Source: an uncultured virus (IMG/VR IMGVR_UViG_3300021399_000104) (taxonomy: Duplodnaviria > Heunggongvirae > Uroviricota > Caudoviricetes). From it: a DNA stretch of 64,000 nucleotides. The notes under the pieces are model-generated. The model was not told where the DNA came from, did not search any database, and saw only the letters and a list, made by a program, of their open reading frames with translations. Location of the stretch: IMG/VR virus record IMGVR_UViG_3300021399_000104. The stretch is one strand, 5' to 3'. The stretch's first letter is position 1; every line of letters starts with the position of its first letter. The translations under genes and the position numbers were made by a program. Of this stretch, positions 1-64,000 are shown one piece after another.

Positions 1-1470
1 CCTACTCATAGTTGGGTAACGCATTTTACGGCGGGTGATTCTAGGGCTGCTGGATACTGTACTGCTGGTAATTTCTGGAATGATAGTCACATTATTCGTT
101 CCCTAGTGGTGTAGCACATAACTCTTCTACAACCCAGGGTCATCGCACTCATTGGCTTGTATTGCTTTATGACTTATGGAGCGGTACTACCACTCTCGGC
201 GCAGGGTATATTGCAGGTAATTTGCACGGACTTTACCACTACATTCGTTCCATTTATCTAGTGGATTCCATGGGACGAGTACACAATCGTCATCCAGTTC
301 TAGATTTTTGTTGGCGTTAAAGTCAGGTGGTGCTTGGTGGATAGTAGTTGGTTTAATGCATAGGGAATCCTTATACTCAGTGCACTCTATTCGTTCCCTC
401 TCTTCCCTAGTGGACATGTTCGATGGGTATCTGCTACAGAAGCGACGGCTGGTGATATATTAGCACTAAGAATAGATGCTTCTGCGCCAACATTTCCACA
501 GGGTAGTTATGGTTATCTATATTTTAGGTCGAAAGATGCTCCTGGTATTAGTGAGTATATTCGTTCCCTCTTTCCTAGTGGAATAAGCTATCATTGGGCT
601 AGTACACGAAGAGGGATAACCTCTCCTTATATAGTAGTGTTTTCGCCAGGCACAGGTTGGTGGGTAGCTGGTTTGGCAGTTGGAGAAAGTATTTACGCAG
701 TGCGCGCTATTCGTTCCATATATTTCCTAGTGAGCTATACTGGACAACTGAATCCTACTCATATGGTATGGTACATAGACAGTATTTTGCCCCATATGCT
801 TCGGGTACTTTTGGAGTTGCTTGGCCACGGGAGATACATCACATTCGTTCCCTCCTCCTAGTGGACCTCGAAAGTTAGATGCATGGGACCAGGCGATAAG
901 TGCAAGTGAACAGGGTGCCGGTAGAGTTTGGGTCTGTCTTCCTGCTCTTCTCGGTTTTGTTCCAAGAGGGACTGGACATAACGATAAATTTAGTGACTTC
1001 CAACACTTTATTCGTTCCATCCCTAGTGTTTTGGTCATGCAAACCTCAGGAGAAAGGGGTGCACTTGTAGGTCAAGCAGTTTGGACCCAGATATATACTG
1101 TTTATGGTAGAGGCTGTGTATCTCAATGGGAAAAATATAGATCTGATTCTATTCGTTCCCTAGTGGAGTGAGTAGATATTTGTCAACATCAACAATATCA
1201 TCGATTGGTTATTCTAAGGTATGTGTTATTTGGCAAATGTCTTCTCTGCAGCGACCCGGTTTCATGCAATCAATGGGATTTCAATCCGAATACAGCGAAC
1301 TTTCTATTCGTTCCTTCTTTCCTAGTGATATGTCATACCTCTCTTCTACAGGGAACACAGGTCAAGCTCATTGGCGTGTAACGTTTCTTAAGTCACACTA
1401 TTCGGCCCCTATTGATCCAGGATATACTGTACTATATTACGACGCATATTTTCGACTTATTCGTTCGATA
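1..1470 (+). repeat. Array of >=10 variable coding cassettes separated by ATTCGTTCC-(pyrimidine-rich linker of up to 8 nt)-CCTAGTG junctions; truncated by the window start
   Basis: ATTCGTTC(C/G) at 94, 243, 389, 559, 709, 843, 1010, 1151, 1306, 1459; (C/T)CTAGTG at 102, 257, 406, 574, 726, 857, 1022, 1159, 1321. Period 134-170 bp. Every CCT-to-ATT distance is a multiple of 3 with no stop codon. Confidence 0.95.
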
Positions 1471-1492
1471 ATAATTAAAAAATTAAAATTAA

Positions 1493-2059
1493 ATGAAAGA
1501 AACAAATTGGTTAGAAACATTTCTTTTTCCAGATCTTCCCGGCCAGCCATACCCAGTTTATTCTGTGTCGGCCAAGGGTAAGGTTTTTAATTTAAAGTCT
1601 ATTATTTATCCGACTGTCACTTCCGTCAAGAAATTCACACGGAAGAAGCAGTTAAGGTTCAGGTCTTTACAGGCTAAGATTTTTGATGCCCTTATTAATA
1701 TTGGTTATTTTGATCCTCTGCCAGTTTACAAAGAGTTTCCGATAGTAATACAGAATCATTTACGTTTAGAGGGTCAGAAAGGGGCAGTTTATTATCTAGA
1801 TTATTTCTTTCCGACATTGTCATTAGCTGTTGAGTTAGATTCTGAGTTACATAAAGAGGACAAGGATCAGATTAGGGACAAATACTTAGAGTCTCGCCTA
1901 GGCATCAAGACATTTAGGATTAGAAATTTAGAGAAGGAGCAAGTTCAGAAAGTAAAGTTTCGGGAGTTGACTTCTTTCATGCGGAGTTTAGAGCCGAAGG
2001 AAGGATTTATTCCATTTACCTTCACTGAAAACATACGAAGAGCCAAGATGAAGCCCTAA
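1493..2059 (+). CDS. DUF559/Vsr-like PD-(D/E)xK endonuclease
   Basis: YYLDYFFPTLSLAVELDSELH...DQIRDKYLESRLGIKTFRI matches the DUF559 pattern (D-F...VE-D...H...D..RD..L...G...R). Confidence 0.75.
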   Translation: MKETNWLETFLFPDLPGQPYPVYSVSAKGKVFNLKSIIYPTVTSVKKFTRKKQLRFRSLQAKIFDALINIGYFDPLPVYKEFPIVIQNHLRLEGQKGAVYYLDYFFPTLSLAVELDSELHKEDKDQIRDKYLESRLGIKTFRIRNLEKEQVQKVKFRELTSFMRSLEPKEGFIPFTFTENIRRAKMKP

Positions 2060-2070
2060 ATTCCTAATAG

Positions 2071-2676
2071 ATGAATAAAAATAAAAGAACAGTTATGATA
2101 GAACCAGGATTTAACCCAGACAAGAAAGAAGTACAGTTGAAATTTAAGTCTGATCTTCTTAAGAGCTACTATAATAATTTGGCTGGTCTTGTATCGATGT
2201 TGAAGGAAGATTTGCCAAAGGGGACGGAAGTAACAAGAACTGATGATAATATTGCCACTATTTCTTTTCCGATTGATGGAGTGGGTAATGTAGAGGTAAA
2301 TTCTAATAGTTCGTCAGGTTTGGTTTCGATTGATTCTAGTGTTATGAACAAGGTAATTAGTTTGATTTCCAAGTTCACAGAGATGGCACTAAAGGCAAAG
2401 CTAAAGACGACAGAGTTTATACCACTGGAGGGTTACCCAATTGAAGAGTTACAGAAGGACATAATTGCGGCTGTTAAAGCAAAGCGTAACCTATGTATAA
2501 TTGACACTTATGATAGTTACCTTAATATGAAGAATGTTGACTATTCTATGCCACAATATTTTATTAATGCTGGAACTAGTGAATATTCTAAGGCAGTTGT
2601 ATTGTTGAGTTCTGGTAATCTGGAGGGTCTGAAAGAAATAATGGCACCCAAGCTAAAGAAGAATGCTTGGTATTAG
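2071..2676 (+). CDS. hypothetical protein
   Basis: 201 aa ORF followed by a terminator-like hairpin. Confidence 0.75.
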   Translation: MNKNKRTVMIEPGFNPDKKEVQLKFKSDLLKSYYNNLAGLVSMLKEDLPKGTEVTRTDDNIATISFPIDGVGNVEVNSNSSSGLVSIDSSVMNKVISLISKFTEMALKAKLKTTEFIPLEGYPIEELQKDIIAAVKAKRNLCIIDTYDSYLNMKNVDYSMPQYFINAGTSEYSKAVVLLSSGNLEGLKEIMAPKLKKNAWY

Positions 2677-2748
2677 ATATAATTTTGTGAGGAAGGAGTA
2701 AAGAGAAATCTGCTCTTTCCTTTTTAATTTTAAACCTCAATAATAACT

Positions 2749-3321
2749 ATGTATCAGGTAAATGATAGAATCGTAGTGTTAAACCCAGGCGATCAAGTAC
2801 CTCAGATGTCCAATGATAGTATTAAACTCTATCTAGCGGGGACGATGGATTTCTCACAAGCTAATACAGATTGGCAGACTAAATTCATCGAGGGTTTAAC
2901 TAAGTGTGTTGATCCTTATCGTGGACTTCTGATGTATAAAAACACTCAATGGATAATTTTCAATCCTCATGTTTTGCCTCAGAATGGATCAATGCCACCA
3001 AATCTTGATAATCCCGAGTTTGTAGCAACTATGGGATGGAGAATGTCTATGATGGATATGGCAGATGTTGTGTTTGTAAATATTATGAACAAATCTAAGT
3101 CTCCTATTCCTATCCTTGAACTTGGCTCACTTATCTCCTCAGGTAAATTAGTTGTGAGATGTGGAGAGGAGCATATGATTTATTCTCAGATTCGCTTATA
3201 TTGTGAAAAGTATCAGGTTCCACTTTTGACAGGTAAGACTAGTGTAAAGGATGTTCTCTTAGCAATGGGAGCCTATACACAGAAATTTCGTGATCTACAG
3301 TCTCTACACCTGCCAGAATGA
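2749..3321 (+). CDS. nucleoside 2-deoxyribosyltransferase-like protein
   Basis: LYLAGTM..DWQ..IFNP..W..AD....SPIPILELG..KLVVRC motif pattern. Confidence 0.7.
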   Translation: MYQVNDRIVVLNPGDQVPQMSNDSIKLYLAGTMDFSQANTDWQTKFIEGLTKCVDPYRGLLMYKNTQWIIFNPHVLPQNGSMPPNLDNPEFVATMGWRMSMMDMADVVFVNIMNKSKSPIPILELGSLISSGKLVVRCGEEHMIYSQIRLYCEKYQVPLLTGKTSVKDVLLAMGAYTQKFRDLQSLHLPE

Positions 3322-4553
3322 AAAGCCTCATAATACTTAAATCCTTGGCGAAAAGTCAGAAGTTGGATTGGGTTAAAAATGAGGAACTTGAAAACTACTT
3401 CATTGACATAGACCTCTTCCGACGTGTTTATTCTTCACCAGACCTAATAACACCTAGTCAAGAAATACTAAGTAAAGGGTATGGTGACATTGTTTATCGT
3501 CGGTTTATGGAGGTACTAATTACTAGAATGTCAAAAGGATGTCTCGTTGTGATAGACCCTGAAAATGAAGCTGTCACAATCTTTGAAACACTCGCCTTAA
3601 TATTTGGTTATACCGTATTCTGGGTGATATTTGATGTGCCACAAGATTACGTCGTTAGATCACTCAAGTATAATCCCTCCTGCTATCCAATAAAAAGAAG
3701 AGCAGAACTGGAAAAAGAAGTTACATCATTCTTATCTATATCTTTTGGCGAGGAGAGATTGAAGATTACATCATATCAAGACGTCCTGAATTATTGGTCA
3801 CTCAGAACTATTAATGTAAACCCCTCTGATCGATTGCTTTTTGTCGGAGACTTACATTCCAATTACTCCCTCATGCCCAAAGATTTTTCTCCCTATCGAT
3901 TAGTTGTATTCCTGGGAGATTATATTGATGGTTATGAGGAGGGAGGATCAAGAAAAATAACTGACACTATTCTAGAGACACGAAGTAGTAATGTAATATG
4001 GCTTGAAGGAAATCATGAACTTAGACTAAGACGATACCTAGGAATAAAAGCATTGGCAGGAACGGGACGAAAGGATATAATTGACTTCTTGTACCGAAAC
4101 CTAACACCTGACTTCTTAGATAAAACAGCTAAGGAATATGATGACCTAGGACCACAAGCCGCTAAAAATTATCTACAAAAACTTAATCGAAAACTTAAAA
4201 TATTCGCCATCCTTGATACTACTAACACTACTCTATTCTGTACTCATGCCGGCCTTAAATTTCCAGAACAAATAGACCCAAGATATGTAGGAAACTTAGT
4301 CTATGGGAACCGAGATATGAATAGAATTGATAGAGAGTTTAGTGAAAGATCTGGTAAAAAAGGTATCTGGAGCGTTCATGCACACTGTAACTATCTCGAC
4401 ATATGGGAACCTAATCGATGGGAAGGAGTTTGTAATCTTAACCCTCACGATGAAACCGAAATAGTAACAGGAGAATTTATAAACAATAAATGGACTATTA
4501 CGCCATGCCAAAACGAAAAATTAAAATTACCTGCTCCTCGATTAATGGAGTAG
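3318..4553 (+). CDS. calcineurin-like metallophosphoesterase with a degenerate N-terminal kinase-like domain (PNKP-like architecture)
   Basis: GDLH, LGDYID, GNHE, THAG and HAH motifs; the N-terminal domain lacks a canonical Walker A. Confidence 0.75.
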   Translation: MKSLIILKSLAKSQKLDWVKNEELENYFIDIDLFRRVYSSPDLITPSQEILSKGYGDIVYRRFMEVLITRMSKGCLVVIDPENEAVTIFETLALIFGYTVFWVIFDVPQDYVVRSLKYNPSCYPIKRRAELEKEVTSFLSISFGEERLKITSYQDVLNYWSLRTINVNPSDRLLFVGDLHSNYSLMPKDFSPYRLVVFLGDYIDGYEEGGSRKITDTILETRSSNVIWLEGNHELRLRRYLGIKALAGTGRKDIIDFLYRNLTPDFLDKTAKEYDDLGPQAAKNYLQKLNRKLKIFAILDTTNTTLFCTHAGLKFPEQIDPRYVGNLVYGNRDMNRIDREFSERSGKKGIWSVHAHCNYLDIWEPNRWEGVCNLNPHDETEIVTGEFINNKWTITPCQNEKLKLPAPRLME

Positions 4554-5077
4554 AATTGAGTGAATCACAAACCTTTATAGTCGAAGTCAATGAATGTAAG
4601 GAAGTTTATAAAGCTCTTAGCACCTCACCCGATATCTCTGAATGGGACTTTGTGGTTGAGGAACAGGAAGAAGTGGAATGTCTGCCTAAAGAAACACTCG
4701 GACCAATCCCACAGAGAACAAAAGAGCCCAGTACTATAAAAGACGTCGTTAAAGATGAACTAGGGGTGACTAATATTCTCTATCTTGCTTTTCTCTTAGA
4801 TTCAATTCATAAAGTAGGTATGAGATCTCCTAACCTCATCTTTGATATGGGACTGTTTAGAAAAGCTGTGAAAACGGAATATCTTAAACAAAAGGATAAA
4901 ACAGAAACACCATCCGTTGAACTTACATTGACTAAACTGATCCTAGAAAGCTACTTTAATGGGGCAGAGTTTGATGATGCACTCGAAGAAGTATTAATGA
5001 AAGTGAAAGATGTGTGGAAGGAAATCAAAAACTATCCTACACTATCCTCACTAATGCAGAAACTCTTTAGAAAATAA
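4505..5077 (+). CDS. hypothetical protein
   Basis: ORF; likely start MPKRKIK. Confidence 0.7.
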   Translation: MPKRKIKITCSSINGVELSESQTFIVEVNECKEVYKALSTSPDISEWDFVVEEQEEVECLPKETLGPIPQRTKEPSTIKDVVKDELGVTNILYLAFLLDSIHKVGMRSPNLIFDMGLFRKAVKTEYLKQKDKTETPSVELTLTKLILESYFNGAEFDDALEEVLMKVKDVWKEIKNYPTLSSLMQKLFRK

Positions 5078-5643
5078 TGGGGAATAAGAAAAAGAAATGG
5101 CCGGAAAAACCAAAACGACTGCTTAGAATAACAGACCTAAAACAATATCTTCCGCCATCTCTTAAAATTGATGAACTAAAGAAAATTCTAAGACTCGCTA
5201 AACTCATCCTAACTAGAAAAGATAATCCACTGAAACTCGGAGAAATAGTTTTTGATGAGAGAGATCATGAATTTGGTGTAGTACTAGGAGAAAAACCGGA
5301 TGGAAATATGCTATATGCGTCTGGACTAGAAGATCATAAGAAATTACTATACCGAAATTATCTCGTCATGACATTAACCGAAACAGATGGAAATCTTAAC
5401 TTTCGTGTCAGGTATCTCAATTCTGGTATGATTACTAGGATAGATGTTGGACAAAAAGTGGGAGAAAACGACCTGAAAGGAAGTCTTAAAGCCTTATCTG
5501 ACCTCGAATTCTTCTGCAAATACCAATGTCTGCTTGAATGTGATGAGGAATGCGCACTCTGGAAATATACAAGAAAAGTAAAACTCCCAGGAAATCCAAA
5601 TGATAAACCTTGGGATAATCCTCCTCATATAGAAGAGGCTTAA
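5077..5643 (+). CDS. hypothetical protein with a Cys cluster (CxxxCxxxCxxxC)
   Basis: 188 aa ORF, coupled to the upstream gene. Confidence 0.7.
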   Translation: MGNKKKKWPEKPKRLLRITDLKQYLPPSLKIDELKKILRLAKLILTRKDNPLKLGEIVFDERDHEFGVVLGEKPDGNMLYASGLEDHKKLLYRNYLVMTLTETDGNLNFRVRYLNSGMITRIDVGQKVGENDLKGSLKALSDLEFFCKYQCLLECDEECALWKYTRKVKLPGNPNDKPWDNPPHIEEA

Positions 5644-5666
5644 ACTAATATATAAACGAGAATAAT

Positions 5667-6050
5667 ATGGAGAACTCCTTTTTTATAGAGATTGAAAATA
5701 AAATACAGGGAATCAAAACAAGACTGGAAGAATTACACTGGTCTAGCCCATCAATCTCTATCCACAAACTTATTGATGAATTTCAAGAATCTCTGGGTGA
5801 ATTTAATGACGCTATGATAGAATATGTTACACCGTTCTATGGCTTCTTAACTCCAGGAACTCTAAACCCAGTACTGCCCGAAGATAAAGACTTTGGATCA
5901 ATTCTTGAAAATATTAGAGGTTTACTAGCTGTCGTAAAGAAGAATTGCAATGATGAAATGAAATATTCTGGACTCATTTCCCTCATTGACGACTTCTATA
6001 TGACTGTCAATAAATATATCTACCTCAATATGATCGGTGAAAAGAAATAA
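5667..6050 (+). CDS. ferritin/Dps-like four-helix protein (DUF5856-like)
   Basis: LHW....SIHKLIDEF.E.L....D...E pattern. Confidence 0.6.
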   Translation: MENSFFIEIENKIQGIKTRLEELHWSSPSISIHKLIDEFQESLGEFNDAMIEYVTPFYGFLTPGTLNPVLPEDKDFGSILENIRGLLAVVKKNCNDEMKYSGLISLIDDFYMTVNKYIYLNMIGEKK

Positions 6051-6106
6051 ATAATAGGGAAGCAGGCGATGAACTTGTTTCCCCTTCTTTTTCCTTATAT
6101 TTGATT

Positions 6107-6565
6107 ATGGAAGATCTAACTAAAGAAGAACAAGATTTTTTAAAGAACTTACTAGAATTATCATCGAGAGATTCACAACTTAAATTCCTCGAAGATAATA
6201 AAGAACAAGTGACCGATAATGTTTGGAACTATTTTCCTGATTGGCTTAAACTGTCGACGGGAATATTTGGACTCTCTCGACCAACTAAAGAACTGAGAGA
6301 AGAACAAGAAATAGAACTGAACTGGAACGGATCACCAAAAGAAAAAGATGAGAGCTTGAAAAATAAAAAACTATGTGAGAATATATATGAAAACCTACAA
6401 CTTGGCGTTCTATATACATACTCACAAATTCAAGAACTCACAATAAAAGCTTACCAGGAAAGTGAAATGGATATACCTAAGAAACCACTACTTGGATTAG
6501 CTGACTTTTTCGATATACAAAGAGGAAGAAAAGGATATATACTTAAAACTAGAAAAATCTTATGA
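6107..6565 (+). CDS. hypothetical protein; C-terminus resembles the C-terminal domain of the helicase-like proteins in this window
   Basis: LQLGVLYTYSQIQE...LADFFDIQ..KGYIL versus FKVGQRYTKDYIKT...LGEWFDIK..HGFIIL. Confidence 0.65.
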   Translation: MEDLTKEEQDFLKNLLELSSRDSQLKFLEDNKEQVTDNVWNYFPDWLKLSTGIFGLSRPTKELREEQEIELNWNGSPKEKDESLKNKKLCENIYENLQLGVLYTYSQIQELTIKAYQESEMDIPKKPLLGLADFFDIQRGRKGYILKTRKIL

Positions 6566-7689
6566 ACAAAGAATTACTGAAAGATCTCGTCCTGACATAT
6601 ACACCGTCGGGAGAAGAATGGAGAGGATATGACTTGATCAAATCTTGGGGTGAAAAACAAGGCCTAAAACTGGAATATAAAGACCTGATGGGAAATATAG
6701 GCTTTAAACTGGGAAATGGACCTCGTAAAATACTCATCTCAGGACATATTGACGAAATCTGCCTACAAGTACTATCTATAACTGAGGATGGATTTTTGAT
6801 TTGTTCTAATGGCGGAGGATTTGATGTAAGAACTCTCCCTGGTTCTATCGTTAAAGTACTGCAAGATTATGGTAACCCGAATGAAGATGTTACTGGCGTT
6901 ATCCAATCTATTCCAATTCATGTCTACGCAGGTGATGAAGATCTGAGAAATAAACCATTTAGCCTTTTACAGCTTAGAGTAGATATTGGCTGTGAATCAA
7001 GGAAAGAAGTGGAAATGATAGGAATACATCCAGGATCTTATGTATGTACTGAACACGACTGGATTGAGCTTGGGAAAAATAGAATAGCCGGAAATTCATT
7101 AGACGATAAGGCCGGTACTTTTATTGCACTAGAAGCCTTCATGTATGCCCTAGAACGAAAAGATAATCTAGACCTCAATGCTTTCTCACTATATGCTGTC
7201 GCTTGTACCGGGGAAGAAACAGGACTAAGAGGAGCTAAAGTCGTCGCACATAATATAAACCCAGAAATAAGCATAGATGTCGATGTGTACCACGGAAATA
7301 ATAATGGGCTGCTTAATAAAGAAAAATATGGCAACCTTAAATTAGGGGGTGGACCAATCTTAACCTATGGAGCTGATAAGAGTACAGAACTTAATGGCTT
7401 TATCGAATATCTTGCTATGAATGGATATAAAGACGTACAGAAAATGGCAGCCAGAAATGGAGGAACTAATACAGATTCCTTCCAACTCTACTCACAAAAC
7501 TGCCTCACTACCCATCTCTCTATACCATTGCTCTCTATGCATACGCCAACTGAAACTATGGACTGGAGAGATATTGAAGACACAGCAGAATTACTTGGCA
7601 TGACAGTAGAACACTTGATGACACCAGAAGCAGCCAAACTAAGCCTCCTAGAACTGATGCCTGGCGAATACTTTTCTAAATTAAAGTGA
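6562..7689 (+). CDS. M42 family metallo-aminopeptidase
   Basis: SGHIDEI, LDDKAG, GEETGLRGA, DVD and MHTPTE metal-binding motifs. Confidence 0.9.
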   Translation: MNKELLKDLVLTYTPSGEEWRGYDLIKSWGEKQGLKLEYKDLMGNIGFKLGNGPRKILISGHIDEICLQVLSITEDGFLICSNGGGFDVRTLPGSIVKVLQDYGNPNEDVTGVIQSIPIHVYAGDEDLRNKPFSLLQLRVDIGCESRKEVEMIGIHPGSYVCTEHDWIELGKNRIAGNSLDDKAGTFIALEAFMYALERKDNLDLNAFSLYAVACTGEETGLRGAKVVAHNINPEISIDVDVYHGNNNGLLNKEKYGNLKLGGGPILTYGADKSTELNGFIEYLAMNGYKDVQKMAARNGGTNTDSFQLYSQNCLTTHLSIPLLSMHTPTETMDWRDIEDTAELLGMTVEHLMTPEAAKLSLLELMPGEYFSKLK

Positions 7690-7838
7690 AATATTGCCTC
7701 TATTACAGAACTGGAATACGTCAGTTTGAATGGATTAAGTTTGATGACCTGGAAGAAGCAAAAGATTATCTATCCTTATTAACCCCACTTGAAGAAGGAG
7801 TAATTCTTGATAGGGAAACCGGGAAAACCTATAAATGA
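7686..7838 (+). CDS. small hypothetical protein (50 aa, not in the ORF track)
   Basis: GTG start overlaps the M42 stop and its TGA overlaps the next ATG: MKYCLYYRTGIRQFEW... Confidence 0.55.
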   Translation: MKYCLYYRTGIRQFEWIKFDDLEEAKDYLSLLTPLEEGVILDRETGKTYK

Positions 7839-8167
7839 AACTAAAACAGATAATCATAATAGGTAAGATAATCAAACAAACGATTGATGTTCCTAAATTA
7901 CGAGATTTAATTAAAACTTCGTATACCATTTCAGGTGCCCATCTAGATAAAGAGGGACGATACCAAGTAAGAAGCATATTGAGTGCTGGGCTGGTGAAAA
8001 CCCGAGTAACTAAAACAGATCTCAGACTTAAATCTATATTTTCTTCAATCGTAGCTGGTGATAAAGTGTTTAGACTAGCTTCTATACGATTGCGAAAAGA
8101 TAAATCATCAGTTGAGATAATGTTCAGAAATATACACCTAACAAAAACAGTAGTAATTGAAATTTAA
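7835..8167 (+). CDS. small protein, MKxKQ-start family
   Basis: MKLKQII; part of a coupled tandem cluster. Confidence 0.65.
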   Translation: MKLKQIIIIGKIIKQTIDVPKLRDLIKTSYTISGAHLDKEGRYQVRSILSAGLVKTRVTKTDLRLKSIFSSIVAGDKVFRLASIRLRKDKSSVEIMFRNIHLTKTVVIEI

Positions 8168-8537
8168 ACAATGCCGAATTGTAAATAAGATAGTAACTAG
8201 AGAACCTCATATCACTATCCATTATGACGACTTAGTTAAACTATCTTTCATCCTTCTTAACACTTACTTTGATGAAGAAAAAGAGGAGTGGAGAGTTCGT
8301 AGGACAGATGACATAACTGGATGGAAATACAAAAATGAAAGTACGCAATGGAGACATGGTATGGCAAGCTTAAAAGTCCATTCTCCACACTTCTATAATA
8401 AATCGGCCATAGAAGATAATGTTTTTGTAGTCACTAGTATAGTATTTATAGTAACTTGGTGGGGCGGATTTATTGATATTTACCTTCGAAATTCAGGAAA
8501 AGTTAAGATTATTACCTTTGAAAATAAAACAATATAA
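8157..8537 (+). CDS. small protein, MKxKQ-start family
   Basis: TTG start, MKFKQCR. Confidence 0.65.
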   Translation: MKFKQCRIVNKIVTREPHITIHYDDLVKLSFILLNTYFDEEKEEWRVRRTDDITGWKYKNESTQWRHGMASLKVHSPHFYNKSAIEDNVFVVTSIVFIVTWWGGFIDIYLRNSGKVKIITFENKTI

Positions 8538-8877
8538 ATTCTTAAAACGGATAGAACAGAAAATTATAGAAGCTCACAAAGTAATAACGAGAAGAGATAA
8601 GATTGTTTTGTCTTATGTTCTTCTTCTCTTTTCTAAAAATCTGACGACCAATCCCTATAAATATCTTAATCAAACTAGCTATAATTTTAGCTACTTTGTT
8701 GATTGGGAGTATAATGATGCAAATCTAAAACTACATCTAAAATACGATCTATTGCCCACTTTGGGAGGTGTAGACAATTTCATATCAGATATCTACCTCG
8801 ACAATACTATGATAAAAGTTAAATTTATAGAAGAGACTTATAGCGAACTTATAACAGCTTGGGAAATTGAAATATAA
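8518..8877 (+). CDS. small protein, MKxKQ-start family
   Basis: likely TTG start, MKIKQYK. Confidence 0.6.
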   Translation: MKIKQYKFLKRIEQKIIEAHKVITRRDKIVLSYVLLLFSKNLTTNPYKYLNQTSYNFSYFVDWEYNDANLKLHLKYDLLPTLGGVDNFISDIYLDNTMIKVKFIEETYSELITAWEIEI

Positions 8878-9271
8878 GCAAGTTAAGCTATGGAGAGGAA
8901 TTATATGTGAGAAAAGAAATAGTGGAGCAGGGTATATTAATGGTGAAGACCTAAGACTTGTTTCTTATTTCCTCCCTTCCTTAAAGAAACAGGTACAGGG
9001 AGGAGATATAGATACTTATTATCAGACAATTTTTAGAAAACTTATAGATAATAAAATTGCTAGAAGATTGCCAGGATATATATTGGTTCAAACTTCACCA
9101 GGGTTAACTAGATTGGTCTTCATAAATTACCGCTCTACCTTACCTATGCCTTATGAATATTTTCTGGTGGATATTCAAATAACAGCAGAAGAAGTACAGG
9201 TAACATTTGAAACAGTCGAAAGATTGAGATGGACACTAAAATTTAAAGCAGATGAAATTATTTATCTTTAA
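8867..9271 (+). CDS. small protein, MKxKQ-start family
   Basis: TTG start, MKYKQVK. Confidence 0.65.
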   Translation: MKYKQVKLWRGIICEKRNSGAGYINGEDLRLVSYFLPSLKKQVQGGDIDTYYQTIFRKLIDNKIARRLPGYILVQTSPGLTRLVFINYRSTLPMPYEYFLVDIQITAEEVQVTFETVERLRWTLKFKADEIIYL

Positions 9272-9596
9272 ACAATATCAGAGAAAGGTAAATAAACTAA
9301 GGACTAAACTAAAAAACAAAAAACTAATGTCCTCTGCTAAATTTGCTTTAATTTTGTGGCTGATAATTAATAGGTCTGTTGAGAAAAGTAAAAATCAACC
9401 AGACACCATTCAAATGTTTTATAGGTTGAGGTGGTTAGTCAGAATAACAAGATGGAAAGATAAAGATAACTATGTAGTCTCTTTCGACAATGATAAACTG
9501 TGCCGCTTTTGGCCTATTTTTGTAATTGAAAAGAAACAAGGGAATCGTGTATACTTATCAATTAACGGTGAAAGACTACAAGTAATTAGAATATGA
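9252..9596 (+). CDS. small hypothetical protein, same cluster
   Basis: MKLFIFKQY; overlapping start. Confidence 0.65.
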   Translation: MKLFIFKQYQRKVNKLRTKLKNKKLMSSAKFALILWLIINRSVEKSKNQPDTIQMFYRLRWLVRITRWKDKDNYVVSFDNDKLCRFWPIFVIEKKQGNRVYLSINGERLQVIRI

Positions 9597-9895
9597 AACT
9601 CTATAATCTGAAAGAATGGAAGAATAATTTAGATAAAATACCTAAGGAGTCTAAAAATAAAGAGGATATTAAGGCCCTATTATTCTATTATTTTATAAAC
9701 TACCAAAAAGCCCAAGTAAAAGGAATTTATGAAAAAACTTTTAATTGTACTGGAAAAAGTTTACAAAAAGAATGGAAGGTAGATGTCTTTAGAACTAGAT
9801 TTGAATTTTGGAACGATGAAACAGCTGTAATAATGAAAAAGTTTAGAGGAAGAGAATTAATAATTGTCGAAAGAGAGAGGACAGTTTTTAAATAA
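9593..9895 (+). CDS. small protein, MKLYN-start family
   Basis: ATGA overlap; terminator-like hairpins downstream. Confidence 0.65.
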   Translation: MKLYNLKEWKNNLDKIPKESKNKEDIKALLFYYFINYQKAQVKGIYEKTFNCTGKSLQKEWKVDVFRTRFEFWNDETAVIMKKFRGRELIIVERERTVFK

Positions 9896-10185
9896 ATCCT
9901 CTTATTTTTTTTTCTTTAAGGTGGCAAAAAAAAAGAAAAGGAGGAATTTAATTTCCTTCCTTATTTTCAAGTTCTCAAAAAAAATTGAGCCTCTTGGATT
10001 GAGACTTTTTCTAACAATAATTTTCTTTTTGATTCCTACATCCTTCATCTTCGTGGTTCAATTTTATCATGGTTCATACAATAAAATTTTACTTTTAATA
10101 TAATTGTTTATCTTATTCATCATATATAAGGCAAATGGAGGTTTCTTTTCTTTATATATGATTAAGAACTAAAAATAACAAAACA

Positions 10186-10653
10186 ATGAAAGTAAATTTT
10201 AATTTTGACGACAAGAACATTAAAGAAATTATTATCTCTTCTATTCCTGATGATACTGATACAGGTTTAGATAAAGAGGTAAAAGAAGGATTTAATGAAG
10301 TAATCAAGCTTTGTCTCCAGCCCGTTATGGAAGTTTATAAGGATCATGTTACTATTGAATACCCATCTAATAGTAGTGAAGTATTCAAGGTAGTAGTTGA
10401 TTCACATGAGATGGGCGAAACAATTTTGAGGTGTATCTATCGGAACGTATTGATTATTCTCAATGTTTTAGAGAGGACAATTTCAGAAGGTAAACCACAG
10501 ATAACAGAAGAGATAATGCGTGATGTAATAAAGGAACTCGAGTCACTGTCTGATGCTGAGGTTGCAGAAAGACTAGGTCTCGAAAAAACAGACGACGATA
10601 ATGATAGAGAAACAACTGTCGGAGAAGTGGTTCCAGAGGAAGGAGCTGTTTAA
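10186..10653 (+). CDS. acidic hypothetical protein
   Basis: 155 aa ORF after a TTTATATATGA promoter motif. Confidence 0.75.
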   Translation: MKVNFNFDDKNIKEIIISSIPDDTDTGLDKEVKEGFNEVIKLCLQPVMEVYKDHVTIEYPSNSSEVFKVVVDSHEMGETILRCIYRNVLIILNVLERTISEGKPQITEEIMRDVIKELESLSDAEVAERLGLEKTDDDNDRETTVGEVVPEEGAV

Positions 10654-11065
10654 GAATGAAGTATTAAGGTTACTAGAATCTAAAGAATTTGTCTTCACCT
10701 ACAAAGATCTTCTGGTTTTAGTTATCAAAGAAATCATCAATCCAGGCTTAGATCCCAACGATGAATACCTATGGAACTTAGAGGGCCATCTTAATTCTAT
10801 TGATGTGGATCGAATCTCTGAATGTAGCTTAGGGGAGTGGAATGGGGAATATATCTACCTCATGCCTCCCTTAAGTGATCATTTAGGCGTTGATGGTTGT
10901 TGGGTAGCTAAAGTATATTTTGGCTCTTGTTCTGGTGTAGATGAATTATTAAGGGCAGAGGAGGTCGAAGATATTAATGTTCAACTAGATATAATCATGA
11001 ACCTCTCTTTAAACCTATTAGAGAGTTTTCGTCCCCTCACTCGTTTATACAATAACGTTATATGA
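10601..11065 (+). CDS. hypothetical phage protein (YFGSCSG motif)
   Basis: 154 aa ORF. Confidence 0.65.
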   Translation: MIEKQLSEKWFQRKELFKNEVLRLLESKEFVFTYKDLLVLVIKEIINPGLDPNDEYLWNLEGHLNSIDVDRISECSLGEWNGEYIYLMPPLSDHLGVDGCWVAKVYFGSCSGVDELLRAEEVEDINVQLDIIMNLSLNLLESFRPLTRLYNNVI

Positions 11066-11346
11066 TGGATGTACGTTTTCGAAATTTTCTTGGTAATCTT
11101 CGTAACCTAGTATATTATTACAGTATCGATACCTCTGAACGATCAACTTACTTTCATATAGTTCGTCGTTATCGTAGTCGAGCAGTAGAGCTATTAAATG
11201 CTAAGGTTGGTGATGCTTCTTTTTTATCAGATATCATAAATTCAATTTCCCCCAAGATAGACAAAGAGGAAAGTGAAGTATGGATTTCTGAGACATTGCC
11301 AAGTATTATATCGAAGCATGAAGATTTATATCAGAAAAAGGATTGA
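11062..11346 (+). CDS. hypothetical protein
   Basis: coupled ORF. Confidence 0.6.
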   Translation: MMDVRFRNFLGNLRNLVYYYSIDTSERSTYFHIVRRYRSRAVELLNAKVGDASFLSDIINSISPKIDKEESEVWISETLPSIISKHEDLYQKKD

Positions 11347-11599
11347 CCGACTAGTTGATAAACCTACAAACAATCGATTAGATAGGGCTTTTATGTCTAA
11401 TAAGTTTAATCGCTTAGCTTTATATAGAGCATGTTATCACTTATTATCAAACGTAGAAAATTATAGTTATCATACTATGTTTTTGGTTGTTACACCTTAC
11501 ATCGATGGTTGCTTATTAAAGTTATCATTCGATCCACTTAGTAAAACACTCTCTATATATACTAATAACGAAAACGATTTAGTGTCAGAAAGGGGATGA
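11318..11599 (+). CDS. small protein, MKIY-start family
   Basis: likely start MKIYIRKRI. Confidence 0.55.
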   Translation: MKIYIRKRIDRLVDKPTNNRLDRAFMSNKFNRLALYRACYHLLSNVENYSYHTMFLVVTPYIDGCLLKLSFDPLSKTLSIYTNNENDLVSERG

Positions 11600-11931
11600 A
11601 ATATTATGAGATTAAGAGGGTATTGAAGTTTAGTAATACACTAATATCTTGTGGTGCTTATTCTCTTCTTTACTATCCTCGTTTTAATTATTACCTGTTA
11701 GAGGATTATCTATTATTCAAGGAAGAGACGTTGAGGTGGTATAAGCATAATAGGTCAGAGACATTACTATTCTACTCTCTTCGCCGCAAGTATGGTTTAG
11801 AGGAGGATCGTGATTTTCTGGCTCCATTAAATGATTTGTCAATTTACTTTTTCAAGGATTTTGGTTCAAAGAAGATAGAATTAAAAATCTACACCCCTGA
11901 AGAATATAAAGAAAGATTAAGGAATATATAG
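11596..11931 (+). CDS. small protein, MKYY-start family
   Basis: ATGA overlap. Confidence 0.6.
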   Translation: MKYYEIKRVLKFSNTLISCGAYSLLYYPRFNYYLLEDYLLFKEETLRWYKHNRSETLLFYSLRRKYGLEEDRDFLAPLNDLSIYFFKDFGSKKIELKIYTPEEYKERLRNI

Positions 11932-11983
11932 CTGTGAAATGCATCAATTTGCGTTCCATAGCCTTACTTTTTTCTTATATGTG

Positions 11984-12400
11984 ATGAAAAAGAGTAATAA
12001 AGAACGAAGGAAAGAGCGTCATTTAAAGCGTAAGGCAAATGATGCAGCGTATAAAAAAGAAATGTGGGAAGAAGGGAAGAAACTTATCGAGCCAGAATAT
12101 TCCAGTTCCGGTTATTATCCTCCAGACTATTCAATTGAGTTAGGTGAGAGGCTTTATCAGATATTTAAGTCGTATAAAGATCACGTTATTCAAGTTGGTG
12201 ATGTGGAGGACAGAAATGGTAATGGTATATTCAGCAAAGAGGAGAGATTCATGGAGTATTTTCGTCGTTATAAAGAGAAGATACGTGACTTTCTCATTCT
12301 TTACAATCCTTCTATTCCTGAGTCGATTGAATTTAGTTATCTCAAGCGTTTATTAGAAACATATTGGGATGAACCTAACCTATTATTGGAGAGAGCATGA
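11984..12400 (+). CDS. hypothetical protein
   Basis: likely start MKKSNKE, directly after a CTTATATGTGA motif. Confidence 0.7.
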   Translation: MKKSNKERRKERHLKRKANDAAYKKEMWEEGKKLIEPEYSSSGYYPPDYSIELGERLYQIFKSYKDHVIQVGDVEDRNGNGIFSKEERFMEYFRRYKEKIRDFLILYNPSIPESIEFSYLKRLLETYWDEPNLLLERA

Positions 12401-12861
12401 TAAACTTAGATGTATTGATTAAGTACGTTAGGAGTGGTCCAAAGCGTAATGATTGGATCTATGAAGTTCGTCGATTAAAGGACAGATTAGATGAGATGAA
12501 GTTAGGATTTCCGGGTATTAGAAATGATCATCTTTCATTAGTTTCCCTGGATTCGTTAGTGGTTGGTGATATATTTATTGTTGATCCTATATTTATCAAC
12601 GCTTCATATTTCTCTGATCGTGAATGGTTTATACCTAAGATGTATCGAGTTTTAGGGGATGGTAAGTTTGAAATATTAGGGATTGGTTGTGGTAAAGATA
12701 ATTGTGACCCAGACAGAACAATCTATCGGTATCGTGACATTGTATCTTATCATGACTTTCCACACGTTTCTCAAGTATTTTTAGTTCAGTGTCGGCCTAA
12801 ATTAACTGGTGGTAGTGGTTATTATTACTTCTACAAGAGTTATCGGGATTTACGAGACTGA
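12397..12861 (+). CDS. hypothetical protein
   Basis: 154 aa coupled ORF. Confidence 0.65.
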   Translation: MINLDVLIKYVRSGPKRNDWIYEVRRLKDRLDEMKLGFPGIRNDHLSLVSLDSLVVGDIFIVDPIFINASYFSDREWFIPKMYRVLGDGKFEILGIGCGKDNCDPDRTIYRYRDIVSYHDFPHVSQVFLVQCRPKLTGGSGYYYFYKSYRDLRD

Positions 12862-12906
12862 AATTTCCTTATACATGATGTTAAACTTTAAAAAATTTTA
12901 TTAATT

Positions 12907-13164
12907 ATGAAGTCAATTGGAAGTAAAATTATTGTAAAGCTTCGAACAGGTGATGATGTCTTGACTGAAAAGGTAGGAGATTTTACCGTTAAAGTTGGAG
13001 CAGGCCAATACGAAGTTGTGTCAGTCGTTAGTGTTGGTTCAGAGATTAAAGATTTGAGTGAGGGTGATGAAATTTATATTCTTCCTCATTCTGGTTATGA
13101 GTGGTCTAAAGATGGTGTTACCTATAGGACCATTTCCATTGCTGATATTATTGCTGTGGTTTAA
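12907..13164 (+). CDS. groES: co-chaperonin GroES-like
   Basis: 85 aa; IGSKIIVK...VVSVG....L.EGDEI.....G.....G..Y..I...DIIAVV; lies upstream of groEL. Confidence 0.8.
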   Translation: MKSIGSKIIVKLRTGDDVLTEKVGDFTVKVGAGQYEVVSVVSVGSEIKDLSEGDEIYILPHSGYEWSKDGVTYRTISIADIIAVV

Positions 13165-13169
13165 GGATT

Positions 13170-13412
13170 ATGGAATTGAATAGTGAAGTCCGAAGTTTAG
13201 AGGATGCCGTATTTTGTGGTTATAATAAAGTAAAATCTCTCTTGTCGGATTGGGAGATACTCGGGTCCAGGGTAACTAAGTTGGAAGTTTTGTTGATGAA
13301 ATATTCCAGACTTAGTGATAAAACTGAACGAGAGTCTTTAATGACAGGAGAAATTAAACCATTATATGAGTCGGTAAAAACTGAAATTGAGAGATTACAA
13401 AAAGAATATTAA
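13170..13412 (+). CDS. hypothetical protein between groES and groEL
   Basis: 80 aa ORF. Confidence 0.65.
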   Translation: MELNSEVRSLEDAVFCGYNKVKSLLSDWEILGSRVTKLEVLLMKYSRLSDKTERESLMTGEIKPLYESVKTEIERLQKEY

Positions 13413-13417
13413 AGATT

Positions 13418-15046
13418 ATGGAAAACAAAATCATTGAACTTGGATTAGATTCGCAAGCCAAAATTATCAATGGAGTGCGAAAAGTAGCTAACGCAATTAA
13501 AGTAACATTAGGTCCAGCGGGTCAGGCTGTTGCTATTGCTTCAGAGTTTGGGGCACCTGAAATTACTAGAGATGGGGCAACAGTAGCTAAGACGATTCAG
13601 CTTAAGGACCAGAAAGAAAACATTGGTGCTCAGTTAGTTAAGAGCGCCGCCACATTGACAGAAGAGCAGGCAGGTGATTCTACGTCTACGACATCAATCC
13701 TTATTATGGAGATGTGTGAAAGAGGACAGAGATACTTGAATGCTGGCTCTAATGTAAATGAAATCAAGTCAGGTATGTTGAAGGCTTCTGGATGGGTCAA
13801 GAAATACATTAAATCCAAGGCCATTTCCATTGACGGTGACTTGGAGAAAATTCGTCGAGTTGCTACAATATCTGCTAACAATGATCCTCAAGTTGGTGAT
13901 TTGGTAGTAGAATGTATGAAGCAAGTTGGGGTGAATGGTGTAATTACGGCCGATATGAGTTCTGGAGTTGATACTAACATTGAAGTAACGACAGGAATGA
14001 AATTGGAACGTGGTTGGTCTTCTCCTCAATATGTAACAGAAGCCGAAACAGGGAAATGTATACTTGAAAATCCTTATGTCGTTGTAATTGGTGAGAAGCT
14101 TCAGTCAGTCGCACAGATCCTCCCATTGATACAACAGATTATGCAGGGTGGTAAAGGTAGACCATTCCTCATTATTTGTGACGATATTAATGATGTAGTT
14201 AATACAACATTGATTATGAACACTTTACAGGGAGCCATTTCATGCTGTGTTATTAAGGGAGTTGATTTTGGAGACTCTCGTGAAAACATTATGCAGGATA
14301 TAGCGATCTCTTGTGGTGGAACATATATTTGTGAAAAGAATGGTTTGACTACGACTGATGCTAAGCTTGAACATCTTGGATCGGCTAAAAGAGTAGTAGT
14401 TAGTCGTGATGAAACTATTATCTATGAGGGCTATGGTGATCCTGATGATGTAGCTAAGAGGACAGAGATTCTTAAGGCTAGGTTGAGTGATTCTTCCATT
14501 AGTTCTTATGACAGGTCGAAGTTTGAGAAGAGAGTTGCTAATCTATCTGGTGGTATTGGTATTATCAAAGCAGGTGGAGCGACAGAAGCTGAAAAGATGA
14601 ATAGAAAGGCAACAATTGAAGATGCTATTCTCGCTTCTAAATCAGCTCTAGCAGAAGGTTGTGCGCCAGGTGGAGGTTATGTTTATCTCATGGCTTCTCA
14701 AGAGGTAAAGTCTGATAAGAAGTTCTGGAATAGTCTCGAAGGTGATGAGAAGGACGGTGCCATGATCGTTTTCTCCTCTCTTCCTGTTATTCTGAAGACG
14801 ATTGCTAATAATAGTGGTCGGTCGGGAGATGTAATTCTGGAAGAGGTATTGAAATCTAGGAAAAAGAATGCCTGGGGTTATAATGCGAAGACTAAGAAAT
14901 TCGGATATCTGTTAAAAGAGGGTATTCTGGATTCTGCTAAAGCTCTTCGTGTTGCCTTGGAAAATTCTGTGTCAACTGCTTCTATGATTCTTCTTACGGA
15001 TTGCACTATAGTTAACGACGAAAGCGATAAAGAAAAAGAAGAATAA
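13418..15046 (+). CDS. groEL: chaperonin GroEL-like
   Basis: VTLGPAG, ITRDGATVA, AGDSTST, ISANND, GGATEAE, IEDA, PGGG and GILDSAKALRVALEN motifs. Confidence 0.95.
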   Translation: MENKIIELGLDSQAKIINGVRKVANAIKVTLGPAGQAVAIASEFGAPEITRDGATVAKTIQLKDQKENIGAQLVKSAATLTEEQAGDSTSTTSILIMEMCERGQRYLNAGSNVNEIKSGMLKASGWVKKYIKSKAISIDGDLEKIRRVATISANNDPQVGDLVVECMKQVGVNGVITADMSSGVDTNIEVTTGMKLERGWSSPQYVTEAETGKCILENPYVVVIGEKLQSVAQILPLIQQIMQGGKGRPFLIICDDINDVVNTTLIMNTLQGAISCCVIKGVDFGDSRENIMQDIAISCGGTYICEKNGLTTTDAKLEHLGSAKRVVVSRDETIIYEGYGDPDDVAKRTEILKARLSDSSISSYDRSKFEKRVANLSGGIGIIKAGGATEAEKMNRKATIEDAILASKSALAEGCAPGGGYVYLMASQEVKSDKKFWNSLEGDEKDGAMIVFSSLPVILKTIANNSGRSGDVILEEVLKSRKKNAWGYNAKTKKFGYLLKEGILDSAKALRVALENSVSTASMILLTDCTIVNDESDKEKEE

Positions 15047-15090
15047 ATTAAGGTCCTCTGGTTCTAAACTGGGGGACTTTCTTACTCTCA

Positions 15091-15136
15091 AAATGAACAA
15101 AACGGGGATTAAGGTGGTTTGAATTCCTTAATTGTG
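15091..15136 (+). promoter_or_regulatory. bipartite phage promoter (AAATGAACAAAA ... CCTTAATTGTG)
   Basis: same 35-bp start-to-start spacing at 20902/20937, 33947/33912(-) and 51473/51438(-). Confidence 0.7.
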
Positions 15137-15155
15137 AATAACGAAAGAAAAATTT

Positions 15156-16646
15156 ATGGAACAATTAGTGTTAGATAAATGGAAAGATTTGATTGATGCA
15201 TGTAAAAATTATTATGTATATTCACGTCCGACTGGCTTAACTGACTCTGAGTATGATGAACTTGAGAGAAGAGCGGCCGTTGAAGATAAATTTTTCGTTA
15301 GAGATTATGTTTTCGAAAATTTCATGGAGGGACAGAGAGCAGAAAATGCATGGATAGAGAAGATACAGAAAACGAAAGTAACTGAAACTTCTATGTATCA
15401 AGCTCTCAGGAATCTTCAGGTAGATTTGGGACATGATCTATATTTTGACTTAAAGTATGATGGTTCTTCGATTGCCATTTATTTAGATCCAACCACTGGA
15501 AAGCCCATTAGATGTGTTACTTGTGGAAATCTAAACTTAAGTGAGGCTGGAATAGATCATACAAAGAAGTTATTTCCATTATTACCCCAACAATTTCCTA
15601 AAGGTATAGTTGCTATTCAGTGTGAGGCCTTAGTTGATCTTAATAGGTTTACAGAGGGTGACCCGGATAGAGCTAGACAGAAAGCGAATGGATTAATCAA
15701 CTCTAAATATAAAGAGGATGAAGTCGTATCGCTATTAACTTTAAGGGCATATCGTTATTATACTGATTCAAGTGAGGAAGGTCAGGCACTAAGATTATCC
15801 GACTATAGAGAAGTTTTAAGGAGATTTGAAACAGTCCGAGCTAGAACAGACGGCCATATTATGTTTGCGCCAGCTGATGTTTGGACTTTAGATGAGTTAA
15901 GTGAAGAATTTTGCGAAGCTGATCGTCTCCAAACTTCGACAGGAAAATTTCTATTAGATGGTTGGGTTGCATATACTAAGATTGGTATTTGTATTGGTGC
16001 TTTAAAATTTGCAGGGGCTGGATCTAAGACTGAGGAACTAGTTAAAACTCATGTCCTAGGTATACAGTGGAACAATCAGGTAGTAAAAGGTAAAGATTCT
16101 TGGTCAGCTAATGTATTGATAGACCCAGTTACAATAAAAGGTGGAACCATTAGAAAACCCTCGGCTGGATCTGTTGGTAAGATGATAAAGAACAAGATAA
16201 CGCGAGGAGCTGAAGTTAGTATTATATTGGCTAACTCAACGATCCCTATGGTTGGTGAATGTTTTTCTGAAGGTGATGGTGATTTTCAATGGCCTGTCTG
16301 TGAGTGTGGTTATCAAATGGGTCCGAGTGATGTATATGGAAGTTTATTAAAGTGTGGCAATCCTCTCTGTTCGTCTAGATTAGGAAGGATGCGAAATTAC
16401 TTGAACAGTCTTAATAATTCAAGTGAGATTAACTTAGATAAATTCCTAGTTATCGATCGGTTTAAATGGTCAACCACTAATGTAGACTTGGGGTATCTCT
16501 TGAAGTTTGTCGAAGATGATAATTCAGACGGCTACAAAGAATATCTCATGTCATTTATGGGAACTAACTTACAAAAGAAAAACATGGAACTTGTTTGGAA
16601 GGCTTCATGGATAACACTAAAAGAAAAATGTACGCCAGAAACATAA
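15156..16646 (+). CDS. ligA: NAD-dependent DNA ligase (short form, no evident BRCT domain)
   Basis: YY..P.LTDSEYDEL (subdomain Ia), KYDG adenylation motif, DGWV, Cys4 finger CECG...CGNPLC. Confidence 0.85.
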   Translation: MEQLVLDKWKDLIDACKNYYVYSRPTGLTDSEYDELERRAAVEDKFFVRDYVFENFMEGQRAENAWIEKIQKTKVTETSMYQALRNLQVDLGHDLYFDLKYDGSSIAIYLDPTTGKPIRCVTCGNLNLSEAGIDHTKKLFPLLPQQFPKGIVAIQCEALVDLNRFTEGDPDRARQKANGLINSKYKEDEVVSLLTLRAYRYYTDSSEEGQALRLSDYREVLRRFETVRARTDGHIMFAPADVWTLDELSEEFCEADRLQTSTGKFLLDGWVAYTKIGICIGALKFAGAGSKTEELVKTHVLGIQWNNQVVKGKDSWSANVLIDPVTIKGGTIRKPSAGSVGKMIKNKITRGAEVSIILANSTIPMVGECFSEGDGDFQWPVCECGYQMGPSDVYGSLLKCGNPLCSSRLGRMRNYLNSLNNSSEINLDKFLVIDRFKWSTTNVDLGYLLKFVEDDNSDGYKEYLMSFMGTNLQKKNMELVWKASWITLKEKCTPET

Positions 16647-17008
16647 AAATAGCAGATAAAGATATCCCAGATTCTGTTAAGCAAATTTGGAAACTATTAT
16701 CTCAAACATTTAAATATACGGCTAGAATATCAAACATCTGGCCATTACTATCTACATCATTTGGCTTGTCTGAATTTGAACTACTAAACACTGCCACAAA
16801 CGAAAATATCATGCTAGAATCTTACCTAATAGACAAAATGATAGAGTGGCAAAGTGGAAAAGATGTTGATTTTTCAGAGATTGCCGAGAGAATTAAAGCC
16901 TCTCAAGAATTTACTGAGAAAGAAAAAGTCTTAGTATTCGAAGATGAGGAAGAAATAGGTTTAAGATTATGGGCGATCTTTTTAAGTATATCACGCCCAC
17001 TTTACTAA
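16595..17008 (+). CDS. hypothetical protein
   Basis: ORF; true start probably at MYARN. Confidence 0.65.
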   Translation: MEGFMDNTKRKMYARNIKIADKDIPDSVKQIWKLLSQTFKYTARISNIWPLLSTSFGLSEFELLNTATNENIMLESYLIDKMIEWQSGKDVDFSEIAERIKASQEFTEKEKVLVFEDEEEIGLRLWAIFLSISRPLY

Positions 17009-17021
17009 ATTTAAAAACAAG

Positions 17022-17642
17022 ATGATTGAAGTTAATTTGTTTAAGATTGCCCAGGGAGATGCTAGAGCTTCTGTGGGTAAATGCATCGCCAGAAACAGAT
17101 TTGATAAGGAAAGTCTGGGCGTAACAATTGAGTCTTTTGTTCAGGGTTTTCTTAAGGATAATCTTGACAAGTTTGAAGGTGGAATCGGTTCTCCTGAGTT
17201 GGTAGATATGATTAATTCAGATGCTACTCTAACTCGTCGTGACATTTCCTGCATTAACTATTATCTGGTTCGTCTGGGTCTGATTGTTAAAGTATTCAAT
17301 GTAACAGACGATGAGGAAAACTCGACTGGTGTTCCCGCTGGTATCGTAGAATGGAATGTGATTGATCGTAACTTTATTCAGTATGATTATCCAACGTCTA
17401 TTAAGATTATTCCAGCTGACAATGTAGATATTCCAGCAGTTCTCCGTCAAGTAGCAGAAACACACGGACTTTTTGATAGCGATAAGTTCTCAGGCATTAA
17501 AAATCCACTGACTACTATGCTTGATAACTTGGATAATGTTAAAAGAGTGACAGGAGCAATTTCTGCCGATATTACTACAAAACTTTATGATATTTTGGAT
17601 GAGCTCGGAATTAGTATTTTCTGCGCAACTCCAGAAGATTAA
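17022..17642 (+). CDS. hypothetical protein
   Basis: 206 aa ORF. Confidence 0.75.
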   Translation: MIEVNLFKIAQGDARASVGKCIARNRFDKESLGVTIESFVQGFLKDNLDKFEGGIGSPELVDMINSDATLTRRDISCINYYLVRLGLIVKVFNVTDDEENSTGVPAGIVEWNVIDRNFIQYDYPTSIKIIPADNVDIPAVLRQVAETHGLFDSDKFSGIKNPLTTMLDNLDNVKRVTGAISADITTKLYDILDELGISIFCATPED

Positions 17643-17664
17643 TTTTCTGTGGAGTCTGTAATCT

Positions 17665-18111
17665 ATGACAACCTTACAAAATGATTTATTAGAAATTTAC
17701 AATTCATTAGTTCTATTTAGTGATGATATTATAAAAAATGATAGACCAGGACCTATATCTGTTTGGTTTGAAAAGGATGCGAGATTACTAACTTTTGAAT
17801 ATAAAGGAAAATCCGCTAGACTACCTCTTCCAAACTATTACTCCTTGGCCCTGGAAGAACTGGAAAAACCTACCTATCTTCTACCTAATGACTATGATCT
17901 CCTAATGTATAACCTCCAAAAACTTATTAACTCGGGGAAATTAATAGAAGATCGAACATGTCTTAGTCCTGAAAATTATGGCTTCGATGTCTATGCCATT
18001 AACCTAAGAGAAGCATGGAAAGGTCCGGATCTCATTGGCTCGGTTCGATTTGTATCTGGTAATTCATGGCTATTTAAACTAATAACAAAGATAAAATACA
18101 ATCTCTCATGA
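17665..18111 (+). CDS. hypothetical protein
   Basis: 148 aa ORF. Confidence 0.7.
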   Translation: MTTLQNDLLEIYNSLVLFSDDIIKNDRPGPISVWFEKDARLLTFEYKGKSARLPLPNYYSLALEELEKPTYLLPNDYDLLMYNLQKLINSGKLIEDRTCLSPENYGFDVYAINLREAWKGPDLIGSVRFVSGNSWLFKLITKIKYNLS

Positions 18112-18548
18112 TAACAATAAAAGTAAAAAATCAAGGTAAACAACCATTACCAACCTATGCCCATTCATCAGATAGCGGAATGGATGCAAGAGCTAATATT
18201 GAAGAACCTATTACACTTAGATCCCTTGAACGACGACTTATACCCACTGGACTAATCTTTGAAATACCAGAGGGATACGAAGTTCAAGTAAGACCTAGAA
18301 GCGGATTAGCACTAAAATATGGTATCTCTGTTCTGAATACTCCCGGAACAATCGATGCAGGTTATAGAGGAGAAATTGGTATAATCCTGGTAAATCTCAG
18401 TAAGGATAATTATACTATACTGCCGGGAGAGAAAATCGCTCAGCTTGTTCTGGTTAAAGTCGAAAAAGCTAACCTGGAACTTGTGGAAGAATTTACTAAC
18501 ACAACTGACCGAGGATCTGATGGATATGGAAGTACAGGGACAAAGTAG
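18108..18548 (+). CDS. dut: trimeric dUTPase
   Basis: SGMD, RPRSGLA, GTIDAGYRGEI, IAQL and RG..GYGSTG motifs I-V. Confidence 0.95.
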   Translation: MITIKVKNQGKQPLPTYAHSSDSGMDARANIEEPITLRSLERRLIPTGLIFEIPEGYEVQVRPRSGLALKYGISVLNTPGTIDAGYRGEIGIILVNLSKDNYTILPGEKIAQLVLVKVEKANLELVEEFTNTTDRGSDGYGSTGTK

Positions 18549-18921
18549 TGAAATTCGACGATTACTAAACATGAGAGGACAAAGTAGATTGATGGTAAAA
18601 TCCGATCTAACATTCAACATAATTAACTCACTCAAATCTCTAGAAGTTAAACCTATCCGGCTGAAATTTATGGAATCACAGCTGAAAAAATCAACCGAAG
18701 AGAATCAAGACTGGGTAGAAATTAAAGTAATGTTGGAAATCTTGAAACTAGAAGAAAATAATCCAGCCTACTTTTGTCAAATATTAAAGGATCTATATAA
18801 AACATTCTCATTTTTAAAGGACAATAACGATATACAAGAAATTGGACTACAGGAAATGGAATGTGGAATGCCTAAATATTATTATCTATTAATCTATATA
18901 CATCAAAATTATGGAAAGTAA
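18445..18921 (+). CDS. hypothetical protein
   Basis: ORF; start uncertain (overlaps dut). Confidence 0.5.
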   Translation: MFWLKSKKLTWNLWKNLLTQLTEDLMDMEVQGQSSEIRRLLNMRGQSRLMVKSDLTFNIINSLKSLEVKPIRLKFMESQLKKSTEENQDWVEIKVMLEILKLEENNPAYFCQILKDLYKTFSFLKDNNDIQEIGLQEMECGMPKYYYLLIYIHQNYGK

Positions 18922-19255
18922 AAATCAGGAAGAACTTATTTATGGTTGGGGAACAGCACAAGAGGTCGCTAATGAAGTATTTCAAAGATCTGCTGAAGTT
19001 CTGTTGGAAGGTAACTTGGTTTTCGCATATAGAGCAATGACCGAGAAAGGACCATATGAAGTAGTTGTATCTCAAAGGTTCGATTCACAAGGACATAATG
19101 TTGACTCTTATGCGGTCTATGTGGTTACCCCTGGATGGTCTGGGATTATCTCTGACGTTAAGAAAGGATATATCACCGAAACCGTACTGCCAGACCTCAA
19201 AGAATGGAAAGTAGACAAAACTATTATTAAGGCTCTAGAAAATAAATTAAGTTAA
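18911..19255 (+). CDS. hypothetical protein
   Basis: 114 aa ORF. Confidence 0.7.
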   Translation: MESKNQEELIYGWGTAQEVANEVFQRSAEVLLEGNLVFAYRAMTEKGPYEVVVSQRFDSQGHNVDSYAVYVVTPGWSGIISDVKKGYITETVLPDLKEWKVDKTIIKALENKLS

Positions 19256-19272
19256 ATTAAAATTTTATAGTT

Positions 19273-20313
19273 ATGACAATTGAAAAGAAATCACTTCTCG
19301 CTGTTGATCTTGGATATAGTAATGTGAAAGTTTGTTACTATGATGACGCTGGCGCACTTCAATTTGATAAGTATATTTCATCAGTCTCTAAAGTAGATAC
19401 ACCAATTGAACTAGACGATGATATAATGTTCCAACTTGAGGGAAATACCTACGTCATGGGAGCTTCAGCATTAAAACTGTCGTCAGATCTCCTTATGCCT
19501 CTCGAAACATTTGAAGATATGAAAGCAGTTTACCCTATCTGGCTGTCCTATCTGTTTAAGAAATATGGTGGTCGATCAAAATTTAAACATGTTGTGGTCG
19601 GACTATCTATGGCTTTTTCAGATAGAGTGGATGAACTACTGGACTCCCTCTATGAAACACTTATGATTAGAGAGGAAAATTTCTTCCTGGTTCTGACACA
19701 AGGACTGGCCGCTTCATATGCAATTAATACGAGAAACTTAGATATCTCAGAAACATCCTCAGGACATTCAGGAAGTAATGGACCAAAAAACTATATACTT
19801 CTTGATGGCGGATTCTTAACTTGTGATTTTTGTGCCGTGGTCGCTGGAAAAGCCTCCGCCGGTGCAGCTATCGGAGTACCTAATACCGGATGTATCTGTA
19901 TTGCATATAATATTATGGACTATCTCTACAAGGAATATTCAATGAAAGTCTCTATTAAAGAAGCACAGAATATTCTCGATGCTGACGGAATTTTTGTTAA
20001 ACGAGGTAGAAAATATGATATCTCCGACCAAGTCAAAACCTTTACACGACAATACTTGGGCAATATCTTCTCATTACTGGAAGATAAATACGGATCATAT
20101 CTCGACTCCTCCGATAAATTATTGGTGGTTGGTGGCGTGTCCTATCTACTCCAAAAATATCAAAACGATCCAGAAGTAATAAAAGAGATAGAAAAGCATT
20201 TCTCACGATCTTTTATTCAATGGCCGGAAGATCTAGGCGAATACTATAACTGCTATTCCTATCTTAAAGCCGCTGAAGAAAAAATCTTACCAGGAATGTA
20301 CGCGAATGAATAG
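19273..20313 (+). CDS. ParM/StbA-like actin-fold ATPase
   Basis: AVDLGYSNVK (phosphate 1), LLDGGFLTCD (phosphate 2), VVGG (adenosine). Confidence 0.8.
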   Translation: MTIEKKSLLAVDLGYSNVKVCYYDDAGALQFDKYISSVSKVDTPIELDDDIMFQLEGNTYVMGASALKLSSDLLMPLETFEDMKAVYPIWLSYLFKKYGGRSKFKHVVVGLSMAFSDRVDELLDSLYETLMIREENFFLVLTQGLAASYAINTRNLDISETSSGHSGSNGPKNYILLDGGFLTCDFCAVVAGKASAGAAIGVPNTGCICIAYNIMDYLYKEYSMKVSIKEAQNILDADGIFVKRGRKYDISDQVKTFTRQYLGNIFSLLEDKYGSYLDSSDKLLVVGGVSYLLQKYQNDPEVIKEIEKHFSRSFIQWPEDLGEYYNCYSYLKAAEEKILPGMYANE

Positions 20314-20328
20314 TATGTGTGACAAAAG

Positions 20329-20823
20329 ATGGCAGATACGAAGACCATTAAAGGCCTACCATTTCTCATCGGTAATACCATCTATCAGGAACAAATACTC
20401 TTCGTAGGTAACCAAAACTCAACAAACACAGTAGTACTGATTGAAGATATTTGGAAAGATCTAATCACAGGACCATCTACCGCTAAAACTAATGGTAAAG
20501 GGTACTTCTATTGGGAATTCGATATCACTAACCCCGAAGATGATACCCTTACTACTAAAATAAAACTGGAATGTCCTAGACCCTATGAAGAAGTATATGA
20601 GGATCTTGACTCTGGAAATACTGAATATGCTGAATACTGGGCTGAAAAAATGAAAGCTGCTAAAGAAAATTATGAATATAAAGCAGCTGTACAAAAGAAG
20701 GAGATTGTATTCGAAGGCTCTCAATATGTAGACTATAATACAGGTGAAGTTGTTCATGTTGATAAAACTAAAGTAACTAATAATGACCTCGCCGATGTGC
20801 AAAACCTATTGAGCCTTTTCTAA
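20329..20823 (+). CDS. hypothetical protein
   Basis: 164 aa ORF followed by a terminator-like hairpin. Confidence 0.7.
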   Translation: MADTKTIKGLPFLIGNTIYQEQILFVGNQNSTNTVVLIEDIWKDLITGPSTAKTNGKGYFYWEFDITNPEDDTLTTKIKLECPRPYEEVYEDLDSGNTEYAEYWAEKMKAAKENYEYKAAVQKKEIVFEGSQYVDYNTGEVVHVDKTKVTNNDLADVQNLLSLF

Positions 20824-20901
20824 TACAAAACCATAAACAAACCCCCTACGGATTATAGTTTAGAAATAAATGAAGATCAATAGGGGGATTTTTCTTTCCT
20901 G

Positions 20902-20949
20902 AAATGAACAAAATGCGATCAATGTCCTATGATTTACCTTATATACGAT
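20902..20949 (+). promoter_or_regulatory. bipartite phage promoter
   Basis: AAATGAACAAAA at 20902, CCTTATATACGA at 20937. Confidence 0.7.
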
Positions 20950-20969
20950 AACCAAAAAGGAAGATTAAT

Positions 20970-21764
20970 ATGAATACATGTCCATTAATGATCGGAAAGG
21001 AATTTATTTTTAACAAGACTCAAAAGAAATATAAAATTCTGGCGGAGTCTAAAATGAAAAACCCACAAACAAGAGAATGGCAAGACTGCGTCATCTATCA
21101 ACAGTCTAATGGCGAAGTCGAACCTATGACGTTTGTGAGAGAAAAACAAGAATTCCTGGAAAAATTTTCAGAGGTAAACCCTAATCTTGTGAATATGTAT
21201 TATGGCTTATCCGGAACTTTTAAGAGTTCAACTATCAAACATAAATTGAAGTTTGACCCAGAGGGAATTCCTGTTTGGTCAGAAATAAAAACCTGGAAAA
21301 CTTTTGAAAATAAACTCTTTCCAGACCTTATTCCTCAATCTAACCTCAATCTAGCACTCCTACATCTGACCAACCTTAAACGTATATCAGGATGCTACGA
21401 TAAAACAATCTATATAGAACGAGGAATAACTGATATGATATTTTATGAAAATCCAGACCTAAGTGAAGATATCATTAAGAGAGCTGTAGAACTCGAAATA
21501 GGAATTGTTGGCGGGGATTCAGTTCGAAAAGTGCTGTTGGTTCAGAAAGATGTCGACTTCTTAACTACGCACGTTCTTCACGACAAAATTAGATCAAATG
21601 TTTTTCCTGGCGGAGTCAACGAATATCTAGAAAAACAAGATAAATACGTTGAATTTACCAAGAAACACAACCACATCGATAAGGTAATCGAAATAACCAA
21701 TGCAAAGGAGTATCTTCGAAATCTTGGTGTGGACTTTAACGAACAAATGATTAATAACTTATAA
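20970..21764 (+). CDS. DUF1653-like N-terminal domain fused to a P-loop nucleoside/nucleotide kinase-like domain
   Basis: KYKIL...VIYQ....FVRE..EFLEKF, then YGLSGTFKS and IERGITD. Confidence 0.55.
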   Translation: MNTCPLMIGKEFIFNKTQKKYKILAESKMKNPQTREWQDCVIYQQSNGEVEPMTFVREKQEFLEKFSEVNPNLVNMYYGLSGTFKSSTIKHKLKFDPEGIPVWSEIKTWKTFENKLFPDLIPQSNLNLALLHLTNLKRISGCYDKTIYIERGITDMIFYENPDLSEDIIKRAVELEIGIVGGDSVRKVLLVQKDVDFLTTHVLHDKIRSNVFPGGVNEYLEKQDKYVEFTKKHNHIDKVIEITNAKEYLRNLGVDFNEQMINNL

Positions 21765-21897
21765 TCTTTATGGTGGTAAAATACCTTTAAAGATGAGTGT
21801 TCTTATTAGTATATTTCAATCTTGATAAGAAATTATCAGGAATTATTTCGGGCTATACCTAGAATATTGAGTGTACTTCTTAAAACAACTATAATTT

Positions 21898-24045
21898 ATG
21901 ATGAACGTAAAAAAGAGAAACGGCTCTATTGAAGAGTTCGACGTTAAAAAGATTAAGAGGGGAATTCGAAATGCCATGAAGACTGGTACTGGCGAATATT
22001 TCCCCAGACTAATCGATGCTATTATCAATGAGGTAAAGGATCAATTCAAAGACCAAGAGACTATTACTGGTCATGATATTGATACTATAGTCATTAAGCG
22101 CCTCAAAGATTATGGTCAAGCATCAACCGCAACAAACTACGAGAGATACAAGACTCTAAAATACTATCAAAAGTCGAATAGTATTGTAGATAATGAAATC
22201 GATGGTCTTGTTGCTGGTACTAATGTAGCTGTTATTGATGAAAATTCAAACAAGGACTCTCATCTTATCTCTACTCAACGAGATTTGATTGCAGGCATCC
22301 TTTCTCGCGACTATGCTAATAGAAAGATTATGCCTACCGATATCTTACAGGCCCATCAACTTGGCTTATTGCATTATCATGACTCGGATTATGCAATTCA
22401 TAGAGGAATCTTTAATTGCCAATTGATTAATCTGAAAGATATGCTTCAAAATGGTACAGCAATCAATGGAAAAAAGATTGAAACACCAAAATCCATTCAA
22501 ACTGCTGCAACAATTGCTACTCAGATTAGTCTGCAAGTAGCCAATGGACAATATGGAGGGCAAACTTTTAGTCTTTCTCACCTTGCACCGTTTGTGAGGG
22601 TTTCCTACAATAAGTATGTCAAAAAACTGACTGATAACTATATAGAACTAGGTAAAACACCGGACGAGGAATTGATTAAGGCTCAAGCTGAACAATTTAC
22701 TCGTGATGAGGTTCGAAGCGCTGTACAGACTATTCAGTTTCAGGAAAATACATTCTCTTCCACAAATGGTCAGACTCCTTTTGTATCTGTCTTCATGTAT
22801 ATTAATGAAGAGCCAGAATATAAGAAGGAGACGGCTATGCTTATCGAAGAAACTATTAAGCTTCGATATCAAGGAATGAAGAATAAAGATGGCGTATATG
22901 TTACTCCAGCATTTCCAAAGCTCTTGTATGTGTTGGATGAAAACAATGTGCCAGAAGATTCAGAGTATCGATATCTTACTGACTTAGCCGTTAAGTGTGC
23001 TGCCAAAAGAATGAATCCTGACTTCATTTCGGCCAAGATCATGCGCAGAAACTATGAAGGAAACGTATTTCCTTGCATGGGATGCAGAAGTTTCCTCGCA
23101 CCTTGGAAAGATGAAAATGGAAACTATAAATTCTATGGTAGATTTAACCGTGGCGTAGTAACACTGAATCTCGTTGATGTTGCTCTGTCAGCCAAGAAGA
23201 ATATTGATAGCTTCTGGTTAATCCTTGACGAGAGACTTGAACTCTGTAAGAAAGCCTTAATTTTAAGAACTCAGCTTCTTAGAGATGCGGTTTCAGATGT
23301 TAGTCCTATCCATTGGCAAGATGGCTCAGTGGCTCGTCTCAAACAAGGGGAAAAGATAAATAAGTATCTTGACGGCGGCTATAGTTCTATTTCATTGGGC
23401 TTTATTGGTCTTCATGAAATGTGTATGGCTATGTTTGGAGAAAGTCTGACGTCAAAAGTTGGCAGGGAATTTGCATTAAAGGTATTAAGATATCTTTCTG
23501 ATACTTGTGCTAAGTGGAAGACTGAAGATGATCTTAATGGCGCCTCATTATATGCAACACCATCTGAGTCACTTTGTTATAACTTTGCTGAGAAGACAAA
23601 GAAGCGTTTTGGTGAAATTAAAGGTATCACAGATAAAATGTGGTTTACTAACTCATATCATGTAACACCAACTGAACCAATTGATGCCTTCTCCAAGCTT
23701 AAGTTTGAAGCTGAGTTTCAGAACATTTCTAAGGGTGGTGCAGTTTCTTATGTTGAAGTACCAAACATGATGGATAATCTTGAGGCACTCTCACAGATAG
23801 TAAACTTCATGTATGATAACATTCAATATGCAGAAATTAACACTCGTTGTGGTGATGTATGCTCCGCATGTGGATATACAGGTGAAATAGATACTGACGA
23901 AAATGGCGTTTGGACCTGTCCTAATTGTGGATGCCAGGATCGCGAAAAGCTAACGGTCACCCGCAGAACGTGTGGGTATATCGGGTCCACCTTCTGGAAC
24001 AAGGGCAAAACCCAAGAAATCAGCCAGAGAGTATATCATATTTAA
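21898..24045 (+). CDS. nrdD: anaerobic (class III) ribonucleoside-triphosphate reductase with ATP cone
   Basis: VKKRNG ATP cone, MGCRS, CxxC..CPNCG, RRTCGYIG glycyl-radical motif. Confidence 0.97.
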   Translation: MMNVKKRNGSIEEFDVKKIKRGIRNAMKTGTGEYFPRLIDAIINEVKDQFKDQETITGHDIDTIVIKRLKDYGQASTATNYERYKTLKYYQKSNSIVDNEIDGLVAGTNVAVIDENSNKDSHLISTQRDLIAGILSRDYANRKIMPTDILQAHQLGLLHYHDSDYAIHRGIFNCQLINLKDMLQNGTAINGKKIETPKSIQTAATIATQISLQVANGQYGGQTFSLSHLAPFVRVSYNKYVKKLTDNYIELGKTPDEELIKAQAEQFTRDEVRSAVQTIQFQENTFSSTNGQTPFVSVFMYINEEPEYKKETAMLIEETIKLRYQGMKNKDGVYVTPAFPKLLYVLDENNVPEDSEYRYLTDLAVKCAAKRMNPDFISAKIMRRNYEGNVFPCMGCRSFLAPWKDENGNYKFYGRFNRGVVTLNLVDVALSAKKNIDSFWLILDERLELCKKALILRTQLLRDAVSDVSPIHWQDGSVARLKQGEKINKYLDGGYSSISLGFIGLHEMCMAMFGESLTSKVGREFALKVLRYLSDTCAKWKTEDDLNGASLYATPSESLCYNFAEKTKKRFGEIKGITDKMWFTNSYHVTPTEPIDAFSKLKFEAEFQNISKGGAVSYVEVPNMMDNLEALSQIVNFMYDNIQYAEINTRCGDVCSACGYTGEIDTDENGVWTCPNCGCQDREKLTVTRRTCGYIGSTFWNKGKTQEISQRVYHI

Positions 24046-24057
24046 TTTTAGTTACGA

Positions 24058-24549
24058 ATGAACTACTTCAAAATTAAAAAATATGATATAGCTAACGGAA
24101 AAGGAATACGAACTTCCATTTTTGTTAGTGGCTGTACCTTCCATTGTGAGGATTGCTTTAACTATGAGGCTTGGTCCTTTAGTTCAGGTCATAAATTTGA
24201 TGAAGATGCGAAGAAAGAATTGTTTGACCTGTTAGGTGATGAGCAGTGTAAAGGATTAAGCGTATTAGGAGGAGAGCCTTTAATGCAAGGTCAGGAACTG
24301 TTAGACCTATTAAAAGAGGTAAGGCTGACATTTCCAGATAAGAACATTTGGCTTTGGACAGGATACTATATGAACGAGTTGAATGACCTTCAAAAAGAGA
24401 TTGTCTCTTACTGTGACTATGTAATTGACGGTCGATTTGAAAAAAGTCAGGCGTATAAAAAGTACTTGTTTAAAGGTTCTGGCAATCAGACAATATGGCA
24501 ACGTCAGGAGAACGGTGAATTTGTAGTGAGTGAATATAACGACATGTAA
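24058..24549 (+). CDS. nrdG: anaerobic RNR activating radical SAM protein
   Basis: NGKGIR.SIFVSGCTFHCEDCFN, LGGEP, IDGRF, GSGNQ. Confidence 0.95.
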   Translation: MNYFKIKKYDIANGKGIRTSIFVSGCTFHCEDCFNYEAWSFSSGHKFDEDAKKELFDLLGDEQCKGLSVLGGEPLMQGQELLDLLKEVRLTFPDKNIWLWTGYYMNELNDLQKEIVSYCDYVIDGRFEKSQAYKKYLFKGSGNQTIWQRQENGEFVVSEYNDM

Positions 24550-24780
24550 AATAAAAAGAGGTGATGAGAGGAGAGCTTTGAATGCTCTTTCCTCCTATCA
24601 CTTCTTACTTAATTTTAAAATTAACTGTGGAAAATATTGACGAGAAAGAATTCGTACCCTTGCAATATGAAATTCCGCCAGAATCATTGGGCAAGTTCAA
24701 AATAAATCAATTTCGAAAGGCCTTAAATACGGAAAAAATTTGCTCAGTGGGTTACTATTTTTCCAAAGGCCCGAAAACTT

Positions 24781-25476
24781 TTGACTAAATTGCTTATGAT
24801 ACTTAAACGAAAGCCTAAGTTTGTGTTAGAACTCTCATCATCCGCAGTAAAACTGATATCAAAGGATGAGAAAATAATTAAGAGAACTAATACAAAGCAG
24901 TATCTAAATAGTAGTAATACTCTAGATCCAATCAAGTATAGACTTAACGTTTTGCCAGAAATTGTAAAATTACTTCAACAAGCTGATAATAAAGCTTTGA
25001 TAATTGCCACGGCTCTATATAGATCTATCACTAATAAAGAGGAAATTGTGAAGATGATAGAGAATGAGACGGGCAGTAAGGTTAATATATTGAGTGGTAA
25101 GGAAGAAGCTCTGGCCATTAGAGACGCTGTTAAATATGAGCTACCAGATACGAAGCACATATTGATTATAGATAGTGGGTCGATGAGTGTAGAGCTTAGC
25201 ACAACCCACCTCAATTATTATCAGAGCTTTGCCAAGAATCAATCAGTGACAATTAAGCCAGACATTAAGAAGCTATTACAGGACGATGCTGAACTTCTAA
25301 TTGTAGTAACTGGTGAAAAGATGGCAGGTCTAACTGAGAAGCAACCTATATATGATCCGATAAAACAGCTCGGATGGCATAAGGTTCTTCAAAATATTAT
25401 AAAACAGATAGGTTCTCATCCGGTTCTGGGTACAAGAGCTACACCCGGATTAGGTATTTTACTCCGGAAGACCTAG
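24781..25476 (+). CDS. Ppx/GppA-family (ASKHA) phosphatase-like protein, short form
   Basis: VLELSSSAVKL, IATALYR..N, ILSGKEEA and IIDSGSMSVEL resemble the Ppx/GppA motifs. Confidence 0.7.
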   Translation: MTKLLMILKRKPKFVLELSSSAVKLISKDEKIIKRTNTKQYLNSSNTLDPIKYRLNVLPEIVKLLQQADNKALIIATALYRSITNKEEIVKMIENETGSKVNILSGKEEALAIRDAVKYELPDTKHILIIDSGSMSVELSTTHLNYYQSFAKNQSVTIKPDIKKLLQDDAELLIVVTGEKMAGLTEKQPIYDPIKQLGWHKVLQNIIKQIGSHPVLGTRATPGLGILLRKT

Positions 25477-25629
25477 CAAATTTAACAATGAGGCTTGATG
25501 AAGAAAATTAATAAATATACTTAAATTGTTCTTTTACCATTTAATCCTTAAAAATATTATGATAGGATGCCACGATTTTCCATGTTGTTTTAGTTTTGGT
25601 CTATCATATATAGGGGTTAATCTAATTTA

Positions 25630-25983
25630 ATGCAGAGAAAAATGAAAAGACTTATATATATTTCTCTTATCTTAACTTTCTGCATCACACTATCATCTTG
25701 TTTTGCGGATGCTTATTACCTATCAGATGGAGAAGTGGTAAAATATGGTCAACCTGTCTACTATAATGGCTACGTAAGTTACTATTATTATCATGGACAT
25801 TACTATTATCCATATCACTACGGGAATACTTATCGTTATTATCGTTACTCCAGACCTACACCTCCACCAAGATACATAGAGAGAAGACATAATTATCAAC
25901 CAGCACCTCTACCACGACGATCTATCCCACAACAAATGCCAAGACGGGAACCAAGACCATCTATAAGAGGAGGACGCAGGTAA
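25630..25983 (+). CDS. putative lipoprotein with a Tyr-rich then Pro/Arg-rich tail
   Basis: signal peptide plus LSSC lipobox. Confidence 0.65.
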   Translation: MQRKMKRLIYISLILTFCITLSSCFADAYYLSDGEVVKYGQPVYYNGYVSYYYYHGHYYYPYHYGNTYRYYRYSRPTPPPRYIERRHNYQPAPLPRRSIPQQMPRREPRPSIRGGRR

Positions 25984-26008
25984 AACTTAACAAATTTAAA
26001 ACTACACA

Positions 26009-26248
26009 TTGATTAATTTGAATGATATGCCAAGTAGATTATATAAAGTATTGGATGTTCTTTCTACTATCATCCTTACTTTTATCTGCTCTATTCTAGT
26101 TTATGGTATCTTCTTACTAATCCTTGGTTCTGACGACATGTGTAGGTTTAGATGTTTCTCTATCCTATTTACTGTCTTTGGAACACTATGGGCTAGAGCT
26201 AGAATAGAAATAAGAAAATTAAAGAAAAATAAAAACTATGAAAATTGA
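26009..26248 (+). CDS. small two-TM membrane protein
   Basis: two hydrophobic segments and a basic tail. Confidence 0.6.
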   Translation: MINLNDMPSRLYKVLDVLSTIILTFICSILVYGIFLLILGSDDMCRFRCFSILFTVFGTLWARARIEIRKLKKNKNYEN

Positions 26249-26489
26249 ATTAACAGAGGGATGCATTGCTTGGTCTCTTACTATCGACGGTGAAGAAGAG
26301 ATAAACCTGACCGATGAAGCTAGAATTAAAGTCTACCAGAAAATCTTTGAATGGCTGAAAGATAAACCAGACCAACTTAATACCATCTTACAACGACTCG
26401 TCCCTTACCTAGCACAAAACTATGAGACTACTGATGAACCTTGTGAGTGCTGTGGAGACTATGTCGATACTTATACTTGGGAAATATAA
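26238..26489 (+). CDS. hypothetical protein (CxCCG motif)
   Basis: 83 aa ORF. Confidence 0.65.
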   Translation: MKIELTEGCIAWSLTIDGEEEINLTDEARIKVYQKIFEWLKDKPDQLNTILQRLVPYLAQNYETTDEPCECCGDYVDTYTWEI

Positions 26490-26504
26490 ATATAAATATG
26501 GGAT

Positions 26505-26576
26505 TGAGTTGTGGTGTAAGAGGTAACACTATAGATTTTGGTTCTATCATTCTGGGTTCGAATCCCGGCAACTCAA
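26505..26576 (+). tRNA. tRNA-Gln (TTG)
   Basis: acceptor TGAGTTG/CAACTCA, D stem GTGT/ACAC, anticodon stem ATAGA/TCTAT with loop TTTTGGT, T arm CTGGG-TTCGAAT-CCCGG; CCA not encoded. Confidence 0.92.
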
Positions 26577-26582
26577 CTAAAT

Positions 26583-27845
26583 ATGAAACTAATTATGAAA
26601 AAGAAAAAGAAATTAATCTGTTTAATACTATTCCCCCTCCTGATCACTACTCTAACCTTTATGTTTATATCTGGATGCTCTGAATATGACGGAGAATTCT
26701 ATGAGGTAAAATTTAATAAAGCGTTTCTAGAGTACCTGGGAATCTCTGAAATTAACCAGGATCAAGAGTGGGGATTTGAAAACTATAATACAAGAGCAGT
26801 CGTAGATAAATGGGATATGACTGACTACCCTAAAGAACTCGAACCTAAAGCCATAACACAACACGAAAAAGAAGTGGTAACGGAATGGTTCTCTAATAAT
26901 CCTGGCTTTACTGGATCTATTGTGAACTGGGATTGCTTCTTTATTCAACACGTCTCAGGTAAATACTATGAAGACGGAATTTGGCACCACTACGACCAAA
27001 ATAGAATAGGAAATGGTTATGACTCTAATTACTGGGATACCGAATTTACACAGTCTTTCATACTAGACCACCTTAAAGCCGATGGGGAACATGTCTACGA
27101 CTATAACTCTACTATGGGCAATAAAATAGTCTATATGAAAAACTCCTCTACTAAAGACTTCTCATGCCAATTAAGCTGGAATAACGCTGAAATACATAAC
27201 TATAAGATGGCAGAAATAGAAGTCGATGGAGAAAAAGGAATGTATATTGGTTTCTCAGCTTGGAATACCGTCGAAGATAATGGCACTAAAGAACTACACG
27301 CCGATAGAAAATATTATTGCGACGATTGGATACTTAAAATAACACCAGGCAAAGAAACAATGCTAGGAATCAACGGCAGAATCATAGTTGAAGACCTACT
27401 CTCACAGTCCTCACTTAAACCAAGAAAATCAGACTGGGACTATAATGACGCCGTCTTCGATTATAATATACAAGAAGACTATACAACCATAACACTACTC
27501 GCCGCAATGGGAACAATACCACTCTATATAGCTGAAAGAGAAGTTCATGAAGCTTTTGGTACTTTCCCATCTGCTATAGTCGATACAAGAAAACAAACAC
27601 AATATCAACCCGTCACATGGAAATTTAAAACTATCTCACAAAATCCTAACGACATCCCAATCTATATCAAAACTCCACAACAAGTCTACAAATTAACAGC
27701 AACAAAAGGACATGCACCTTCAAAAATTAATGTGGGACAAGACTTCGATTGGATGGACGAAGGAGAACATATAGCGGGAAGATATCCGGAATTTAAAGAC
27801 TATGCGGAAAAAGGCGAATGGAAAAATAATGAATGGTATCGATAA
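26583..27845 (+). CDS. putative lipoprotein with a DUF4842-like C-terminal domain
   Basis: basic N-terminus, hydrophobic stretch and ISGC lipobox; RIIVEDL..DWDYNDAVFD..ITLLAAMGTIPL..EVHEAFG resembles Bacteroidota DUF4842-type proteins. Confidence 0.65.
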   Translation: MKLIMKKKKKLICLILFPLLITTLTFMFISGCSEYDGEFYEVKFNKAFLEYLGISEINQDQEWGFENYNTRAVVDKWDMTDYPKELEPKAITQHEKEVVTEWFSNNPGFTGSIVNWDCFFIQHVSGKYYEDGIWHHYDQNRIGNGYDSNYWDTEFTQSFILDHLKADGEHVYDYNSTMGNKIVYMKNSSTKDFSCQLSWNNAEIHNYKMAEIEVDGEKGMYIGFSAWNTVEDNGTKELHADRKYYCDDWILKITPGKETMLGINGRIIVEDLLSQSSLKPRKSDWDYNDAVFDYNIQEDYTTITLLAAMGTIPLYIAEREVHEAFGTFPSAIVDTRKQTQYQPVTWKFKTISQNPNDIPIYIKTPQQVYKLTATKGHAPSKINVGQDFDWMDEGEHIAGRYPEFKDYAEKGEWKNNEWYR

Positions 27846-27963
27846 AACTTCTTTAATTGTTCATATTAAATAAATTTAAATTGTTAATAATTTTCAAGAG
27901 GGATGGTTCGTGATGAATAGTCCCTTTATTTTTCTTATATATGAATTAAAATGAGTTATTAAT

Positions 27964-28590
27964 ATGAAGATCAGATTTGGTAAATATAAAGGAAAAGAAG
28001 TAGAAGATCTGCTGGAAATAAACCCGCAATACCTACTTTGGGCTGATAAGGAAGTGAAAAACTTTAAACTACCAGAAAAAGTTAAAGCACAATGCATAGC
28101 GAAATGTAGAAGAAATGAAAAGAAAAAAGATGAAGAACTGTCCTTTACTAAACTAATAGATGAAGCACTAGGAAGACTACCAAAAACTCTACCACCACCA
28201 CCGCCTCCTATAACATCACCACAATGGATTAGAGTCGATGATAAAGATAGACCATTGGCAGTCGGAGTCGAAGTACTAGCATATAATCCAGCTTGGGTAA
28301 AATATATGAACATCTCCGGTATTCGAATAGGATTCCTTAACCAAAACGGATACTTTACTTCCGCATCTTGGAATGAATCACTCGGATACTACGAAACTTG
28401 CTCTTCTCCAGGCGACGATTGGGACGCTGTCGAAAAAGGAACAGACGGAACAAAGAAAACCTATTACTTCAAAAATGGATTGGTTCATGAGGGATTTCTA
28501 CCTAATATGCCAACTCACTACCTGTATCTGCCACATCCACCATACCAGGGAAATGGATTAAACCTGGGAAAAGTTAATGTGTCACTGTAA
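27964..28590 (+). CDS. FGKYKG-motif domain fused via poly-Pro to a DUF551-like domain
   Basis: IRFGKYKGK...YLLWA; WIRV...P...EVL...PTHY..LP.PP. Confidence 0.6.
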   Translation: MKIRFGKYKGKEVEDLLEINPQYLLWADKEVKNFKLPEKVKAQCIAKCRRNEKKKDEELSFTKLIDEALGRLPKTLPPPPPPITSPQWIRVDDKDRPLAVGVEVLAYNPAWVKYMNISGIRIGFLNQNGYFTSASWNESLGYYETCSSPGDDWDAVEKGTDGTKKTYYFKNGLVHEGFLPNMPTHYLYLPHPPYQGNGLNLGKVNVSL

Positions 28591-28592
28591 AT

Positions 28593-28634
28593 AAAAAAAA
28601 AGAAAAGAGATTAGATGTAAAAGTCTAGTCTCTT
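28593..28634. terminator. repeated bidirectional terminator-like hairpin (copy 1)
   Basis: A-run, AAGAGATTAGA-TGTAAAAG-TCTAGTCTCTT, T-run; near-identical copy at 33026-33069. Confidence 0.7.
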
Positions 28635-28675
28635 ATTTTTTTTTCTCCCCTAAATTAAACAAAAAAAGGAAGCAT

Positions 28676-28936
28676 TTAAGCTCCCCATTTTGCTAAGATA
28701 CCTTTGAGAGTTGTATCAAACTCCGCTAATTTAACAGAGTCTTCCTCCGATAATACCTTTGTCTTTACATATTCCAATCGTTTCTGAGCCTTTTTTACTA
28801 GTCTCAGTTCGTCTTTTAATAACCCCCTTGTGAAAATAGGCCAACCAATGCCGGCATATTCTTCCAGGTCTTCAACTTCACTCAGCCAAAGTTCTGTTGA
28901 CTGAAGTTTTTTCATTGTTTTTTCTAATTTTTCCAT
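28676..28936 (-). CDS. hypothetical protein
   Basis: likely start MEKLEK; CCTTATATGTG promoter motif upstream. Confidence 0.65.
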   Translation of the reverse strand: MEKLEKTMKKLQSTELWLSEVEDLEEYAGIGWPIFTRGLLKDELRLVKKAQKRLEYVKTKVLSEEDSVKLAEFDTTLKGILAKWGA

Positions 28937-29139
28937 TTTCTTTATATCTAATTGGTTAAACATATAATTTCACATATAAGGCATAGAGGAGAATTTGAGG
29001 AGGAAAAATGATGAAAACGATGAAGGAAAATTGAGAAGAAAATCCTGAGAAAATGTCGGAATTTTTTTGAGAAGAAAAAAAAATGACAGTTGAGAGCTTC
29101 TAGACGATGATGAGACTCTGAAAATTTCTCCGCCAAAAA

Positions 29140-29660
29140 TTCGCATAAGATAAGGCGAAAGCGAGCCGTGAGGTGAGATGAGGCTTATCTTAATGCTAGA
29201 GGCGGAAAACAGAATCAGAGTGTTCCATGCCAAACCCAGAATCTAGTAGCGCCTGACGGCTCACATACGATTCTGCCTCACACTCTGATTGCCTGCGGCG
29301 CTGGAATTGAGTGAAAGATAGGGATAATGGCTTAACGAAATGAAACGGAATTTAATACTTTGGCCGAAATCGAACAGAGTGAGATGAGGACTAAGTATTA
29401 AATGAAGTGGAATGAAGTCCATAGGTTTATCTCTTTCTATAGGGGGAAGACGAACGGCTTGAATGAACGAAATTAAAGCCCCGACCGAAGCGAAGCGAAG
29501 GGAGGATGGCTTTAATGAAGTGAATGAAAGATGGAGTGAGGATGACTTTAGCGCCGAATATAACGGAATGAGCTTTTCTGAGGCTTGGCCGAGTGAAACG
29601 AGGACAACCGAAAGAAAAGGGAATGGAGTAAGAGTGAAATGTAATGTATGATAAATTTTT
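29140..29660 (+). other. structured non-coding element A (candidate replication origin or ncRNA)
   Basis: nested hairpins and GAAATGAA-type purine repeats; three blocks (29143-29196, 29256-29277, 29313-29351) recur inverted at 58485-58538, 58415-58436 and 58342-58380. Confidence 0.7.
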
Positions 29661-29848
29661 ACTATTTGGGTACTTTATATAAGGTGTGGTAAAATTTTAG
29701 AGGCTTAAACTTAACATTTTGCTCTTTAGAAGACTCTTAACTCTTATATATGATAAATTGAGTTAAAACTTGAATTTCAGAAACTCTCGAATAAATGAGG
29801 GATTTTCTGAAATGAAAGGATATTTAAACCTTTTAAAACATATTATTT

Positions 29849-31948
29849 ATGAATAAAACGACGATTGTAGTTCCGAAAGATGTTAGATTTATTGGAACTT
29901 GGCCTGGGTATGATCTCGGGAATTATCCATTTCCTCACATTTTGGATAAAGTTTTGACAGGTTGTGGTTTTACCGAATACTGTCTGACGAATTACCAAAA
30001 TCTTATCCTCTGTTCCCCCAGGCGATTACTTTTAGAGAACAAACGAGATCAACATTTAGAGGATGTCTTTTACGCTAAGAATGACACTTATGAAACAATC
30101 AGTTATGATAAGTCTTTGAATGAGGATTTATCTGCTGGAAGACGGTTTTATGGTCAAGGTGCATTAAGTGCTTATTTAGCGGAGAAGAAGGAGAGGGAGA
30201 TGGCAGCTGAAAAGGCCAGAATAGCAGCAGAGCGAGTCATGGCATTCAAGAAAACGGTAGTAGACTATTTCTTTCAATGTAGAGTAAAGGGCAAGCCATG
30301 TAAGATTCTGGTTACCTATGATTCTTTCAGACATGTTAAAGAAGCATTAGAGGAGATTAGTGTTCTTTCAGAATTCCAAGTAGTTGTCGATGAGTTTCAG
30401 TCTATTCTTGTTGATTCCAGGTTTAAGTCAACAGTTGAGATTGAGCTTCTTGGCCACTTGAAGGGAATTGATCGGGTATGTTATGTATCAGCGACTCCTA
30501 TGATGGAAGAGTTTTTGGACATGCTGGATGAATTTAAAGATCTCCCCTATTATGAGTTAGATTGGGTTACAGAAGATCCTAGTCGTCTCATACATCCTCA
30601 ACTTAGAGTTTATAAATCATTCAACATTAACGCTGACATTGCTAAGGTTATAAGATCTTACTTAGACGGAAATTTTGAGCGAGAGAGTTGGATTGATGAA
30701 GATGGAAAGATACAGGAAATAGTATCTAAAGAAGCGGTTATTTACATTAATTCTGTAAAGACCATCTGTCATACAATTAAAAAACTTCATCTTACTCCGG
30801 ATGTATGTAATGTCTTATGTGCTAATACAATTGAGAATGAAAAGAAGGTTAGAGCTGCATTTAACTCTTCTCTTAGATCTCAAGGTCTTCATATTATGCC
30901 ATCAAAGACTCCAGCCATTGGTTCTATTCCAGGTAAAGGAGAGCAGCATAAGATGATTACTTTATGTACTAGAACTGTTTATTTAGGGGCTGATTTTTAC
31001 TCAACTAATGCCAGATCCTTTATTTTCTCTGACAGTAATATTGATTGTTTAAGTGTAGATATTGCATTGGATCTTCCTCAAATTCTAGGTCGTCAAAGGC
31101 TAGAAGAAAATCCTTGGAAGACCTCAGCAGAAATTTACGTTAAGCATACAATATTAGAGTTCAAGAAAGAAGATTTTGATAATATTCTTGACACTAAAGT
31201 AAAGAAAACAGAATCTCTTTTACGTGTTTGTGATAGTATTGAAGACACCTTTGATAAGGACAACACTAGAGACTCATTCATCAAGGACAATAAGTTTGAA
31301 CATTACAAGACTCATTATGTTTCCAGTAATACTCACTTAGGATCCAACATTGTTCCTGTTTTCAACAACTTAGTCCATGTAGCAGAGATTCGAGCTTATG
31401 CGATTCAGCAAATAGATTACAAAGATCGTGTTTCTATTTTTAACACTCTTCAAAACAACGGGCTTATTACGGTTGATGTTGATCATGAAGTGAATGAGTT
31501 TACCTATTCGTATAGGAATTTTAGTGATAAAATGAGGTATGTTTGTTTTATGGCTGAAAGACTTGATCCTAAAAAATTCACTATGTTTCTAGAATCTATA
31601 CCAAGAGAGTTTAAGAATTATTATACTGTTCTTGGTCCTGGTGGTTGTGGAACATGTAAATATCAACGAGGGGAGTTAGAGAAAGAATATCAAAAACGGA
31701 TGAATAACCAATCTATTGAGGCCAGTGATATTCGAATTGCAGCATTGAAATATTTTCAGGTAGGTGAAAAAGATACTAATCCGTCGTTCAAGAAAAAGAT
31801 GGCTGATTTTTATGAATCTATCGGTTTAATTAAAAATGCTAAAGCTTCGGACCTTAAAGAATGGTTTGATACTAAACCTTGTCTCATTCAAAATAAGGAG
31901 ACAAAGAAGAGAGAAAGTGGTTTAGAAATTGTAGGAATTAAAGATTGA
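29849..31948 (+). CDS. SF2 helicase-like protein (possible origin-binding protein)
   Basis: LTGCGFT (atypical motif I), VVDEFQ, YVSATP, TRTVYLGADF, QILGRQR. Confidence 0.75.
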   Translation: MNKTTIVVPKDVRFIGTWPGYDLGNYPFPHILDKVLTGCGFTEYCLTNYQNLILCSPRRLLLENKRDQHLEDVFYAKNDTYETISYDKSLNEDLSAGRRFYGQGALSAYLAEKKEREMAAEKARIAAERVMAFKKTVVDYFFQCRVKGKPCKILVTYDSFRHVKEALEEISVLSEFQVVVDEFQSILVDSRFKSTVEIELLGHLKGIDRVCYVSATPMMEEFLDMLDEFKDLPYYELDWVTEDPSRLIHPQLRVYKSFNINADIAKVIRSYLDGNFERESWIDEDGKIQEIVSKEAVIYINSVKTICHTIKKLHLTPDVCNVLCANTIENEKKVRAAFNSSLRSQGLHIMPSKTPAIGSIPGKGEQHKMITLCTRTVYLGADFYSTNARSFIFSDSNIDCLSVDIALDLPQILGRQRLEENPWKTSAEIYVKHTILEFKKEDFDNILDTKVKKTESLLRVCDSIEDTFDKDNTRDSFIKDNKFEHYKTHYVSSNTHLGSNIVPVFNNLVHVAEIRAYAIQQIDYKDRVSIFNTLQNNGLITVDVDHEVNEFTYSYRNFSDKMRYVCFMAERLDPKKFTMFLESIPREFKNYYTVLGPGGCGTCKYQRGELEKEYQKRMNNQSIEASDIRIAALKYFQVGEKDTNPSFKKKMADFYESIGLIKNAKASDLKEWFDTKPCLIQNKETKKRESGLEIVGIKD

Positions 31949-31953
31949 ATTTT

Positions 31954-33027
31954 ATGATATATGTAATAGCGGCGGCATATACTACTAGCGGCGTAACGAG
32001 TGAACAGTTAATAGCAAATAAAAAGTTATTGTCCTCTTATACTTACAGTTTTAGTATTAAGATAGGATATACAACTGATTTTACTAAAAGACGTTCACAA
32101 TATTCTACTGATACTCCTGAGTTTTTTGTTTTATTTACTTATGAGGGTGGAACAGAAGAGGATGAGAAAAGGCTTCATCTATATTTTAGTAAGTTTAGCG
32201 ATGATCGTCTAAATGGTCGTGAATGGTTTAAGTGGGATGAAGAAATCATTGAGTTTTTCGAATCTCATTCAACTATAGAGTCCATTAGAGGGGCTATTCC
32301 ATTATTAAAAAAGGATGAAAAAGAAGCTTATTTTAGGTTTGAGGTTTTAGCCAATCCAATTCTTTATAAACTAATTAAAGATGAAGGTGAAGAAAATAAT
32401 TATGAGAGATTATTATATCTTCATAATGAAATATTAGATATAAGGAAAGAAGTTAAAACAGTTTCTGAGTTGTTTTCTGTTCTTAAGACAATTTATGATC
32501 CAGCTAAAATAGATGAGATAAGTAGTTGGTATTCTTCTCAGTCATCTCTTATAGCTGATATAGAAACAAATGTGCAACATCTTTCAACCATATCTAACTT
32601 TACTGACAAGATGAGATTTGTTTGTGGGTTAGTTCCTACATTAGATCAGGCCTATAGTAAAATATTTCTTGATTCTATTCCTATGGTGTTCAAGAAATAC
32701 TATGTTGCTTTAGGTCCTGGTGGTTGTGGATCGTGTAAATATCAACAGCCAAGTTTAGAGAGAGAATATCAGAGAAGAATAAATAATCAATCTATCGAAC
32801 CTAGTGATATTCGAGCTGCAGCATTAAAGTTTTTTCAGATAGGAGAAAAAAGGACTAAATCAGCATTCAAGGAAAAAGTAGCTGAGTTTTATAAGTCTAT
32901 TGGTCTAATTAAAAATGCTAAAGCTTCAGACCTTAAAGAATGGTTTGATACTAAACCTTGTCTCATTCAAAATAAGGAGACAAAAAAGAGAGATAATGGA
33001 TTTGAAATTGTAGGGATTAAGTATTAA
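31954..33027 (+). CDS. GIY-YIG/T5orf172-like nuclease fused to a copy of the helicase C-terminal domain
   Basis: IKIGYT....R..Y.T..P...E..LH..F......GREWF; last ~140 aa highly similar to the end of 29849-31948. Confidence 0.75.
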   Translation: MIYVIAAAYTTSGVTSEQLIANKKLLSSYTYSFSIKIGYTTDFTKRRSQYSTDTPEFFVLFTYEGGTEEDEKRLHLYFSKFSDDRLNGREWFKWDEEIIEFFESHSTIESIRGAIPLLKKDEKEAYFRFEVLANPILYKLIKDEGEENNYERLLYLHNEILDIRKEVKTVSELFSVLKTIYDPAKIDEISSWYSSQSSLIADIETNVQHLSTISNFTDKMRFVCGLVPTLDQAYSKIFLDSIPMVFKKYYVALGPGGCGSCKYQQPSLEREYQRRINNQSIEPSDIRAAALKFFQIGEKRTKSAFKEKVAEFYKSIGLIKNAKASDLKEWFDTKPCLIQNKETKKRDNGFEIVGIKY

Positions 33028-33069
33028 AAAAAAAAGAAAAGAGATTAGATGTAAAAAGTCTAGTCTCTT
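33026..33069. terminator. repeated terminator-like hairpin (copy 2)
   Basis: matches 28593-28634 apart from A-run lengths. Confidence 0.7.
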
Positions 33070-33349
33070 TTTATTTTGTGTGGTGAAGAAAAAAGAAGAG
33101 AACCAGACATTAATTTATCCAGTTCTCTTTTATGTTTATTTAGTAATTCATAGTAAGTTCACCATATCCATTCTAATCAGGTCTCGTACGTACATTAATT
33201 TTGGTCTCACTCTAGGCTACTTAAACTTACCCTTCCGCCCACAGAGTCATAATTCAAGGCCCGTTTAGAATCGCGCAATTTCTTTAGTTATTCTTTATTT
33301 TTTGGATTTAAACAGTCAAATAATCCTAAAGACAATTGAGACGTATGAA

Positions 33350-33553
33350 TTACTTTTTATTTTTCTTTTCATATATAAGGTTTTTAGCCCATTGCATCCA
33401 TTCATAGGCGTCGTCATAGTTATCGAAGACAAGTCCATTTTCTTCCCTGTACTTATCTTTCATTATGTCTGCTCCTTTCATAGTGAGTCCGACATAGAAT
33501 TGGCCTGGGACGTTATTAGAGTTAAAGACTGTCCAATACTGATCTTTATTCAT
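33350..33553 (-). CDS. small hypothetical protein
   Basis: 67 aa coupled ORF. Confidence 0.6.
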   Translation of the reverse strand: MNKDQYWTVFNSNNVPGQFYVGLTMKGADIMKDKYREENGLVFDNYDDAYEWMQWAKNLIYEKKNKK

Positions 33554-33833
33554 AGTTTTCTTCTGTTTTAGGTTTAGTTTTTCGGTGATAGAATCCTTCA
33601 GAGATTACCTTTGAAGCGCTACCCCCGACCATATAGACCCCTGTACAGAGTAGGAAGATGCCGAGTTCATTAAGATCGGTTTTGATATATCCATCGTCCA
33701 GGGTATCATATATTAAGACGAAGCAAACGCAGAGTCCTATAATAGCTCCTATGATTGCTGAGAGGACGAGTGAGAAGGCTTTAGATGATTCGCCTGTTCC
33801 CACTTTGATTAATGATTTAAGGTATTGTATCAT
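33546..33833 (-). CDS. two-TM membrane protein (holin-like topology)
   Basis: two hydrophobic helices and a charged tail. Confidence 0.6.
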   Translation of the reverse strand: MIQYLKSLIKVGTGESSKAFSLVLSAIIGAIIGLCVCFVLIYDTLDDGYIKTDLNELGIFLLCTGVYMVGGSASKVISEGFYHRKTKPKTEENYE

Positions 33834-34007
33834 GGTGGTTAGATTAAAGAAAAATTAAGAACCAGAGAAAATTTTGTTATTCTCCAGTTTAGTTTTGATT
33901 TCACATATAAGGTTTTCACCATCATTTCCCCGGTGTTTTGTTCATTTCATGAGGGAGAAAAGAAGAAGAGAACCAGACATTTTTATCCAGTTCTCTTTTT
34001 TTTGTAT

Positions 34008-34718
34008 TTAGTCTTCTTTATAACATTCTGGGAAGAGGAAGAATTCCATTATATTCAGCCCTCTATACTGTGTTTTAGCGAAGGAGCCTATTATTGATCT
34101 ATGGTAATGTCCGAAGTACCAATAGGGTGTATTAACATTATCCAGTATTTCGTTCAGGTACCTTCGTGTTTCCAGTATCCTCTTATATTGTTCATAGGGG
34201 CATATTTCTGGTCTTCTTGGTGTAGGTTCGAATGCCATAGGAGCTTCATGTGATACTATTAGGTCTGTTTTGAGTGGTAGTATATTTATTTCGACTCGTT
34301 TCACATCTTCTCCTGGCCACCAGCATTTTTTATCTACTTTTTGTCTTTCCCAGAGTGTATTTGTTTTAAGTCTATCTTCAATATCGACAGAATTAGCACC
34401 TCCGATTGGCAGTACATTAAATCCTTCTATCTCGGTTTCAGAATAGTCTTTAAGTAGTGTGACGTGTTCAGATAGTTTACGTCCATCAAAGTAGTCAGGA
34501 TCGTCGTGGTTTCCTCTGACAGCATAGACTTTGATATTATGTTTTTCCAGTTTACGTTCAGTTCTTTCGATATCTCTGAGTAGTTGTCCATCGAATCCCA
34601 CTCCAAAATCTCCGACTATAATTATGGAAGCGTCATTGATTTTATATCTTTCGACAGCATTCCACACAAAAGATCTCCATTCTCCATGTATATCTCCGCA
34701 CAGGTATAAGTTTTTCAT
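34008..34718 (-). CDS. calcineurin-like metallophosphoesterase
   Basis: GDIHG, VGDFG, RGNHD, SHEAP, FGHYH. Confidence 0.9.
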   Translation of the reverse strand: MKNLYLCGDIHGEWRSFVWNAVERYKINDASIIIVGDFGVGFDGQLLRDIERTERKLEKHNIKVYAVRGNHDDPDYFDGRKLSEHVTLLKDYSETEIEGFNVLPIGGANSVDIEDRLKTNTLWERQKVDKKCWWPGEDVKRVEINILPLKTDLIVSHEAPMAFEPTPRRPEICPYEQYKRILETRRYLNEILDNVNTPYWYFGHYHRSIIGSFAKTQYRGLNIMEFFLFPECYKED

Positions 34719-34814
34719 ATGTTGTAATAGTTTTAAATTTTCATATATAAGGTTTAGGGTGTTTTAGGAGCGCAAAAAGCCTTATTAGTGAATGAAGAAA
34801 AACAATAAGAAACT

Positions 34815-36107
34815 ATGGAATTATTAAAGACATTATTTACAAAGATTCCGACGTCTACAATTGATGGTCGTGGCTTTTGCATTTCTTTTTGTAGTAAAGC
34901 CAAGTTCAGGTCAGTTAGTGGTGCGACGAAGATGTTAGATTACATGATGAAGGAGCATAATGCAGCGCCGTCTCGTAGTAAAGTTAAGTCGGGTGATATA
35001 AGTTTTGTAGAGTTAGAGGTAGAGAATAATGGTTTTACCTTTGCTTTATGTCAGCCAGGGGGAGATGATCCTATTCGTATTACTGGTCATTTATCTATGT
35101 TCAAGCCATTTGTCACTCTTCAGGTATTTCATCCAGACTTAGACGTTTATGATTATCCGAAGTATGTTCATGTACCTGTTCCGGCGTTTTATGAGATGGT
35201 ATCGTTAGTTTCATTGCGAGATGGAAAGTTTCTTGGTTCATTTCGTCTCAACACTGATCCCTTAGACGCTCGAGCATTTGGTTATTATGATTCAAATATA
35301 ACTTTTGTCTTTCCGGTATCTAATATTAAGATAGATTCATTGTCTTCTAGTATTAGTGTTGGTCAGATTAAGAGTGAGCGTAGGAGGACGAGTAAGTGGG
35401 TTCCAGGGAGAGTATATTTATCGAACATAACGAATACTTGTTACTTATTCTTAGGGTATTACAAGGGGAATTTTTGGAGAACAGCTAAGCAGATGGGTAA
35501 GTCTGAGGTTTATGTGTTTTCCGATTCAAATTTCTTAGATAGTTTGTATTATTCTTTTGATCCAGGTTCGTCTAGTTCTAGTACTGATTTAGATAGAATT
35601 GTTTTAAGAATATCAGAGTCAGACGTAGATAAATGGTCTTCTTATGATTCTCCTCAGGACATCATTCATTCCCTTTTTGACGCTATATCAACTAAAGGAT
35701 TTCATTTTTCTCCATTAAAGTTAGTGAAGTTCAATAAGTTAGGTTGGGAGTGGAAGGAGGTGATATCTGGTTTACCTAAGGATCTAGACCTGACTAATTG
35801 TTTAAGAGATCATGTCAAGAAGTATTTTTTAGATAAGCCTGTCACTGGTTATCTTTATTATGGAACTAGTTTTTTGAGTAAAGATGAGTTAGAGGATTAT
35901 TTTACTATTAGGATAGATGACTTAGTCAAAAATCTCAGTCCTTTTATTAGAAATTCTTCCACTAGAACTTGTAAAAATGTTGAAGAATTACTAAAGACGC
36001 AGTATTTTGCTCGGTGTATTAAGAGGGTGTTTTCTAGTATATTTAAAAAGAATCCTGGCAATGTGGGTGTATTGTTAACTAAAATTTTAAATAATATAAA
36101 GTCATGA
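34815..36107 (+). CDS. hypothetical protein
   Basis: 430 aa ORF. Confidence 0.8.
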   Translation: MELLKTLFTKIPTSTIDGRGFCISFCSKAKFRSVSGATKMLDYMMKEHNAAPSRSKVKSGDISFVELEVENNGFTFALCQPGGDDPIRITGHLSMFKPFVTLQVFHPDLDVYDYPKYVHVPVPAFYEMVSLVSLRDGKFLGSFRLNTDPLDARAFGYYDSNITFVFPVSNIKIDSLSSSISVGQIKSERRRTSKWVPGRVYLSNITNTCYLFLGYYKGNFWRTAKQMGKSEVYVFSDSNFLDSLYYSFDPGSSSSSTDLDRIVLRISESDVDKWSSYDSPQDIIHSLFDAISTKGFHFSPLKLVKFNKLGWEWKEVISGLPKDLDLTNCLRDHVKKYFLDKPVTGYLYYGTSFLSKDELEDYFTIRIDDLVKNLSPFIRNSSTRTCKNVEELLKTQYFARCIKRVFSSIFKKNPGNVGVLLTKILNNIKS

Positions 36108-36697
36108 AAGATTTAAAGAAGTATATTGATTACTTAAAAGATACTGGTGTTAGTGAAACATCGGCCTTAGATTTATTAAAGGGTTGTAAAGATCTTAATA
36201 GTGAAGAGAAGAACATTATTTATCTTTACTGTTATCCAAGAAATTTAGGTGATCGTGAATTGCCAAAGAGATATTCATCATTTCTTTCTAATCATCCAGA
36301 CCTTATGCCATTAGTTCCCAGTAATCTTAAGGCTGCGTTATTGATAGAGGCATTTAAGACGGAGCAGTATGGTATGTTTATGAAGCACTTATTTATAGCT
36401 TTCGGTAATCCAGAAAACATCTTGCCTATATCTGGTAGTGAATTAGTGGAATGTCCAATATGTGGTAAGAGGATAGCTGAAATGGATAAGTGGAGAGAGG
36501 TAGAGTCTCAAGATCCCCAGCAAAATTTCTTAGCATTTGGTTCAAAGGAGAGTAGTCAGGTGTTGTGTAAAGATTGTATACTTCATCTCGCTATTGCATC
36601 AAACATTCTTTCTACTATTGAGCCGGATTATCTTAGAAAGTGGAATAGGAAGATAGAATATATTAATAGAATGAGGGAAAATGCTTATAAAGGATAA
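36104..36697 (+). CDS. hypothetical protein with a CxxC...CxxC zinc finger
   Basis: CPICG ... LCKDC. Confidence 0.75.
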   Translation: MKDLKKYIDYLKDTGVSETSALDLLKGCKDLNSEEKNIIYLYCYPRNLGDRELPKRYSSFLSNHPDLMPLVPSNLKAALLIEAFKTEQYGMFMKHLFIAFGNPENILPISGSELVECPICGKRIAEMDKWREVESQDPQQNFLAFGSKESSQVLCKDCILHLAIASNILSTIEPDYLRKWNRKIEYINRMRENAYKG

Positions 36698-37769
36698 AAA
36701 TAAAGTATGGCCGGGAGGTGTTGTTATATTATTTTTCCTTGTTGAGATCATTTGTTTATTCTTATTCTCGCCTGACTCTGTTTCATCGTGGTTGGCTTCT
36801 CTTGTTTCCGCCGTTCCTATACTTATTTGGGCAATGGTAGTAGAGCCGAAAAAGTCCTCTTATATTGAATTCTTCTTATCAAATATTGGGAAGGAATTTT
36901 GGATAATACATGAGGATGCTTTATTAGACTATTCCTCTTCTGATTATGTTGTATTAAATTCTTCCACAAGTGATACAGACCTATTGAATTTAAACTTATC
37001 ATTATCTTCTGTATTTTGTGGGTTAATAGCTAAAGAGAGATGGTTAGAGGAAGAGGATCAGGTATATAAAAGAAAAATCATCAAGAAAGGCAGTGATATC
37101 AAAGAAATCGTAGAAACAAAAGAAGGTGAAACCATATCATTTATCAACGAAGCTAAAGGTATTGATGGAACTTATTTAATATCTAGGTTATCTGTTAAGT
37201 TTGAAGATGAAGAGATTGGATCTTTCTTATTAGCCCGTAAAGTTTATTGTAAAGATATAAGTGATTTTCCAAAGCAAGATCAGAACGCCAGGATTGATGT
37301 TATGTATGTGACTGAAAATTCGAATTGGTTATATACGGACATCTTTTTTAACAATTTACAAAGAAAACCCTGGGTAGTTCCTGCCAATCATTTTGAACTT
37401 TGTGCATGGGGAGATCCGATTTGTGGTGTTCCTGATGGTTTAACAAGTTGGAATAAGAAAGATGCTAAGACTATTAGGGACATCTTATCTAGAATGTATA
37501 ATAGGATGGACAAGAATGATCCTCTCGGCCGTAAACTTCTTGAGATAGATAAAGATGGGGCGGTTTGGTGTTATAGTATTATTTTCCATAATTCTTCGCC
37601 TATCCTAAAGTGTCCAGAGGGTGAGAAGCTAGCCGACAATATTCAGGGGTATCGCAAACTAGAGGAACATTACAAAAACATCTATTGGCATCGTTTTGTA
37701 ATTGTTTTATGGATTACGTTGGGTCATTTAGTTGCTTACATTTCAATTTATGCGGCGATTAAAGGCTAA
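36681..37769 (+). CDS. membrane protein (two N-terminal and one C-terminal TM)
   Basis: hydrophobic segments at both ends. Confidence 0.75.
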   Translation: MLIKDKNKVWPGGVVILFFLVEIICLFLFSPDSVSSWLASLVSAVPILIWAMVVEPKKSSYIEFFLSNIGKEFWIIHEDALLDYSSSDYVVLNSSTSDTDLLNLNLSLSSVFCGLIAKERWLEEEDQVYKRKIIKKGSDIKEIVETKEGETISFINEAKGIDGTYLISRLSVKFEDEEIGSFLLARKVYCKDISDFPKQDQNARIDVMYVTENSNWLYTDIFFNNLQRKPWVVPANHFELCAWGDPICGVPDGLTSWNKKDAKTIRDILSRMYNRMDKNDPLGRKLLEIDKDGAVWCYSIIFHNSSPILKCPEGEKLADNIQGYRKLEEHYKNIYWHRFVIVLWITLGHLVAYISIYAAIKG

Positions 37770-38091
37770 AGCATTAATTGTAACTGAGGAAAAGAAATAT
37801 TTATCAGGTGTAATTATATCGGCAATTATTGGAGATTCTGGCACCATCGAAGACTCATTGCTAGATGCTTTTTATAATTTAACAGGCATTGATTTAGAGT
37901 CAGAACTTGATTACTTAGATATTGTTCCTTTTGGTCGTTATTGCATCGACTCAAGTAGGAAAACAATAATAGTTAAATACATTATAATAACTAAGTCTGA
38001 TGAAGTTTATTCTTTATTAGACGGTGAATGGATAGACTTTGATAATGAAGGAGAGCTCTATGAAAATTTTAACTTGGCGAAATCATTGTAG
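37732..38091 (+). CDS. hypothetical protein
   Basis: ORF; likely start MRRLKAK. Confidence 0.6.
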   Translation: MLTFQFMRRLKAKALIVTEEKKYLSGVIISAIIGDSGTIEDSLLDAFYNLTGIDLESELDYLDIVPFGRYCIDSSRKTIIVKYIIITKSDEVYSLLDGEWIDFDNEGELYENFNLAKSL

Positions 38092-38374
38092 GATACACGA
38101 TTCGATTAAGGATTTTCTATTAAACAAAACTAACGGGTCTATTCCATCTAGTAACAAGATCTTAGAGTTAGGTTTATGTTCAACTTTAAAACAAGCTCAT
38201 GGCATTAGATATGTATGGGAGCAGAGGGACATGGACCAAGCGATAGAACATATGATTTTCTTGCACTATTATGAGAGAAACCTAGTTCTTGAAGACAGGC
38301 ATGGAGCTTTACAAAAGTTGACTGGTTGGAATTATAAAGATATTAAGTCATCGTGGAAGAGAATATTTAAATGA
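38039..38374 (+). CDS. hypothetical protein
   Basis: ORF; likely start MKILTW. Confidence 0.6.
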   Translation: MIMKESSMKILTWRNHCRIHDSIKDFLLNKTNGSIPSSNKILELGLCSTLKQAHGIRYVWEQRDMDQAIEHMIFLHYYERNLVLEDRHGALQKLTGWNYKDIKSSWKRIFK

Positions 38375-38577
38375 AATTTATGGAAGTAGAGAAAGGTAAA
38401 TCTTACGTTTGTATAGTGGATTGGAAAAAATTAGGCACATCATTTACAAAAGGTAAAATTTATGTTTGCCACAAAGATAGATGTATGTACGATGACTTCG
38501 GAGCAGAGAAAGCATCAGTTGGCAAGTTATTTCGTCTTGCAACAAAAGAAGAAATAAAAAAGTCAAATAGTATATAA
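38371..38577 (+). CDS. small hypothetical protein
   Basis: ATGA overlap; terminator downstream. Confidence 0.65.
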   Translation: MKFMEVEKGKSYVCIVDWKKLGTSFTKGKIYVCHKDRCMYDDFGAEKASVGKLFRLATKEEIKKSNSI

Positions 38578-38686
38578 AAAAATAAAGGAGGGATTAATTT
38601 CCTTCCTTTTTTATTTTCTCTCCTCAAAAAAAAAGATGAGGAACCAGACTTTTACATCTAATTCCTCTTTCTTTTTCTAGGTTAGA

Positions 38687-39769
38687 TTAGTAGTTTTCTT
38701 CTGCTTCTTCTTCCATGATATCGTCCTCATAGTCTTCTGGATCATAGTCGTAGATGTTTATTTTTCCATCTTCGTCCTCACCATAGAACTTTTCCCAAGT
38801 AGCTCTACCATTTTCAAGAGCGTGGAAGCAAACATACTCAAATGTCTCTGTCTCATCTTTGAACCTTTTACTCTCAACTTTCCACGTATTGCAGATATAG
38901 TCGAGAAGTTCAATTGCCATCTTAGTTGTAAAACCAAATGGACTGTCGACTGTTTTTATTGGAATTTGAATCCGATACCCCAGGAAGATTTGATCCACAT
39001 GTACATTTCGGCCTTCATAACCGGATTTGCGTCTGTAGCTCTCGATATATTTTTCAATCTCTTCCTTTGCAGGTCCGAGATCTTCATTATTTATCGATCT
39101 CCTATAGAGTTCGTAAAGTCCCTCTCTATTTTCGTCAAGGGCCTTATAACATTCCTGGCTAACCTCAATAATTTCCTGAGTATCTGGATTTTCCCATCTC
39201 AGGTTGAAATAGCCGAGAAGTCTTCCATCAACTGGGAAATTAATATTCACACCAGTTTTCTTATTTTGGTAGACGGCCATTTCATCGACTTTCTTCAGTA
39301 ACTCACGGAATCCTTGCTTGTAGTCCTTAAAGTTGCATCCTGTTTTGTTACCAATGAATTCAGGCATTTCCAGGACGATCTCAAGGAATCGTTCACCACG
39401 AGTTTTCAGTTTCAGTTTTGAGAATTCGAATAACTCTTCTCGTCTTCTCTCAAACACGTGAACACCATTTGAATATCCCATTGCTTCGAAGGGATCCAGG
39501 TGTTCTTCATCTAGAATCGGATTTGAGCTGGCTAAGATCGCTTTATAGATCTCTTTCGCCTTATCCTCTTCTGTTTCTGCCATCACATGTTCCTCAATTC
39601 CAAGGTCTTTCAACTCTTGTTTTCTTTCTTCTTGGTGATGGTCTTGTTGTTCTTTCAATCTCCTGTACTTTCTAGAGATTGCCCACGCAGCCACTCCAGC
39701 AGCTGCCAATGCCAACAGACTACCGATAATCAGACCGGCCTTGTTGGACTTTTTCACTTCACTTTCCAT
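38687..39769 (-). CDS. N-terminally membrane-anchored protein with an acidic tail
   Basis: AGLIIGSLLALAAAGVAAWAI followed by a basic patch. Confidence 0.8.
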   Translation of the reverse strand: MESEVKKSNKAGLIIGSLLALAAAGVAAWAISRKYRRLKEQQDHHQEERKQELKDLGIEEHVMAETEEDKAKEIYKAILASSNPILDEEHLDPFEAMGYSNGVHVFERRREELFEFSKLKLKTRGERFLEIVLEMPEFIGNKTGCNFKDYKQGFRELLKKVDEMAVYQNKKTGVNINFPVDGRLLGYFNLRWENPDTQEIIEVSQECYKALDENREGLYELYRRSINNEDLGPAKEEIEKYIESYRRKSGYEGRNVHVDQIFLGYRIQIPIKTVDSPFGFTTKMAIELLDYICNTWKVESKRFKDETETFEYVCFHALENGRATWEKFYGEDEDGKINIYDYDPEDYEDDIMEEEAEENY

Positions 39770-39795
39770 AATTAGAAGTTTTTAAATTTAAAGGT

Positions 39796-39924
39796 TTATT
39801 TATTTTTTAACAACAGGAAGATCAATCCACCGACTGCTCCTGCTATTAATCCTATGCTCTTTATAACTCCAAAATCGACCTCACACACTTTTCGTACATG
39901 AGACCAGTTGTTATTGTCTCTCAT
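39796..39924 (-). CDS. 42 aa single-TM protein (not in the ORF track)
   Basis: MRDNNNWSHVRKVCEVDFGVIKSIGLIAGAVGGLIFLLLKNK. Confidence 0.5.
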   Translation of the reverse strand: MRDNNNWSHVRKVCEVDFGVIKSIGLIAGAVGGLIFLLLKNK

Positions 39925-40084
39925 AGTTATTATTATTGTTTTTGTATTTTACATCTAACCAGGCACCTAAGCCCAGCGCTAAACATGCTGCTACCAGGGT
40001 TATTATTCCGGCAGCTCTTGTTGTCCCTCTTGCCACGTCATATGTAGCCTCAAGGACCATTTCAGTTTTGCTTTTCATTTCCAT
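39911..40084 (-). CDS. 57 aa single-TM protein (not in the ORF track)
   Basis: MEMKSK...AAGIITLVAACLALGLGAWLDVKYK... Confidence 0.55.
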   Translation of the reverse strand: MEMKSKTEMVLEATYDVARGTTRAAGIITLVAACLALGLGAWLDVKYKNNNNNYERQ

Positions 40085-40247
40085 TTTTTTACTTCGATTT
40101 TTAATTGTTAATACTTAATTTAAGTTAATTGAAACGAATAAAGTATAAAATAAAGGTGGAGATACATTGCAAGTTTTTCCTTACAACATACCTCCTCCTC
40201 CTGGATAGTGAAGTTATATTATCTAAAAATGGAAACGAATTCTACTT

Positions 40248-40442
40248 TTAGCCAACTTCCTCGAAATCCTCTTCTTTTTCATCATTCTCTGCTGACTTTT
40301 CGAGGTTGTCTGCAGCACACCTGGTCTTCTCGGAAATATAATCCATTGAGACTTTAGCTGCGTTTTTGATTCTCTTGTGCAGAACTACGCCAAGTACTAA
40401 GCCTACGAATAAACCTGCACCAGTTCCTAATATTGTTTTCAT
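40248..40442 (-). CDS. small single-TM protein (YtxH-like topology)
   Basis: ILGTGAGLFVGLVLGVVL then a charged tail. Confidence 0.65.
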   Translation of the reverse strand: MKTILGTGAGLFVGLVLGVVLHKRIKNAAKVSMDYISEKTRCAADNLEKSAENDEKEEDFEEVG

Positions 40443-40480
40443 ACAGTTTTCCTTTTTAATAATTAATATACTTCACTTGT

Positions 40481-40789
40481 TTAGTTTTGATTCTGACGAA
40501 ATGGGCGATGACGGTTTCTCCATCTTCTGCCGTGTTTTTCATTCGTCTCTGTTTCTGCTGTTGGTTGATTCGCCGGTTTCTCCACGACGATGATATCTAC
40601 ACCAACTCTCTCTTCACGGGGCTGCTCTTCGGCTGTTTTCTTGCCAAACATTTTCTTCACGCCCTTCGTAAGATCTTCACGATACCGATAGCCAAAATAA
40701 CCACCGGCGCAAACTACTACAGCGACACTAGTCCACAGGATAATCTTCTGTGTCTTTGTCATCTTTTTCTTTTCGTTCTTCTTTTCCAT
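40481..40789 (-). CDS. single-TM protein
   Basis: IILWTSVAVVVCAGGYFGY. Confidence 0.7.
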   Translation of the reverse strand: MEKKNEKKKMTKTQKIILWTSVAVVVCAGGYFGYRYREDLTKGVKKMFGKKTAEEQPREERVGVDIIVVEKPANQPTAETETNEKHGRRWRNRHRPFRQNQN

Positions 40790-40910
40790 TTTGTTTTGTT
40801 CTTTAAAAGTTAATAAAAAATAGTTGTAAAAAAAATTTTCTTATTCTATATATTAGGATTTTAGGCCGTCTTAATTTCCTTATAAATGAAAGTTTTAAAT
40901 AAAAAAGATT

Positions 40911-41756
40911 ATGCAACAATTAGATTCGGGAATTAAGAAAAAAGTAGATTATATTAGTCTAGTTAAGTTTACAGATCAATTTAAGAAACGATTTGAAGAG
41001 TTTGAGAAATTTCTGTTGACGTTTAAAGTATTTCTAAAGTCTGTTCCGGAGTCTTGTTTAGATCAGGATTTTAAGGAGATAATGGGAGATTGTGATACTA
41101 TCTATGATAATCTTCTGCAGCTTAATAAGAGTTTGCCTTATCTCCTAATGAACGTAAGTGATCAGATATTAACAGACCAATTATCACAACCTTTAACAAT
41201 TAGGAGACCGGATGGAGTAGAACTTAAAATAAAGAGCATAAAGGACATATTCAATGAGGTAGGAATACATTATTATTTTATGGATTCGCAAGAAACTAAT
41301 TGTATTATTACCTTATTAAAAAGTTTGTTTATGTCTGCTTTAGATGATGATTCTCTTAATGAGCCACTCGTTTTTTCAAAGATAGACGAAGGGTTAGGCA
41401 TAGATAATGAAGACCTAATAGATTTAATAGATCGGACAGTTACAGCATATAATAGAGCAGAGGAAGCATTTGACGACGCGAAGGATTTTCTATTATCGAT
41501 TTCTTATGAGTGCAATATAATTAGAGATGAAAATGGTTCCCCTAAATGCTACTGTCCTGTTGAAGCCATAGAGCCTGGTATTATATTGTTGAAGAATCTG
41601 ATTAAGTATATTATCATTGTTCAATCTAATAAGGGTAATATAAAGGATGAAGAGAAATTTTCTGGTAGTATGAAATTAATAGCGCGTAGTACAGAATATT
41701 TTTCTGATGCCGTTATAAACATTATTAGTAGATATCAGGGGCTTGACAAAGAATAA
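40911..41756 (+). CDS. hypothetical protein
   Basis: 281 aa ORF after CCTTATAAATGA. Confidence 0.8.
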   Translation: MQQLDSGIKKKVDYISLVKFTDQFKKRFEEFEKFLLTFKVFLKSVPESCLDQDFKEIMGDCDTIYDNLLQLNKSLPYLLMNVSDQILTDQLSQPLTIRRPDGVELKIKSIKDIFNEVGIHYYFMDSQETNCIITLLKSLFMSALDDDSLNEPLVFSKIDEGLGIDNEDLIDLIDRTVTAYNRAEEAFDDAKDFLLSISYECNIIRDENGSPKCYCPVEAIEPGIILLKNLIKYIIIVQSNKGNIKDEEKFSGSMKLIARSTEYFSDAVINIISRYQGLDKE

Positions 41757-41775
41757 AAAAAAATAAGAGGAAGGT

Positions 41776-41979
41776 TTAAAAACTTATCCTCTTTCTTTTT
41801 CTGTGGCGTCTGCAATTATCCAATTCTTCTCTCGCCTTTTCTTTCTTATCTTCCCATATCCAATCTGTCCAACCCAATACAGGACGATAATGTTGAACTA
41901 CATAACGCCACTTATTCTTCCAAAGCCAAATTCCTTTTCTTTTTACTTTTATCATTCTAAAGTTATAATTTAGTTTCAT
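41776..41979 (-). CDS. small basic protein, tandem paralog 2
   Basis: MKLNYN.RMI.VK...WRYVVQHYRP shared with 41963-42199. Confidence 0.7.
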   Translation of the reverse strand: MKLNYNFRMIKVKRKGIWLWKNKWRYVVQHYRPVLGWTDWIWEDKKEKAREELDNCRRHRKRKRISF

Positions 41980-42199
41980 AGTATTTTCTGTGGTATTTGT
42001 GTCTGTAATAATCCAAATCTCTTTTTGTTTGTCCTTTCATTTGTGGCCATATGCAATAAACCCATCCTGATTCTGGACGATAATGTTGAACTACATAACG
42101 CCATCTTGGTTTAGGTTTACCATTTCTCTTCCCACTCTCCCTAGAAACTATATTTACTTTTACTCTTATCATTCTATAGTTATAATTCAATTTCATCAC
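41963..42199 (-). CDS. small basic protein, tandem paralog 1
   Basis: same motif; promoter motif directly upstream. Confidence 0.7.
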   Translation of the reverse strand: MMKLNYNYRMIRVKVNIVSRESGKRNGKPKPRWRYVVQHYRPESGWVYCIWPQMKGQTKRDLDYYRHKYHRKYYETKL

Positions 42200-42256
42200 A
42201 TATAAGGCTCCTTCCGCCTCTAAACCTTATAAATGATCTAAATATAAATAAATAAT

Positions 42257-43375
42257 ATGAGAGAGCACGTAATTCGATATATGCCAGAGACTAATTCAAG
42301 TTCTAGTCATTGTGTATGTATTGATATGAGAAAGAAATTACTGAAGCCCGGGGATGATGGATTTAATATTAGGATAGAGGATGGAGTTTTATACATACCG
42401 CCTTTTAGTAATCCCTGGAAGTTAACCAAAAAAGTGTCAGATAGTTTTCAGTCATCTTTTGGTCAGCAGATATGGAAATTTAACGATCCCTTGACAAAGC
42501 TTCAGTATGTGTGTGGATTATATTGTTATAACATAAATGATGCGCGAGGTCAGAAGCGTATTATAAGTTTCACTCGTCGATTAAGAAAAATTTTTGATGT
42601 TAAGAAAGTAGTATACGAGTGGGATAAGGAATATGTTAAAGAGGTTTATGACTATATGGAGGAACATGGTCTTACCTATTCTGAAGTACGAGAGGAGGAT
42701 TTTTATCGAGATGTGCCAGATGTAGATCATGAGTCCTTAGATATAGTTGAAGAAATAGGTGAATCAACAGAGACTTTACGTCATTTCATACTTTCGCCTA
42801 GTTCTTGGTTATATCTTTGTGGTTGTGAAGATCTTGAGGGAACCTACTATTATTATCCTAGTTGGTTTGAAGTAAAAGAGGATGAGTCATTATATCAGGT
42901 TTCATGTCACTTTCCAGAGCCACTTGGAAGGGTAGACTCCGCAACTCTTTATAATCAATACGGCTTTAACAACATCTTATTTCAGTTCATCTATGACAAA
43001 ATGGATAAGAAAGTTAAGGTTGATAATAATATTCTTAATAACCTAATTGACAAGTGTTATCCAGTCGAGAGAGCAGCAGAGCAGGAAGCAGATGATAGAT
43101 ATTTGATGTTTTCTACTAAGATGATAAAAATAGATGAGAAGACGGGTAAAGCATTCTGCATCTTCTATGGATCAAATGTTGATTCTTGGTTAACAATTAA
43201 ATTAGGTAAGAAGAAGAGATTTTCAGGATATTCTACTAGTTCATATCTTGATTCTAATCCGATAAAATTATATGACTCAGAATTATCGAAGAACATGGAA
43301 GAAAAATTTGAAGAGGGAAAAGATTATATTTATTTTCCTTTAACAATAACCTGTAAATACGGAAAGATTTTATGA
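42257..43375 (+). CDS. ETNSSSxH-motif protein (radical SAM-associated)
   Basis: N-terminal PETNSSSSH; coupled to the radical SAM gene. Confidence 0.7.
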   Translation: MREHVIRYMPETNSSSSHCVCIDMRKKLLKPGDDGFNIRIEDGVLYIPPFSNPWKLTKKVSDSFQSSFGQQIWKFNDPLTKLQYVCGLYCYNINDARGQKRIISFTRRLRKIFDVKKVVYEWDKEYVKEVYDYMEEHGLTYSEVREEDFYRDVPDVDHESLDIVEEIGESTETLRHFILSPSSWLYLCGCEDLEGTYYYYPSWFEVKEDESLYQVSCHFPEPLGRVDSATLYNQYGFNNILFQFIYDKMDKKVKVDNNILNNLIDKCYPVERAAEQEADDRYLMFSTKMIKIDEKTGKAFCIFYGSNVDSWLTIKLGKKKRFSGYSTSSYLDSNPIKLYDSELSKNMEEKFEEGKDYIYFPLTITCKYGKIL

Positions 43376-44430
43376 CGAGAAGGGTAAAACGCAAACTATC
43401 CCATTTTGGTTATGCATATTTAAATGGGAATTATATGGTTACAACAGGTGGATGGAACAATAACATAATAGAGAAAACAGCTCTACGTGCCAATGAACCA
43501 CTTATATCCGCCTTTCCAGATTCCATTGACTTAAAGATAACAAATAGATGTATGATGGCTTGTCCTTGGTGTCATGAGGAAAGTGTAAGTTCTGGTTCCT
43601 GGTTTGATCCTACTGAGACTTTCTATAAGATCAAGGAAGGGATATCACCAAGTGTTCAGATAGAATTAGCAATAGGTGGTGGTGATGTTTTCTCAGATCC
43701 ATCCATTCTATTAGAGTTTCTGAAGTTAATTGATAGTCAGACAGAGTGGAGACCAAGAATAACTATAAATTGGAGATCTCTATTATCTACTTATACTAAA
43801 CAACAGGAAAGTGACATTATCGAGATTTTATCTTATGTAGATGCTATTGGACTATCCATTGACTCTGAGGATATTTTGTCATATACTCAATTACACCCTT
43901 TGATTAAGTCTGAGTTTGATTGGAAAGACAGTAAATCTATTTCAGAGAACACAATACTTGGTAAACTCCTTAGGACAGATTCGGTAGTTTTCCATGTAAT
44001 AGCGGGTTTATTACAACCAGAGACATTCAAACACTTATTATCCTGCCATCATGATATATTGATTCTAGGTTATAAGAATTGGGGAAGAGGTAAAACCATC
44101 AAGCCTAAGTATATGTCTGAATATCGAGAACTGGTTAAGGAGTTATTACAGGAATCAAGTGCTAGAGGAAACTTGACAAGATCTTACTATAACAGTTTTG
44201 GTTTTGATAATCTCGCCCTGGAACAACTTGATGTAAAATCATGTATCAACCCTTATGAATGGAAGAATCTATATATGGGAAATGAAGGAACTCACTCAAT
44301 GTATATAGATGCAGTCAAGAGAGAGTTTGCAATTTCATCAACTAGTCCAGATCGTGAGAGTTGGAATGATACTAACCTATTAACATTCTTTAAAAGTCAT
44401 GATGGAAGTAATAACCAAGGAAAGATTTGA
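43372..44430 (+). CDS. radical SAM enzyme
   Basis: FPDSIDLKITNRCMMACPWCHE (CxxxCxxC), ELAIGGG, FDNLALEQL, MYIDAV. Confidence 0.85.
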   Translation: MTRRVKRKLSHFGYAYLNGNYMVTTGGWNNNIIEKTALRANEPLISAFPDSIDLKITNRCMMACPWCHEESVSSGSWFDPTETFYKIKEGISPSVQIELAIGGGDVFSDPSILLEFLKLIDSQTEWRPRITINWRSLLSTYTKQQESDIIEILSYVDAIGLSIDSEDILSYTQLHPLIKSEFDWKDSKSISENTILGKLLRTDSVVFHVIAGLLQPETFKHLLSCHHDILILGYKNWGRGKTIKPKYMSEYRELVKELLQESSARGNLTRSYYNSFGFDNLALEQLDVKSCINPYEWKNLYMGNEGTHSMYIDAVKREFAISSTSPDRESWNDTNLLTFFKSHDGSNNQGKI

Positions 44431-44986
44431 TTCTCTTCTTCAGGGTCGGGAGCTTAAGCATGTCCTGAAATTGGAGTGGGGAAGTGATAAATCTTACTAC
44501 TTACCTAAAATGTTATACCTAGAAGACCCGATAGATGGAAGCTTAGGCATATGGTTTCCTGAGTTAACGGTATATATGTTTTTAGGAAGATTGCCAGAAA
44601 AACTAGAGATGTCATTAGAGTCTTGGACATTAGATCATCTTTCCAGGAATACTAAAGACTATATTATCAATGAATATACCAGATTTGAGAATGTCAGGGC
44701 GTTATCAGTCTTAGACAAATCAATGGAAGGTCAATGGTTAGCTAAGAATAAACGAACTGGAGAGGAAATATCATTCTCTATTTATATAAAGAATCATTCA
44801 TGGAGCATTAATAATTCCTCTTATCTTTGTTATCCTTCCAAAACAACTCTTCCAGGTCATGCACTCTGGATCAAAGAATACGATAAATTTTTAACAACAC
44901 TTCTATTAGATGGCGGTTTCAAAATTGTTAAGAAAGAAAATAAAAGCGGCAATTCAAAGAGTGAACCAGACATTGATGGTCTTTGA
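44399..44986 (+). CDS. hypothetical protein
   Basis: 195 aa ORF. Confidence 0.7.
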   Translation: MMEVITKERFDSLLQGRELKHVLKLEWGSDKSYYLPKMLYLEDPIDGSLGIWFPELTVYMFLGRLPEKLEMSLESWTLDHLSRNTKDYIINEYTRFENVRALSVLDKSMEGQWLAKNKRTGEEISFSIYIKNHSWSINNSSYLCYPSKTTLPGHALWIKEYDKFLTTLLLDGGFKIVKKENKSGNSKSEPDIDGL

Positions 44987-45338
44987 AGCTAATTATGTAA
45001 GCGCTTTAAGAACGAGCGAATCAGAAAAGGAAGTTTGTTTATCACTTGAGCAGTTTATTGAGGTTAGATTTAATAAGGAGCTTGAGATGATAGATGAATT
45101 CAAGCCAGCCATTCAAAAAACAGAAGGACATTTATTCTTTTGCCAGGAACTAGAGGATAAGAATTTGGCTAGAAGAAGATTTAAGAAAGCTATAATGAAT
45201 CTACTAGACTTTGATGATGTTGAATCTGATATACCTGGCCTAAAAGAAGATCTGGAAAAAGTTAAGAAGTGTTTAGGTGGTGCAACTATTATAGAATTCA
45301 ATAGTGTCAAACAAAAAATAAGATTAAAAATAAGATAA
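44910..45338 (+). CDS. hypothetical protein
   Basis: 142 aa ORF. Confidence 0.7.
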   Translation: MAVSKLLRKKIKAAIQRVNQTLMVFEANYVSALRTSESEKEVCLSLEQFIEVRFNKELEMIDEFKPAIQKTEGHLFFCQELEDKNLARRRFKKAIMNLLDFDDVESDIPGLKEDLEKVKKCLGGATIIEFNSVKQKIRLKIR

Positions 45339-45341
45339 ATT

Positions 45342-46916
45342 ATGGAAAAGAAATGGAGATGTTCTATGGGTATGATAGCGTTTATACCAATTACAAGTCC
45401 TGATGATTTGTATCTAAGCGCTACCGATACTAAAGCTGAAAAAAGCACAGTTATTAGAGAAATTTCAACTAGCTCTTACTTCGAGGTGACGCTAGAAGAA
45501 CCAGTATTTAACCTTAGACTAGTCAATCGTAAGGGGACTTTAGATGTAGATGTTAAATCAGATTCTTTACCAGACCCAAATAAGTGGTATACGGTTAAAA
45601 ACATCTACGAACCAACTTTAGCACTCCTTATCGAAAACTTAGAACCAAAGAAGGGCTATTTTGATGACGAATTTAACGGTATCTTTAGCTCTGATCATGT
45701 CGGTAAGGTTTCGTTTATAACTCCCGCAATGGATGGTTATATAGATTGTCTTAGGGAAATGGAAAGGAGACTTAATTGTGAGCTGAAGTCTAAGACAAAG
45801 AAGATCATCCCAGGCCACAGATACGATGCGATGGATGAAACTTATTATATTGTGGCTAAGGTGAATTCAAGAAGAGCATTGCCAGATGAGAGTGAGTTTA
45901 ATAATACATGTCCTGAGGTATTTATCTATGTTAATTACCTTAAAGACTCTGATAAAAATTGTAGTGATGTTTTATCGGGGAGAGTCTTTGGAAATGGTGT
46001 TGACGACCTTAGAGTAATGTATAAAGCTAAATCATTGGTAGATTGTGGGGAAGCGCTGAAGGATGATATCGAAGATTATAACATTTATATACCAAAGATG
46101 ATCGAAGTTGCAATAGATCAAACAAAAACAACAAATACTTTCGGTTATGTGAAGTATTCGAACCTGTTGACTGTCTTCGAACCATTCTCCTATTTCAACG
46201 GTGATAAAGATACAGTACCAGATTATTCAAGTGTTGCCGATAAATTAAAGATGGTAACTGAATATTCGATGTATGACTGTCTCTTGGTTTCGTGGGATAC
46301 TAAGCGATTTATCATCTCCCAATCTATTCTGGCAACTAATACACTTGAAGCAAATATCCAGGCCTTAATTAAAAACTTCTTAGGTACTGGATTTGATGAA
46401 GACATTAATATATGGAAGATTAGATATTTCGAGGAGCTATTCAGATTCATAGGTATTAGTCTGATAGAAATAGCAAAAAATCTTCTGTATAGTTGGAATG
46501 TCAAGGACTTATATGTAGATTTTGATCATTACCTTAAAGGATTCCGCTACTTGACTAGTCATTATCCAGACGAGGTATTGAATCTACGAAACAGGTCTTT
46601 AGGTTCTGATGCTCCTAAATCAAAAGAAACCCTTGAAGAACACTATAAAAGTTCCCCAGAGTTAGTCAAAGTAATTAGACAGCTATACAATAAGGCTAGG
46701 TATGGATATGGAATGGGTGTCTCCTCTTTCAAAATCTTAAATGTAGGTTCAAAGAGGTCACCAATTGAGTATGTTAGGTGTACAATTACTCTAGAAGATA
46801 TCTTAAAAGCGATAAATGGGGAATCAAAAGCCGCCGAAACCCTTAAATATGAACTAATAAATAACAAGTTCACTCAGCTTACCTTACTTGTTGATAAAGG
46901 TGCTGATTTAAAATAA
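45342..46916 (+). CDS. hypothetical protein
   Basis: 524 aa ORF. Confidence 0.8.
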
Positions 46917-46938
46917 ACCTTTAAAACCTAAAAAACAA

Positions 46939-47220
46939 ATGGCGAAGGTTCAAAATTTAGAATTGACCGGAGAAGTTACACAAGAACTTGGGAATGGGAT
47001 GTTTAGAGTTTTACTAGACACTTCAGGAACAGAAATCTTGTGTACTATATCCGGCAAAATTCGAAAAAACTTTATTAGAATCTTAGTTGGCGACAAAGTA
47101 AAAGTTGAAGTCAGCCCCTACGATCTCACTAAGGGAAGAATAGAGCTGAGATTATTGGGAGACTCTAATAAAAATCAAGAGAGCGTTAAAAGAAGTATTA
47201 ACAAAAAACAAAAACTTTAA
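46939..47220 (+). CDS. infA: translation initiation factor IF-1
   Basis: MAK...[19 protein letters not shown]....[36 protein letters not shown]. Confidence 0.93.
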
Positions 47221-47226
47221 AAAAAA

Positions 47227-47904
47227 ATGATTAAGTACAGTAGCTTATACACTATGATTGGTCGTTATTACCCCTTCTTCCTTAATAATGGTAATCTCGA
47301 AAATCATTATCTTTATGTCTTCGATAGTCCAGGCATTAACGAAGAAACAGGTAACCCAACATTTACTATGAGGAAAGTTTCAGATAGATCCTCAAGAAAA
47401 GATGGTAAGTTGGGTAATGGGTTGGATATTCTCAACTATGTATTTGGTTCCCCTAAATATCCAGTAGTTGGAAGAGTGGAACAAATTACTAAAGACTTGA
47501 TGAGAAAGAAAACCCCAATCGTTACACAGAAAGGGATGGAATTTCCTAGAGTAGATGTTCAAAATCTTAGCCTTCAGAAAACTCTATTGATCAATCTTAG
47601 AGGAAGCTTGAGAAATAGACACTACCGTTATAACCCTGGCCGATTCATTGACGTTTTGTGGACTCCGACAGAATTTGTAGTCTTTAAAATTGTCGGTGAT
47701 AAGGATGGCGTTAGTCTTAGCCCTATCGCAGCATATAAAAATCTTGACGTAGGTATGATCGATCCATTGCCAGTAGATCTTGAAAAGCTGGAATATAAGA
47801 AAGATAAATTTCAGATCGATGCAAATGGTAAATCATCAAACCTTTCCATGGTAATCAAAGAAATGGAATGGCAATCGTTTGAGAGAAAGAACTTTGTGAA
47901 ATAA
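47227..47904 (+). CDS. hypothetical protein
   Basis: 225 aa ORF. Confidence 0.75.
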   Translation: MIKYSSLYTMIGRYYPFFLNNGNLENHYLYVFDSPGINEETGNPTFTMRKVSDRSSRKDGKLGNGLDILNYVFGSPKYPVVGRVEQITKDLMRKKTPIVTQKGMEFPRVDVQNLSLQKTLLINLRGSLRNRHYRYNPGRFIDVLWTPTEFVVFKIVGDKDGVSLSPIAAYKNLDVGMIDPLPVDLEKLEYKKDKFQIDANGKSSNLSMVIKEMEWQSFERKNFVK

Positions 47905-47949
47905 GCAATAAAAAAAATAATTAGAGGGATTTAAATGTCCCTCTTTTTT

Positions 47950-48234
47950 TTATTCTTCTTTCTTCTTTTTAATGATCTTCTTATATAAAAGAAATCCTAA
48001 TCCAACAACTATCGTACCAAAGCCTAAGGATATTAAGCCAGAAGTAACCATCGATAAGTTGTCTTCTTTTCTTCTCTCTGGACCAACTACAGGAACTATC
48101 TCAATTTTTCTTGGTGGAATTCCTGTCTTCTCTACCAAAACTTTCACATCACCTCGACATTCGGTTTCAGTTCCTGGTCCTCTAAAGATGAATTTTCTTT
48201 CTCGATCATTTACAATTGTTGCATATTTTCTCAT
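47950..48234 (-). CDS. C-terminally anchored membrane protein
   Basis: GLISLGFGTIVVGLGFLLY then KKIIKKKK. Confidence 0.7.
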   Translation of the reverse strand: MRKYATIVNDRERKFIFRGPGTETECRGDVKVLVEKTGIPPRKIEIVPVVGPERRKEDNLSMVTSGLISLGFGTIVVGLGFLLYKKIIKKKKEE

Positions 48235-48306
48235 ATACTATAAGTTTTAGTTCATATATAAGAAATTAAGGGGATAAACCAGAAATCTCCAGTCTATCCC
48301 ATTGAG

Positions 48307-49284
48307 TCAGAATTTCTTCATCACATGTTTATATAAATTATCAATCTTTGGTAAGTAGTTATTCATCTCCTTATCCAACTTTACAGCCTCAATCCTAAAT
48401 CCTCTAAGCTTGTAATTAGTATGGTATAAATCCTGTACATCTTTCTTTATAACATCTAACCCTTCAATCTCATTCTCTCTTATATATTGAATCAGACTCA
48501 AATATGCTTCCAATCCTAGCTTCCATAAATTCACTACTCCATATAAATCTTCCTTGGTGAAATATTCCAATACAGTAAGACCGTTGTAGTTAATTAAATC
48601 GATCAGTTTTAAGGCTTTTTTGATTTTAAAACTTAATGATTTGATATCCTTCTCACTTAATTTAGAGGTTTCAAGTTTATCAGCAAACCCTTGAATCTCT
48701 TGGACTAATTTTATCTTATTCATTATGTCTAGGTTTTTAGTTGTTCTACCATTTATTAGGATTTTAGTGTCCTCCATGTACTTTAAAGAAAACCACGATA
48801 ACATAACCTCAATCCCCTCTGCGCTCATACAGGTTCCTAAGGCCATTTTAGCAAAGTAATTATGAGGGAATCTAAGAAAATCACAAATAAGACGACTAGC
48901 TATTTCTTCCTCTCTTGGTGACTTAATATGGACTAAGTAACCATCATTATACTTCTCCCAGATTTGATGCTTTTGCTGTAACCGAATAACTCCGTAACGA
49001 TGTAATTTTTCATTAGGTCTTAAGATTCGAGCCTGTTTAAAACTTATCGTCACAGCATTTTTATTAATAAGAGAGATGCGATTATAAAAACCTAGTCTTC
49101 CCTTCTTGAAATGTGGGAGAATGTAAGGTTTAACTACTTCATATGCCAGTAAAGGACTTGTCTCAAAAAGTTTTAAACAATTCCAACGATCTTCAAGTGA
49201 CATCCTTTCGTACCAAGCACTCTCTATATCTGGAATCTTATAAATCTTCTCAAATATAACAATCAGTCTATGATAAATCCACAT
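48307..49284 (-). CDS. hypothetical protein
   Basis: 325 aa; internal segment paralogous to 49263-49567. Confidence 0.7.
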   Translation of the reverse strand: MWIYHRLIVIFEKIYKIPDIESAWYERMSLEDRWNCLKLFETSPLLAYEVVKPYILPHFKKGRLGFYNRISLINKNAVTISFKQARILRPNEKLHRYGVIRLQQKHQIWEKYNDGYLVHIKSPREEEIASRLICDFLRFPHNYFAKMALGTCMSAEGIEVMLSWFSLKYMEDTKILINGRTTKNLDIMNKIKLVQEIQGFADKLETSKLSEKDIKSLSFKIKKALKLIDLINYNGLTVLEYFTKEDLYGVVNLWKLGLEAYLSLIQYIRENEIEGLDVIKKDVQDLYHTNYKLRGFRIEAVKLDKEMNNYLPKIDNLYKHVMKKF

Positions 49285-49567
49285 TCTTCATTCATATATT
49301 TTAATGAAAACCAAGATAACATAGTTTCAATATAGCCATCATAATAAGCACTAACTATATCAGGTAATTTAGTCCTTGATTGGTTATAATAATTAGGATC
49401 AGATAAGAAATTTGTGATAACTTGATTTAACAAAGTTTCCTCTCTTGGTGATTTGATATGGACTAACTCTGCACTATATTTTTCCCAGATCTGACGCTTT
49501 GGTCTAAATCTAACTTGCATCAACCGACCTTCTACATAATTTGGTGATAATATTCTAAGCTGTTTAT
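49263..49567 (-). pseudogene. 5'-truncated paralog of 48307-49284 abutting the IS607 right end
   Basis: YKQLRIL..QIWEKY..LVHIKSPREE..MLSWFSLKYM shared; similarity stops at about 49567. Confidence 0.55.
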
Positions 49568-49603
49568 AGTTACAAATTTCATAGAAACTTGCTTTCGACA
49601 ATT

Positions 49604-50830
49604 TTACGACAAACATAAAATGTGTGGATGAACTACAACACCCAGTACACCATCTGCAAAAGCATTTGGCTTACATTTACGAAGAATATTATAGGAGCCA
49701 TTAACATCAGCATTTATTAACACTCCAGTGGAAGACTTATATAGTCCTCTCTTTATTCTTTTTCCAAGATAAGAGTCATGTTCCTTTATTTCTTCCATAT
49801 CCAAGAAACTGCACTTACTTGTATATTCTTCTGAAACAATTTCAACAGAAATTCCTTCCATTTCACATTTATAAGTTAACATACGAATAAGCTTGTAATG
49901 TGGAATAGATACAAAATTCTGATTATTAACTTTTCCGATATTAGTGTCTTGTTTCCATCCCTTGTTATTGCCTATTATCAGGGTATTTATATTCTCAGAA
50001 ACTAGGTGATTCACTATATATCTACTTGCTTTATGAAAATAATCGTTTATCTTAAATTCCCTCTTTCTACATAGTCTTCTAATTCTTTTTGTTGTTTTAA
50101 AAGGCTTATCCTGAGGTATTCCAGATCTAAGGTAAGCGTTTCTTTTGTTATAGTAGTGGTTAATTGATTTGACTTTTTTGCCACTAATTACAAAGGGAAC
50201 ATTACCTACTATATTGGTTGTTATGGTCGCCAAGTTATTTACTCCCAGATCAATAGAAGCATATCTATTATTATCTGCCTTCTTCATTGGATCTGGCCTA
50301 GTATATATAACTTCAACAACGATATAACCAACTCTAGGAACTATTCGCACTTGATTTATATTAGTCCTATCTATTTTAGCCTTCAATTTGATTTTAATAC
50401 CTTTAACTTTTGATAAAACGATATATCCCTTATCTAACCAAATTTTACTTATAACATTATTAGCATAAATTGCGGGAAATCTACCTTTTTCTGTATCTAG
50501 GTATTTTGGTAATTTAGGTCTTCCTTTATATTTACTTGGATTTTTCTTATAATCCGCAAGTAAGGCAAAGAAAGACTTAAAATTCTGATCTACCACTCTC
50601 ATAGTCTGTTGAGAAACCGCAGATGGAATGGCATAATAATCATATTGTTCTTCTTCTTGAAATTTTTTAACAAGGCTAAAATAAGATAAGTATTTTCCAT
50701 TTTTGGTAAACTCTTGGCGAATATGATATAAAGTAACATTATATACATTCTTAGATTTGTAACATAGTTCATCAAGAATTCTATATTCCTTGCTACTTTC
50801 TTTTATTACATGTTTTTCTACTAATCTCAT
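49604..50830 (-). CDS. tnpB: RNA-guided endonuclease TnpB
   Basis: SIDLGVNNLA (RuvC-I), EEYTSKCSFLD, INADVNGSYNILRK (RuvC-III). Confidence 0.92.
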   Translation of the reverse strand: MRLVEKHVIKESSKEYRILDELCYKSKNVYNVTLYHIRQEFTKNGKYLSYFSLVKKFQEEEQYDYYAIPSAVSQQTMRVVDQNFKSFFALLADYKKNPSKYKGRPKLPKYLDTEKGRFPAIYANNVISKIWLDKGYIVLSKVKGIKIKLKAKIDRTNINQVRIVPRVGYIVVEVIYTRPDPMKKADNNRYASIDLGVNNLATITTNIVGNVPFVISGKKVKSINHYYNKRNAYLRSGIPQDKPFKTTKRIRRLCRKREFKINDYFHKASRYIVNHLVSENINTLIIGNNKGWKQDTNIGKVNNQNFVSIPHYKLIRMLTYKCEMEGISVEIVSEEYTSKCSFLDMEEIKEHDSYLGKRIKRGLYKSSTGVLINADVNGSYNILRKCKPNAFADGVLGVVVHPHILCLS

Positions 50831-50833
50831 TTT

Positions 50834-51403
50834 TTATTTCTTCTCCATTTCTTTAATTAGTTTTTCAGTCATTCGTTTAGTCCTTCTCTTTCCATACAAA
50901 CGAGCACAGAAAGAAGTAATTATAGAAACGAAATCCTGCATTAAATCATCCCGTTCGTCTTCCATTATATTTACAATCTCTATAGATCTTTTTTGAAGTT
51001 CTAGGAGCTTTTGTATATAATTAAGACCAAAACGAGTTAACCTATCCTTATGCTCTACTACTATTACATCAATACAGTTATCTAGTAATAGTTTTTCAAG
51101 TTTAGGTCTAGAATCATTTAAACCCGAGCCTATTTCTTTTACTACCCTAGATACTTTATAACCTTTAGCATTACAGTAGGAGATAAGTCGATCTACTTGA
51201 GACTCTAGGTTACTCTTATTTTCTGAACTTGATACTCTAGCATAAATGGCATAGGTTTTATCTTTCTTTTCATCTGTCTCTAATATCCAGATGTGACCAG
51301 TAAGATCTTTTTCATATTTTACCTTACCTTGCTTAATCCAATTCCAAATCGTTCTATAAGTAACCCCTTGGATCTTGGCATACTTAGAAATCTTATATCT
51401 CAT
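50834..51403 (-). CDS. tnpA: IS607 transposase TnpA (MerR-like HTH plus serine recombinase)
   Basis: GVTYRTIWNW HTH; IYARVSS, EIGSGLND.R, EHKDRLTRFG, SFCARLYG. Confidence 0.95.
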   Translation of the reverse strand: MRYKISKYAKIQGVTYRTIWNWIKQGKVKYEKDLTGHIWILETDEKKDKTYAIYARVSSSENKSNLESQVDRLISYCNAKGYKVSRVVKEIGSGLNDSRPKLEKLLLDNCIDVIVVEHKDRLTRFGLNYIQKLLELQKRSIEIVNIMEDERDDLMQDFVSIITSFCARLYGKRRTKRMTEKLIKEMEKK

Positions 51404-51772
51404 AATTCTAATAATTTTAATTAAATTCACCTATAAGAAATCAAGTACCATCCTAAGCGCGTTTTGTTTATTTTGGAGATAAAAAATAAGGAAGAAAGTC
51501 TATAATTCTTCCTTTTATTATTAAATATTTTATAAGTCTATTTAATAATCCAAAAAAGAAAAAAGAAGCAATACATGATATGATTAGCACGGTAGTTCTT
51601 GCATGATAATTATGAAATAGAAGTAACCAATGCTATTAGCTTCATGTATTGCTTTAACTATATGAATGAGTCTAATGATTTGAGCGGTAAAATAGTGCAT
51701 AATTCCCTTAGTATAATAGAAGTAACCAACTCAATTAGCTTGACTCATCCATATATTAGGAATTGGGGCCTT

Positions 51773-52684
51773 CTAAATTACCTTATCAAAAACAATACTC
51801 ATGAACTGTTCTTTTGATAATGTACCACCGGCTGCGCCATCATGACCCCCGCCTCCACATAAATCTTTCAAGTATTTGCCACATGAAAACTCTGGACACT
51901 TCTCTGGACTCTTATACATACCAATCCCAAACCTCTGACCCTGATCTTTTGGACTAACTACAATACAGAGATCATATTTGTCTATGACTGATTCAAAAGA
52001 GTTAGACGAAAACATGGGAGAGATGATGCAAATTGCTGAATACTTACCATCAACAGTCACAGGGAAAGCACTATTACTCATCCATCCTGACCATTGATTT
52101 TTGAGAAACTGGAGAATAACTTGACCTTCTTCAATTACATCATAGTAGGCATCCTCACTTGTCAATACATCCCAATCTTTGTCAATCTCCTTTAGGTTAA
52201 CTGAATATCTACCCTTCAATCCAAACTGTAAGGGCAAGACATCATCATCCCAATTGAATCGATCCTTGTTCCAAACGTCATATGCTCCCGCTAATTGAAC
52301 TATACTTGGACACTCTTTCTTTGGGTTGAAAAATTCCCAAGTTAATTCACAAGCGGCAGTCCCATTTCGACGAAGACCTGGAATATCTGAATAACCACTC
52401 CTCTCACTGTCTTCAATCGCTGTTATATGATGATCAATCCAAATAACCCGACTACTACTACGCAAATACTGCATATACTCTGTTGGAAATGAAATGTCAA
52501 CCATACAAATTACTGCATTATCCCTCAGCAATTCCTCTAAGTTAGGCATCTCTTGACCATAATTGTAACCTAAGAGACGAACATTAATACCATGACTCTC
52601 GTACGCTCTCTTTGCAACTAAGGCAGAAAAGATACCATCATAGTCTACTCTGTGATAAACTACTAAATAATTCTTGTTACTCAT
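51773..52684 (-). CDS. DHH/DHHA1 family phosphoesterase
   Basis: YHRVDYDG, MVDISF, WIDHH, GGGGHDGAAG. Confidence 0.88.
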   Translation of the reverse strand: MSNKNYLVVYHRVDYDGIFSALVAKRAYESHGINVRLLGYNYGQEMPNLEELLRDNAVICMVDISFPTEYMQYLRSSSRVIWIDHHITAIEDSERSGYSDIPGLRRNGTAACELTWEFFNPKKECPSIVQLAGAYDVWNKDRFNWDDDVLPLQFGLKGRYSVNLKEIDKDWDVLTSEDAYYDVIEEGQVILQFLKNQWSGWMSNSAFPVTVDGKYSAICIISPMFSSNSFESVIDKYDLCIVVSPKDQGQRFGIGMYKSPEKCPEFSCGKYLKDLCGGGGHDGAAGGTLSKEQFMSIVFDKVI

Positions 52685-53426
52685 TAATATATATGTTTAA
52701 TAAATTTTGAATATCATGCCAAAAACGTACCTCATTAAGGACAGCTACTTCCCTGAAATTGGAGTCCTTTAATGAAACACGCCATAAACCCTCCTGAATC
52801 ATAACTAAATCAAGAGTCCAAAATCGATCATCCTGCTCCTCTATCAGTCTAGTCCAATCTTTTACCCGACCATTACTGTCTGATAGAATATTTCGCTCGG
52901 TAAAACCTTGAGACTTAAGATGTGCGGGAGTAATTAATACACCATCAAAACCCGCCGCAGATGATATAGTCTCAGTACCATCCCGAGCAACAAATAAATA
53001 AGAACCATCACGTCTTACTTCTTCAATAGTACCCTCTACCGTTTTATTGTAGATGACACTGTTTCCTTTACTGTACTTCATCTCTTTTTGTTTTTTTATT
53101 TTGTTCATATATAAGAGTTCTGTCGGTAATTTAATCTCATTTATCGCACCAGAGCCATTTAACCCAATCCTTACTGTAACAGGCCTAAATTCAGAAAACG
53201 ATATCCACCACGACGTTAAAATAAAATTGTCTTGATGATAAAACTCTGAATAAACCCAAAAACTTAATGGCTGGCCGTGATAAGGAACAAATAACCAACA
53301 CCAATTATTCTGATCGAGAAAATATAAACTTAACGACGATATGATAAAGGGAGATAAAACTAAAGAATTATCCCGACCTATCTCCTTCGCTAAACCTATT
53401 ACTCTCTTTACATTATATATCTTCAT
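52677..53426 (-). CDS. hypothetical protein, probably two genes in one frame (second start ~53108 or 53081)
   Basis: MKIYNVKR family N-terminus; internal CTCTTATATATGA promoter motif at ~53105-53117. Confidence 0.55.
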   Translation of the reverse strand: MKIYNVKRVIGLAKEIGRDNSLVLSPFIISSLSLYFLDQNNWCWLFVPYHGQPLSFWVYSEFYHQDNFILTSWWISFSEFRPVTVRIGLNGSGAINEIKLPTELLYMNKIKKQKEMKYSKGNSVIYNKTVEGTIEEVRRDGSYLFVARDGTETISSAAGFDGVLITPAHLKSQGFTERNILSDSNGRVKDWTRLIEEQDDRFWTLDLVMIQEGLWRVSLKDSNFREVAVLNEVRFWHDIQNLLNIYINE

Positions 53427-53432
53427 TATAGA

Positions 53433-53564
53433 TTATCTAAAAAAGTAATGTTCCAATAAAGGCAAAACAAAAGTCAATAAGAGAAACATCAATAATAAAA
53501 GAATATAAACATTAACCCTTCGAATAGCCTGCCACATCAATCTACCTAAACCTAAAATCTTCAT
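53433..53564 (-). CDS. 43 aa hydrophobic protein (not in the ORF track)
   Basis: ATGA overlap with 53561; MKILGLGRLMWQAIRRVNVYILLLLMFLLLTFVLPLLEHYFFR. Confidence 0.45.
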   Translation of the reverse strand: MKILGLGRLMWQAIRRVNVYILLLLMFLLLTFVLPLLEHYFFR

Positions 53565-53923
53565 AGCGTTACCAATACTTTAAAGCTGTTATAATTAATA
53601 TAAATTTCACAAGGGTTGAAGTAAGAAGGATAAATTAGAATGTATATGTTATCTAAGTATCCAAAGTGGGTGTGATAACTAAGGGACTGATTCTCCCTAT
53701 CTAACATAACCTTACCTCCCAAACCTTTCACTTCAAAAAAATATGATCCATTTGCCTTAAGATAAATAATTTTTCTCTCTGACTTATTGTAAACGTAACA
53801 AGCAAAGATTAGAAAAGATGCAAAGGGAATAGGTAGAATGTCGGCTAGATCAGAATTTTGATAACCTCTATTTACTAAGATCTCATTAATCCTCTTTACC
53901 TGATTAACTTGCTTTATTTTCAT
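53561..53923 (-). CDS. MKIKQV family paralog 3
   Basis: MKIKQVNQVKRINEILVNRGYQNS identical to 53920-54270. Confidence 0.75.
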   Translation of the reverse strand: MKIKQVNQVKRINEILVNRGYQNSDLADILPIPFASFLIFACYVYNKSERKIIYLKANGSYFFEVKGLGGKVMLDRENQSLSYHTHFGYLDNIYILIYPSYFNPCEIYINYNSFKVLVTL

Positions 53924-54270
53924 AGATTTACCAAGAATTTATAGTTACTGTTACAAATATAAATGCTACGAAAATTCAAGTAAAACGGATATATTAATAT
54001 GTATTCAACGTTGGTGCAGTAGTAACTAAGAGACATGTTACTCTTGTTTAATTTAATCTTACCACTTAAACCGGTTATCACAAAAAAGTTTAGGTTATTT
54101 TCCCCAAGATAGATAATTTTCCCCTTGGTCTTGTTGTAAGTATGACAGGCAAATACTAGAAAAGCAGCAAAGTTAATTGGGAGGAGGGAGGCCAGGCCAG
54201 AATTTTGATAACCTCTATTTACTAAGATCTCATTAATCCTCTTTACCTGATTAACTTGCTTTATTTTCAT
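53920..54270 (-). CDS. MKIKQV family paralog 2
   Basis: tandem duplicate. Confidence 0.75.
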   Translation of the reverse strand: MKIKQVNQVKRINEILVNRGYQNSGLASLLPINFAAFLVFACHTYNKTKGKIIYLGENNLNFFVITGLSGKIKLNKSNMSLSYYCTNVEYILIYPFYLNFRSIYICNSNYKFLVNL

Positions 54271-54640
54271 AAAACCTTACCAATAAATTAAAGCTGCTAT
54301 GATGAAAATAAACATCATAAGGATAAGGGTAATAGGTATAGTGAGATGTTACTAGGACGTATGTGTTTTCCCCAGATTCAGAGGTAGTGTGGTAACTAAA
54401 AGACTTATTATCCTTATTTAACATAATTTTACCACTTAAACCCTTCACTATGAAAAATTCTAGTTTATTTGCTCTAAGATAAATAATCTTTCCCTCTGTC
54501 TTAATGTAAATGTAACACACTAACACCAAGAAAGAAGCAAAGTTAATTGGTAAAATGGATGCTAGATTAGATCTTAGATAACCCCCTTTTGTTAAGATCT
54601 CATTAATCCTCTTTACCTGATAAACTTGCTTTATTTTCAT
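54251..54640 (-). CDS. MKIKQV family paralog 1
   Basis: tandem duplicate. Confidence 0.75.
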   Translation of the reverse strand: MKIKQVYQVKRINEILTKGGYLRSNLASILPINFASFLVLVCYIYIKTEGKIIYLRANKLEFFIVKGLSGKIMLNKDNKSFSYHTTSESGENTYVLVTSHYTYYPYPYDVYFHHSSFNLLVRFYENKAS

Positions 54641-54953
54641 TTTCTAGATAACTCTTTTGAATAGTATAACAATAAGTCTTAGAGTTAAAAGTGTCAACAA
54701 CAAATAATTCTACTAAATCATCCTTCTTAACACTAACATAAACCTCTGTTGTACGACCTAAAACATAACTATATTGCTTGTTTCCTTGGTAATTGATTGA
54801 TAAAGGATAATTAAGCAGTCGAAGAAATAAGTATCTGTCATCTTGAGTACAGTGAAATAGGGCGATACAACCAATAACATTAGTCAAGAAATGACCTTGC
54901 TTTCGGAAATTTAATAAAACGATCTTCAGTCTCTTAATGTTATATAGTTTCAT
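54603..54953 (-). CDS. small protein, MKLYN-start family
   Basis: coupled ORF. Confidence 0.65.
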   Translation of the reverse strand: MKLYNIKRLKIVLLNFRKQGHFLTNVIGCIALFHCTQDDRYLFLRLLNYPLSINYQGNKQYSYVLGRTTEVYVSVKKDDLVELFVVDTFNSKTYCYTIQKSYLENENKASLSGKED

Positions 54954-55260
54954 AGTCTATCCACCAAGTAGTTTTCATTACAGAGGAGTAAATAAAACCG
55001 TTGGGATAAAAGCGATCATCACTTATTTCACTTTCCCACTTAGGATTGTAATGACTAATATAATATGAAAGGATAGACACAGAATTAGACAAATTACCAA
55101 TCATTAATAACTGAAACATCTTACGTCGGTTCTTAAAATTCTTAGCACAATAGACTAGTATTATTAGGTGCAGTTCTGGTATTTCCATTTTTCTGCTCTC
55201 TTCCTTTTCTCGTAATCTATCCCTTATTCTTATCATCTCTGCCAAAGTCTTAAATTTCAT
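54940..55260 (-). CDS. small protein, MKFK-start family
   Basis: coupled ORF. Confidence 0.65.
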   Translation of the reverse strand: MKFKTLAEMIRIRDRLREKEESRKMEIPELHLIILVYCAKNFKNRRKMFQLLMIGNLSNSVSILSYYISHYNPKWESEISDDRFYPNGFIYSSVMKTTWWIDYETI

Positions 55261-55628
55261 TTTTTAGGATATGGCAGATTAAACACTTTTTCACTGAACT
55301 CAAAGACCCCTGACTTAACCGATATGTGGATTTCATCACCTCGGCTCTCTGTTATGTAAATCGTGAGATAACAAAGAATAGAACCAACAACTTTAGTAAT
55401 CCAGCATCTATTAATTTTATCCCACTCTGGACCTAATGTTCTAAATTTCCCTGTAATCCCTCTCTCACTTAACTCCTCAAAATTAAGAGTGTCTTTGGTA
55501 AAGTAGAAAATGTGATAATTAAGGAGGCGAAGAATAATTAAACGCCATTTCTGACTTAAGCCCTCCGCCTCACTAAAACTTTCTATAATTTCTTTCCTTA
55601 ACTTCGAATTTAATCTTTTCATTCTCAA
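55257..55628 (-). CDS. small hypothetical protein
   Basis: coupled ORF. Confidence 0.6.
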   Translation of the reverse strand: MRMKRLNSKLRKEIIESFSEAEGLSQKWRLIILRLLNYHIFYFTKDTLNFEELSERGITGKFRTLGPEWDKINRCWITKVVGSILCYLTIYITESRGDEIHISVKSGVFEFSEKVFNLPYPKK

Positions 55629-55645
55629 TTATAAGGAAACTACTT

Positions 55646-57733
55646 CTACTTTTCTCCCAATATTATAAATCCGTGTTCTTTCCTGCCTGTTTCTTTATTT
55701 ATAATCAAACAAGGCTTAATATCAAACCATTCACCTAAACTAGATGCTTTAGCTGTTTTCTTGTAGTCTAAGTCTTCAAAAATCTCTCTTAATCTAGTCT
55801 TAATGTAATCTTTGGTATACCTCTGACCAACTTTGAAACAAGCTAACACTACTTCTTTAACCCTTGACTCTACGCCTTGATTAGACATGAGACGATTAAA
55901 TTCTTCTTCTAGGTGAGATCTTTGATAACTAAGAGCTTTACACCTCTCTGGACCTAAAACCGTAAAATAACACTTGAATTCTGGGTTGACAATTCTAGAA
56001 AGTAAATCCAACTTCTCCTCATAACTTATTTCAGTTAACTCGCAAATGTACTTAAGCTTTGATGGAAAATCCGGAATAGAATTGAATTTCTCTAAGTGAA
56101 GACAAAGACTATCATTTAAAGTGTCAGATACAGAGCTAACAGCAGACAAAACCGAAAATCTGTCCTTGTAATCCAGCGACTGTAATTCAAAGGTTCTTAA
56201 TTCGGAGATGTACATTAGGTTGTTGAAAACTGGAAATTTATTAGAGCCACCATGACTATTTATCGAGATATAATTGAGAGTATAGTTACTACTCTTGGCA
56301 ATATACTCATAAGATTCGACCAATGCATCATATTCATCCTTATCTACCTTCTTAATAGCTGATAAGAATTTATTCGACTTCTTAACCTTTTTTTCAATAA
56401 CTTTATCTATATTCTCCTTACTAAGTTCCTTTGATGTCTTGGTATATAAGGTGGCTTTGTTCTTCCATGGGTTCTCGTCTAATCTCTGTCTACCTAAAAT
56501 CTGCTCCAGGTCCATAGAAACATCAACGCCCAAACAATTTACATTCGGATCAGAGAAAATGAAAGTCTTAGCGTTGGTTGAATAAAAGTCAGCACCTAAG
56601 TAAACAGTCCTAGTGCAAAGTGTTATCTTCTTATGCTTCTCACCACGACCTGGAATAGAACCAATTACCTGAACACCACGTAAAAGCTTAGTATCCATCC
56701 CTAACTTAGTCATAACATCCCTGAACGCTCTCCTAATCGACTTCTCATTTGCCATAGTCTTAGCACATAGAACATTTACATCCTCAGGCAAAAGATCATT
56801 CCACTTGATAATCTGAGTAAGCGTGGTGACAGAGTTGAAAAACATAACACACTCTTTGGACAGAACCTCCTTATATTCACCCGTTTTAGGATCAACAAAC
56901 TTAAATGAATCATATTTCTCCTCTTTGTATCGTCTAACAATTCGATTCGCCATGGTAACTAAACCAACACTCTTACTCAAAAACTTGACATCCAATAAAG
57001 GTTTCTGAATTCTACCAGGCTCCTCAGTTTCCCAATCCAACTCATAATAAGGGAGATCTTTGAATTCATCCAACATGTCTAAGTACTTGTCTAGAATGGG
57101 AGTGGCCGATACATAACATACTTTCTGAAGACCAGCCAAACTGTTAAGCACTTCTATCTCTGTCGAAGCCTTAAACCTGGCATCACCCAATATGGCCTGA
57201 AACTCATCAACTACTATGTAAAATTCATCATTAAAACGATCAACTCCCATCACTTCCTCTAGTGTCTCACGAACATGCCTAAAAGAATCATAAGTAACCA
57301 GAATCTTACATGGACGCGGAGCAGCAGTTAAGCCAGAAGTGCAAGTACGATAATACTGCAATAAATGCTCTTTCTTCTCTAACCAGGCTGCATTAATGTC
57401 ACTTTTCTCCTTCTTTGTCATATCAGAACTAATGAAACATTCCTTTTTACTGATTTTATTCTTCGTAACGTCCTTCTCATAATCCAGAATCTGCTCCATC
57501 TCGTTCTTGAAATAATGGACTTCCGGATGCTGATCTTTCTTATTTTGCAACAATGCCCGACGAGGAGATAATAGGATGACGTTTAATGGATTCCGAAGAC
57601 AGTACTCAGTATAACCACAGCCGGTCACTACTTTGTTTAAAATGTGTGGAAATCTGAAATTCTCAAGACTATAACCCTTCCACTGGTCAATAAATCTTAC
57701 ATTCTTAGAAACAATTAACTTTTTCTTTTCCAT
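55646..57733 (-). CDS. SF2 helicase-like protein, paralog of 29849-31948
   Basis: VTGCGYT, VVDEFQ, YVSATP, TRTVYLGADFYSTNA, QILGRQRL.ENPWK; likely start MEKKKLIV. Confidence 0.78.
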   Translation of the reverse strand: MEKKKLIVSKNVRFIDQWKGYSLENFRFPHILNKVVTGCGYTEYCLRNPLNVILLSPRRALLQNKKDQHPEVHYFKNEMEQILDYEKDVTKNKISKKECFISSDMTKKEKSDINAAWLEKKEHLLQYYRTCTSGLTAAPRPCKILVTYDSFRHVRETLEEVMGVDRFNDEFYIVVDEFQAILGDARFKASTEIEVLNSLAGLQKVCYVSATPILDKYLDMLDEFKDLPYYELDWETEEPGRIQKPLLDVKFLSKSVGLVTMANRIVRRYKEEKYDSFKFVDPKTGEYKEVLSKECVMFFNSVTTLTQIIKWNDLLPEDVNVLCAKTMANEKSIRRAFRDVMTKLGMDTKLLRGVQVIGSIPGRGEKHKKITLCTRTVYLGADFYSTNAKTFIFSDPNVNCLGVDVSMDLEQILGRQRLDENPWKNKATLYTKTSKELSKENIDKVIEKKVKKSNKFLSAIKKVDKDEYDALVESYEYIAKSSNYTLNYISINSHGGSNKFPVFNNLMYISELRTFELQSLDYKDRFSVLSAVSSVSDTLNDSLCLHLEKFNSIPDFPSKLKYICELTEISYEEKLDLLSRIVNPEFKCYFTVLGPERCKALSYQRSHLEEEFNRLMSNQGVESRVKEVVLACFKVGQRYTKDYIKTRLREIFEDLDYKKTAKASSLGEWFDIKPCLIINKETGRKEHGFIILGEK

Positions 57734-57959
57734 AATTAAATTAATTAAGTTGAGTAATATCATAGAGGCCAAGCCATAAAGACTTAACCTCTATTCTAAA
57801 GTTTTGATCTAGATCACCTATAAAGAAAATGTCTCACAAAATGGCTAAAAAAGTGGAAAATAGGTTACTATTTAGGAGTTTTCCGACCTAAAATAACCAA
57901 AAAAGGGCTGTTTACAAAGAACCCCCTTATATGCCATCTTGATTCCCAAAAATGGTAAC

Positions 57960-58540
57960 TTTTATTGGGTCCTCATTCTTCCTCTATTCATTCCATTATC
58001 TCCCCTTATCATTCCACTACATTCATCTTTCATCTTTCATTCAGTCTCTTCTTTTCACTTTCACTTCAACCATCTCTCCTCACTTCGTTCGTCAAGAGGT
58101 TTTCGTTTCAGTTCAATCAGAGCCTTCATTTCAGATTTCAGATTCATTTCGTTTCATTTAGGGAGATAATTTCATTCATACGAGTCATTCGTCCAATCCA
58201 AGAAAGAGATATATTTATGGACTTCATTTCACTACATTCAAAGTCTTTCATTCCATTTCTTCCCTTCATTCTGTCTCCTCTCCTTCGCCAAGCTCAGTCG
58301 CGGAGCCATCATTACAGGAAGAAATTCCATTTAGCCTTTTCATTCCGTTTCATTTCGTTAAGCCATTATCCCTATCTTTCCTCATCGTTTCCCTGCCGGA
58401 GGCGTTCATCGTCTGGCAGAATCGTATGTGAGCCGTAGGGCGAAACTAGCTTTTGGGGTGGTTTGGATGACGATGAACCATATAGCATTAAGATAAGCCT
58501 CATCTCACCTCACGGCTCGCTTTCGCCTTATCTTACGCAC
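57960..58540 (-). other. structured non-coding element B (inverted homolog of element A)
   Basis: 54-bp block with 1 mismatch, plus 22-bp and 39-bp identical blocks, in the same order upstream of the helicase paralog. Confidence 0.7.
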
Positions 58541-58734
58541 AGTTTGGTTCAGTTCTATTCAGGTTCCGGAAGCTCCTAAATTTATTTTTTTTTTTGCGGG
58601 GAATTTTTCTATTGCAGACTCCACAGAAAAAATAAAAAGGGGAGAAAGTTGACGGCAAATGAACTTAGCCAGTGATATATAAATCACGCTTGTTCTCGCG
58701 GACCGTCTTATTCGATCTTTCTCCCCAGAGCCGG

Positions 58735-59031
58735 CTATTTCGCTGCGGGCTCTCCTTTCTTGTCAGCAGGTTTTGCTTCCTGTTCCTGTACCTGCTGCAT
58801 GATGACTTCCTGTGCTTGCTGGAAGCCTTTCTTAATCTTCTTGCCGACCCAAACGCCGCCGACAATCAGTGCTGTTGTGCCAGCGGCAATGCCGCCCCAC
58901 ATTCCAACTTTTTTCCAGTTTACGGACGATTTCTTGTCCTCTTCTGGATTGTTGTTGTCTACTTCGGGAGCCTGCTGTGGCTCCCCGTAAGATGTCTCAT
59001 TGAATCGAGACTTAAGAATACTCTTTTTCAT
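58735..59031 (-). CDS. single-TM protein
   Basis: VGMWGGIAAGTTALIVGGVWVG flanked by basic residues. Confidence 0.7.
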   Translation of the reverse strand: MKKSILKSRFNETSYGEPQQAPEVDNNNPEEDKKSSVNWKKVGMWGGIAAGTTALIVGGVWVGKKIKKGFQQAQEVIMQQVQEQEAKPADKKGEPAAK

Positions 59032-59204
59032 AAGTTTTCTCCTTTTTTATTTGTTAAACATTTAGTTAAAAAATTTGCAACGAATAAAAATTAAATCCAC
59101 ACTACAAAATGTAATGTGGTTATTCTTCATCATATATAAGGCATTTACCACCTTTTCAAGCGGTAATTTTGCTTCGAATAAATTTAATAGAAGTTTTATC
59201 TTCT

Positions 59205-59275
59205 AGAGAGCACAGGAGATTGAGTCCTGATCTCATTTTAATTTAAATGTGTGTTTACCCTTACACCATACTCTC
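59205..59275 (-). ncRNA. degenerate tRNA-like cloverleaf (pseudo-tRNA or tRNA mimic)
   Basis: GAGAGTA/TGCTCTC, GTGT/ACAC, CATTT/AAATG and CAGGA/TCCTG stems at tRNA spacing; non-canonical anticodon loop (6 nt) and T loop. Confidence 0.6.
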
Positions 59276-59509
59276 AATTATAAGGCATTGAGTGGTATTT
59301 GAGAAGGAAAAAATAAAAAGGAGGACTATCTATCACAGACTGTCCCCTAAGAAAGTTAAACTATTCATATTAAGAATTACACATATATAAGGCATTTAAG
59401 TATTTTAAGGCGGAGAAAAAAAATAAGAGAAGATTATTCATCTCGAACCATCTCCTCTCTAATAACCTTTAATTTAATAACAATCATATATAAGGCATTC
59501 ATTACTGTT

Positions 59510-59806
59510 TCAAGCGGGATTCTCTTCTATATAAATCCAGTCCAAACTATCTGGTGTTTCAAGAGTTTCCAGTCCATCATATTCTTCGATACGGTAAAAA
59601 GGTCCCTCAATTTCCTCTATTTTTAGACTTGAGAACCTTCCGCCTACCTGTTCTATTCCCAATTCTTCTATACACCTGATTAGTAATGGGTGATGTCTTG
59701 GTAATTGCCAGGGGTCATCTATTCCATTCTTTTTAAACCAATCAAGTGCAGTTATGGAGAGATCAAATCCTCCATAAGCAACATTTATTACTATTTTATG
59801 TTTCAT
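59510..59806 (-). CDS. conserved-type phage hypothetical protein
   Basis: KIVIN..YGGF.LS...RHHP.LI..IEELG...Y.IEEYDGLE. Confidence 0.75.
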   Translation of the reverse strand: MKHKIVINVAYGGFDLSITALDWFKKNGIDDPWQLPRHHPLLIRCIEELGIEQVGGRFSSLKIEEIEGPFYRIEEYDGLETLETPDSLDWIYIEENPA

Positions 59807-60326
59807 GGTGATTTTTTCCTTTCCAGAATAGTTTATAGAATTTTTCCCATCTCGGATTTAGCTGTTTATGCTCTTTTAGATATTCCCTGACGCATTTGAT
59901 TGGGCAAATCCATTTCAGTTTTCGCATTAGATCTGGCGTCATAATAAGAACAGGGAAAGCGACTATACTATCTAGTCCTTTATCGCCATCATATTGTAGT
60001 CTTTGGTAGCGTTCGATTGATGTGATAGTTTCTTTTTCCGCTTGTTCTTTAGGGCAGTCGTAGTGGTGTATTCTCTTATAGTATTTAATAAGATTAGTGA
60101 CGGCCTCTTCGGTAGATTTAAATTTTCCCAATCGTTTATAGTTTTTCTCTATTTCTGTTCTCATTTCTCTGACATAATCTTTTCTAGTTTTCTCATGTTC
60201 ATAGAAAGTCAGGTCATGATTTAAGAAGTAGTAGAGAAGTTCAGGGAAATAGACTAAGGCCCAGCATCTAATTTCGTAGTAATCAGCATAGGTCTTTACA
60301 TAGAGTTTGTCTTTTTCTTCTTCCAT
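59796..60326 (-). CDS. hypothetical protein
   Basis: 176 aa ORF. Confidence 0.7.
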   Translation of the reverse strand: MEEEKDKLYVKTYADYYEIRCWALVYFPELLYYFLNHDLTFYEHEKTRKDYVREMRTEIEKNYKRLGKFKSTEEAVTNLIKYYKRIHHYDCPKEQAEKETITSIERYQRLQYDGDKGLDSIVAFPVLIMTPDLMRKLKWICPIKCVREYLKEHKQLNPRWEKFYKLFWKGKNHHET

Positions 60327-60345
60327 TTTTTATATAAGGCATTGA

Positions 60346-60663
60346 TTATTTTTTAAGTTGTTCTATTAAAGCGTCTGCACATTTCACCGAGAACTCTGCT
60401 ATTTCATTGCTATAGTTTTTAGTCTCTCCTGTAAAAGGCTTTGAGACGATGTCATAGTAGGCATTTTCATCAGGTAGTAGTTTAATAGCGCATTTCATAG
60501 CTTCGATCGCTGCTTGTTCTCTAAGTCTTTGCCAGTGATCATCTTTGTCTATAAAATCAAAGTCTCTAGTTAAGTAAGAATTTCCGTCTGAATCATAGAA
60601 GACATTTTCGAAAATTTCTTTAACTACTACAGTCTTTCCTGTCTTTTTACTTATTGCTTTCAT
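60346..60663 (-). CDS. hypothetical phage protein
   Basis: W...R.QAAIEAM...IA..SV..ADALIE.LK pattern. Confidence 0.7.
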   Translation of the reverse strand: MKAISKKTGKTVVVKEIFENVFYDSDGNSYLTRDFDFIDKDDHWQRLREQAAIEAMKCAIKLLPDENAYYDIVSKPFTGETKNYSNEIAEFSVKCADALIEQLKK

Positions 60664-62104
60664 TTTTAAGTTGTTTTATTAGTTTTTGTATATTGCGGAA
60701 GAACATTGAGTTACCAGATAAGTCGCTATAGTATTTAACGGAGTCTACGCGTTTTTCCAGTAGTTCTATCACATGTTGTATTCCCTTTTGGTAGGCTTCT
60801 TTTTCTGCCTTTTCAAACAGCTCTAGTCTATCCAAGTTAATGAGTCTTTTGAGGTCTTTATTCCATTCCTGCCCGTCTTGTCTTAGTTTATCGTTAAGTT
60901 TATTAATTTCTTCTATTGTGGCGGGTCTAACTTCCTCATCTGTCCACCAAGTATCAGAAATAGATATAAACAATTCATTTTCAGTATCTATTCCAACGTA
61001 AGCCACAGGTGAATTTGGGTGGTTTGGGTCGATAGTTCCTTTAAAGATAAATGGTCTTGAGTCATTGGTAGTAGCTAAGTAGTCTCCATCCTGAGCATCT
61101 TTAAGGGTCCAGGCATGATAAGTTTGGTCGATAAGATCTCGTGTAGGATAGGTTAATTGTCCATTAGTATCTTCCACTTTATAATTTGTTTTATCGACTT
61201 CTATTATTCTTAGTGGTTTTTTATCCTCTCCAACGATCCAATCCTTCTTTTTAAACCTTGGATTCGCAACTTTAGTACTCCAATCATAAGAGTCGATTAT
61301 TGCATTGAGAACTAGATCAGCAACATCATTAGCTCCAATAGAATAATTAGCTATTCTCTTATGATTATCCATCAGTTTTCCCCAGATCTGATGTGAGTAG
61401 CTACAAGCATAATCCCTGATATCATCTCTAGACACCAACTGCTTTCTATTTATTGGTGGAAACTCATAATCCTCTTGTTCTTTAATAGGGATTGTTTCAT
61501 TATTGCAGTGATAATCAAATTTATCAATAGAGACGATTACAGGTAGGCCCTCAGTTATTCCTGCTCTAGCCTCTTCTTTAGTTCTCATAATGTCTCCCTC
61601 TTTGAATATAGGTTCTGGGAAGGTATTAGACTCTTGTGCAATTTCTTCATCTTCCTCCTCTTTTACTTCAAGGGTGTCGAGGAAAGAAAGTAATTCGAAT
61701 AAAGCTATTACAATATCAGAATGAGAGGTTCCAGATTCTTTTGTAAAAAATTGAATTCTTTTATCTACCTCTGCCACTAAAGCATCTTTGTCTATTAAAT
61801 GCTTCATATTATTCTCCTTTTTAAGCCCAAGTTTGAAGAAATGTTTGGCAATCTCCTCACCACTTGGAATAAGTTGATAATTAACGCCTTTACTTTTTGT
61901 GATTTTTGGTTGATTCTTAAAATATTCTTTAATTTCTTTCTCCAATTCTATCTCTTTCACTTCAATGGTGTCAAGGAAAGACTTTAATTTGCCTAAGGCT
62001 AATGCAGTATAACCAGAATTAGATTTTCCCGATACTTCTGTAAAAAATCTAATCTTTATGTCTATCTCCGCAACTACAGCAGCTTTATCTATTAAGTGTT
62101 TCAT
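60647..62104 (-). CDS. mosaic hypothetical protein with two MKHLIDK modules
   Basis: internal repeat of the N-terminal module at ~61807. Confidence 0.75.
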   Translation of the reverse strand: MKHLIDKAAVVAEIDIKIRFFTEVSGKSNSGYTALALGKLKSFLDTIEVKEIELEKEIKEYFKNQPKITKSKGVNYQLIPSGEEIAKHFFKLGLKKENNMKHLIDKDALVAEVDKRIQFFTKESGTSHSDIVIALFELLSFLDTLEVKEEEDEEIAQESNTFPEPIFKEGDIMRTKEEARAGITEGLPVIVSIDKFDYHCNNETIPIKEQEDYEFPPINRKQLVSRDDIRDYACSYSHQIWGKLMDNHKRIANYSIGANDVADLVLNAIIDSYDWSTKVANPRFKKKDWIVGEDKKPLRIIEVDKTNYKVEDTNGQLTYPTRDLIDQTYHAWTLKDAQDGDYLATTNDSRPFIFKGTIDPNHPNSPVAYVGIDTENELFISISDTWWTDEEVRPATIEEINKLNDKLRQDGQEWNKDLKRLINLDRLELFEKAEKEAYQKGIQHVIELLEKRVDSVKYYSDLSGNSMFFRNIQKLIKQLKNESNK

Positions 62105-62105
62105 A

Positions 62106-62594
62106 TTATTCTCCTTTCTGTACTTTTAATCCAAGCTCTAATCTCAGTTTGGCAATCTCTTTTACATCTTCAATATCTTCTTTTAGATGTTTCTCCAAGT
62201 TTATTTCTTTCACTTCAGCATTTTCTTTGTAACGTGGGTCTCTTGCAAGTTCAACTCCTGTCTCACCACCACTAATACAAGCTTGTTCTAGTTCCTTTCT
62301 CCATAATGTTTGCTGTTCTTTTGTAAGTTGATTAAACAACAAACTTTCTATGTTAAAAGAATAGGTTTCAGCATGTGCTTGAATGCCAGCTTTAACAGAA
62401 TCATATTGAATGCACTGTTCATAAGGATCATCCATTACTTCAAGGGAGTCAATGGAGTTCTCTAATTCGCATAAAGTATCGTAAGCTAAACCATTCGTTT
62501 CGCTGTTTTCAAGATAGCCGTTTCTGTCACAAAAACTATTTTTATAACTCTCTATCTCCGCAATTACTTTGTCTTTGTCTATTAAATGTTTCAT
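62106..62594 (-). CDS. hypothetical protein with an MKHLIDK module
   Basis: same N-terminal module. Confidence 0.75.
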   Translation of the reverse strand: MKHLIDKDKVIAEIESYKNSFCDRNGYLENSETNGLAYDTLCELENSIDSLEVMDDPYEQCIQYDSVKAGIQAHAETYSFNIESLLFNQLTKEQQTLWRKELEQACISGGETGVELARDPRYKENAEVKEINLEKHLKEDIEDVKEIAKLRLELGLKVQKGE

Positions 62595-62600
62595 AATTTG

Positions 62601-62900
62601 TTACCAGATAAAAATTCCTCCATAAATCACCCAAGCTAAAAGAATAGTTTTGAAGTGTTTAAGCTTGTACCACTTAAAATACCCTTTTATATAGTATTTA
62701 ATTCTACTTTGCCAACGTTTAAAATCACATAGTTTTCCAGTAGATGGTTTACTATAAGTAACTGTTATTGACGTTGAATATAGGTAGATTTTCCAAGTAA
62801 TGTAGCACAATGACCCTACAATCATTAGTATAAGATGCCATTTCATAGTTACTCTTATTTTGGTTCGTCTATATAAGTCCAATAAAGAACATCTTCCCAA
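62601..62900 (-). CDS. small membrane protein
   Basis: likely start MKWHLIL; two hydrophobic segments. Confidence 0.55.
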   Translation of the reverse strand: MGRCSLLDLYRRTKIRVTMKWHLILMIVGSLCYITWKIYLYSTSITVTYSKPSTGKLCDFKRWQSRIKYYIKGYFKWYKLKHFKTILLAWVIYGGIFIW

Positions 62901-63046
62901 TTTACCCTATCTTCCCATCCAATGTCTGAGTAGTAGCAGCATAAATCGTATAACCAGATGCCATCTTCCATGTTTTTATTTCTACAAGCAGTAAGAACTT
63001 GTTCACCACTATTAGGGAACTTTATTTTTGTACTAATCCAATTCAT
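62855..63046 (-). CDS. DUF551-like protein
   Basis: MNWIS....P..GEQVL...V.YW..I..P. Confidence 0.65.
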   Translation of the reverse strand: MNWISTKIKFPNSGEQVLTACRNKNMEDGIWLYDLCCYYSDIGWEDRVNWEDVLYWTYIDEPK

Positions 63047-63402
63047 CCTCCCATGTATTTTTTGAAGTCTTTAAGAAAATTCTCCATATCTTTGCCTTCC
63101 ATGTTGATTTCATTAAGCTGGAGATATAACCACTCACTTGCTTTTTCAATTAACTTGTCCTGCTTATAGTTCAGATATTTCTCAGCATCCTTCATTGTCT
63201 CATCAAACGAAGGGAGATTTCCATTTAAGTCAACCGGATAACCTTTCTTTTCGGATAGATACTTTGCAATTCTCTTTTCATCAGGGTTTTCGTCCGCCCA
63301 TTCAGCACACATACAACATAAGTCTGCAGTGCTTTTATAATCATTTCGTGGGTCATTACAAAGTTCTGATGCCTTTTTCCTTATTTCTTCTATTCGTGTC
63401 AT
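63043..63402 (-). CDS. hypothetical protein
   Basis: GAEWAD-like and IEKA.EWL motifs. Confidence 0.7.
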   Translation of the reverse strand: MTRIEEIRKKASELCNDPRNDYKSTADLCCMCAEWADENPDEKRIAKYLSEKKGYPVDLNGNLPSFDETMKDAEKYLNYKQDKLIEKASEWLYLQLNEINMEGKDMENFLKDFKKYMGG

Positions 63403-63404
63403 AA

Positions 63405-63656
63405 TTATTCTCCTTTCATATAGTTTATGAATTTCTCAAATGCTTGGTTGAATTGAATATTAACAGGTCCACCAGCTAAAACGGAAACATCTTTAATAAA
63501 ACGTTCCTCTAGATATTTTTTAGCTTTCTCAATAAAGGCATCGGTGCGAGTGTATTCAATGTCATTTACGCCTATCCACGCACTATTCCATGTATTACGT
63601 ATTTTATCGTCTTTAACATGAACATAAATCCTCTCTGGTGCTTCATTTGCTTTCAT
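63405..63656 (-). CDS. hypothetical protein
   Basis: APERIY...IEYTRTDAFIEKA. Confidence 0.7.
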   Translation of the reverse strand: MKANEAPERIYVHVKDDKIRNTWNSAWIGVNDIEYTRTDAFIEKAKKYLEERFIKDVSVLAGGPVNIQFNQAFEKFINYMKGE

Positions 63657-64000
63657 TTTTTGATGTCAGTATTTATTTTTCTGAATCTAACAACATTGTA
63701 AAGCTTCTTTTCAGGATAGTATACAGAACTAACTTCCTCTACTTTATATGCTCTGAAAGGAACATAAAACAATACGACTTCGTTAGGTCTAGCAAACAGA
63801 TCTCTTCCATCCTCTCTCATTTCAATCTTATCGCCCCACACTTTAATGGTATCTTTTCCTCCATCAGTAAATATAACTTCATATATGCATGGATTGGAAT
63901 TTTTTATTTCAACACTCTTTTTAAAAATTTCTTGTTCTTTCCTCTCTTCTTCACAAATCTTTTTAAAGCATGAAACAAACGAAGTTACTATAAAAATACC
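63653..64000 (-). CDS. hypothetical protein, 5' end beyond the window
   Basis: frame is open from 64000 to the stop at 63653. Confidence 0.6.
   Translation of the reverse strand, partial: GIFIVTSFVSCFKKICEEERKEQEIFKKSVEIKNSNPCIYEVIFTDGGKDTIKVWGDKIEMREDGRDLFARPNEVVLFYVPFRAYKVEEVSSVYYPEKKLYNVVRFRKINTDIKK

Follow-up and report, generated by a model that had tools for sequence, protein, structure and literature searches.

What use can a tailed phage make of a row of coding segments that have no start codons, no stop codons and no partner genes of their own? The window analysed here, a stretch of 64,000 nt from an uncultured member of the Caudoviricetes, opens with such a row. Positions 1-1467 contain 10 head-to-tail units, each bounded by NCTAGTG and ATTCGTTCC. 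The exact form of the latter occurs nine times, with ATTCGTTCG at 1459, and is found nowhere else in the window beyond the array, nor on the minus strand. The junction pattern ATTCGTTC-N(0-20)-CTAGTG is likewise present nine times, always on the plus strand and within 94-1327, where shuffled sequences predict 0.01 occurrences. In the nine complete units, the distances from the start to ATT are 141, 132, 153, 135, 117, 153, 129, 147 and 138 nt, all multiples of 3. The sole open frame of each complete unit is CCT AGT G..ATT CGT TCC, the remaining five frames being interrupted by stops; the partial first unit can be read through in that frame as well. The frame is kept across three of the nine junctions (lengths 22, 19 and 22 nt). 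The initial annotation, made from the sequence alone, had claimed at least ten frame-preserved coding cassettes, noting these lengths, the open partial unit and, as a sign against one polyprotein, the count of only three in-frame junctions; all of these were reproduced, and the array itself is confirmed. Because the unit interiors are unrelated (pairwise nucleotide identity 0.48 in the median and 0.67 at most), Tandem Repeats Finder did not detect the array in the window. The features are collected in Table 1.

Table 1. Cassettes, junctions and adjoining gene at the start of the window
Feature	Position	Strand	Basis
Cassette U0 (last 102 of 146 nt, ..PTHSWVTHFTAGDSRAAGYCTAGNFWNDSHIIRS)	1..102	+	103/103 and 102/102 identity to L121, L132, L133
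Cassette U1 (150 nt, one open frame)	102..251	+	motif and frame parse
Cassette U2 (begins TCTAGTG)	257..397	+	motif and frame parse; HMM 9.2 bits
Cassette U3 (missing precisely from related phage of another study)	406..567	+	motif and frame parse
Cassette U4 (..SYHWASTRRG..VVFSPG..AVRAIRS)	574..717	+	motif and frame parse; HMM 13.2 bits
Cassette U5	726..851	+	motif and frame parse
Cassette U6	857..1018	+	motif and frame parse
Cassette U7	1022..1159	+	motif and frame parse
Cassette U8	1159..1314	+	motif and frame parse
Cassette U9, last of the array; ends ATTCGTTCG	1321..1467	+	motif and frame parse; HMM 10.5 bits
Nine junctions: ATTCGTTCC, 0-9 nt pyrimidine-rich linker, CTAGTG	94..1327	+	junction parse
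Predicted 188-aa DUF559-type PD-(D/E)XK, homing-endonuclease-like gene	1493..2059	+	DUF559 20.6 bits (= cut-off); PvuRts1I-like_N 19.4 bits

The same organization extends to two metagenome contigs, L132 and L133. Together with the window they provide 46 cassettes, of which 42 are stop-free in the CCT AGT G frame, as against 0-9 in any other frame. The multiple-of-3 rule is obeyed by 9/9 units of the window, 5/5 of L132 and 30/32 of those parsed in L133. Unit ends carry CGT in 49/49 cases and exact ATTCGTTCC in 33/49, while in the phage genes CGT accounts for 16% of Arg codons and TCC for 8.7% of Ser codons. By this codon comparison, conservation of the border motifs exceeds the needs of the protein. 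The linkers of the window derive by decay from the tail codons GTT TGT GCT TTT (VCAF), which the second array described below has kept intact. A pyrimidine tract followed by AG at every unit start resembles a splice acceptor. Promoter-like sites at the cassette arrays number 5 against 5.4 expected, not above chance. The array is preceded by an unrelated gene and a terminator-like hairpin, with no tip gene, and is followed, 3' of U9, by A/T-rich DNA with no canonical tail and no stop nearby. There are no additional arrays elsewhere in the window or in an 88,987-nt contig.

The array is reproducible and its content differs between relatives. A Logan contig from the probable source run shows 0 differences from the window over 73-2200. 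A contig of another study (X4), from a related cattle-gut phage, spans 258-405 and 574-1262 and differs there by substitutions, never by an insertion or deletion. Exactly U3 is absent from this phage; the joint 405->574 skips 168 nt, with 9 nt ambiguous. None of the 36 listed substitutions between the window and X4 hits a junction, where about 4 would be expected. The substitutions in orthologous silent cassettes comprise 9 synonymous and 27 non-synonymous changes; this is close to the neutral expectation of 24% synonymous, and purifying selection on the stored copies therefore shows no sign. The silent array is covered incompletely by runs X3 and X4, and only in part and at low depth by X5; all readings come from the covered parts. 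RNA contigs, too, reach some of the silent array, likewise at low depth. Two protein records of diverged strains, P0053 (Uc-Ud-U0'-U1') and P0082 (Ux-U0''-LVV-stop), mark U0 as a long-standing resident within the array.

What the cassettes encode is indicated by their homology to the last ~45 residues (F|PS..WSSTE..VR|VxAF) of a C-type-lectin-like, DUF1566/Lcl-related tip domain. A family search at E<=1e-3 returned 164 matches, most of them ending ..WSSTE..VR[AP]VxAF. With a C-terminal HMM of this family, 25/43 units score above 5 bits in the claimed frame, compared with 0/43 in each other frame and 3/129 shuffles, so that the profile similarity to C-type-lectin (CLec) variable regions supposed by the initial annotation is seen in that frame only. 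An AF2 model of the tip domain reaches a pLDDT of 87.7, and nearly all of its VIA-align matches are CLec-fold proteins: 4eps (Z 7.0), the Lcl C-terminal domain (Z 4.1 at 27% identity) and Mtd (Z 2.1), as well as InvE, FGE/EgtB, intimin and invasin. The family profile matches 4eps_A (E 1.5e-5) and Lcl 8q4e_A (E 0.053) among structures, and NCBIfam adhesin_Lcl matches P0006 (E 0.032). A Foldseek search of the tip model against the PDB gave nothing at E<=0.001. From the model, the tip domain is predicted to adopt a CLec-type fold. The earlier CLec/DUF1566 assignment is probable for the fold, the model and the family profile being CLec-like; PF07603 (DUF1566) itself has no match at E<=1 in P0001, its last 555 aa or four cassettes. 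The expressed variable segment is the C-terminal region of a probable CLec-fold domain, as in the targets of diversity-generating retroelements (DGRs).

A search for a gene carrying the PS..IRS segment located it in the IMG/VR contig L121, where a 2501-aa open frame passes in frame via CCTAGTG into U0. Its homologue gp27 of phage BS-TP1 sits among tape measure, baseplate hub and tail-fibre genes. By this homology, the giant protein of ~2500 aa is probably a tail-module protein of an uncultured jumbo phage from the animal gut; the nearest cultured relative of the phage infects Bacteroides. A second array holds at least 32 further cassettes, with the IRS-VCAF tail codons intact. The region consists of a canonical VCAF-stop, a structured spacer, a tRNA (called by Rfam in L132/L133 and missed by ARAGORN) and then the cassettes. 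The tail at the expression site forms a hairpin, GTGCTT-TCT-AAGCAC, within the strongly structured spacer (z = -4.2). GeneX/Ua-Ud are absent from the 88,987-nt contig and from the window.

Neither the giant protein (3 and 1 matches, identity <=40%) nor the array ORF P0053 has a close variant among 5.8 billion proteins. In IMG/VR, a scan for the IRS-VCAF junction gave 0 matches, a constant-border scan and a protein-based locus search returned no contig beyond the original one, and no arrays lie beside 64 other family loci. A second HMM match ~0.7 kb downstream at other family loci is the DGR template. The seven loci of a stricter two-junction scan all belong to an unrelated repeat protein in which ATTCGTTC recurs at multiples of 9 nt, and a loose motif scan gave single chance matches among the matches listed. 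The idea that the IMG/VR contig is circular, with the window as its start, was rejected because the contig contains just the first 59 nt of the window.

The link between array and gene is provided by U0. Its sequence shows no difference between L121, the window, L132 and L133, and the expressed and silent copies agree at 146/146 positions. CTAGTG and ATTCGTTCC flank U0 in L121, L132 and L133, as they also flank the cassettes. In run X1, the probable source sample, U0 forms a separate 146-nt contig that extends exactly from CTAGTG to ATTCGTTCC, its ends being the motif edges. It has two left contexts in this sample, the giant gene and cassette Ud, and two right contexts, U1 and the canonical tail VCAF-stop. 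Depths are 44.9 for the U0 contig, 33.3 for its continuation into U1, 31 for that into a 3.4-kb right-hand contig with the junction spacing of L133, and 30.6 for Ua-Ud on the left. An RNA contig (X5 rec14) contains 1685 nt, then U0, then GTTTGTGCTTTCTAA.., which corresponds to U0-VCAF-stop. Linkage of contexts across the 146-nt repeat was taken from Logan contigs, not raw reads, and for this reason we infer the pairing of left and right contexts. Contig L132, possibly chimeric, joins Ud-U0-VCAF-stop; if this joint is real, it favours the other pairing, in which giant gene-U0-U1.. ends IRS-LVV-stop. Most likely, U0 sits in the silent array and also at the expression site, having been copied between both motifs, and the array of the window is most likely a stand-alone silent array rather than the stretch directly behind the expressed gene. 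The initial annotation had proposed that cassettes are swapped into a gene through their short constant ends. This is supported directly by the presence of U0 in two contexts in one sample, with a duplicated stretch ending exactly at the motifs; the direction of copying from array to gene, the context pairing, ongoing and frequent switching, and the catalyst are what we infer. No expression site with a different cassette is present in any data set examined.

We consider it fairly probable that the phage keeps a silent library of alternative tip cassettes, which feeds one giant tail gene by two-sided, copy-type recombination. Positions 1-1467 would hold U0-U9, the distal portion of an array of ~14 silent cassettes with neither promoter nor start codon; each cassette would supply an alternative form of the three final strands, with their loops, of a receptor-binding tip resembling a C-type lectin. 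The expressed gene, elsewhere in the genome, would read constant part - CTAGTG - cassette - ATTCGTTCC - GTT TGT GCT TTC TAA (VCAF-stop), followed on its 3' side by the structured spacer, the tRNA and the second array. A cassette would be installed by gene-conversion-like recombination with crossovers placed in the two short invariant motifs; the donor copy would stay put, and tail and stop would remain those of the gene. Template switching or microhomology break repair, perhaps triggered by the adjacent DUF559 nuclease, could drive this step. Two-sided copying between the motifs explains why the distance from one motif to the other has to be divisible by 3, and why the inter-cassette linkers can decay and break the frame. 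Against this model stands the homology of 6-9 nt, which is very little for the recombination pathways known.

The neighbouring genes offer one candidate enzyme. In the Atlas clusters of the 188-aa protein (0.94-0.97), DUF559 is found in 77-100% of members, some of them within inteins; the gene may encode the break-maker or represent a selfish element with no tie to the array. Recombinase genes are missing from the surroundings of the array, the only resolvase/recombinase-type gene of the window being an IS607-type TnpA at 50834-51427, 49 kb away. A phosphoesterase/RNA-ligase-like gene is located 2 kb downstream of the array. A stronger version of copy-type recombination, which we regard as unlikely, would be a programmed host-range switch of the MAT/HO kind, in which the DUF559 nuclease or another enzyme cuts the hairpin or tail at the expression site and the library of at least 46 cassettes repairs the break via the 6-9-nt motifs, the DGR having been replaced by stored diversity. 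In that case, the depth of U0 (44.9 versus 33.3 and 31) would mean that U0 currently occupies the expression site in only about one third of the sampled genomes, and one burst would yield virions with differing binding tips.

A possible, though rather doubtful, alternative is that the cassettes are orphan or fossil tips. They would have accumulated as the 3' part of the tip gene was repeatedly duplicated in tandem or underwent unequal crossing-over, or as incoming tips displaced one another in series, in the manner of orphan CdiA-CT/Rhs modules; reuse would be rare, illegitimate and on an evolutionary time scale, with no dedicated switch. The full linkers read IRS-VCAF-PSG in frame, as duplication of a whole gene end predicts; such duplication could have run through CTTTC(C)TA, a near-repeat that flanks the variable part on both sides; and one L133 cassette retains a foreign tail and stop (..VRPCVTF-stop). 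The near-neutral 9:27 ratio of the stored copies, the stops or frameshift that break 5 of the 46 parsed cassettes, and the lack of a recombinase beside the array and of a reverse transcriptase (RT) in the sequence searched also agree with this explanation. It does not account for the 42/46 cassettes that remain open despite a median interior identity of 48%, nor for motifs that invariantly use rare codons and took 0/36 substitutions. The 3' motif and the multiple-of-3 rule would be useless for one-sided deletion or displacement but are needed for two-sided replacement; the array of the window follows an unrelated gene and a terminator-like hairpin, not a tip gene; and the expressed and silent U0 are identical within one sample. 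Error is barely credible as an explanation, whether as one long repeat protein split by sequencing or assembly faults or as chimeric assembly: contigs do end inside U0 and L132 may be chimeric, but assemblies from three studies, as well as two protein records, agree on the junctions and frames, the compared contigs are free of insertions and deletions, and the linker lengths vary by 0-14 nt, unlike homopolymer slips. The frame-breaking junctions, which the initial annotation had named as possible assembly errors in one repeat protein, are thus unchanged in independent assemblies.

Retrohoming without mutagenesis, by which cassette transcripts serve as templates that an RT encoded elsewhere in the genome copies faithfully, with ATTCGTTCC(+GTTTGTGC..) as the homing signal and the stop-codon hairpin as a DGR-like cruciform, is quite improbable. 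It draws on the fact that the last ~45 residues of the tip are rewritten by DGR in most relatives. An RT lies downstream at 48/65 family loci in IMG/VR, and Bacteroides phage BS-TP1 (PQ571274) uses the same scaffold as its DGR target, with an Avd-like gene and RT directly downstream of gp27 and a TR/VR pair differing at template adenines; the cassette 3' motif coincides with the end of this VR/TR homology. (The BS-TP1 Avd as query matched 0/65 family loci, which says nothing on the presence of Avd there.) The hairpin in the structured spacer and the RNA contigs over part of the silent array fit as well. However, neither RT nor Avd is found in the window, L121, L132, L133 and the 88,987-nt contig (~153 kb; an RT or recombinase could be encoded in the other ~60% of the genome). 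PF00078 gave 0 matches in that contig, PHROGs and Pfam revealed no RT among the window ORFs, and tblastn of the BS-TP1 RT against the window, L121, L132 and L133 reached E 0.13 at best. The 0/146 differences between the expressed and silent U0 reveal no adenine mutagenesis, and no adenine signature is seen among related cassettes, the closest trio differing at all base types. The contention of the initial annotation that the system differs from a DGR agrees with the absence of an RT in ~153 kb and of a TR/VR adenine pattern. A choice at the level of RNA or ribosome, by alternative splicing, cut-and-ligate or translational bypass from one long transcript with the DNA unchanged, is very improbable. 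The acceptor-like unit starts and the RNA-ligase-like gene would suit it, but U0 beside the constant part and U0 beside VCAF-stop both exist as DNA (L121, L132, L133, X1), a ribozyme-sized intron is absent, and in the favoured pairing the constant exon is missing upstream of the array of the window. We know of no translational bypass over 150-1400 nt.

Copy-type recombination from a silent library would have consequences for how phages retarget. Three routes are known by which phages retarget their receptor-binding proteins: mutagenesis by DGRs, inversion of segments, and the slow exchange of modules. Dozens of unrelated tip cassettes, stored under a frame rule and copied into one giant tail gene, would make a fourth, and the literature searched contains no account of such cassette arrays for phage receptor-binding proteins. 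The pasted cassette points to a novel means of altering what a phage binds, formally like antigenic variation in bacteria and parasites but serving attack, not evasion. The invariant 6-9-nt borders provide a design rule for tip swapping in this protein family and a handle on the recombination machinery.

The invertible segments of Mu (Gin/G) and P1 (Cin/C) and the R64 Rci shufflon also store alternative C-terminal parts for one host-recognition protein. They offer 2-7 alternatives, in contrast to dozens here, and the phage cassettes all have one orientation, on the plus strand, with no inverted motifs and no invertase beside the array, which bears out the initial distinction from shufflons. 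Orphan CdiA-CT/Rhs modules are start-less C-terminal arrays that open with the motif at the constant/variable border and are used by recombination with the main gene (PMC3482391). Compared with these, the phage cassettes have a conserved 3' border, a frame rule, no stop of their own and no immunity gene, and in the favoured pairing the array does not follow the main gene. In yeast mating-type switching (HO, MAT, HML/HMR), a silent donor is copied to the expressed locus, and a homing-endonuclease-type gene adjoins the phage array; unlike HO, the phage nuclease is predicted from sequence and may be an unrelated selfish gene.

Closer parallels are Borrelia vlsE/vls, Neisseria pilE/pilS and Treponema tprK, each with one expression site and promoterless, start-less cassette arrays with short direct-repeat flanks, and with non-reciprocal copying that leaves the donor intact, as we suppose for the phage. 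The differences are that this is a virulent-type jumbo phage and the variable part is a receptor-binding tip rather than an immune target. Furthermore, the phage flanks measure only 6-9 nt as opposed to the 17-bp repeats of vls, a whole cassette appears to have been copied, with no segmental mosaics seen, and the cassettes are mutually unrelated, whereas antigenic-variation cassettes are ~90% alike. The DGRs acting on CLec-fold tips, as in Mtd of Bordetella phage BPP-1 and gp27-Avd-RT of BS-TP1, target a scaffold homologous to the present one and vary the same segment (..HWSSTE..VRP..), which forms the very C-terminal end of a giant tail-module protein; in both, only that segment is exchanged, the 3' border is invariant and a hairpin lies just downstream. 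Here there are many unrelated donors, a faithful copy (0/146) and stored diversity, in place of an RT, Avd and single template, none of which was found. Since the cassette library is carried on a scaffold that relatives diversify by DGR, the two make a natural comparison of stored with generated diversity.

The array at the start of the window consists of ten cassettes (U0-U9), all head-to-tail, whose complete members start with NCTAGTG (CCTAGTG in eight, TCTAGTG in one). Their 3' border is ATTCGTTCC, although the last unit closes with ATTCGTTCG instead. This junction pattern occurs nine times in the window, versus 0.01 expected from shuffles. The motif-to-motif spacings of nine units (141, 132, 153, 135, 117, 153, 129, 147 and 138 nt) are all multiples of three, exactly one of six reading frames is open per window unit, and the linkers from ATTCGTTCC to CTAGTG measure 0-9 nt, keeping the frame in three of nine. 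Motif count and six-frame check thus recovered the initial annotation's at least ten units of frame-preserving length with 3/9 in-frame junctions. The multiples-of-three rule holds for 9/9 units in the window, 5/5 on L132 and 30 of the 32 parsed on L133, two metagenome contigs with further cassettes; 41 of the 46 cassettes parsed from all three are open and five are broken. Tandem Repeats Finder did not report the array in the window, because the unit interiors are mutually unrelated (pairwise identity over 46 cassettes: median 0.48, maximum 0.67).

An exact IMG/VR search with the window's first 50 nt returned one contig, of 88,987 nt, whose final 59 nt are the window's initial 59 nt; its CheckV completeness of 24% implies a whole genome of several hundred kb. 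A 2501-codon frame on this contig, open at its end, reads ..NFTIF-CCT AGT G.. and then directly U0, and is the gene with a CCTAGTG-bounded segment that the initial annotation had proposed to look for. HMMER, run with the last 555 residues of this giant protein against 1.84 billion representatives, gave 164 matches at E<=1e-3, some of them giant (1.9-2.4 thousand aa), others small (~300 aa). Their C-terminal consensus is ..HNWFLPSxGELARxYWY..F..YWSSTE..AW.V.F..G..K..VR[AP]VxAF-stop, and the cassettes correspond to the stretch from PS.., directly after F, to ..VR[AS]. An HMM of the last 62 residues of 129 homologues ending in F, built without the giant protein (P0001), the two array ORFs (P0053, P0082) and 18 homologues whose ends differ, scored above 5 bits in the open frame of 25/43 units (12 of those above 10 bits), versus 0/43 for each of the five remaining frames and 3/129 shuffles. 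This result supports the claim that the cassettes encode C-terminal variable regions, of a probable C-type-lectin (CLec) fold. With the AlphaFold model of the small homologue P0006 (pLDDT 87.7; alignment of 40 of 150 matches listed), Foldseek found nothing at E<=0.001, and VIA-align found 24 matches at Z>=2, nearly all C-type-lectin-fold, including the Bacteroides fimbrial tip 4eps (Z 7.0), the Legionella Lcl C-terminal (DUF1566) domain (Z 4.1, 27% identity), InvE, FGE/EgtB/SenA, intimin, invasin, the mannose-receptor CRD and Mtd (Z 2.1). Against solved structures, the family profile matched 4eps (E 1.5e-5) and Lcl (E 0.053). Pfam did not call DUF1566, and we file the tip domain as CLec-like and DUF1566-related, short of tested membership. 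Upstream of the giant gene there is a zinc-ribbon/transposase N-terminal fragment of IS1595 type, overlapped by a 348-aa ORF that belongs to no family.

L132 and L133 came from a metagenome scan and belong to another project. The upstream extension suggested in the initial annotation would be provided by L132, where Ua-Ud precede U0, and U0 is followed by ATTCGTTCC GTT TGT GCT TTC TAA (IRS-VCAF-stop), the canonical end of the family. U0 is identical in these four sources (103/103 on L121, the IMG/VR locus of the giant gene; 102/102 in the window; L132 the same as L133). Some L133 junctions retain intact linkers, ATTCGTTCC GTTTGTGCTTTT CCTAGTG (IRS-VCAF-PSG, in frame), and the remaining ones are stepwise decayed forms of these, indicating that the window linkers are leftovers of tail codons. 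In two protein records of diverged strains the order is Uc-Ud-U0'-U1' (U1' shifted to the next frame) and Ux-U0''-LVV-stop, respectively, which places U0 between Ud and U1 as an old array resident. The L133 tRNA scores 43.4 bits in Rfam and was not called by ARAGORN. One L133 cassette, with a whole foreign end (..YRVRPCVTF and stop) ahead of an FRS border, looks from its sequence as if it had been captured from another tip gene along with its tail. Junction-pattern matches on seven IMG/VR contigs (L122-L128, 42-64 kb) were false: they fall in an unrelated gene, probably of a periodic repeat protein, with 19-27 copies of ATTCGTTC spaced by multiples of 9.

Positions of the array, neighbouring genes and related features
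Feature	Sequence	Position	Strand	Remark
Cassette array	window	1-1467	+	U0-U9
DUF559-type PD-(D/E)XK nuclease gene	window	1493-2059		directly after array
GroEL	window	13418-15043		
Actin/ParM-like partition protein	window	19273-20310		
NrdD/NrdG	window	21898-24546		
tRNA-Gln	window	26505-26577		
IS607-type pair	window	49604-51427	-	serine-recombinase TnpA (Resolvase N-terminal domain); TnpB (OrfB_IS605 and Cas12f-like TNB)
Contig, 1373 nt	L132			in order: unrelated gene's end, short intergenic, Ua, Ub, Uc, Ud, U0, VCAF-stop, spacer, tRNA
Contig, 5722 nt	L133			starts exactly at CTAGTG of U0; VCAF-stop, spacer, tRNA as L132; then at least 32 cassettes to contig end
Spacer (165 nt) and tRNA (67 nt)	L133	147-392		after VCAF stop codon; second array begins 12 nt past tRNA
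Cassette with foreign end	L133	3002-3184		
IS1595-type fragment and 348-aa ORF	L121	607-2089		~0.5 kb upstream of giant gene
BS-TP1 DGR	L199 (PQ571274)	15416-16382		VR, Avd-like gene, TR inside or adjoining RT gene start

Public sequencing runs, looked at as assembled contigs, place U0 in several contexts. X1 is the probable source sample; there U0 forms its own 146-nt contig, bounded exactly by the outer ends of its two motifs, CTAGTG and ATTCGTTCC. Rightward lie the window's U1.. on a 23-kb contig (0 differences, depth 33.3) and a 3.4-kb contig (depth 31) with junction matches 375, 831 and 2367 nt past the U0 end, as on L133. Leftward lies a 2.9-kb contig (depth 30.6) with the Ua end and the Uc-Ud junction; its loose-end letters are those of L132. 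At depth 44.9, the U0 contig is less deeply covered than its two right-hand continuations together (64.3), a shortfall that could be noise or could mean that U0 sits at the expression site in part of the population only. The metatranscriptome of this sample (X5) contains a 1927-nt contig of 1685 nt, U0 and GTTTGTGCTTTCTAAGCACTCC.. at depth 11.1, and covers the silent array patchily at ~2.7. X3 is the same sample in a later year: here a U0 variant with nine differences leads into another linker and cassette, and the 5' part of a unit-4 fragment is different. X4 (cattle gut, other study) joins U2 to U4, with exactly U3 missing (168 nt skipped, 9 nt ambiguous), and its cassettes before U0 differ from those of the window phage; the comparison of array content among related phages that had been advised thus reveals a cassette-level difference.

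The simplest genome fitting all data probably pairs two loci. Silent array 1 would run geneX-Ua-Ub-Uc-Ud-U0-U1..U9-DUF559 gene, with the window beginning inside its U0, and the expression locus would run giant gene-U0-VCAF-stop-spacer-tRNA-array 2. Both U0 copies share one sequence, and this identity ends at the motif edges. Such a pattern is a hallmark of two-sided, copy-type replacement bounded by the motifs, by which a cassette would be installed. Because such replacement is two-sided, frame would be needed only from motif to motif, start and stop would be dispensable in cassettes, and linkers would be free to decay. Alternatively, the pairing may be giant gene-U0-LVV-stop-U1.. plus Ud-U0-VCAF-stop, the latter being the literal reading of L132, and the available contigs are short; this pairing also demands recombination exactly at both motifs. 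In phage genes, 16% of the Arg codons are CGT and 8.7% of the Ser codons are TCC; unit ends carry CGT in 49/49 cases and exactly ATTCGTTCC in 33/49, and the 36 listed substitutions between window and X4 (five further ones exist) all spare the junctions, where ~4 were expected. On these sequence grounds, the cassette borders are constrained at the DNA level. Nine of the 36 listed substitutions are synonymous and 27 non-synonymous, a synonymous share close to the 24% expected under neutrality; the stored copies drift or diversify freely.

Counting against replacement between the two loci are the near-neutral substitutions in the stored copies, the five broken cassettes out of 46, and a motif homology that is very short at 6-9 nt. 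No other cassette was found at the expression site in any of the data sets, no close variants of the giant protein in the protein sets searched, and no recombinase near the array. Speculative candidates for the machinery are the DUF559-type nuclease, a type that occurs inside inteins too; an RT that may be encoded in the remaining ~60% of the genome; and the hairpin GTGCTT-TCT-AAGCAC, the first of its spacer, which spans the stop codon of the expression-site tail, in a spacer folding at z -4.2 versus shuffles, and whose right arm is missing from the silent junctions.

Beyond the array, the window encodes GroEL, an anaerobic ribonucleotide reductase, an NAD-dependent ligase, a dUTPase, an actin/ParM-like gene and an IS607-type element, a content that looks jumbo-phage-like. 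The set of GroEL, ParM-like protein, NrdD/NrdG and tRNA-Gln fits a jumbo phage that infects an anaerobe of the gut.

The nearest cultured relative of the giant protein is gp27 of Bacteroides phage BS-TP1 (23% identity, 81% of the protein covered), whose gene neighbours tape-measure, baseplate-hub and tail-fibre genes and is directly followed by a four-helix-bundle (Avd-like) gene and then a reverse transcriptase (RT). A template copy of the last 135 nt of gp27 (..HWSSTE..VVRPAVAY) lies 835 nt further downstream and differs from them at template adenines, as in a diversity-generating retroelement (DGR). This DGR target (2187 aa) is annotated in its record merely as a hypothetical protein. Among 65 IMG/VR loci encoding the tip domain, an RT lies 0.6-2.7 kb downstream in 48, several of the 17 RT-less loci being cut by contig ends, and none has a cassette array. 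Neither RT nor Avd was found in the window, L121, L132, L133 or the 88,987-nt contig. A full-text literature search returned DGR papers and unrelated work only; PMC12386605 concerns DGR cassettes. In the DGR relatives (BS-TP1 and the 48/65 loci), the tip segment is the same as that in the cassettes, but it is diversified by RT and template. We rate the present system as probable silent-cassette gene conversion, here acting on a DGR-type phage tip.
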